The position numbers and the translations under genes are program-made. This document shows, piece by piece, positions 1 to 32,000 of a DNA stretch of 32,000 nucleotides. Source of the stretch: Erysipelotrichaceae bacterium OH741_COT-311 (GTDB taxonomy: Bacteria > Bacillota_I > Bacilli_A > Erysipelotrichales > Erysipelotrichaceae); assembly GCA_003858585.1 (NCBI GenBank), contig RQZE01000007.1:138084-170083 (forward strand), in the 5' to 3' direction. The notes under the pieces were generated by a model. The model did no database searches, was not told the DNA's origin, and was given only the letters and a program-made list of their open reading frames with translations. Within the stretch, counting starts at the first letter, position 1, and every line of letters begins with the position of its first letter.

Positions 1-765
1 ATCTTTATCTAATTTTTTCGTTAAGTACATTGAAGCTAAAATAACAAACGCCATAATCAAGGAAATCGCACTGCCAAAGTTCCAATCTCCTGTTGATACA
101 AAATAATGTTCAATCAAATTACCAATCAAGACATAATCTCCTCCACCCAATAGCTTTGGAATAAAGAAACTTGAGACTGCCGGTAAAAAGACTAAAGTAA
201 TCCCTGTAATCACCCCTGGAAGTGATAACGGTAAGGTTACTTTTAAAAACGTTTGAAAGCGATTGGCACCTAAATCAGCACTTGCCGAAAGTAAGCTTTG
301 ATCCATTTTCGCTAAGGATGTATATACCTGCAAAATCATAAATGGAATAAAGTTATATATCATACCAATATATACTTTTAATTCGTTACTAATTGGCATA
401 TTTAATAACAAACCACGCCATGCATATGTACGCACCAACATATTTGTCCACATTGGAAATGTAATTAATAAAATCATCATGTTACGCTTACTTACATTGA
501 GCTTTGAAATAAAATAAGCACAAGGATAACCCAATATAATACAAGCAACTGTTGTAAAAAACGCTAGACGTAAAGAGCGTACTAATACGTTTGGAAAAAT
601 CGAGTCTTCAAAGAAACGTGTAAAATTGGAAAATGTAAATTGTAGTGTTAATACCGAATTCCCCTTTGTAGTAAATGCATATAAGATAATCATAAGCATT
701 GGTACTACAATGAATATACTTATCCATCCGACGTATGGATATACCAGCCTTCTAAATCCCTTCAT
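1..765 (-). CDS. potB: Spermidine/putrescine ABC transporter permease (PotB-like); 3' end runs off the window start
   Basis: Own translation of the minus strand from the ATG at 763-765; it is absent from the ORF track because there is no stop in the window. It reads MKGFRRLVYPYVGWISIFIVVPMLMII..., with several hydrophobic segments and an ABC-permease EAA-type loop LSASADLGANRFQTFLKVTLPLSLPG. It starts 1 nt after the potA stop. Confidence 0.85.
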   Translation of the reverse strand, partial: MKGFRRLVYPYVGWISIFIVVPMLMIILYAFTTKGNSVLTLQFTFSNFTRFFEDSIFPNVLVRSLRLAFFTTVACIILGYPCAYFISKLNVSKRNMMILLITFPMWTNMLVRTYAWRGLLLNMPISNELKVYIGMIYNFIPFMILQVYTSLAKMDQSLLSASADLGANRFQTFLKVTLPLSLPGVITGITLVFLPAVSSFFIPKLLGGGDYVLIGNLIEHYFVSTGDWNFGSAISLIMAFVILASMYLTKKLDKD

Positions 766-766
766 C

Positions 767-2341
767 TTAAAAACCCATCTTACTCATAACATGAATGTCT
801 TCTTTCGAGAATTTTAAACCAACCTTCGCATTCACTTCGACATAATCTGTCGTATGTATTTTGAATTCACGTCCTTTTGTTGCAAAGGTAATCTTATAAT
901 CCCCTTCCACAATATTTTCTTCATCAAAATCATACTTTACATCCCAAATTTCAACACGTGAATCATCTTCTAATGACCACGCCGTTGCATTTGCCCAACG
1001 CTTTAAATCCGTATCTAACGCAATACTTTCTTTAATTTCATCTACAGTCTTATAAAAATCAAATGCTTGTACTGCTTCTTCATTATTTACATCTTCTGTA
1101 TATACAGGTTCTACAACTGTGATGGTAACTGTAATACTTGTACCATTTGCTGTTGTAAAGGTACATGGATATTGTCCTTTTGCATTTAAAACGTTGTAAC
1201 TCACTTTACTAATAGAAATATCTTCATTATCAAAATCCCAAGCCTGTGCATTAGCACGAGCAATGACTTCACTATTGTTTAAAGAATCTACATCCTCTAA
1301 ATCCAAGTAGAAATCACTGGCACTAATCTTTTCTTTGGCTGCATCATTTACAATATCTTTATTACCTAAGACATGCATCGTTACAGTCTTGGATGTCCCC
1401 GAAACTGTCTCCACTATAATTTCATAATGAACACCTTTAAATAAGACAGACTTAACTTCACCATTTAATAACCCATGATTACGAGCCACAATATCAATAT
1501 CTTCCGGACGAATTACAATATCGACTTCTTCGTTTTCTTTAAAACCAAAATCTACACAATCGTATTTTTTCTCATCAAATTCAACAACATAATCCTGAAT
1601 CATTTTTCCATCAATGATATTACTCTCTCCAATAAAACGGGCAACATACTCATTTTCCGGTTCATTGTAAATTTCTTCTGGAGATCCAATTTGTTGAATT
1701 TCACCATTTTTCATCACGACAATCTTATCTGACATTGTTAAAGCTTCTTCTTGATCATGTGTAACAAAGATAAAAGTAATTCCTACTTCTTTTTGAATCT
1801 TTTTAAGCTCTAACTGCATTTCTTTACGTAATTTTAAATCCAAAGCCCCTAAAGGTTCATCCAGCAGTAAGACACCAGGTTCATTCACCAACGCTCGAGC
1901 AATTGCTACACGCTGTTGTTGACCACCTGATAACTGTGTTACATCACGTTTGCCATAGCCTTCTAAACCTACAAGTGATAACATACGATTTACTTTTTGC
2001 TCAATAATATCTTTTGAAATCTTTTTAAGTTTTAATCCAAAGGCAATGTTGTCATATACATTTAAATGAGGAAACAATGCATACTTTTGAAACACCGTAT
2101 TAATATCACGCTTATATGCAGGAGTATTGGTAATATCTTCGCCATCAAAAATCACTTGTCCTTGATCTTGTTCTAAAAATCCACCTAAAATACGCAATAA
2201 TGTTGTTTTCCCACAACCGGAAGGTCCGAGTAATGTTACAAATTCATTTTCATAAATATCTAAATTAATGCCCTTTAAAACCACTTGTCCATCAAATTGT
2301 TTTACTATATTTTTAAATTGTATTAACTTTTTCATACGCAC
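767..2341 (-). CDS. potA: Spermidine/putrescine import ATP-binding protein PotA, long form (524 aa) with a ~165-aa insertion in the C-terminal regulatory domain
   Basis: Walker [10 protein letters not shown], signature [15 protein letters not shown], Walker [12 protein letters not shown] and H-loop VTHDQ. The C-terminal TOBE-like strands ([17 protein letters not shown] ... [15 protein letters not shown]) are split by an inserted repeat region. It is followed directly by potB. Confidence 0.9.
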
Positions 2342-2344
2342 TCC

Positions 2345-2884
2345 TTAAAATATTGGTGGTGTGCAAATCCACAATACCTTTGCACTTTGACTAGCAGGAT
2401 TTACCAATTGATGTTGGAAATCCCCTTTCATATAGAAAGTCTCACCTTTTTTTACCACACTAGTCTGTTTCTTTTCTAAATTCTCAATAACAATTTTCCC
2501 TTCTAACACATACCCAAATTCTTCCCCTTCATGTGGATTCACTACAAAGGAATTTCCATGAGACTTCAATTCAATTAAAATGGGTTCCATCTCATTTTTT
2601 TGAGCATTGGGAACAATCCAGTTAATAATACATTCTTCTCTTTGATCAATAAAATAATCTTCTTTCTTAAAAACTATCTTTTCTTGACGTTCTTCTTTAA
2701 AAAACTGTTCTAAATTTAATCCTAACGCTTCTACAATATCCTGTAAGGTTGTAATGGAAGGAGATGTTAAATCACGTTCGACCTGTGATAAAAATCCCTT
2801 TGTAAGTTCGGTCCGACTAGCTAATTCTTCCAGTGTTAGATTATTCTGGATACGTAATTGTTTAATTTTATTTCCGATTTCCAT
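2345..2884 (-). CDS. XRE-family HTH plus cupin-domain transcriptional regulator (PuuR-like), first gene of the pot operon
   Basis: N-terminal HTH_3-type sequence IKQLRIQNNLTLEELASRTELTKGFLSQVERD. The C-terminal cupin-like part contains GEEFGYVLEGKI...GETFYM. Its stop lies 3 nt before the potA start. Confidence 0.85.
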   Translation of the reverse strand: MEIGNKIKQLRIQNNLTLEELASRTELTKGFLSQVERDLTSPSITTLQDIVEALGLNLEQFFKEERQEKIVFKKEDYFIDQREECIINWIVPNAQKNEMEPILIELKSHGNSFVVNPHEGEEFGYVLEGKIVIENLEKKQTSVVKKGETFYMKGDFQHQLVNPASQSAKVLWICTPPIF

Positions 2885-3005
2885 AACACCCTCCTTGTTT
2901 AGTATTTGTAAACTTTATGTTACTTTTTGTTAAACCTATTTCATTATATAAAAAATTTTTCAAAATGCAAGTAGTATTAAACAAAAAGTTTAGCAAAACC
3001 AAACA

Positions 3006-3034
3006 AAAAGGCAACCCCTTAAGGATTGCCTTTG
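3006..3034 (-). terminator. Rho-independent terminator downstream of trxA
   Basis: On the minus-strand RNA, AAAGGCAA-(11 nt)-TTGCCTTT is followed by TTTGTTT. It sits immediately after the trxA stop at 3042. Confidence 0.65.
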
Positions 3035-3041
3035 TTATCGA

Positions 3042-3347
3042 TTAAAGTGCTGAACGAACAAATTTTTCAATTTCTGCTTTTGCTTGGAAGCCAGCAACAC
3101 GATTAACAACTTGTCCATCTTTAAATAATAATAAAGTAGGAATTGACATGATACCATATTTAGCTGCTAATTCATTTTCTTGATCGACATCCACTTTATA
3201 GAATTTAGCTTCTGTCATTTCCTTTGACAAACCTTCCAATACAGGTCCTAACATTTTACAAGGACCGCACCAAGTTGCAAAGAAATCTACTAATACTACG
3301 CCTTCTTTTGTTACTTCTTCAAATTGTGTTTTGTTAATAATTTCCAT
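3042..3347 (-). CDS. trxA: Thioredoxin
   Basis: 101 aa with the canonical WCGPC active site and a typical thioredoxin length and sequence (FWATWCGPCKMLGPVLE). Confidence 0.95.
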   Translation of the reverse strand: MEIINKTQFEEVTKEGVVLVDFFATWCGPCKMLGPVLEGLSKEMTEAKFYKVDVDQENELAAKYGIMSIPTLLLFKDGQVVNRVAGFQAKAEIEKFVRSAL

Positions 3348-3413
3348 TTTTATTCTCCTTTAATAACTGTTTTTATTATAAATGAATTTCTTTTCTTGTG
3401 CAAAATAAATGCC

Positions 3414-4139
3414 CTAAAGTAAGCTAGCTGCTTCCTTATCAACAATCACAATGACATCCGGATGGTTTTGCAATACCGATGCTGGATGTTCCGGTGTTAC
3501 CGGTCCCTTTAACATGTTGTAAATAGCCTGAGCTTTGTTTTTACCGGAAGCAATCAATAAGATCTTCTTTGCCTTTAATACACTTTGTATTCCCATTGTA
3601 ATCGCATGCGTTGGTACTTCTTCTTTTAAAGGTTCAAAGAAACGTGCATTGTCTTTACGTGTCGACTCCTTTAATGTCACAACATGTGTCAAAGAATCAA
3701 ACGGTGTGCCGGGCTCATTAAAACCAATGTGTCCATTTGAACCAATCCCTAATAATTGTAAATCAATTTGATAGTTTGCCATTAACGCTTCATATGCTTT
3801 GCTATTTTCTTCTAAATCACCTAACCCACTTGGTAAATGTACATGTTCCTCTTTTATATTTAAATGATCAAACAAATTATGATGCATAAACGTATAATAT
3901 GATTCTTGATGCTCTCTTGGTAAACCAACATATTCATCTAAATTAAATGTAATTACCTTTGAATAATCTGTTTGATTCTTTTTATGGTCATCAATCATCG
4001 CTTGATACAAACCAAGCGGACTTGAACCTGTAGCTAACCCTAAAACCGGAGATTCTTTTTCCTTTAAAACTCCTTTTACTACTTCAAATGCTTTTTGACT
4101 TAATTCTTGATAATCTTTTACAACGATAACATTAAACAT
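3414..4139 (-). CDS. nagB: Glucosamine-6-phosphate deaminase
   Basis: 241 aa with NagB-type motifs GLATGSSP, FNLDEYVGL and LLGIGSNGHIGFNEPG. Confidence 0.9.
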   Translation of the reverse strand: MFNVIVVKDYQELSQKAFEVVKGVLKEKESPVLGLATGSSPLGLYQAMIDDHKKNQTDYSKVITFNLDEYVGLPREHQESYYTFMHHNLFDHLNIKEEHVHLPSGLGDLEENSKAYEALMANYQIDLQLLGIGSNGHIGFNEPGTPFDSLTHVVTLKESTRKDNARFFEPLKEEVPTHAITMGIQSVLKAKKILLIASGKNKAQAIYNMLKGPVTPEHPASVLQNHPDVIVIVDKEAASLL

Positions 4140-4151
4140 CTTTTTCTCCTT

Positions 4152-4943
4152 CTATATCATTTCTATACTATAAGAAGTTAAATAACTTCTAGAAGCCCCT
4201 AAAGTTATCATACCCGGAAACTCTTGAAACTCTAAGTGATCTTCTCCTTTAAAACCATGCCATGGCTCTATGCAAATAAATGATGCATCTTCTTTACTCC
4301 AAAGAATCACATTTCGATAACCGTTAGAAGATACCTTAATACCATGTTTGCCATTTGTTAATTTATAATACGGACTATCTTGATGGAAGAAAATTACCGA
4401 TTGATTATTGGTATAGTCTTTATAAGTTAAAGGTCTCCTTTCAACATTATGTAAACCATGATATTCAATCCAATATTCTTCAAACCTCTCATTTGAATGA
4501 ATCGGACACATAAATGCCGGATGTAAACCGAATGTAAAATACATATCTACATCATTGGTATTTTCAACACGATAGGTAATCTCTAATTTTGTATCTATCA
4601 AACGATAGCTGACATATAAACGAAAGTGAAATGGATATTGTTTCAGTGTTTCTTCGCTATCCTTTAACATTAAAGTGATTTCATCTTCCTTATGTTCTAC
4701 TAACTCAAAGATACTATGACGAGCAAATCCATGATTTCCAATTGTATATTGCTTACCATCTAAACGATAGCTTCTGCTTGCGGTAGAACCAATCGTTGGA
4801 AATAAGATCGGATTACGACCTGACCAATACATCGCATCTCCTTGCCACATACGTTCTAAGTCATCTTTTTTTAAGCGAAAGCTTAAAATATTTGCCCCCA
4901 TTAAACCTACTTCTACTTTTGCGAATGGATTTTCTATGATCAT
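4152..4943 (-). CDS. Aldose 1-epimerase family protein (LacX/galactose-mutarotase-like)
   Basis: The motif pattern NPILFPTIG...GNHGFARHS...YPFHFRLYVSY...GLHPAF is typical of the aldose-1-epimerase superfamily. It lies 12 nt upstream of nagB and is probably co-transcribed. Confidence 0.8.
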   Translation of the reverse strand: MIIENPFAKVEVGLMGANILSFRLKKDDLERMWQGDAMYWSGRNPILFPTIGSTASRSYRLDGKQYTIGNHGFARHSIFELVEHKEDEITLMLKDSEETLKQYPFHFRLYVSYRLIDTKLEITYRVENTNDVDMYFTFGLHPAFMCPIHSNERFEEYWIEYHGLHNVERRPLTYKDYTNNQSVIFFHQDSPYYKLTNGKHGIKVSSNGYRNVILWSKEDASFICIEPWHGFKGEDHLEFQEFPGMITLGASRSYLTSYSIEMI

Positions 4944-5034
4944 ATATAGACCCCTTCCTTATTATAAAAAATTTTACAAAAAAGTTAAACTAAATTATGG
5001 AATGTTATATAATTACTTTTAGAAAAGGGGTATT

Positions 5035-6030
5035 ATGAAAAACAAAACATTAAAAACAATTTTAATCAGCTTATGTACATTAGTCGTACTTGTTACTGCT
5101 ATCTTTAGTTTTTTAATCTATCAAAGAAAACAAAAAGAAAAAGAACTTCATAGTCCGGAATATGCGATTAAAGAATACATAAACGAAATACAAAACAATG
5201 TATTTGAACAAATCTATCAAAATTCAATTTATTTATATAACAATCATTCAAGTCAACAAGAACTAAGTAACACTTTAGCCAATATTTATCAAAACACAAA
5301 CATAAAAACCATGAAAATTAAAGATCAACAACCTTATGAAAATGGATATCGTTACACCTTATATCAAAACAACGAAACAGTCAGCCAAGTGATGGTAAAA
5401 CCTTACGATGACCGTTATCTTGTAGCTACCCTTTTAAAAAACGAAGTAACTACCTACATTGAATCATTACCAAACTTAACCTTCACTGTTAACGACTACG
5501 GCATTGAGGATATAAATCCGAAAGAAATGATTTCATCTAACTTCAAAGAACTTAATGTTGATAATGCACCAGTGATATTACAATACACCATCGAAACATT
5601 ATCACAAACACCTACCCTTGCTTTGCCAAGCAGCTATACATTTCTAAAAGATCTTCATGAACAAAAAATTTATATCGGAAAGCTAGAACCCAATACCGGT
5701 CTACACGATTTATTTATCAATGCCATTGAAGTCTTTCACAGTGTAACCATTAACAAAAATTGGGAGAAACCACTTTATAGCATCAGCATTCCAGACTCCA
5801 TTTTTTTAAAACAAGTCAAAGAAGGCTACCCACACCTGCAAGGTTTAGAAAAAGGGCATCTTGAAAATATCCGTTTCAGTGATATTTTAAAACAAAGTGA
5901 GGATAGTATGATGGCACACGTCACTTTTGATTATGTAAGTAAAAATGATACTAAAACTTTTACTTATCAAATCGTTTTCTTAAAACATCAAGGAATTTAT
6001 AAAATTGCTCAACTAAAAATAGAACCATAG
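5035..6030 (+). CDS. Hypothetical membrane-anchored or secreted protein (331 aa)
   Basis: Shine-Dalgarno GAAAAGGGG lies upstream of the ATG. There is an N-terminal hydrophobic anchor ILISLCTLVVLVTAIFSFLIY. I recognise no family. Confidence 0.6.
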   Translation: MKNKTLKTILISLCTLVVLVTAIFSFLIYQRKQKEKELHSPEYAIKEYINEIQNNVFEQIYQNSIYLYNNHSSQQELSNTLANIYQNTNIKTMKIKDQQPYENGYRYTLYQNNETVSQVMVKPYDDRYLVATLLKNEVTTYIESLPNLTFTVNDYGIEDINPKEMISSNFKELNVDNAPVILQYTIETLSQTPTLALPSSYTFLKDLHEQKIYIGKLEPNTGLHDLFINAIEVFHSVTINKNWEKPLYSISIPDSIFLKQVKEGYPHLQGLEKGHLENIRFSDILKQSEDSMMAHVTFDYVSKNDTKTFTYQIVFLKHQGIYKIAQLKIEP

Positions 6031-6041
6031 GTTCTATTTTT
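6015..6041. terminator. Bidirectional terminator shared by the convergent genes 5035-6030 (+) and metK (-)
   Basis: Perfect 12-bp stem AAAAATAGAACC-ATA-GGTTCTATTTTT with T-runs in both directions. The two arms contain the last codons and stop codons of both genes. Confidence 0.65.
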
Positions 6042-7122
6042 TTAGTTCAATGATACGTTCCCAAGGCAATTCTTTTTTACCAAAGTGTCCATAGTTTGTT
6101 GTAGAAGCATAAATCGGTTTTAATAAATCAAGCTCTTGGATAATATTTGATACACTGAAATCAAAATTTTCATTGATAATACGAACAATTTCTTCATTTG
6201 AAATTTTACCTGTATTAAATGTTTCTACATTTATAGATAATGGATTCGCCATACCAATCGCATAAGATACTTGAATTGCCACTTTACCAGCAAGATTAGC
6301 AGCAACAATATTCTTTGCCACATAACGACAATAATATGCAGCACTACGATCTACTTTCGATGGATCTTTACTACTAAAACATCCCCCACCAATCGGACAA
6401 TAACCACCATAACTATCCACTACAATTTTTCGTCCTGTTGTTCCACTGTCTCCAAAAGAACCACCTAAAATAAATGATCCAGATGGATTGATGTAAAACT
6501 TGCTTTGTGCATCTAAATACACATCAGGAATTACTTCATTAATCACTTCTTTAATAATGATTTCTTTTAATTCCGTTTGTGAAATCTTAGCGTCATGTTG
6601 ACATGAAACAACCACGGTATCTACACGTTGTGCAACACCATCTTCATATTCAACTGTCACCTGTGTTTTTCCATCCGGTTTTAACATAGGATTTAAACGA
6701 CGTACTTCTTCTAAACGTTTTGCTAGTTTGTGAGCTAAATCAATGGCAAGTGGCATAAAGTCTTCTGTTTCATTACTTGCATAACCAAACATAATCCCTT
6801 GATCCCCGGCACTCATACCTTCGTGATTTACTGCATTGTAAATTTCATTGGATTGTTTATTTACTTTCACTAACACTTCATACTCTTCTTCATAACCAAT
6901 CTTTTTTAATACATCTTTTGCAATTTGTGCATAATCAATGTTTGCTTTTGTATTGGCTTCTCCATAGATTAAGATAAAGTCATCTTTAATTGTACACTCT
7001 ACTGCCATTTTGCTGTTTGGATCTTGCCTTAAAGCTTCATCCAAAATATGATCGCTTACCCAGTCACATATCTTATCCGGATGTCCACTGGTTACTGATT
7101 CGCTTGTAAAAAAATATTTCAT
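6034..7122 (-). CDS. metK: S-adenosylmethionine synthetase (short 362-aa form)
   Basis: Motifs FTSESVTSGHPDKICD, GDQGIMFGYA, GGGCFSSKDPSKVDRSAAY and NYGHFG. SD AAGAGGAG lies upstream and the gene is preceded by a SAM riboswitch. Confidence 0.95.
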   Translation of the reverse strand: MKYFFTSESVTSGHPDKICDWVSDHILDEALRQDPNSKMAVECTIKDDFILIYGEANTKANIDYAQIAKDVLKKIGYEEEYEVLVKVNKQSNEIYNAVNHEGMSAGDQGIMFGYASNETEDFMPLAIDLAHKLAKRLEEVRRLNPMLKPDGKTQVTVEYEDGVAQRVDTVVVSCQHDAKISQTELKEIIIKEVINEVIPDVYLDAQSKFYINPSGSFILGGSFGDSGTTGRKIVVDSYGGYCPIGGGCFSSKDPSKVDRSAAYYCRYVAKNIVAANLAGKVAIQVSYAIGMANPLSINVETFNTGKISNEEIVRIINENFDFSVSNIIQELDLLKPIYASTTNYGHFGKKELPWERIIELKK

Positions 7123-7144
7123 ACACTCCTCTTTTCTAGTCAGA

Positions 7145-7275
7145 TATCAAAAAGACACTCTAAGAAAGAGTGTCTTTATTTTTCATTCTTCCTTATCCAT
7201 GTTAGTTGTACCACCTTACGATTGCAGGTTGGTGTGATCTACGAGCTAACCCTCTAAACCACTCTTGATAAATGA
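7145..7275 (-). promoter_or_regulatory. S-box / SAM-I-like riboswitch with expression-platform terminator, in the metK leader
   Basis: The minus-strand RNA reads UUAUCAAGAGUGGUUUAGAGGGUUAGCUCGUAGAUCACACCAACCUGCAAUCGUAAGGUGGUACAACUAACAUGGAUAAGG. It shows P1 (UUAUC/GAUAA), the conserved AAGAG, GAGGG and CAACC elements and GGUG. It is followed by the terminator AAAGACACUC-UUUCUUA-GAGUGUCUUUUU at 7151-7177. The aptamer 5' segment AAGAGUG can pair alternatively with CACUCUU of the terminator, forming an antiterminator. The P4 region is not clearly canonical. Confidence 0.7.
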
Positions 7276-7322
7276 CATTCATATTTATAGCACAACTTGA
7301 AAAATAATTCAAGTATTATAAT

Positions 7323-7343
7323 AAAATGGGGGTTCCCCATTTT
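7323..7343 (-). terminator. Terminator downstream of mscL
   Basis: 9-bp stem AAAATGGGG-(3 nt)-CCCCATTTT directly after the mscL stop at 7345, with AT/U-rich flanks. Confidence 0.55.
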
Positions 7344-7344
7344 A

Positions 7345-7776
7345 TTATTTATCTTTTAATGTAGCTAAGATTTCCGTTAACAATTCTTCTGTTGTCGGTC
7401 CTTTTTCTTCAACAACTTCTTCCACTACTTCTTCTTTACGTTTCATCGCATTCATACCTTTAATTAACATAAATACAATAAATGCAATAATGATGAAGTT
7501 AATAATTGTAACAAGTAACGTACCGACACCAATCACTACTGCAGCCGATGTAACTTCTCCTGCTGCATCAACTACTGCCGGTTTTAATACGATATTGAAT
7601 TGTGATAAATCAATACCGCCAATTAAATACCCAATGATTGGCATAAATATATCATTAACTAAACTTGTTGTAATCTTCCCAAATGCAGTAGCAATAACTA
7701 CCCCAATTGCCATGTCGATTACATTACCTCTCATGGCAAATTCTTTAAATTCTTTTAAAAATCCGTTTTTCTTCAT
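7345..7776 (-). CDS. mscL: Large-conductance mechanosensitive channel MscL
   Basis: FLKEFKEFAMRGNVIDMAIGVVIATAFGKI...FMPIIG is classic MscL. The ORF-track start at 7788 is a GTG. The ATG at 7774-7776 is preceded by GGAGG with a 5-nt spacer, so it is preferred. Confidence 0.9.
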   Translation of the reverse strand: MKKNGFLKEFKEFAMRGNVIDMAIGVVIATAFGKITTSLVNDIFMPIIGYLIGGIDLSQFNIVLKPAVVDAAGEVTSAAVVIGVGTLLVTIINFIIIAFIVFMLIKGMNAMKRKEEVVEEVVEEKGPTTEELLTEILATLKDK

Positions 7777-7907
7777 AGTGACCTCCACATTTTTATTATA
7801 ACAACGAATAAAAAAGATTGCACTTGATATTATTTATGGAAAATAATGACTTCTTAGATTGTTTCACAAAGAAGATTATGACATAATGAATAAAAGGAGT
7901 ATATATT

Positions 7908-8405
7908 ATGAATAATAAAACCATAAAGAGAATTGAAAAACTACCTACTACTGTAGAAGAATTTCAATCTTTACCACAGTTTGATCGCAAAAGTCCATAT
8001 GATACTGCCATTTTAGTCATTGTAGCGTTATTAAATTACAAAGATAATCCGGAATTAGCCTTTGATATGATTAATGTCTTAAAAGGACCTAATCCACTAA
8101 GTCCTTATGAAAAACAATTCTTACACGATCGTTTAAGAGACAAAACACATGTTGTCAGCTCTTTTATCAAAGAAACTTCTCCAAATAATGATTATCAATA
8201 TCCATTACCATTTCACATTGAAGCCTTCGATAACCCTTATTCATTTGTCAATGAAGGATATGCTAAAATCTTCTTAACATCTTCTGGTGCCGATAGTCCA
8301 AGACCGATTGTTTTACGATTAGGGAAAGATCAAAATTGGTATTTATATGAAATTTTGTGTCTATCTAATGTTCGTCCACCGGAATCAACAAACTTTTGGG
8401 CATAA
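7908..8405 (+). CDS. Hypothetical protein (165 aa)
   Basis: Strong SD AAAAGGAG 8 nt upstream of the ATG, and the gene ends at a strong terminator. I recognise no family. Confidence 0.6.
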   Translation: MNNKTIKRIEKLPTTVEEFQSLPQFDRKSPYDTAILVIVALLNYKDNPELAFDMINVLKGPNPLSPYEKQFLHDRLRDKTHVVSSFIKETSPNNDYQYPLPFHIEAFDNPYSFVNEGYAKIFLTSSGADSPRPIVLRLGKDQNWYLYEILCLSNVRPPESTNFWA

Positions 8406-8407
8406 AC

Positions 8408-8438
8408 AAAATACTTCTTACCTTGTAAGAAGTATTTT
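8408..8438. terminator. Bidirectional terminator between 7908-8405 (+) and the yhf-like operon (-)
   Basis: 14-bp stem AAAATACTTCTTAC-CTT-GTAAGAAGTATTTT with a T-run after it on the plus strand and an A/T-run on the other side. Confidence 0.7.
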
Positions 8439-9653
8439 TTATTTCATCAATGCTTTTGCAAAGCTGGTGCCATTTTGTACTTCTTCAACCCCAAAGAATT
8501 CAGCAACCGTTGCACCTACATCACTTAAAGAAGTACGAGTCGATAAGCAAGTTCCTTCCACTCCATGTTTGTACACTAAAATAGGTACAACTTCTCTTGT
8601 ATGACGATTATGACCAATGTTTGGATCATTGCCATGATCTGCCATAATCAACAAGACATCCTCTTTACCTAATGCTTCCATAATCTTGCCAATATGTTTA
8701 TCTGATAATTCTAATAATTCTTTATAACGCTCAGAATTTTGACTATGCCCTGCTAAATCGGTTTCTTGAACATTGGTGCAAATAAACCCATGTTTTAATT
8801 CTTTGACATATTGTAGCGTGATGGTTAATACCTCTTCAGTTGGAACACAAGAAATCGATGTACCTTTTTCATTGATGACAATATCCGCTACTTTTCCAAT
8901 TAAGACTACCGGAATAGTATGCTTACCTAAAATAGTCACTACTTGCGTATTTGGATCTACACCATACCCTAAATGACGACATTGATATCCTTGTTCATAA
9001 GACTTTGAATTCGCTGCATGAATACCAATAAAATTTTCACCTTTCACTTGTTGTGCATTTAAAATATCTTGTAAATGATTACCGGTACCGCCAAAGACAA
9101 TCACACGATTCACCTTAGCTATTTCACGTACTAAACGTCCAATCTTTAGTTCATGTTCAAAAGACATGTAGTCGAGTGGCGCTGTTAGATTATATGCCAT
9201 CCCAACATCTGCATCAATGTTATCCGCCACAGTACAATACCCGTCAACTAAAAGATATCTTAATCCTTCATAATGTCTGACTTCTACTTTATGACCATGA
9301 TGTTCTAAATGTTCTTTTACATCATCTACAACTTCTTGAAACGGTACTACTTTCGGTTTTTTAGGTAAGGTTCCCATGATTTCTTGATGACCCATGAAGG
9401 TATCTGCACCAAAATGCATTAACTCACTAATACCATAATTGGCAGTTGCACTAAATTTCATATTAGCACTTTCTTTTCCAAACGCATTCATTAATCCTAA
9501 CTTCTCTAAATTAGGTAATTTCAAATCCGGAAAATCATGTAAAATGCTACCTAATGTAGAACTGCTTTGATCTTCCGGACGTACGATTGCGGTATCTTCC
9601 ATCGCACGCATACCAAAGCCATCCAACACTATAACAACAAATTTTTTATTCAT
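8439..9653 (-). CDS. yhfW: Phosphopentomutase-like metalloenzyme (alkaline-phosphatase superfamily), YhfW-like
   Basis: 404 aa. The N-terminus FVVIVLDGFGMRAMED and the C-terminal ADHGNDP...GHNRHTRE metal-ligand pattern match the phosphopentomutase/metalloenzyme family. Size and context match E. coli YhfW. The start shares an 8-nt overlap (ATGAATAA) with the upstream gene. Confidence 0.8.
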   Translation of the reverse strand: MNKKFVVIVLDGFGMRAMEDTAIVRPEDQSSSTLGSILHDFPDLKLPNLEKLGLMNAFGKESANMKFSATANYGISELMHFGADTFMGHQEIMGTLPKKPKVVPFQEVVDDVKEHLEHHGHKVEVRHYEGLRYLLVDGYCTVADNIDADVGMAYNLTAPLDYMSFEHELKIGRLVREIAKVNRVIVFGGTGNHLQDILNAQQVKGENFIGIHAANSKSYEQGYQCRHLGYGVDPNTQVVTILGKHTIPVVLIGKVADIVINEKGTSISCVPTEEVLTITLQYVKELKHGFICTNVQETDLAGHSQNSERYKELLELSDKHIGKIMEALGKEDVLLIMADHGNDPNIGHNRHTREVVPILVYKHGVEGTCLSTRTSLSDVGATVAEFFGVEEVQNGTSFAKALMK

Positions 9654-10806
9654 ATAGTTTTTCTCCTAAACTATTATATATACCAATGATTTCAGGCTTA
9701 TTCTCTTTTAAGCCCTTCAGTAAACACACTTGACTCCTTGTTACAAATATTTGAAAGCGAAATGCCATAATTACCGTATCAGAAACATGACTTACACCGG
9801 CTAATCCAAAATGATAATCTATACTTTCAGGATCCATATTTAAAACTTCATGTATGTTACAATCCTCAAAACGATTACCCACCAAAGCTTCCTTTACATG
9901 GGAACGACGATAATATCCTCCACCATAACAGTAACTATTCCCTTTATAGTGATGTGAAATTTCACTGACATAAATGACACAAGGTTTCTCCATTTCATCT
10001 TGATACGCATGAATTGGTGTAGAACCACTTAATCCATGCCCCGGTTCAGCACTGGAAATTGAATACTGTACCATTTGGTTTAATAACGAAGTACAAGTAC
10101 TCGATGGTGCATTTACATGGATATCCTTCAGTCCATTGTCTTGTAATAACTTTTTAGCTTGAAGTAATGTATCTAGATTTGATGTTGACTTTATCTCTTT
10201 TTGATCTTTATCATAAAGAAAACATGGAAATGAAGTTATTCCTTTAATCTTGACATGTGATAATTCTTTTACATAATCGATTACCTCTTGCAGTTGATTT
10301 AAGAAAAATCCCCCTGTTTGCCCACTATAAATAACATCTTGATCATTGACTACCCTCAATAAAAGAGAAAGGGTTTTTTCACTTTTTTTAGCACATTCAT
10401 TTAGCTCTTTGATTTTTTCTTTGCTATAAACTGTAAAATATTTGCAGTTATAATTCACGAACGTTTGTAATAACGCTTTTGGTATTTGCACTAAATGACC
10501 AACATTGGCGATTGGAATATGGTGCTTCATCATAATCATAGCTTCTTTAAAATCAACCACCACCGCTCCCGAATAACCAAGCTTAATCAACTCTTTGGCA
10601 AGATACGGATTTCTTCCAACCTGTTTTAACATAAAATACAATTCTATATTATGATGTTGAGCTTCTTTTAACATCTTTAAAGCATTATCAAGAAATGTAT
10701 CAACATCAATAAGATAGGTATCCGGCAAAATTTTTTCTTGTTGATGAAGTTGAAAACCAAGTTCTACTAACGCTTTATTTTTTTCGATGGTTTTATTTAG
10801 AAACAT
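9646..10806 (-). CDS. yhfX: Alanine-racemase-N-terminal-domain (fold-type III PLP) family protein, YhfX-like
   Basis: 386 aa, with size and operon context as for E. coli YhfX (387 aa). It overlaps the upstream gene by 14 nt. The family call rests on remembered similarity and context and has not been verified by search. Confidence 0.7.
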   Translation of the reverse strand: MFLNKTIEKNKALVELGFQLHQQEKILPDTYLIDVDTFLDNALKMLKEAQHHNIELYFMLKQVGRNPYLAKELIKLGYSGAVVVDFKEAMIMMKHHIPIANVGHLVQIPKALLQTFVNYNCKYFTVYSKEKIKELNECAKKSEKTLSLLLRVVNDQDVIYSGQTGGFFLNQLQEVIDYVKELSHVKIKGITSFPCFLYDKDQKEIKSTSNLDTLLQAKKLLQDNGLKDIHVNAPSSTCTSLLNQMVQYSISSAEPGHGLSGSTPIHAYQDEMEKPCVIYVSEISHHYKGNSYCYGGGYYRRSHVKEALVGNRFEDCNIHEVLNMDPESIDYHFGLAGVSHVSDTVIMAFRFQIFVTRSQVCLLKGLKENKPEIIGIYNSLGEKLYE

Positions 10807-11902
10807 ACTTGATACCTTCTAAACTTTCTTTTAACACACGAATAATTGTATCCGCACCTGCTCGATTTGGATTGATACGAATTGCACGCTTAGCTAATAA
10901 TGGATTTCCGGATGCAAACGTTGCAGATATTTTATAAAACAACGGACACATTTCATACTTCGATTCGGCACCCACCGGATAAGGAAGTGCTCCTAAGGTT
11001 TGGGCATAGTTTAAAATATCTTGTGCAATATCTTCGTAAAACTCGACCAATAAAATTTTTGATTGTCCATTTACGATATAAGCACCTTTGACTTCCGGAA
11101 GCTCTTTTTGAATCTGTAAACGTCGATGACATTCTTCAATCGTCTGTCCTTGAATGGCTAATGAGACCGGTGCATACACCAAACCACGCAATACTTCTAA
11201 TGCTTCCCAACCCTGACACTGCAAGCCACCTGAATACATCTGTTTAGCTAATGCATCAATATATGCAGCTTTGCCAACAATACAACCGATGCCCTCAGGT
11301 CCTAATAATTTAAACGTTGAAAAACAAGATAAATCAGCTTTAAGTTCAACTCCAATGCCCTTTACCTTCATCACCGCATAATTATCATCCGTAATAATCG
11401 CTACGTTTGATTGCCTTCTTATCACATCAATTACTTCTTGCATAGAATAAGAATCTTCGACGTTTTGTCTTGTGTATTGTATTAATACCCCCTTAATTTC
11501 CGGATGTTTTTCTAAGGTTTGTTTCACTTCTTCAAGATTATTATAATCGGCTTTTACCACACGCAATCCAAGCATAGAAATAGATGTTTGGGTCGTTGGA
11601 TAAATCGGTGCCTTATGTACTAAAAGGGTATCATTGCAAGATAAACATGCATGCAAAGCATAACGAATGGCATTGGTTCCACTTCCTCGAACAAGCAACG
11701 CTTTTTCAGCATTGAAAAACTCTGCAATTACCTTTTCAACCTTTTGAGTTGTTTCAGGCTTATTTAATCCCTTTACAACTCCTAAATCTCCACATGCTAG
11801 GATTTGACTTCCAGTAAAGTGATGCATAATACAGTCAATGAAACGAAATTGATAGCTCATCGCTGTTTCTAATGAAATACTTTCTAATGGAACTGTTTTC
11901 AT
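10793..11902 (-). CDS. yhfS: Fold-type I PLP-dependent enzyme, YhfS-like (aminotransferase/lyase-like)
   Basis: Candidate PLP-lysine context SCFSTFKLLGPEGIG, with size and context as for E. coli YhfS. The ORF-track start at 11956 is a TTG inside the upstream gene. The ATG at 11900-11902 (MKTVPLE...) follows AAGAAAGGA and is preferred. Confidence 0.7.
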   Translation of the reverse strand: MKTVPLESISLETAMSYQFRFIDCIMHHFTGSQILACGDLGVVKGLNKPETTQKVEKVIAEFFNAEKALLVRGSGTNAIRYALHACLSCNDTLLVHKAPIYPTTQTSISMLGLRVVKADYNNLEEVKQTLEKHPEIKGVLIQYTRQNVEDSYSMQEVIDVIRRQSNVAIITDDNYAVMKVKGIGVELKADLSCFSTFKLLGPEGIGCIVGKAAYIDALAKQMYSGGLQCQGWEALEVLRGLVYAPVSLAIQGQTIEECHRRLQIQKELPEVKGAYIVNGQSKILLVEFYEDIAQDILNYAQTLGALPYPVGAESKYEMCPLFYKISATFASGNPLLAKRAIRINPNRAGADTIIRVLKESLEGIKYVSK

Positions 11903-11909
11903 CTTACAT

Positions 11910-12923
11910 TCATCCTTTCTTAAACCCACCTTCAAAATAGGCAGAGAGATTATCAAAATAACAAGAAACCAATGGATCGGCTTCTTCCACTAAGGAAGGG
12001 ACATACCTAAGCATGGTTGCAATCTTACTCATTTTACTTTCACATATCAACAACCATCCAGTAGCCAAGTCCTTCCTAGGTATCACGATGGCAGTTGCAT
12101 TTGCCATATTTACCACTCTAAGATAACCTTTATTGGCTCTTTTTTGTATCGCTTTGGTAGTTTCATTAAAATGACCAAAAATACTATCACCAAAGCCATA
12201 TACATCAATAGGACCTTCTTTTACAATAAGAAATGTACAATTCACTAATAGATCTTTAAGAAAAGGCAATAAAGTCTCTCTAGGTGATAGGGAATCTAAT
12301 AAAGAGATAGACGTTGTTGGAAAGGGAAAGGAATATGCTTCATTTGTATCCTTAAAAATAACAACATCATGTTCAAGCTCTTTATTCATAAGAAAAATCT
12401 CAATGGTTTTCATTAACAACGAATAATCCTTACACATAAAACCAAGGGATGGATAAAAAAGAATGCCATCTGTAGATTGCTTTTGAAATCTTTGAACATG
12501 ATTTGTCATAAGTAAAGGTGATATAAATCCAAATAAATGAAGGCTTATGGCTGGAGCTAATACACTTCCACCTCCATCGGTTGCAATGGCAATATCATTG
12601 ATGTTTAAAAAAACATTAATGGCACTTCCACTGCTACTGCCACTCATATAACGACCTGTAATTGGATTGATTAGCTGCAAATCAATAGCGCGACCATGAA
12701 AACTACATGTATCAATGGTATGCAAGGTATAATTTCTCGCTTCTAAAATCGTTATCATTTCAAAGGGAATCACTTCTGTATTTTTAACTCCAACCAAAAT
12801 ACTTCCCTCTTCAACAGTATCTTTACATAGTTTATAAACAGAGTGATATGGATTTAATATTGCAAGTTTATGTTTTAAAGCATTGGTATTACGCATTGAA
12901 TAAACGCTTTGGATTTTCTTCAA
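11910..12923 (-). CDS. Short amidase-signature (AS) family-like protein (about 328-337 aa)
   Basis: The AS core is readable: GVKN (Lys), GSSSGSAINVF (the GGSSGGS equivalent) and ATDGGGSVLAPA (the TDxGGSxRxPA equivalent). The track start at 12923 is a TTG. An alternative ATG at 12894-12896 overlaps the php stop by 8 nt (ATGCGTAA). Confidence 0.55.
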   Translation of the reverse strand: MKKIQSVYSMRNTNALKHKLAILNPYHSVYKLCKDTVEEGSILVGVKNTEVIPFEMITILEARNYTLHTIDTCSFHGRAIDLQLINPITGRYMSGSSSGSAINVFLNINDIAIATDGGGSVLAPAISLHLFGFISPLLMTNHVQRFQKQSTDGILFYPSLGFMCKDYSLLMKTIEIFLMNKELEHDVVIFKDTNEAYSFPFPTTSISLLDSLSPRETLLPFLKDLLVNCTFLIVKEGPIDVYGFGDSIFGHFNETTKAIQKRANKGYLRVVNMANATAIVIPRKDLATGWLLICESKMSKIATMLRYVPSLVEEADPLVSCYFDNLSAYFEGGFKKG

Positions 12924-13764
12924 GAATTTTTTTCAGTGATTCTTCTTTAAATCCTGCCTTCTTTAACATCGGAATAAAGACTTCAAAAAGATAAGCATAC
13001 CCAATCCCACCTGCATCTTTTAAATTTGATTTACGAGTAATATCCAAAGAAACTACAACATGATCTACCATGTTACAACGCTCTAGTTCCATTAACATTG
13101 CAACACGTTGTTCATCCGGTAAGTAATTATTTTTTCCAATGGTATCAAATCCTACACATACACCTGTCTTAATAATTTCTTTAATGGTATCAATATCACC
13201 ACTTAAATCCATGTGACCGATGACAATTTTATGTTTATCTACACCTTGTTGGATTAAATATTGTGCTTGTTTTAAACCTAAAGTACCTAATGTAGTATGT
13301 GTAGTAATGAGTTTCCCTGTCTTTTTATGTGCCATAATAGCCGCATCAAATAATTTACGCTCCTGATGACTCCATTCATTTAAACTCGTACCAATTTCAC
13401 CAATGACTTGTGCTTTTACATCAGTATGTTCAATGCCTTCTTCTATTTCTTGAATCATTATCTTCGCCAATTCTTCTGTAGATGTCTTTAAAATAACATC
13501 CGGAATGAATGGTTCTTTATAGCAACCTGTAGAAATTAAAATATTCATATCGGTTTCTTTCGCTACTTGCTGGATAACCTCTAAGTTTCTACCCATACCT
13601 ATATTTGTTACTTCTATTATATTTCTTACACCGTAACGATACAATTCTTTTAACTCATTTATTACTTGTTGAACATTATTGTAATTACAATCATCATTCT
13701 TCTTTACTGTCGATAAATCCAAATAAAGATGCTCATGCATTAGCGTATATCCATCTTTTAACAT
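12889..13764 (-). CDS. php: Phosphotriesterase homology protein (Php/YhfV), amidohydrolase superfamily
   Basis: 291 aa that can be aligned by eye to E. coli Php: GYTLMHEHLYLDLS, GVRNIIEVTNIGMGRN, GEIGTS, TTHTT, VIGHMDL, FDTIGKNNYLPDEQRVAML, SLDITRKSNLK..GGIGYAYL and FIPMLKKAGF. Confidence 0.9.
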   Translation of the reverse strand: MLKDGYTLMHEHLYLDLSTVKKNDDCNYNNVQQVINELKELYRYGVRNIIEVTNIGMGRNLEVIQQVAKETDMNILISTGCYKEPFIPDVILKTSTEELAKIMIQEIEEGIEHTDVKAQVIGEIGTSLNEWSHQERKLFDAAIMAHKKTGKLITTHTTLGTLGLKQAQYLIQQGVDKHKIVIGHMDLSGDIDTIKEIIKTGVCVGFDTIGKNNYLPDEQRVAMLMELERCNMVDHVVVSLDITRKSNLKDAGGIGYAYLFEVFIPMLKKAGFKEESLKKILEENPKRLFNA

Positions 13765-13775
13765 ATTCTTCTCCT

Positions 13776-13810
13776 AAAAAAGAGCTAGCGAGTAATTCGC
13801 TTCGCTCTTT
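13776..13810 (-). terminator. Intra-operon terminator-like hairpin between yhfT-like and php
   Basis: The minus-strand RNA reads AAAGAGC-GA-AGCGA-AUUAC-UCGCU-A-GCUCUUUUUU. The hairpin starts at the yhfT stop codon, and its U-tract runs straight into the php SD (AGGAG). Confidence 0.5.
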
Positions 13811-15119
13811 ATCCTTTCGCAACAATTGAAACTAAATTTAACACAATCAATAAATTAATGAGCAATCCATAGACAATACATGCCACCGGACCTACTGCTA
13901 ACTCTACTAACGGTTTCTTTGAAGTACGATTTAATAATAGTGCCCCAATTACAAATAATGCACCGATACCACTTAAACCAACTTCAGCTGACATCGCCTC
14001 AGCAGCTACCACTGCCCCAACCAATAAAGCAACTTCCAATACTTTATTCATTGATGTACGAATGTGTTCTCCCATGTCTTTCACACCAGGGAATTTATCC
14101 ATACCTTTTGCAAAGAAGTCAATTAAAAATAACTCAACAACCATAACCATAGCACCGAGTATTAAAGCTACAATTGGATTACCTGTAAACAATAGACCAA
14201 CTGCAAAAATAAATGTACAACCAGCCGGAGCATACACCCCTGTAACGATTGCTGTTGTAAACACTAATGGCACAAAGCCAATGGCTCTAGCTAAGGCAGC
14301 TAACGCAGCTTCTGTAAAAGAAGAATCTGCCGCAAGAGCTAGTGAGATTGGATCTCCTGCAACCATTGTTAAAGATGTTGCACAAGCAATCAAGCCACCC
14401 ATAACTGCAAGTAATATCCAATTTTTTCTAATTCTCGTTACTTTATCTGAGAATACATGAATTAAATCTGTATTTGCCGTAGAATCTTGACGTTTAACTT
14501 GCGAAGCATAAACTAACATTATAACTGTTCCTACTAACATTGAAAGACCTTCAGCATTCAATTTAATGTTTAAACTGCCAGCTTGGAATACCCCAAACTT
14601 CTTTACTAAAAAATACACTAAAACTGTTACGATTCCTGTAATTAAACCTTTTTTGAACCCATGTTGATATGCAACCGCTAATGCCGGGAAGATTGCAAAA
14701 GCTACAACAACAAACTTAGAAACACTGCCTAATGGACCTATAAAATTAAATGGTAATTTCGCAAATACATCAACGATGTATTGCAAACCATAAAGAAGTA
14801 ATACTCCATATAATGCTCCAATAACACCGGATAATACTAAACCAATTTTATTATTTGGACATGTCGTACCAATGATATCTGTTGATAATAAGATTGAGTG
14901 AATTAAAATAATCGATGCTCCAATGGATGATGGTATCCCAAATCCAATTACAAGCCCAAAACTAATTGCAAAACTCATAGTAGCTAGTTCTTTACGAGAA
15001 ATACTTCCATCGTAAAATTGTGGTACAATTGGTCGAAAGCCATCATTAAACACGGCAATCCCTCTGTTTGCAAGTATAGCTGCAAGAGCACCGATACAAG
15101 CAATGACAACGTAATTCAT
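13809..15119 (-). CDS. yhfT: Polytopic membrane transporter, YhfT-like
   Basis: 436 aa, highly hydrophobic with more than 10 predicted TM segments. Size and position next to the DUF2620 gene match E. coli YhfT. Confidence 0.75.
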   Translation of the reverse strand: MNYVVIACIGALAAILANRGIAVFNDGFRPIVPQFYDGSISRKELATMSFAISFGLVIGFGIPSSIGASIILIHSILLSTDIIGTTCPNNKIGLVLSGVIGALYGVLLLYGLQYIVDVFAKLPFNFIGPLGSVSKFVVVAFAIFPALAVAYQHGFKKGLITGIVTVLVYFLVKKFGVFQAGSLNIKLNAEGLSMLVGTVIMLVYASQVKRQDSTANTDLIHVFSDKVTRIRKNWILLAVMGGLIACATSLTMVAGDPISLALAADSSFTEAALAALARAIGFVPLVFTTAIVTGVYAPAGCTFIFAVGLLFTGNPIVALILGAMVMVVELFLIDFFAKGMDKFPGVKDMGEHIRTSMNKVLEVALLVGAVVAAEAMSAEVGLSGIGALFVIGALLLNRTSKKPLVELAVGPVACIVYGLLINLLIVLNLVSIVAKG

Positions 15120-15122
15120 AGA

Positions 15123-15494
15123 TTAACCCTCCATTTTCTCTTGAATTGCTTTTAATAAGACCGGTAATACAATCTCCATGTGTTGTGCGGTAAAGCCAAA
15201 TGCAATTTTTCCGTTTTTTACTGCATCAATAATATCTTGATCAGCAAAAACCTTGCCAGGCATCGAAATTGTTTGACATTTATCTTTACCTAAAAGTGCC
15301 ATCGCCATTGCTAAAGCACCTCCACCACCTGTGTTACAAGCACCAATGTAATAATCAAAATCACCTTTTTTTACTGCATTTACTGCATCTAAGTCATTTT
15401 TGATTTCCATGGTAACTTCATTGTTAAAAAACGTATTAATAAACGTATAGATTTCCTGTTTATTAATTTGACCACCTACTACAATACGAATCAA
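15123..15494 (-). CDS. yhfU: DUF2620 family protein, YhfU-like
   Basis: 123 aa with the remembered YhfU hallmark DYYIGACNTGGGGALAMAMALLG. Confidence 0.75.
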   Translation of the reverse strand: MIRIVVGGQINKQEIYTFINTFFNNEVTMEIKNDLDAVNAVKKGDFDYYIGACNTGGGGALAMAMALLGKDKCQTISMPGKVFADQDIIDAVKNGKIAFGFTAQHMEIVLPVLLKAIQEKMEG

Positions 15495-15506
15495 GATAAC
15501 CCCTCC

Positions 15507-15854
15507 TTACAATTGATATAAATTACATAAATGCATTAATAAAAATCTTTTTTCCCCTTCCGGAAAAACACAAGGGGCTTTTGAAGCAATGGATGTATAA
15601 AGTTTGGATGCGTTTGAAAAACTTGGATGCTTTTCTACCTGCTGATAGATTTCATCACTTAAATAATCCACTTCTTCTTGATTTAAGATTCTTTGCGTAG
15701 CCATCGCAAGATGCGTTGTAAACATCTCTAAGGCATTTAAAGAATCAAATTCTTTTAACTCTTGATCAATGATATCTAACACAAAACGAGCTGTTAATTC
15801 ATTGATGACTTCTCCTTCTTTTAATATGTTAATACGCTCTTTTAATTCTGACAT
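15507..15854 (-). CDS. yhfY: Small PRD-domain-like protein, YhfY-like
   Basis: 115 aa and all-helical in appearance, with the size and position of E. coli YhfY. There is no CAT RNA-binding or EII domain. Confidence 0.65.
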   Translation of the reverse strand: MSELKERINILKEGEVINELTARFVLDIIDQELKEFDSLNALEMFTTHLAMATQRILNQEEVDYLSDEIYQQVEKHPSFSNASKLYTSIASKAPCVFPEGEKRFLLMHLCNLYQL

Positions 15855-15889
15855 AAACCACCATTCAATATATTATATTTTGTATATTC

Positions 15890-15917
15890 ATTATATAACA
15901 ATTATCGTCTTTGTCAA
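15890..15917 (-). promoter_or_regulatory. Near-consensus sigma-A promoter for the yhfY-to-yhfW operon
   Basis: The minus strand reads TTGACA-16 nt-TATAAT, in the 73-nt gap between the yhfZ-like stop and the yhfY-like start. Confidence 0.6.
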
Positions 15918-15927
15918 TTCTTATTTT

Positions 15928-16851
15928 TTAATAACTTGGAGCAATCTTACCATCCAAGACTAATTTTTGAATGTTTAACACTGTGTCTACATCGACAATT
16001 TCTTTTAGTAAAGAAGCAATCTCCGGTCGATTACGACTAACCACTAAAACAGCTTGCGAGTAAATCGCATCTTCTTGTTCCATTGCAACATAAGGCACCT
16101 GAATGCCTTTATCAGAAATTTCATCCAAATTCCAAACAGCCGCATCAATACTTCCATTCATCACACTTGTTAAAATACGAGAGTATTCCATCGGTACAAA
16201 TTCCACTTGCTTATTATGACATACTTTTTCCGTTAGTAAGCGATGATCAATCGAATCAAAGTCCACTCCTATTTTCATATGATTTTGAATTGTTTTTTGT
16301 GCTTTATTATGAAAAATAATCACATGTTCACTTAAATAGGTATTCAAACCAAAATTAATGACAATATCTACATTATTATATTTTTTTTGATATTCCAATG
16401 CTGCATGCATAGAAACAATCGCAAAGTCATAACGATTGGTCATCAACATACTCATACGACTTTTAGCACCTCGCATATAAGCCATTGAGGTTAAAATATC
16501 ATACTTATTTTCTAATGCCAAGACTAAACCCGAAGCGAGACCTTCATATTTCTTTGAGTATGGAAGAGGCATGGTTCCTACAATGGTATCAATATTTGCA
16601 AACTTCAATAGTAAAGGTATATCTTTAGAAATAAGATATGTTCCCATGTGTCCCTTTGCATCCAGTTGTATGACATGATTATCCACAAACAACTTAATTG
16701 AGTTTTGAATGGTACCTCTTGAAAAATCAAGTTGTTCACAAAATTGACTAATGGTTGGTATACGACTACCAATTTCATAGTTTAAAAATTCTTTTGCTAA
16801 CGTCAAAACAGCCAAACCATTTTTTGACATGATAATTGATTTTATATCCAT
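15928..16851 (-). CDS. yhfZ: Transcriptional regulator, YhfZ-like (N-terminal winged HTH plus YhfZ-type C-terminal domain)
   Basis: 307 aa. The N-terminal part has a GntR-like HTH (ISQFCEQLDFSRGTIQNSIKLF). Size and position at the head of the cluster match E. coli YhfZ. Confidence 0.7.
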   Translation of the reverse strand: MDIKSIIMSKNGLAVLTLAKEFLNYEIGSRIPTISQFCEQLDFSRGTIQNSIKLFVDNHVIQLDAKGHMGTYLISKDIPLLLKFANIDTIVGTMPLPYSKKYEGLASGLVLALENKYDILTSMAYMRGAKSRMSMLMTNRYDFAIVSMHAALEYQKKYNNVDIVINFGLNTYLSEHVIIFHNKAQKTIQNHMKIGVDFDSIDHRLLTEKVCHNKQVEFVPMEYSRILTSVMNGSIDAAVWNLDEISDKGIQVPYVAMEQEDAIYSQAVLVVSRNRPEIASLLKEIVDVDTVLNIQKLVLDGKIAPSY

Positions 16852-16910
16852 AATCCAACTCCTATTTCAATTATAATATATACCATATTTTAAAGAATGC
16901 CAATATAAAA

Positions 16911-16929
16911 AGAATAGCTAAGCTATTCT
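16911..16929 (-). terminator. Terminator of the pgl-gnd-zwf operon, overlapping the zwf stop codon
   Basis: The minus-strand RNA reads AGAAUAGC-UUA-GCUAUUCU followed by UUUUAUAUU. The UAG stop lies in the loop and 3' arm. Confidence 0.5.
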
Positions 16930-18300
16930 CCATTGATGATCTTCTTGATCGTTTGTCAGTTCGCTTGTCGATGGACCACTGGAATCAACAGGATAAGATT
17001 TTACCGGCAACTGTTCTTGTTTATAAGCTTCTTTGATACCATCAACATACTTCCAACTCAATGCAATTTGATCCCATTTACTAAACCATGAGGCATCGTT
17101 ATTTAAACAAGCCCATAGCATACGTTCATACGCTTCCGGTGTATTTAAACGAAAGATGTCTTCACAATTTTGACAATATTCCATCCACACTTGTTTTAAA
17201 CCTAACTCTTCTTGTGGATGTCTTACATTTAATTGTAAATCTACTCCTTCGGTAGGTTGAATTTTAATAATTAAAACATTAGGTGCAACTTCTTTTTTCA
17301 TGCGTTTAAAAGTAACAACAACTTCAATGCCTGGATGACTACATCTTTTACCGGTACAAATATAAAATGGAACCCCCTTCCAACGCTTATGATCAATATG
17401 CACTTTAAGAGCAGCATACGTCTCTACATTTGAAGTTGGGTCTACCTCTTCTTCAAGACGATAGCCTTCATATTGCCCTAACACTACACTATCTTTTACA
17501 TTAGAAGCATCAATAACACGAAGATGTTCAAGCACCTCTTTTTGTTGCTGTGCTAACTCTGCATCCGGATTATCTAAAGCTACAATCGTTAAGATTTGCA
17601 ACAGATGATTTTGTACCATATCTTTTAACGCTCCCGCTTGTTCATAGTAACTGCCACGAGAGCCAACACCGACACGTTCAGCAGCTGAAATATGCACACA
17701 TTGGATGTGCTCTTTACTCCACATATTTGCAATTAAGTAATTGGTTTGTCGGATGGTTAAAATATTACGTATCATCTCTTTTCCTAAATAGTGATCAATA
17801 CGATAGATAGCATCTTTACCAAATTGAGCCTCTAACTTTTCATTTAAATAAAATGCTTGTTCCAAAGATTCACCAAAAGGCTTTTCCAGCACAATTTTAG
17901 GTTTAGAAAGATTGGTAACCTGACTTAGTCCATCGGTAATCACTTCAAAAAAACTTGGTGCTACTGCATAGTAAACAATTGTATTGTCATAATGACGATC
18001 TTGATAAAATGTTTGTAAAATAGAATACTCTTCCTTTTTACTTAAATCCATTTTAAGATAGTGAACATGCGTTAAAAAGGCTTGTAATACCTCTTCTTTT
18101 ACTTCTAAACGAGCAAACTCTTCAATCCATTTTGTAATTAACTTATGATAGTCTTCTTGCTTATAGTCTTTACGACCAATAGCGCAAATTAAATCATTGC
18201 CATTCAGCAAACCCCGAGCAAATAAGTTATACAAGGCAGGCATTAGCTTACGGTATGTTAAGTCTCCGGTTCCTCCAAAAATAGTAATCGAACTATTCAT
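16918..18300 (-). CDS. zwf: Glucose-6-phosphate 1-dehydrogenase
   Basis: ITIFGGTGDLTYRKLMPALYNL (NADP site), RIDHYLGKE and the EKPFG active-site region. The true start is the ATG at 18298-18300 (MNSSITIF), preceded by GGAG 8 nt upstream. The 33-codon extension in the ORF track lies inside gnd. Confidence 0.9.
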   Translation of the reverse strand: MNSSITIFGGTGDLTYRKLMPALYNLFARGLLNGNDLICAIGRKDYKQEDYHKLITKWIEEFARLEVKEEVLQAFLTHVHYLKMDLSKKEEYSILQTFYQDRHYDNTIVYYAVAPSFFEVITDGLSQVTNLSKPKIVLEKPFGESLEQAFYLNEKLEAQFGKDAIYRIDHYLGKEMIRNILTIRQTNYLIANMWSKEHIQCVHISAAERVGVGSRGSYYEQAGALKDMVQNHLLQILTIVALDNPDAELAQQQKEVLEHLRVIDASNVKDSVVLGQYEGYRLEEEVDPTSNVETYAALKVHIDHKRWKGVPFYICTGKRCSHPGIEVVVTFKRMKKEVAPNVLIIKIQPTEGVDLQLNVRHPQEELGLKQVWMEYCQNCEDIFRLNTPEAYERMLWACLNNDASWFSKWDQIALSWKYVDGIKEAYKQEQLPVKSYPVDSSGPSTSELTNDQEDHQWRIA

Positions 18301-19678
18301 GATCTTGACTCCATGGATAGTGATAATCACCATCTCGATCAACACGCTTATATGTATGGGCACCAAAATAATCACGTTGTCCTTGGATAAGGTTGGCACC
18401 TAACCATTCACTTTGCAATTGATTTACATACACCAATGCACTTGCAAAAAGTGGCAATGGAAGTCCACCCGCTAATGAAGTAGCTGTTACCTTTGCTAAG
18501 TCCGGGCTATGCTCTTTTACTTGTTTATAAAACGTTGGATGCAATAACAATTGACTTACCCCATCTTGATACGCATGCATAATCGTTTGTAACAGTTCTG
18601 CTTGAATGATACAACCTGCCCTAAAAATACTTGCGATTTCTTTTAAGTTTAAATTCCATCCATAGCGATCCGAAGCATCTTGATATAATTGGAACCCCTG
18701 AGCAAATGCCAAAGACTTTGCCAAAGCATAGGCTTGATATATTGTCTCAATTTCTAAAGAAGTTGTTACTTCTTTTGATGGTTTCTTTACAAAAGCCTCT
18801 CTTAATGTGTGTTGATTTGACATAATACGAGCTTGATATGCAGCTGTTAATAAAGACGCATTAAATTCTTGTCGAAGTGCTTCGATGCTTGTCCATCGAC
18901 CTGTCCCTTTATTTCCTGCTACATCTAAAATAACATCAATTAAATCATTAGATCCTAAATCATCTTTAGCAAGGAGTACTTCTGCTGTAATCTTTACTAA
19001 ATAACTCGCTACTTCTCTTTGATTCCATTGGTTTAAAATATGCGCTATTTCTTTATTTGTTAATCCTAAATGATGTTTTAAGATTAAATAGACTTCCGCT
19101 AATAACTGCATATCTGCATATTCAATGCCATTATGCACCATTTTTACATAGTGACCACTACCCATTGGTCCAATATACCGACAACATGCTTCTTGTCCTT
19201 TTTCGGCTGCAATTGACTCTAAAATATTAGAAATTAGTGGATAATGCTGTTGATCTCCTGATGGCATGATGCTAGGACCATATAAAGCACCTTGCTCGCC
19301 TCCTGAAATACCGACTCCAAAATAAATAATCCCTTTTTCTTTTAACCATGTATAACGAGTATTGGTATCTTCAAAGAAGGAATTTCCTCCATCCATGATA
19401 ATATCACCCTCACTTAAATACTTAAGCAATTCTTCCAACACCCCATCTACACTTTTTCCTGCCGGAACCATCAATAAAATACGTCGAGGTACACTTAACG
19501 AAGCCACAAAATCTTCTAAATGTTCATATCCATAGATATTTTTAATGTTTGTATTTACTAATTCTTGTGTTTTGGCATACGTACGATTAAATCCACTGAC
19601 TGAAAAACCATGATTTGCCATATTTATGGCAATGCTTTTTCCCATAACACCTAAACCGATTACTCCAATATCATTCAT
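18293..19678 (-). CDS. gnd: 6-phosphogluconate dehydrogenase (decarboxylating)
   Basis: IGVIGLGVMGKSIAINM (Rossmann fold), GGNSFF, GVGISGGEQGA and GSGHYVKMVHNGIEYADMQL. The ATG at 19676-19678 is preceded by AAGGAG with a 7-nt spacer. The track start at 19729 is a GTG inside pgl. Confidence 0.9.
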   Translation of the reverse strand: MNDIGVIGLGVMGKSIAINMANHGFSVSGFNRTYAKTQELVNTNIKNIYGYEHLEDFVASLSVPRRILLMVPAGKSVDGVLEELLKYLSEGDIIMDGGNSFFEDTNTRYTWLKEKGIIYFGVGISGGEQGALYGPSIMPSGDQQHYPLISNILESIAAEKGQEACCRYIGPMGSGHYVKMVHNGIEYADMQLLAEVYLILKHHLGLTNKEIAHILNQWNQREVASYLVKITAEVLLAKDDLGSNDLIDVILDVAGNKGTGRWTSIEALRQEFNASLLTAAYQARIMSNQHTLREAFVKKPSKEVTTSLEIETIYQAYALAKSLAFAQGFQLYQDASDRYGWNLNLKEIASIFRAGCIIQAELLQTIMHAYQDGVSQLLLHPTFYKQVKEHSPDLAKVTATSLAGGLPLPLFASALVYVNQLQSEWLGANLIQGQRDYFGAHTYKRVDRDGDYHYPWSQDHE

Positions 19679-20597
19679 AACTCTTCTCCTTTGCGATAAT
19701 TGAAATTCCACTAGGCACACTTGCCTCACTTACTTTTTTATAGGTATGACGATCAATAACGACAAGATTATCACTATCTTTATTTAGCACCATTAACCAA
19801 TCATCCATTACAATAAAATCTCTTGGATGTTTTCCAAAACAGGAAATCACATCCTTTAATATAACCTTTTCTTCTTCTACTTTTAAAATAGAAATCACAT
19901 CTTTATAACGAGTAGAAACATAAAGATACTCACCATGCAAACGTATGGCAGCACTACCTTTATAAATAGGCTCATCTTTTAACAAATTAACACTTGAAAC
20001 AATACGACAGGCATCTAAATCAACCACATATAATGTATTATCTAATTCTCCTACTACATATAAGTACTTCTGATCAAAAGAAACAACACCATGACGTGGA
20101 CCAGAACCCCTTGGAAATGCAATCGTATCTACATAGTTTCCAAAGTTATCATATACATACACTTGATCAAGTAGTAAACATGGAACAAGTATATGATTAT
20201 TATGAAATAACACTTGATGACAACCTGCTTTTTCTTTTATTTCAATCTTCTTTACAAAATTCAACTCACGTTGATTTACTTTTACAATCTGCACGCTACC
20301 CAAGTGATAATTTGCTGTATAAAGAAACCCATTATGATATACAATGTAAGTAGCCGGAGAATCTTCTAACAACAAGGTTTGATAACATGTTCCTTGATCA
20401 TCAAACAAAGCAATTCCACCTTTTTCATCTACTTCCACAATACTTGCAGTGTAATCTTCAACATAGGTTACATATTTAGGATTATCAACAGCAGCAAAGC
20501 ATTGTATCTCTATATGAAACTCATCATCCATAGTAAAGCGATATAAGCCTTTACTATTAGAATTTGTATATGTCCCTAAATACCCTTGATACGCCAT
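19671..20597 (-). CDS. pgl: 6-phosphogluconolactonase, beta-propeller (YbhE/Pgl) type
   Basis: 308 aa with a lactonase-family N-terminus YLGTYTNSNSKGLYRF and repeated propeller-blade-like segments. It is the first gene of an operon with gnd and zwf. Confidence 0.75.
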   Translation of the reverse strand: MAYQGYLGTYTNSNSKGLYRFTMDDEFHIEIQCFAAVDNPKYVTYVEDYTASIVEVDEKGGIALFDDQGTCYQTLLLEDSPATYIVYHNGFLYTANYHLGSVQIVKVNQRELNFVKKIEIKEKAGCHQVLFHNNHILVPCLLLDQVYVYDNFGNYVDTIAFPRGSGPRHGVVSFDQKYLYVVGELDNTLYVVDLDACRIVSSVNLLKDEPIYKGSAAIRLHGEYLYVSTRYKDVISILKVEEEKVILKDVISCFGKHPRDFIVMDDWLMVLNKDSDNLVVIDRHTYKKVSEASVPSGISIIAKEKSYE

Positions 20598-20655
20598 AAA
20601 TAATCCTCCTTTTTTATTATAACAAGCTTATCTTGTAAAATCAGTTTTCATACAT

Positions 20656-20680
20656 TAAAAAACGTACTACTGTACGTTTT
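20656..20680. terminator. Terminator after the TetR-regulated operon, overlapping the last codons of 20667-21509
   Basis: AAAAACGTAC-TACT-GTACGTTTTT, with T-runs in both orientations. Confidence 0.6.
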
Positions 20681-21509
20681 TACTTTCTTTTAGAAACTGT
20701 AACATTACTAATACCAAAGAAACCGATAATAAGATATGTCCAATACCGGCAATTCCTGAAATTGCCTTATCCATTCCTTTCGATAAGGTAATGCTATATA
20801 CTTCACTTACTCCTCGATATAACATTACACTAACGGTAATCATTAACCCTAAAGCATAATATGATACATACCTAACTATCTTTTTAAAAGAAGTAGCCGT
20901 GATAAGAAATTTAGTAGCAAAATAGAGAATAAACAAAGTTAGAAACCCTAAGGTTAAGATATGAACATGCAACTTGCCTAAAGAAGTACTTTCTTGATAA
21001 TTTAAAAATTTGGTAAGTTCACGATACAGCACTCCATGAAACAATCCCATAACTAAAGCTACAATACTCATTTCTAAAATGGAATGCGGTTTAAAAGAAA
21101 CAGGACGTACTTCAAAATAAAAAAGTACTGCCAACATTGCATAACTTAACGTAAACAAGATTCCAATTGAAAGATATTGTGATATACCATATAACACTAA
21201 AGCAACTCCTATGGTAGGCACTATCTTTGATTTAGACTGTTTTCCATACAGAAAATATCCACCTACTAGAAGGACTAAGGCAATAAGATAAGTAATCACG
21301 GAAATCATAGAAAGAACGGTATCTTTCCTTGTTAGTTGAAAACCAAATAAAATACTATAAAAAATACTTGGCATACTTAATAACGTATAAAGTAAGCTCA
21401 TAAATCCTAACGATTTTAGTGGTTTTGTTGATTGTAGTAGCAATGTAAGACTTAATGCAAGCATTAAAGTGAAAAGAAATGTGTTTAAAAAACTACTGAT
21501 GATGTTCAT
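20667..21509 (-). CDS. Polytopic membrane protein of unknown function (about 280 aa)
   Basis: About 8 hydrophobic segments. The preferred start is the ATG at 21507-21509 (MNIISSFL), 7 nt after GAAAGGAG. It overlaps the tetR 3' end by 17 nt. Confidence 0.6.
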   Translation of the reverse strand: MNIISSFLNTFLFTLMLALSLTLLLQSTKPLKSLGFMSLLYTLLSMPSIFYSILFGFQLTRKDTVLSMISVITYLIALVLLVGGYFLYGKQSKSKIVPTIGVALVLYGISQYLSIGILFTLSYAMLAVLFYFEVRPVSFKPHSILEMSIVALVMGLFHGVLYRELTKFLNYQESTSLGKLHVHILTLGFLTLFILYFATKFLITATSFKKIVRYVSYYALGLMITVSVMLYRGVSEVYSITLSKGMDKAISGIAGIGHILLSVSLVLVMLQFLKESKNVQ

Positions 21510-22071
21510 GTGCATGCTCCTTTCGATGTGAAATGCCATATAAGACATAATGCATCACTGTTTGATAATGTTGTTTAAATGTTTCAGCATCCCATCCTTC
21601 ACTATATAAACGAAAGACAAGATCATGAATGACAGCCTTTAGATAATGAATGAAATCACTTGGCATCGGTGAAAACGTGGAAGAAGTTACTTGATACGCT
21701 TTCCAAGCCTGATTTAAATCATGTCCCCAGTATAAAAAACGTGTTTCATACAGCCTTTTTACACTAGGATCTAATAAATGTGCTAATAAGACATCTTGAT
21801 ACTTACGCAAAGCATTTACCACATCTTCATGATCCATTAACTGCATAAATAAATCATGTAACTCACATGTTTCTTTTTGTAAAATATAGAAATAACAATC
21901 TTGTAAATCTTCAAAGTAAAGATAAAAACTACCTCTTGAAATACCTAAAGCTTTTACAATATGTGATACCTTAGCCTCATAAAAAGAATGGGTTTCAAAC
22001 TCTTGTTTACAGACTTCATAAATACGTTGTTGTTTCTCTTTCGATAAATGAAAATACGTCTCTTTCGGCAT
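21493..22071 (-). CDS. TetR/AcrR family transcriptional regulator
   Basis: N-terminal TetR HTH: YEAKVSHIVKALGISRGSFYLYFEDLQDCYFYIL. Confidence 0.85.
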   Translation of the reverse strand: MPKETYFHLSKEKQQRIYEVCKQEFETHSFYEAKVSHIVKALGISRGSFYLYFEDLQDCYFYILQKETCELHDLFMQLMDHEDVVNALRKYQDVLLAHLLDPSVKRLYETRFLYWGHDLNQAWKAYQVTSSTFSPMPSDFIHYLKAVIHDLVFRLYSEGWDAETFKQHYQTVMHYVLYGISHRKEHAHEHHQ

Positions 22072-22503
22072 CTAGTTCACCCCTTTGTGTTTGATGGATA
22101 ACCATAGAAATTTAAGACCACACAAGAATAAAGCAAATCCCAATCCGGTATAAAAATAACTATAGAAACTAATTTTCATTAATTGAAAATGACGCAATAC
22201 GATTCCTAATGACATCATGGTAAACATGATGATGTAACTTTTGGCATCAAAGAATTGATACCAATACATTGTTTCTTGTGGATGATTTAAAATTCTTTTT
22301 TCATGTTTTTTGACTAAACGAGAAAAAATAAATTGATAAAAAAATATAAAAATAATTACTATGGAACTATTGATTAGCACATTGTTATATTGCTTCCAAG
22401 ATGTAAGCCCTAATTTTAAAACCATAAAACCACCTATGCTCCAAAGAATGCCTGCCAAGAGAAACAAATCACGCTTTGGTCGTTTTATTTTTAAAACTGA
22501 CAT
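22072..22503 (-). CDS. Small membrane protein (about 143 aa), first gene of the TetR operon
   Basis: Four hydrophobic segments. The ATG at 22501-22503 (MSVLKIK) is preceded by TAGGAGGTG. The track start at 22557 is a TTG lying inside the promoter. Confidence 0.6.
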   Translation of the reverse strand: MSVLKIKRPKRDLFLLAGILWSIGGFMVLKLGLTSWKQYNNVLINSSIVIIFIFFYQFIFSRLVKKHEKRILNHPQETMYWYQFFDAKSYIIMFTMMSLGIVLRHFQLMKISFYSYFYTGLGFALFLCGLKFLWLSIKHKGVN

Positions 22504-22524
22504 AGTGTCACCTCCTATACATTC

Positions 22525-22553
22525 AGTATAATGACACCATGTCAGTAATGCAA
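22525..22553 (-). promoter_or_regulatory. Promoter with an embedded inverted repeat (candidate TetR operator)
   Basis: The minus strand reads TTGCAT-17 nt-TATACT. The spacer contains the palindrome TGACA-N3-TGTCA at 22532-22544. Confidence 0.5.
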
Positions 22554-22568
22554 ACAATATGCTAAAAA

Positions 22569-22587
22569 AAAGACCATGAAGGTCTTT
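22569..22587 (-). terminator. Terminator of the surface-protein gene
   Basis: The minus-strand RNA reads AAAGACC-UUCAU-GGUCUUU followed by UUUUUU. Confidence 0.6.
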
Positions 22588-24799
22588 ATTTTGTATAAGA
22601 TATATGTTTTAAATAGATCAATGCCACACAAGCAAGAAGTAAACTTACAAGATATCCCATTGGATTAGTTGTATCCTGTGTTTTAGGAATGTTGAAATGA
22701 GAAGATACTGCTATTGTTTCTTCTACTTCATGAGAAACGTTAGGATGTATGATTATTGGTCTTTTTAATACCGTTAAAGTAGCGGTTTTTGTTTCTGCTA
22801 CTCCATCATGATTGGTAACAGTAAATGTAATAATATAAACCCCTGCAACTTTATTGGCATCCACTACCGTATGATAGTCAATGACTACATCATCAATGGT
22901 TAAATGATCTAATTCATCTTCTACCGATAACACCATTCTGCGAATTTCATCGTAAGATTGATCTTCATAAATTGTTAAGTCTTGTACCTTTAAGATTGTT
23001 TTTTCAACTTTTTTCCAAACCCCATAAACAGTCAAATTCTGATTTACAATGTGATTGGCATCAAAATCAGGTGTTGTTGCATTTGGATCTAAGCTCCAAC
23101 CTAGAAACTGATAACGATATCCATCTTTTACCACATTATCCGGTAACGTTGGCATACTGTAGTGAGGTAATATATCTCCTGCAATACTTTGATTATGCAC
23201 CACTTGAATACTACCTAAATCTTGTGTTTGCGTATCAAAGGCTTGACTGTTTTTTATAAACTGCACTTTATCAAAGACATAATTCAAATATTTCGGTTTT
23301 GCCTCTCTTTTTGCAATTGGTGTTGGTCCACCAAGCTTAAAAAACAATAAATTGATTTCATATAGTTTAGCACCGCCGGAAACATCTCCATTTAAAGAAA
23401 TTGGGGCATGCGTTTCTTCTGCAATTTCTAAAATACTTTCTTTTGAAATTTTAAAGTTTTCTACATCAACACTTGCTAGTTCGATATCTTGAGTAATATC
23501 TTCAAATGTTGCATTTGGAATTTCACTTTTATGACGTATACGTGTACGTAAAATAAATTCGTTTTCTCCTTCTGGATGAAATTTAATAATGCTTACCGGA
23601 TTATTCGGTTGAATATCAAAATGATATTGATTAAATTTTTCATGATTCGCTTTTAATACCATGTGTGGTTTAAACGCATAGGCTTTAAAACTCAATGTTA
23701 TTTCATCTTTTAGTTGGATACGATGGTCTAGTTTTACATGAATATCAACAAATGTATATCCTGCTTCCTTGACATCCGCTGAGGTGCTTGCCCCTACTTC
23801 ATCACCATAGTATTCCACAGAACCCGGTTCAAATTGGTTACTTCTACGAATGACTGCTGTTGTAAATGGATTCAAGGTGTAGGATGCATTGATTTGTACA
23901 ATGTTTTCATCTTGAATATCATTTGGTACATAGTAAGTAAAGTCTTCTTTTACTTCAAATTTATGATGCATGATTTCTTCCGGTGTCGATTGTTTATTAA
24001 TTTCAAAATCACCCTTCATACTTTCAGCAAGGGTTAAAACATTGGAAGCACTTAAATAAAAGGCATAGAGTCTTTCATCTCCCTGCAAGCCATTTGGAAA
24101 TACTTTAGAAATGGGTTCATGCGTATAGAAGGCTTTATCACCTTTTTGTTTCCCTACGTAATTTGGTATTAAACTATAGCCGATAAAGTATTTTTTGCTA
24201 CTTCCTCCACCTTTGTTACTATCATCCAAGCGTTTTGAAAATTGATCTGTTTTGTATAACGGTTCATCTGCATGCTCGAAATGAACAATAGTTTCTACAC
24301 CATCTGCTACAAAAGTAACAGTTCCATGATAGTTTAACTCTTTGTTCCACTTGGCTATATAGATGTAATGTTGTGGATCTACTTCTTGTAGTGACCAAGA
24401 CTCAATAAACCAACGATAATTTTTATCTTCTTCTTTCACTACAACAGCATCCACCTTTGGTTCAGTTAAATTATCTTTTAAGATAGTTTCTTCAAATGGT
24501 AGTTTATCTTTCACCTCTTGTGGTAATTGTTCTACATCCGCAAAGGCATAGGTAACATGTACCATTGAATTTACATTGGTAGTAGCCATGAATGTGTCAT
24601 GAATTTCTATTGTTTCTTCTTTAGCACTAGGCAAAGCTTCTTCAACAGGCTTCTCTGTGGTATCTTCTTCCGGATTTTTCTGTTTTTCGGTTGCTTCCGA
24701 TGTGGTAGAAGGTGCATCTTGCTCTAAGGCAAGGGTTGTTAAGCTTGTGCTTACTATTAAGAAGCTAGTAAGCAAAATGGTAGCTATTTTCTTATACAT
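22586..24799 (-). CDS. Large secreted, cell-surface-anchored multidomain protein (737 aa)
   Basis: Signal peptide MYKKIATILLTSFLIVSTSLTTLALE. There is a SHIRT-like segment (VTYAF..LPQEVKDKLP...YIYIAKWNKE) and a Listeria-Bacteroides-type repeat (GYRYQFLGWSLDPN...NLTVYGVWKK). An Ig-like DUF5011-type segment is present (DDVVIDYH..AGVYIITFTVTNHDGVAETKTATLTVL). The C-terminus has IPKTQ, a hydrophobic stretch and a basic tail. Confidence 0.8.
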   Translation of the reverse strand: MYKKIATILLTSFLIVSTSLTTLALEQDAPSTTSEATEKQKNPEEDTTEKPVEEALPSAKEETIEIHDTFMATTNVNSMVHVTYAFADVEQLPQEVKDKLPFEETILKDNLTEPKVDAVVVKEEDKNYRWFIESWSLQEVDPQHYIYIAKWNKELNYHGTVTFVADGVETIVHFEHADEPLYKTDQFSKRLDDSNKGGGSSKKYFIGYSLIPNYVGKQKGDKAFYTHEPISKVFPNGLQGDERLYAFYLSASNVLTLAESMKGDFEINKQSTPEEIMHHKFEVKEDFTYYVPNDIQDENIVQINASYTLNPFTTAVIRRSNQFEPGSVEYYGDEVGASTSADVKEAGYTFVDIHVKLDHRIQLKDEITLSFKAYAFKPHMVLKANHEKFNQYHFDIQPNNPVSIIKFHPEGENEFILRTRIRHKSEIPNATFEDITQDIELASVDVENFKISKESILEIAEETHAPISLNGDVSGGAKLYEINLLFFKLGGPTPIAKREAKPKYLNYVFDKVQFIKNSQAFDTQTQDLGSIQVVHNQSIAGDILPHYSMPTLPDNVVKDGYRYQFLGWSLDPNATTPDFDANHIVNQNLTVYGVWKKVEKTILKVQDLTIYEDQSYDEIRRMVLSVEDELDHLTIDDVVIDYHTVVDANKVAGVYIITFTVTNHDGVAETKTATLTVLKRPIIIHPNVSHEVEETIAVSSHFNIPKTQDTTNPMGYLVSLLLACVALIYLKHISYTK

Positions 24800-24895
24800 A
24801 TGTATATCCCCCTAAAATACTAGCTTTTTATACCCAGTCATTGTAACTCTATTTATATTATTTTACAAATTTAATTATTTTTACCACTTTACTAA

Positions 24896-24924
24896 AAAAA
24901 TCTATTTAAAGCTAAATAGATTTT
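24896..24924 (-). terminator. Terminator after the DJ-1/PfpI gene
   Basis: The minus-strand RNA reads AAAAUCUAUUUA-GCUU-UAAAUAGAUUUU followed by a U-run. Confidence 0.65.
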
Positions 24925-24936
24925 ATAAGTTACACA

Positions 24937-25497
24937 TTATCGATAAGCAAACATGGTTTCTTGATAAAGTTCTTCCGCCTTAACTTTTCCAACAAGGCAT
25001 TCAATTAATTTTAACCCTAAAGCAAACGCTGTTCCCGGTCCCATTGATGTTAGTACGTTTTGATCTTGGACTACAGCTTGTTGTTTATGCTGTTTAAAGG
25101 AAACTTCTTCTTCAAAACCAGGGTAGCATGTTCCTTCAATTTTACAAGAAATATCAGCTGCTTTTAGTACAATTGGAGAAGCACAAATCGATGCAATAAA
25201 TTTATCTTCTTTTCCATAAAAAGCTTGTATCATGGAAATCACAGTTGAATTTTCTTTAAGATATGTAGAACCCGGCATACCTCCCGGGGTAATTAAGGCA
25301 TCATACTCTAAGACATTGTTTACATCTTCTAAGAGAAGATTTGTTTTTATTTGAATGTTATGAGAACCTGTTACTTCAAGACTTCCGGTAATACTGCACA
25401 TGTCCACTTGGATATTGGCTCTACGCAGCAAATCAACAAGTGTAATGGCTTCAATCTCTTCAAAGCCATTTGCCATAAAAATTAATACTTTTTTCAT
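24937..25497 (-). CDS. DJ-1/PfpI (ThiJ) family protein
   Basis: 186 aa with the nucleophile-elbow cysteine context IASICASPIVL and a typical N-terminus KVLIFMANGFEEIEA. Confidence 0.85.
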   Translation of the reverse strand: MKKVLIFMANGFEEIEAITLVDLLRRANIQVDMCSITGSLEVTGSHNIQIKTNLLLEDVNNVLEYDALITPGGMPGSTYLKENSTVISMIQAFYGKEDKFIASICASPIVLKAADISCKIEGTCYPGFEEEVSFKQHKQQAVVQDQNVLTSMGPGTAFALGLKLIECLVGKVKAEELYQETMFAYR

Positions 25498-25514
25498 ATA
25501 TTTCCCTTTCTATT

Positions 25515-26138
25515 TTAAGATATTATTTGAAACAAAACGAGTAATGCAGTTACAAAATTGGTTATCGCATGAACCATCCAACTTGGAATAATCGATCCAT
25601 TGGCTTTTACTTCATTGATGTATCCCATCGCAAATGCAATCCCACCAGTTAAAATGGTAATCACTACCGCTTTTACCAAGCCAATGGTTCCTATCAACAT
25701 AAAACCATGTAGTAAACCAAAAAGGATACTTTGAATACCATTCCCTAGAAGATAACCAAAGGCATGTTGCATTCTTTTGAATAAAAAGCCTCGAAAAAAT
25801 AGTTCCTCTGATAAACCGGTTTGAATGGTAGCATAAAGGAAAACGGGAAGGATACCTTCAAACTTTAACCCTTGAAACTTAAACAGCGAAGTTTTTTCGA
25901 CTTTTACATATCGCAAGATAAATAAAGAAGATAAAACAAATAATACAGAAAGTATCATTATCGCTAAATAAGCTGCTCGCTTATCTTTAATATCAACTTT
26001 TTTCAGTCCAACCCAAGAGAAAAAACACTCTTGCTTGCGGGCAGTTATGAACCACCAAATCAATGGTATGAAACTAAATGCGAGAAGTTGTAGGATACTA
26101 CTTATAAAGATACTGATTAGCACAATAAGCACCTCCAT
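25515..26138 (-). CDS. CPBP family intramembrane glutamic endopeptidase (CAAX/Abi-type)
   Basis: Motifs SEELFFRGFLF, FGLLHG and SWMVHAITN in a polytopic membrane protein. Confidence 0.85.
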   Translation of the reverse strand: MEVLIVLISIFISSILQLLAFSFIPLIWWFITARKQECFFSWVGLKKVDIKDKRAAYLAIMILSVLFVLSSLFILRYVKVEKTSLFKFQGLKFEGILPVFLYATIQTGLSEELFFRGFLFKRMQHAFGYLLGNGIQSILFGLLHGFMLIGTIGLVKAVVITILTGGIAFAMGYINEVKANGSIIPSWMVHAITNFVTALLVLFQIIS

Positions 26139-26206
26139 ATCTTTTATTTTACATTTTTATTATATCACGAATGATTTTTGATTTTTTGTACGTAAGATGA
26201 AAAATA

Positions 26207-26231
26207 AAATGGATAACTTTCTTATCCATTT
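26207..26231 (-). terminator. Terminator of the NUDIX gene, overlapping its stop codon
   Basis: The minus-strand RNA reads AAAUGGAUAA-GAAAG-UUAUCCAUUU followed by UAUUUUUC. Confidence 0.6.
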
Positions 26232-26649
26232 ATAGTTTCTTAAACACGATATTACGATAATAGTCTACTTGTTGTAGCATATGCTCAATATTACATTCGC
26301 CAGCAAAACGAGTGCAATCACAAAAGTTTTCACTACGAGAGATCCAAACCAATGGATTTACCTCTTCTTTTAATGATATCTCCGTATATAACTTTCCAAC
26401 AAATACTTCCAATTCTATGTTTGATATAAAATACTGAAAATTCATCAAGTGTGTAAGAATAATTTCTTCCTTTTTGATACCTGTTTCTTCAAATAATTCT
26501 CTATACGCCGCCTCTTGCAGTGTTTCATGTTCTTCGACTTTTCCACCTACAAAATTATACATACCTTTATAAGGATCTTTACTACGTTTACACATTAATA
26601 CTTTTGTTTCATCCGGATTATAGACAATAATTAGGTTTAGTTTTTTTAT
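26230..26649 (-). CDS. NUDIX hydrolase; probable non-ATG (ATA) start 18 codons upstream of the ORF-track ATG
   Basis: Nudix box GGKVEEHETLQEAAYRELFEETGI. The frame stays open upstream of the ATG at 26595 and encodes (I/M)KKLNLIIVYNPDETKVL, the expected first beta-strands. AGAAGGA lies 7 nt upstream of the ATA at 26647-26649, and there is no in-frame ATG, GTG or TTG in the extension. Confidence 0.7.
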   Translation of the reverse strand: MKKLNLIIVYNPDETKVLMCKRSKDPYKGMYNFVGGKVEEHETLQEAAYRELFEETGIKKEEIILTHLMNFQYFISNIELEVFVGKLYTEISLKEEVNPLVWISRSENFCDCTRFAGECNIEHMLQQVDYYRNIVFKKL

Positions 26650-26926
26650 TTGTATATCCTTCTGTTATATTTCCAATAGTTTTCATCATAAAATTACTTT
26701 ATACATCTAATATATAGCAATAATTTAGATAGATTTTATTTAATTTTAAATAAATTTTAAAAATTTTAATTTTTTTCCTTCAATTAGGTGGTTTCATTAT
26801 ATAATAGTCGCAAAATTTTAATGCCATGTAAAGAAAAACTGCATGCTGTTAAAAAAGGAGGAAATTATGAAAAATCAAAATAATTCAAACCATCTTACAC
26901 AAAACCATTTCTTTATCGACGCTTAT

Positions 26927-27901
26927 CTAATCTTTATATACCTTAGCTATTTCCTCTGCAATTTTCTCAATCACTGACACACATACTGAATTTCCTGCCT
27001 GTTTATATAACCTTGAATCACTTTGATTATTCGGTAACTTATAATTTAATGGAAATCCTTGCGCATTAAAGCACTCGCGTGGTGTCATTTTTCTGATTCC
27101 ATACTTTGTCTTAATTAAGCAAACATTGTGACCACCTTCACCTTGATTCGCCGTTAAAGTCGGCACAACCCCTGACTGGTTCTTTCTTACATATTTTCTT
27201 CTCCATTGATAAATAGCAGGATTCTTAGAATCATCACTCTTCATTGATTCTTCCAACGCATCATATATTTCACCTTTATATTTACCAGACGTGTAATAAT
27301 ACTTTTCATCTACCTTCGTGTTAAAATCTATGATATCCTTCACCGTATTAGTTAGCGGTATGGAAAGTGGCCAATGGAATTTTTTATAATCCTCATCATC
27401 TCTAAAAGCAACGATATATATTCGTTCTCTATTCTGAGCAATATTACCATAATCCATTGCATTCAAGACTTGATATGTATATTTGTAACCCAAAATATCT
27501 AATTGTTCAGATATCACACGAAATGTATTTCCTTTGTCATGTCCTACTAGGTTTTTGACATTTTCGAAAAACGCCACTCTCGGTCTCTTATCTTTAAGTA
27601 TCCTAGTTAATTCAAAAAATAATTCTCCACGTCCCTTTTCATCATCAAAACCTTTTCTATATCCTGCAATTGAAAAAGCCTGACATGGAAATCCGGCCAA
27701 CATAACGTCAAAATCCGGTATTTCACCACTTTTTACCTCATGTATATCTCGTACATCCACCTTTATACCATAATTGAGCTCAAATGTTTTTGCAGGATAT
27801 TCATCAAATTCATTGGCATAAATAGTTTTAAAATACTTTGTCATTTCAAAACCGTAATCTATACCTCCAACTCCTGCAAAAAAAGAAGCACATTTTAACA
27901 T
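26927..27901 (-). CDS. DNA (cytosine-5)-methyltransferase
   Basis: All the key C5-MTase motifs are present: I FAGVGG, IV GFPCQAFS, VI FENVKNL, VIII QNRERIYIV, the TRD-region sequence PTLTANQGEGGHNV and X AGNSVCVSV. The ATG at 27899-27901 (MLKCASFFAGVGG) follows AAAGGAGAG. The track start at 27952 is a TTG in the promoter. Confidence 0.9.
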   Translation of the reverse strand: MLKCASFFAGVGGIDYGFEMTKYFKTIYANEFDEYPAKTFELNYGIKVDVRDIHEVKSGEIPDFDVMLAGFPCQAFSIAGYRKGFDDEKGRGELFFELTRILKDKRPRVAFFENVKNLVGHDKGNTFRVISEQLDILGYKYTYQVLNAMDYGNIAQNRERIYIVAFRDDEDYKKFHWPLSIPLTNTVKDIIDFNTKVDEKYYYTSGKYKGEIYDALEESMKSDDSKNPAIYQWRRKYVRKNQSGVVPTLTANQGEGGHNVCLIKTKYGIRKMTPRECFNAQGFPLNYKLPNNQSDSRLYKQAGNSVCVSVIEKIAEEIAKVYKD

Positions 27902-27935
27902 CTTAATCTCTCCTTTACTCGAAAATACTTTATAA

Positions 27936-27984
27936 ATTATATCAAAAATCAAGAAGCGTCACATTCTTATTTTAAAAAATAAGA
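27936..27984 (-). promoter_or_regulatory. Extended -10 promoter of the methyltransferase gene, preceded by a 20-bp AT-rich palindrome
   Basis: The minus strand carries TGaTATAAT at 27936-27944. Upstream lies TCTTATTTT-AA-AAAATAAGA at 27965-27984, in the 98-nt gap after the 218-aa gene. Confidence 0.45.
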
Positions 27985-27999
27985 TGGAATACGCTACCT

Positions 28000-28656
28000 C
28001 TACTTCGGAGAAATATATCCTTTCGGCGGATTATTTTCATCTATCCATATAAACTCTAGATGAATATTATCAGAGCCTTTATACTTTGTAAACTTAAGTC
28101 TATTTATATTTAATTCCTTTAGTCTTTCTGACGTAAGTGGTTCATATTTATCTAACTGAAATACCCCTCTTAAAATCCATTCTCCTAAATATATTTGCTT
28201 TTCTGTTGATTCAATCGCCTTTCCATTATCTTGCGTTATATATGCAGGCAATATATCTCCTGAAGGTTCAAATACTAGACTAAACCGACGTTTCTCTTTT
28301 GAGAGTGATAATTTAGATGTTCCCTCTTGCATCTTACCATAATTTTTCCCGAAGAAATTTGGATGTTTCCTGTGAAATCGTGCAGAATTTGGGGTTGGAA
28401 TATACATTTCATCCATAGGTCTATATAAAATTTTATATATTTCAGTCATTAACTTCTCATTATTTGTTTCTTGAACAAGTCCAACTAAGTATTCTCGTAG
28501 TTTTACTTTTTCAAGCTTCTCAAATAACGTTGAAGATCCTTCAATAAGATACTTAATCATACCCTTTTTTATTTTAAGCAAAATATTCGAATCAATCACC
28601 GCTTCATAATCTGTATAAAGCTTATCAATTCTTTGTTTTCTTTGGTTTTTCCTCAT
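28000..28656 (-). CDS. Hypothetical basic protein (218 aa) translationally coupled to the upstream frameshifted gene
   Basis: ATGA start/stop overlap at 28653-28656. It is lysine/arginine-rich. I could identify no PD-(D/E)xK, HNH, GIY-YIG or PLD motif by eye, and no family is recognised. Confidence 0.6.
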   Translation of the reverse strand: MRKNQRKQRIDKLYTDYEAVIDSNILLKIKKGMIKYLIEGSSTLFEKLEKVKLREYLVGLVQETNNEKLMTEIYKILYRPMDEMYIPTPNSARFHRKHPNFFGKNYGKMQEGTSKLSLSKEKRRFSLVFEPSGDILPAYITQDNGKAIESTEKQIYLGEWILRGVFQLDKYEPLTSERLKELNINRLKFTKYKGSDNIHLEFIWIDENNPPKGYISPK

Positions 28657-29580
28657 CTTTGAACCAGTTCCAAAAAACTGTTGAAACCAGAATATAATTC
28701 TGTTTCTCCTTTTTTATTCCATATTGTCCAGCAGTAAGACTCTTCTACAGTGTTTTCCTCATCAATTTCTGGAGTTAAAAGATTATCATCACTTTCATCT
28801 TTCGGATAAACTGTATCAGCAATTCTTTCAAAAATTGCAAAAGCATCAGTAGCGTACTTAACATTCCATTCATCACAAACTATATCCTTATTGTTAAAGT
28901 TCATATACAATTGACTATCTGCTGAAGTATATTTATACGCATGGTTTCCATCTATAAAGAAAAGTTGGTTGGATTATTTTTCCCAGTACAACCTAAAATT
29001 GATATATTATCAATATCAATCTTGTCATAAGTAGTTTCACCTACATAAATCTTAGAATCATCACCCTTGCATGATGGCATTAACACATGATAAACCAAAT
29101 GAACATGGCTATCATCAATTTCTACCTTAAATCCCTTTATTTTAGCTTTAGATGACTCTATTCTGGCATTTCGAATCTTTGCTATTCTTCGTGCCAAAAT
29201 CATATATAAATTCTTATTCTTAGAATTTATAGTTTCCTCATCATCTCCCGTTACATTGTTTTTAATCTTCTCTATAATCCCTGACCATTCATCATTTTTT
29301 GCCTTAAACTGCGCAATTTTTTGATCTCCTGAAGCAAATCCAAAACTTTTAATTCCAACTAAATACTTCTCACTATTAGATTGTAACGAAGCGTCATAAG
29401 AAGTATTGCCAATATCTTCAGCATATGCATTAAACGCCTTAAGAAATGCTGTCTCTTGAAATTTTGAATTAGTAATGCAAAGCCCTCTTCTGATTTTGAT
29501 TTCTGTGCAAACATACTTGTTAAGCTTACAAATGCAAGAATGAGTCTTTTATACTCATTTTTTCTCTTTTTCCAATTCAT
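28653..29580 (-). pseudogene. One ~309-aa gene split over three reading frames (ORF-track fragments 29359-29580, 28952-29203, 28653-28910); either frameshifted or recoded
   Basis: The frame of the 83-aa ORF is open and protein-like for 115 codons upstream of its ATG, with no start codon (…QETAFLKAFNAYAEDIGNTSYDASLQSNSEKYLVGIKSFGFASGDQKIAQF…). The frame of the 85-aa ORF is open for 21 codons upstream of its start (…IDGNHAYKYTSADSQLY…). Both junctions need a -1 shift, at 29458-29464 and within 28955-28973. Confidence 0.6.
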
Positions 29581-29598
29581 CCCACATAAAAATTTTCC

Positions 29599-32000
29599 CT
29601 ATATAGTCACCAAAACATAATTTTTGCCATCATACTTAATATAATCAGAATCACGCAATTCAATTGGTATAGTTTTTCTTGAGAGACTATGCAGTACTAA
29701 AAACGAAAGGAACTGACTTTCGGACATGACTTCATAGCCAAACGATTTCATCACAGTTGCCACTACTTGAGGATACGATATTAAACCACTTACCTTCTTT
29801 ACAACAATTCCCTTTTGATATCTTCTATCTTTCATTACTGGATGAATAACATCCAAGTCCAAATAATACTTTCTTATAAGACTTTCTATTAAGAACTCGT
29901 TCCACTCAATATCCAACTTTGGAAAATCATCAAATTCAATGTCCATCAAAGGTAAAATTCCATTTGCCAATTTTCCAATAATAACATCATGAATCTCATT
30001 AACAACACTATCAGGAACTAACATTTGGTCTTTCCTAACATACGTTTCTATAGAAATCCTTGCATAGTCATCTTCTATTTCTGGCAACGTTGCGCTCGCT
30101 GTAACTCTAGCCCATTTCACCTGTTCACACATATCATTATATTCATCATATGTAAAGCGTTCCGGATTGCCCAAAAGATAAAGAACTACATTTTTAGTTG
30201 ATAAAATATCAAACATCCCTTTTTTGCATATATGAGGTCTTCTAAAATCCATATCTTCTGAAAACATCTTTGAAATAATATAATAAAGATTCATTTCATT
30301 TTTAATTTTATTTCTTGACAAGAAGTCCGAATTAAGTATTTTTACTTTTTCAAAAAGTAAAGCGTCACTTGTATACCCTCCATTTTGTTGCAACAATTCA
30401 ACAACATAATTATACATTTCAAGAGTATCTTGTTTTGTAATATTTTGAATTCCTGTACAAGTATAATAGTTATAATCCCATTGCATTAATCTTTTATCAT
30501 TAGTAAATGGTATCATAAGCATAACATTACTAAATCCTCTGAACTCTTGTAGCAGTTCTATTTTACTAACTGGTCTTCCTACGCTAATAATAAAATCATA
30601 TATACGATCAGAAATACTCTCCGTTTGATTTGCAGAAACACCATTCTTAAGAAAATAATCTTTATAGTATTCATATTCCTTTGGATAATACATAGATAAA
30701 ATCCCATGCAAATAGTTATAATTATCAATTCCATAAAGAGCATTCAAAACTCCTTCATATTCAGCAAATACTTCACTATAATAGACTCGATTAGTTTGTT
30801 TTTTATCAATATAATCTTTGATTTCCTGAAGTTGAGACTCATCAACTGTAACATATTCCTGAGCAATATATATACCCCTACCTCTCAAAATCAATCCACT
30901 TCTTATCAATGCGGAACTTAGCGCCCTATCACTAGATGGAACTAACAAATCCTGAAATCTCTCTTCTATAATACTTCGAAGTTTTTTCAAATCCTCAGAC
31001 TGTTCTGAATCATTCTGTGAAAGCTTAATACCATCTGGAAACTCCTTTTTTACAATATACATACATACGTTTGCATAATTAGATTTACCTTTAAATACGA
31101 AACTTCCAAAGATATGATACTTATTCTTTTTTAGTAATCGGATAATCGCATTTATTTCAATGAAATCTAATTTATTATCTTCTAAAATAGAATCTAGTCT
31201 TTCTTTATTCTCGTATAAGTCTGCCCCATCACCAATGACATCTGTGATTTCTAAAACTAATTTCGCTTCAAGAGAATAGTCATTTTGCTTTTCAACAATT
31301 ATTTCTGCAAAATCTAAATATTCAAATTTTTCAAAGGATTTACATGCATATACTAATACCTGATCGTATTCATCGACATCATATACATCCAATATATCTT
31401 GTATTGATACATAGTTGTTAGAACCTTTTAATATGTAGAATAGTTCTCTAACAAATGGCATTATACTTCTAGCATATTTACTTTCAAGTTGTCTAACACG
31501 CTCTCTTGTTATCGGATCCTCATGTTCACGTGGATTATCCGCAATTTCCTGTAATGTTTCTCCCTTTGCCCTTCGCAAAAAGACATCAAAATATCTACTT
31601 TCACAATTTGAATTCAGTACATACTCAAGTAATGCTATAATATCTTTTTCTAATAATCCAGCTACAGCAGACAATTTATCAATATATCGTCTCCCCAACA
31701 TTACTTCAAATTTTCTTTTAGGAAGAAATCTTAACTTTCCGCAACATTGTATATTGTTTTTTTTCAACCTCGCAACAAGTTTGCTAGATAATCCTAATAC
31801 TTCCAAAGCTTCTATTCGCAGATAATCTAAATCAACAGACATATTCTCAAACATATATTTGGGCTCAAAATCTATCGTGCTACACTTTGTTTTTTTATAT
31901 ATAGGCATTCCTCCTGCACGTATTCTTTCCATTACTTCTTCATTCTCTTTTACAGTTTTGAACCCCACATTCCTTAAGTCTGACAAACTGTTTTCTGCAA
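29599..32000 (-). CDS. Large protein (more than 795 aa, 5' end off-window) with an RpoA-alphaCTD-like helix-hairpin-helix and a sigma-70 region-4-like HTH; function unknown
   Basis: The track start at 31986 is a TTG, and the frame remains open to base 32000 (…AENS-LSDLRN…). HhH-like segment: EALEVLGLSSKLVARLKKNNIQCCGKL (31729-31815). Sigma-r4-like segment: FLRRAKGETLQEIADNPREHEDPITRERVRQLESKYARSI (31459-31611). The remaining ~600 aa have no motif I recognise. Confidence 0.7.
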   Translation of the reverse strand, partial: AENSLSDLRNVGFKTVKENEEVMERIRAGGMPIYKKTKCSTIDFEPKYMFENMSVDLDYLRIEALEVLGLSSKLVARLKKNNIQCCGKLRFLPKRKFEVMLGRRYIDKLSAVAGLLEKDIIALLEYVLNSNCESRYFDVFLRRAKGETLQEIADNPREHEDPITRERVRQLESKYARSIMPFVRELFYILKGSNNYVSIQDILDVYDVDEYDQVLVYACKSFEKFEYLDFAEIIVEKQNDYSLEAKLVLEITDVIGDGADLYENKERLDSILEDNKLDFIEINAIIRLLKKNKYHIFGSFVFKGKSNYANVCMYIVKKEFPDGIKLSQNDSEQSEDLKKLRSIIEERFQDLLVPSSDRALSSALIRSGLILRGRGIYIAQEYVTVDESQLQEIKDYIDKKQTNRVYYSEVFAEYEGVLNALYGIDNYNYLHGILSMYYPKEYEYYKDYFLKNGVSANQTESISDRIYDFIISVGRPVSKIELLQEFRGFSNVMLMIPFTNDKRLMQWDYNYYTCTGIQNITKQDTLEMYNYVVELLQQNGGYTSDALLFEKVKILNSDFLSRNKIKNEMNLYYIISKMFSEDMDFRRPHICKKGMFDILSTKNVVLYLLGNPERFTYDEYNDMCEQVKWARVTASATLPEIEDDYARISIETYVRKDQMLVPDSVVNEIHDVIIGKLANGILPLMDIEFDDFPKLDIEWNEFLIESLIRKYYLDLDVIHPVMKDRRYQKGIVVKKVSGLISYPQVVATVMKSFGYEVMSESQFLSFLVLHSLSRKTIPIELRDSDYIKYDGKNYVLVTI

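Follow-up and report, generated by a model that had tools for sequence, protein, structure and literature searches.

Genes and features of the locus

The window analysed here, a stretch of 32,000 nucleotides from Erysipelotrichaceae bacterium OH741_COT-311, ends in a region (26650-32000) that carries three genes, tightly packed and all encoded on the minus strand. A sequence-only reading had described the same packing and orientation but counted four genes, as it took two open reading frames of 309 and 218 aa, which belong to one restriction endonuclease gene, for separate genes. The features are as follows:

26596..26926, no strand: non-coding, AT-rich spacer (21.8% GC) at the downstream edge of the island
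26927..27901, minus: intact C5 cytosine DNA methyltransferase of 324 aa (PF00145, 3e-85; TIGR00675, 3.4e-97)
27902..27999, minus: 98-nt spacer between endonuclease and methyltransferase, predicted methyltransferase promoter (extended -10 and degenerate palindrome)
28000..29587, minus: type II restriction endonuclease pseudogene, merging the 309-aa and 218-aa frames
28672..28677, minus: endonuclease frameshift 4, T6 where T7 is required (between GFNSF and FGTGSKMRKNQ), yielding the apparent 218-aa gene
28960..28963, minus: endonuclease frameshift 3, T4 where T5 is required (between PTNF and FFIDG)
29474..29478, minus: endonuclease frameshift 2, loss of 1 nt outside a long run, between KSKSEEGFA and ITNSKFQETAF
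29558..29563, minus: endonuclease frameshift 1, A6 where A5 is required (MWDELEKEKK and a stop, which should be MWDELEKEKNEYKRL)
29599..32000, minus: BIG, the 3' 799 codons of a predicted multidomain DNA-binding protein of about 918 aa, the frame leaving the window
29602..31425, minus: C-terminal part of BIG (~600 residues), with about nine tandem winged-helix-like units (repeated H-H-H-E-E)
31472..31581, minus: sigma-70 region-4-like helix-turn-helix of BIG (FLRRAKGETLQEIADNP...ITRERVRQLESKY; PF04545 in distant homologues, 0.0055)
31721..31821, minus: second alphaCTD-like helix-hairpin-helix of BIG, LRIEALEVLGLSSKLVARLKKNNIQCCGKL (model helices 181-235)

The region is AT-richer than its surroundings, as had been stated, but only modestly so (30.9% GC against 33.3% for the remaining window, where the lowest value for any equally long stretch is 32.0%), and the GC3 of its genes gave no distinct signal in the comparison within the window. 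We consider it probable that this is the downstream end of an accessory island of about 9.5 kb made of two joined modules. At the site of the spacer that forms its edge, homologous loci have a GIY-YIG-like gene of about 309 aa (PADLOC PDC-S14; match of 4e-44 in locus L002), of which tblastn found no trace in the window. The further genes expected past base 32000 were found on a Logan contig of the same strain (L020), which contains s71, M33A, M33B, M33C and BIG codons 1-99 and then ends; its M33A is 100% identical to NCBI EII25_03005 from this organism.

The C5 methyltransferase is complete, as had been proposed, and the ATG at 27901 is its true start codon. The FAGVGG, FPCQ, ENV, QNRER and GNSV motifs can be read in its translation, PADLOC MTase_II matches it at 3.6e-115, and the match to M.HhaI (residues 4-319, 1.2e-58) shows a full-length likeness that includes the target-recognition region; the enzyme of L002 is 85% identical. 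The 98-nt gap ahead of the gene, to which a promoter of its own had been ascribed, does hold an extended -10 (TGATATAAT, 27936-27944), invariant across the six loci compared, from which the methyltransferase is likely to be expressed. A 12-bp palindrome (GCGGCGCGCCGC) is conserved in five of six homologous loci, with exactly one copy per locus and always just upstream of the methyltransferase; the copy here is degenerate (GTGACGCTTCTT, 27951-27962).

According to the sequence-only reading, the partner proteins had no nuclease motif and the layout did not resemble a type II restriction-modification (R-M) system. The first statement fails for two of these three proteins and the second does not hold either: the concatenated 309-aa and 218-aa query retrieved 665 homologues, the best of about 539 aa with 60-71% identity over 99%, and PADLOC REase_II models match both halves (PDLC03446, 1.5e-07; PDLC03479, 2.9e-08). 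Because these HMM matches and full-length homologues identify one predicted type II restriction endonuclease of about 530 aa, beside its C5 methyltransferase, the two supposedly unrecognisable partners amount to an ordinary pseudogenised R-M system, an outcome that the reading itself had named as one that would refute it. One intact homologue (P0179) carries the NCBI name 'NgoFVII family restriction endonuclease', and PF20731 matches at 0.0015, below the family cut-off. The family joins a B3-like NgoFVII_C-type C-terminal domain to a non-PLD N-terminal domain; L009, L011 and L012 hold shorter relatives, whose matches span the whole of PDLC03479 (1e-78 to 1e-84) and which also match PF20731 at about 1e-10. 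The pair resembles NgoFVII and other type II systems with a B3-like domain, in which an M.HhaI-like C5 methyltransferase adjoins an endonuclease with this C-terminus. By contrast, the N-terminal half of the endonuclease has no match to the PLD nuclease domain PF09565, the hallmark of true NgoFVII (this domain does match the endonuclease of L059, 2.4e-35), the protein has an insert of about 150 aa compared with relatives of 390-408 aa, and its gene is a pseudogene.

BIG and the cassette that it closes

The large frame of more than 795 aa, open to base 32000, was confirmed, and the window covers the 3' 87% of BIG, a single HSP aligning with residues 123-917 of homologues of about 917 aa. The 92 homologues are mostly of 911-925 aa and carry PF03118 and sometimes PF04545; the NCBI call of 795 aa, from a TTG at 31986, is probably a contig-end artefact. 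Neither L020 nor the window covers about 19 codons of BIG, which fall between the two, and BIG may be interrupted there in this strain.

The helix-hairpin-helix and sigma-r4-like elements noticed earlier were also recovered, homologues matching PF03118 at 2.4e-10 and PF04545 weakly. The architecture comprises a Zn-ribbon, two alphaCTD-like helix-hairpin-helix domains, a sigma-r4-like helix-turn-helix and about nine tandem winged helices, the N-terminal Zn-ribbon and the first helix-hairpin-helix lying beyond the window end. PF03118 and rpoA C-terminal models match homologue residues ~70-150, and the nearly invariant residues R262, G265, T267, L268, T283, R284, E285, R286, R288 and Q289 fall within the helix-turn-helix. 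In the structural model (pLDDT 82.6 overall) the C-terminal region is mostly above 85, and Foldseek matches only tandem winged-helix arrays (UFL1, the SelB C-terminus, TFIIIC tauB, Dcc1); these ~600 residues have no Pfam, NCBIfam or PADLOC family, and no enzymatic domain was detected in BIG.

BIG stands last in a widespread cassette with the conserved order s71, M33A, M33B, M33C (DUF6339), BIG. In 14 of the 18 loci retrieved through BIG homologues, all five genes run in the same direction and are either 2 nt apart or overlap by 4 nt; L017 supplies an additional M33C-BIG fragment and P0372 is a natural s71::BIG fusion. M33A, M33B and M33C match PDC-M33 models (3.6e-222, 2.7e-97 and 1.8e-82), PDC systems being phage-defence candidates from guilt-by-embedding (bioRxiv 10.1101/2024.01.29.577857). 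The motifs ExxxNxxD, DxxxxGxxG and GGSxGIGK are invariant in the M33A alignment; since the M33A model best matches MORC3 in Foldseek (6.1e-08), then TRAP1/Hsp90, MORC4, GyrB and ParE, we identify M33A as a GHKL (MORC/Hsp90/GyrB-like) ATPase. The Pfam GHKL models HATPase_c_3 and HEF_HK gave no M33A match, apart from DUF6339 no family, PDB or PHROG entry matched M33B or M33C, no nuclease was identified within the cassette, and our literature search found no paper naming PDC-M33 or DUF6339. That the partners lack an ATPase motif is true of the window, which encodes none, but the cassette has its ATPase, M33A, outside it.

Linkage to C5 methyltransferases and possible function

Linkage was sampled in 80 metagenome loci drawn through M33C, the methyltransferase being evaluable in 49 and BIG in 68. 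A C5 methyltransferase goes with the cassette in 48 of the 49, and BIG follows M33C in 43 of the 68. The restriction enzyme is often missing from these loci. Across the loci, R-M partners vary (NgoFVII-type, FokI-type, Eco47II, MTase::NgoFVII fusion, Vsr, or none). The order BIG, endonuclease, methyltransferase, with gaps of ~20 nt and ~98 nt, recurs on many independent contigs. In line with the sequence-only reading, BIG does not stand next to the methyltransferase by chance, but closes a conserved cassette that is nearly always linked to a C5 methyltransferase. As it is absent from 25 of the 68 loci, and relatives in L008 and L013 stand without M33A-C, its role could be accessory or regulatory.

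We favour, and judge reasonably probable, the explanation that a type II R-M system in decay is fused here to a MORC-like defence module with a link to methylation. Gene identities, the pseudogene state, folds and gene linkage are established by the analysis, whereas the defence function, its dependence on methylation and the part played by BIG are inferred. The first module is the R-M pair, with its intact M.HhaI-like C5 methyltransferase and dead endonuclease with a B3-like NgoFVII_C domain, and the second the five-gene operon s71, M33A, M33B, M33C and BIG, of which BIG alone lies inside the window. The methyltransferase would mark host DNA with 5-methylcytosine; BIG would bind DNA as a long scaffold or sensor and bring the dimeric, clamp-like GHKL ATPase, together with M33B and M33C, to DNA without the mark; and unmarked DNA would be restricted by a co-located nuclease where present, or by M33B/M33C activity. 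The observations of the sequence-only reading are confirmed in part and its interpretation partly supported: for BIG and the cassette, a role in defence or epigenetic control within an accessory island is plausible, and the 309-aa and 218-aa partners are a pseudogenised R-M system.

Several known systems share parts of this arrangement. The three genes upstream of BIG exist in this strain and match PDC-M33A, B and C (1e-82 to 1e-222; Payne et al., bioRxiv 10.1101/2024.01.29.577857), but neither BIG nor s71 has a PADLOC model, and the PADLOC model names do not reflect the near-obligate C5 methyltransferase link seen here. MORC/paraMORC families (Iyer, Abhiman & Aravind 2008, PMC2292703) and the HEF_HK/Response_reg_2 pairs found by C5 methyltransferases (PMC8011034) likewise feature a GHKL ATPase that carries a transducer-like second domain and, in mobile islands, is linked to cytosine methyltransferases, Vsr and varied endonucleases, and GHKL paraMORC families are predicted to act in R-M operons with cytosine methyltransferases, Vsr and assorted nucleases (PMC2292703; PMC8011034). 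The present cassette differs in having no superfamily II helicase, in the lack of a Pfam HATPase_c_3 or HEF_HK match for M33A, and in M33B, DUF6339, s71 and BIG, which are not among the described partners. GHKL ATPases can drive defence, since GHKL-Shedu (VcSduA / paraMORC3) is an experimentally validated anti-phage protein that requires its GHKL ATPase domain (PMC12137116); VcSduA, however, acts as one protein to which a DUF4263 PD-(D/E)xK nuclease is fused, whereas M33A has no DUF4263 domain and belongs to a multi-gene system linked to a methyltransferase. BREX and DISARM offer an analogy of working only, as a methyltransferase with a multi-protein, ATPase-containing cassette, here with many loci lacking a recognisable restriction nuclease: a PADLOC search found no homologue of PglZ, BrxC, PglX, DrmA, DrmB or DrmC, the sole similarity being a short helix-hairpin-helix stretch in common with PglW (1.6e-04), and the methyltransferase is a small C5 enzyme rather than the N6 PglX type.

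A possible but rather unlikely alternative is that s71-M33ABC-BIG serves epigenetic or regulatory purposes, controlling or exploiting C5 methylation, and is not a defence effector. BIG would then be a DNA-binding regulator that mimics RNA polymerase, and the GHKL ATPase would limit 5mC damage as a factor for MutL/Vsr-like repair or for chromatin compaction. The alphaCTD-like and sigma-r4-like domains of BIG suit this idea, as do the Vsr genes adjoining the cassette in L023 and L072, the analogy with MutL, the GHKL ATPase of methyl-directed repair (PMC2292703), the many loci with methyltransferase and cassette but no nuclease, and the methylatable palindrome inside the methyltransferase promoter. 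Against it stand the patchy distribution of the cassette in accessory islands near defence genes (GmrSD, MmeI-type, PDC-S14, HNH) and its matches to models whose source genes lie inside BREX, DISARM or type I R-M systems; the repair reading has no direct support.

It is less likely still that the locus amounts to an ordinary type II R-M system in decay, with BIG as a functionally unrelated neighbour, such as a mobile-element regulator. The endonuclease and methyltransferase are indeed a standard type II pair, and BIG has transcription-factor-like domains without an enzyme domain and relatives in other contexts (L008, L013), but its order and spacing to the R-M genes recur across contigs, it is translationally coupled to M33C, the link between cassette and C5 methyltransferase persists where endonuclease type or gene order differs, and no BIG relatives were found in plasmid, phage and BFVD collections.

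Decay of the restriction endonuclease

The endonuclease is dead in this strain, broken by four 1-nt indels. Two frame changes had been proposed, whereas four corrections are required; the gene starts at an ATG at 29587, 11 nt past the BIG stop codon and not 19 nt as had been given, and the ATGA overlap described earlier is a by-product of frameshift 4, where a T is missing. Over 14,973 nt, frameshifts included, the sequence is 100% identical to that of an independent Logan assembly from this strain. BIG has seven A/T runs of at least six, including 8 and 7, in frame, and altogether ten A/T runs of 6-8 nt in BIG and the methyltransferase stay in frame, whereas two of the four endonuclease indels hit one T4 run and one site outside a run. 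Some sequencing error is possible, since a homopolymer frameshift (+1 in an A7 run) also affects the adjacent NUDIX gene and both assemblies may come from the same reads.

That the endonuclease is intact in the living cell, in a fully active R-M system with its cassette, and that the frameshifts are homopolymer sequencing or assembly errors, as three of the four indels within A/T runs might suggest, is very improbable, because longer runs (A8, A7, T7) in BIG and the methyltransferase are unaffected, there are four indels in 1.6 kb of endonuclease and none detected in 3.4 kb of BIG and methyltransferase, two different assemblers agree at every base over 15 kb, and the GC-rich palindrome of the methyltransferase promoter has also decayed, by substitutions, which homopolymer error cannot make. 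For the favoured reading of an R-M system fused to a defence module, loss of the endonuclease need not have inactivated the rest, as many loci consist of the cassette and a C5 methyltransferase without a restriction endonuclease.

The restriction endonuclease and methyltransferase genes

All long open reading frames between 26650 and 32000 of the window lie on the minus strand, so that the co-directional arrangement described in the sequence-only reading is borne out by the ORF map. The region is also AT-richer, as had been claimed, but only slightly, since its GC content is 30.9% against 33.3% in the remainder of the window (where the minimum for any equally long stretch is 32.0%) and its GC at third codon positions is not distinct from that of the remainder. 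The features needed here are the following.

Features of the region and its flank (positions of the whole stretch)
26230-26689, minus strand: NUDIX gene flanking the island, with an extra A in the A7 run 26641-26647 (+1 frameshift)
26927-27952, minus strand: ORF of a C5 cytosine methyltransferase, start at the ATG at 27901 (from homologues and ribosome-binding site), 324 aa
28672-28677, minus strand: endonuclease frameshift 4, T missing in a T6 run
28960-28963, minus strand: endonuclease frameshift 3, T missing in a T4 run
near 29474-29478, minus strand: endonuclease frameshift 2, loss of 1 nt outside long runs
29558-29563, minus strand: endonuclease frameshift 1, extra A in an A-run

Between the methyltransferase and BIG, a DNA-binding protein of about 918 aa whose gene has its 3' part at the end of the window, two separate genes of ~309 and 218 aa had been proposed. 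When their frames were joined and searched against 5.8 billion proteins, 665 relatives were recovered, the best of them ~539 aa long, with 60-71% identity and covering 99% of the joined query, and the two proposed genes are thus one restriction endonuclease (REase) gene. Alignment to intact homologues, together with three-frame translation, located four single-nucleotide indels in it, where two frame changes had been counted in the ~309-aa gene, and its true start is an ATG at 29587, 11 nt past the BIG stop instead of 19 nt. The supposed ATGA junction and the apparent 218-aa gene both result from the T missing at 28672-28677.

The homologue P0179 of Catonella massiliensis is named "NgoFVII family restriction endonuclease" in NCBI. 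PADLOC REase_II models match both halves of the window copy (PDLC03446, 1.5e-07; PDLC03479, 2.9e-08) and the intact homologue of locus L002 (PDLC03479, 1.7e-16), so that two of the partner proteins thought to have no nuclease motif belong to a nuclease. The NgoFVII B3-like domain PF20731 is weak in the C-terminal half of the window copy (E 0.0015, 19 bits, under the 23.8-bit cut-off); it is precomputed for several intact homologues, and the shorter relatives encoded in L009, L011 and L012 are matched at ~1e-10. The window REase differs from the NgoFVII family in its N-terminal part, as neither the repaired window protein nor the intact L002 protein matched the PLD nuclease domain found in NgoFVII proper (PF09565/PLDc), whereas the REases of L005 and L059 are recognised by the same PF09565 model.

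The neighbouring methyltransferase (MTase) is complete, as had been noticed from the sequence: it matches PF00145 (3e-85, profile positions 2-323 of 324), TIGR00675 (3.4e-97) and PADLOC MTase_II (3.6e-115), its translation contains motifs I, IV, VI, VIII and X with all catalytic motifs complete, and it aligns over its full length, target-recognition region included, with M.HhaI (1.2e-58). MTase and adjacent REase homologue are shown by these homologies to form an ordinary type II restriction-modification (R-M) system, with a nuclease predicted to be dead. A C-protein-controlled R-M system was rejected, the HTH controller gene being absent from the window. Of the "methyltransferase-associated module" first described, the minus-strand genes and the intact MTase stand, while two "orphan" proteins have become one dead restriction enzyme, which removes a false lead.

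We read the REase as a real pseudogene, its nuclease presumably dead. That its frameshifts are sequencing errors would agree with the state of the NUDIX neighbour, which also appears to be frameshifted by an extra A in an A7 run, and both available assemblies may derive from the same reads; we nevertheless consider this unlikely, because contig L022 of an independent Logan assembly of this strain (SRR9701139) matches the window without a difference across 14,973 nt, broken REase ORFs included, and ten A/T runs of 6-8 nt stay in frame in the BIG and MTase genes. In the NUDIX gene MMKTIGNITEGYTNKK joins LNLIIVYNPDETKVLMCKR... of the next frame, the repaired protein aligns across the junction with MTH1-type NUDIX enzymes (E 8.7e-08), and the NCBI and Logan annotations contain its 121-aa 3' part only. 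Phase variation of the REase was rejected because a single slippage event cannot reverse four independent indels.

The large DNA-binding protein and its cassette

The BIG ORF of the window is 100% identical to NCBI RRC92218.1 (EII25_05355). The 92 homologues listed are mostly of 911-925 aa and carry PF03118 (RNA polymerase alpha C-terminal domain), more distant ones carrying PF04545 (sigma-70 region 4), and the family consensus opens with a CxxC...CxxC zinc ribbon. The AlphaFold model of P0002, a homologue 73% identical to BIG, has a mean pLDDT of 82.6 and contains two HhH units and an HTH, followed by roughly nine helix-helix-helix-strand-strand repeats; Foldseek retrieved only tandem winged-helix proteins (UFL1, the SelB C-terminus, TFIIIC tauB, cullins, Dcc1), and neither sequence profiles nor Foldseek on this model found an enzyme domain. 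Searching 1.84 billion representatives with a profile gave 1117 clusters at 50% identity (E<=1e-30); no relatives were found in plasmid, phage and BFVD collections, and a literature search found no published description of the family.

Some relatives are longer by 300-870 residues, placed N-terminally or, in P0375, at both ends: P0363 (1730 aa), P0375 (1765 aa), P0376 (1341 aa) and P0341 (1279 aa). These extra regions, which in P0363, P0375 and P0376 matched no PDB sequence and none of our cassette HMMs, may hold the missing effector domain.

In the contexts of BIG homologues, BIG is the last of five co-directional, tightly coupled genes, following s71 (71 aa) and genes of 622, 288 and 245 aa, the last with DUF6339; after this cassette commonly come the same REase, a gap of ~98 nt, the same MTase and a gene for a GIY-YIG-like protein. 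Using PADLOC on the L002 copies, we could assign the three middle genes to PDC-M33A (3.6e-222), PDC-M33B (2.7e-97) and PDC-M33C (1.8e-82), and the GIY-YIG-like gene matches another candidate, PDC-S14. The PDC systems are 145 untested phage-defence candidates taken from genes embedded in BREX, DISARM and type I R-M systems (bioRxiv 10.1101/2024.01.29.577857). BIG is not among the modelled components of PDC-M33, and PADLOC has models for neither BIG nor s71: the window protein matched no PDC-M33 model, its sole match being PglW (1.6e-04) over the HhH stretch. Current defence finders would report "MTase" only and miss both genes. None of the eight cassette proteins matched PglZ, BrxC, PglX, DrmA or DrmB in PADLOC; BREX and DISARM are rejected for want of these signature proteins, in agreement with the first impression of the layout. 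The profiles of M33A, M33B, M33C and the REase gave only chance-level matches to PDB sequences, and NCBIfam and PHROGs gave nothing useful on the cassette proteins.

The PDC-S14-like gene (~309 aa, GIY-YIG-like motif; PDC-S14 4e-44, phrog_12629 1.4e-34) comes after the MTase at several loci (L002 9956-10885, L001 13470-14393, L011 586-1512, L012 13928-14968) and is absent from the window, which has a 330-nt spacer of 21.8% GC in its place. In P0372, an 889-aa protein retrieved in the search of representatives, s71 is naturally fused to BIG as residues 1-71 (E 1.8e-24 against the s71 HMM), a fusion which suggests that the two proteins act together. In L005 and L019 a second s71 copy adjoins an HTH controller and an MTase::REase fusion. 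Proteins related to BIG at 31-37% identity are also found where M33A-C are missing, beside unrelated genes: at L008 8906-11482 a Cro/C1 HTH gene, and at L013 8621-11569 a gene whose product has WYL and FokI_D3 domains, so this winged-helix-array protein is used elsewhere too. In L075 (7384-14485) and L080 (7267-13764) the whole cassette (M33A, M33B, M33C and BIG) is broken into many short ORFs; module decay is thus not unique to the strain of the window.

What lies past base 32000 could be reconstructed indirectly, from the strain's own Logan contigs. NCBI places this organism's M33A (EII25_03005) on another contig, 138,882 bp long; L020, from the same Logan run, encodes an M33A 100% identical to it, in the order guaA, a 148-aa gene, ORF6N, s71, M33A, M33B, M33C and codons 1-99 of BIG, where the contig ends. 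More genes had been expected beyond the window, and they are found here, M33A, M33B and M33C being adjacent and co-directional as in PDC-M33. The BIG sequence of the window resumes ~19 codons (~57 nt) past the end of L020. Base 32000 is probably at or near a contig end, in which case the TTG start annotated in NCBI for the "795-aa" protein is an artefact. Both assemblies break in the 5' part of BIG, L020 (7206-7504) at codon 99 and the window at about codon 120, and L022 starts at window base 31899, near an A7 run at 31890-31896. A search for a repeat behind the break found no shared 14-mer; heterogeneity, low coverage or an insertion could account for it.

Linkage to cytosine methylation and a possible role

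As an independent sample, 80 metagenome loci were collected through M33C, without reference to BIG, and scored with our own HMMs. BIG follows M33C in 43 of the 68 loci with enough downstream sequence, and 48 of the 49 loci evaluable for a C5 MTase have one, so that the candidate M33 system is almost never found without such an enzyme. In one clade, of 24 loci, s71-M33ABC is accompanied by a convergent C5 MTase of ~530 aa, with neither BIG nor REase (in one of these, L083, the next gene is Mob_Pre). Elsewhere the partners vary by locus: an NgoFVII-type REase, a FokI-type REase between s71 and M33A, Eco47II, an MTase::NgoFVII fusion with an HTH controller, HNH, or only Vsr. What stays constant beside the cassette is the cytosine methyltransferase and not a particular nuclease.

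M33A is by its motifs and predicted structure a GHKL ATPase, with a Bergerat fold and an S5/transducer-like domain. Motifs E36xxxN40xxD43, D112...G117..G120 and G146GSxGIGK153 do not vary across 28 aligned sequences, and the model of the strain's own M33A, of pLDDT only 71, has MORC3 as its best Foldseek match (6.1e-08), followed by TRAP1/Hsp90, MORC4, ParE and GyrB; the alignments to MORC3, MORC4, Hsp90 and GyrB span 440-490 columns over the GHKL and S5 modules (E 6e-08 to 2e-05). No Pfam GHKL family matched M33A.

To our knowledge, no bacterial MORC-like ATPase has been tested apart from GHKL-Shedu (VcSduA). The latter was grouped by a 2025 paper (PMC12137116) with the paraMORC3 proteins of a 2008 proposal, which described R-M operons that combine GHKL ATPases with cytosine methylases, Vsr and nucleases of various kinds (Iyer et al. 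2008, PMC2292703) and saw in bacterial MORC-like ATPases the ancestors of eukaryotic MORC chromatin silencers; a later report (PMC8011034) also found GHKL-like genes adjoining C5 MTases. M33A shares with these ATPases the GHKL domain with its ATP-binding motifs and the methylase, Vsr and endonuclease neighbourhood, but lacks their association with superfamily II helicases, no helicase having been found within the cassette in ~100 loci. The HEF_HK/Response_reg_2 system of PMC8011034 was rejected as the same family, as there were no Pfam matches.

BIG is thus shown to close a MORC-like ATPase cassette that evolution has tied firmly to C5 methylation, and it adds a large protein family to this candidate defence system. 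The association of BIG, PDC-M33 and C5 MTase is a variant of a predicted kind of system. Of the defence or epigenetic module of orphan proteins first proposed, the R-M part has proved ordinary, and what survives is BIG, at the end of a cassette linked to C5 MTases. We infer that the cassette is a methylation-linked defence module, in which BIG, as a long array of DNA-binding domains, would position the GHKL clamp and M33B/M33C on DNA; its role may instead be in regulation or repair. That BIG is a bystander is argued against by its conserved linkage. The REase is absent from many loci, and its loss here may therefore leave the module working. More tentatively, and with some doubt on our part, s71-M33A-M33B-M33C(-BIG) and a small C5 MTase might form a self-contained, methylation-gated immune system independent of any REase, in which the GHKL clamp would act on unmethylated foreign DNA to silence or destroy it, loaded in one large clade by a winged-helix-array protein of ~900 aa whose DNA-contact domains are RNA-polymerase-like. 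Such REase-independent immunity, if true, would give bacteria an equivalent of the link between MORC proteins and DNA methylation in eukaryotes, with the strain of the window, in which the REase is dead and the MTase and cassette are intact, as a natural REase-free example. In gut and oral Firmicutes the cassette offers a compact and tractable test case for a GHKL clamp that reads or enforces DNA methylation in bacteria, and natural variants exist with or without BIG and with or without a nuclease.

A palindrome in the methyltransferase promoter

Just upstream of the M.HhaI-like MTase, each homologous locus has exactly one copy of the 12-bp GC palindrome GCGGCGCGCCGC (L001 12420-12431, L011 9378-9389, L037 8276-8287, L042 12537-12548, L044 4419-4430 and L049 11995-12006). 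It overlaps a -35-like hexamer, TTGCGG, which is followed 17 nt later by an invariant extended -10. An AscI site, two GCSGC sites and a pair of overlapping GCGC sites lie within the palindrome, which may be a methylation-sensitive operator. The GCGC and GCSGC sites, with the full-length likeness to M.HhaI, only hint at the specificity of the MTase. In the window the palindrome (27951-27962) is degenerate and now reads GTGACGCTTCTT, four of the seven changes being C>T or G>A.
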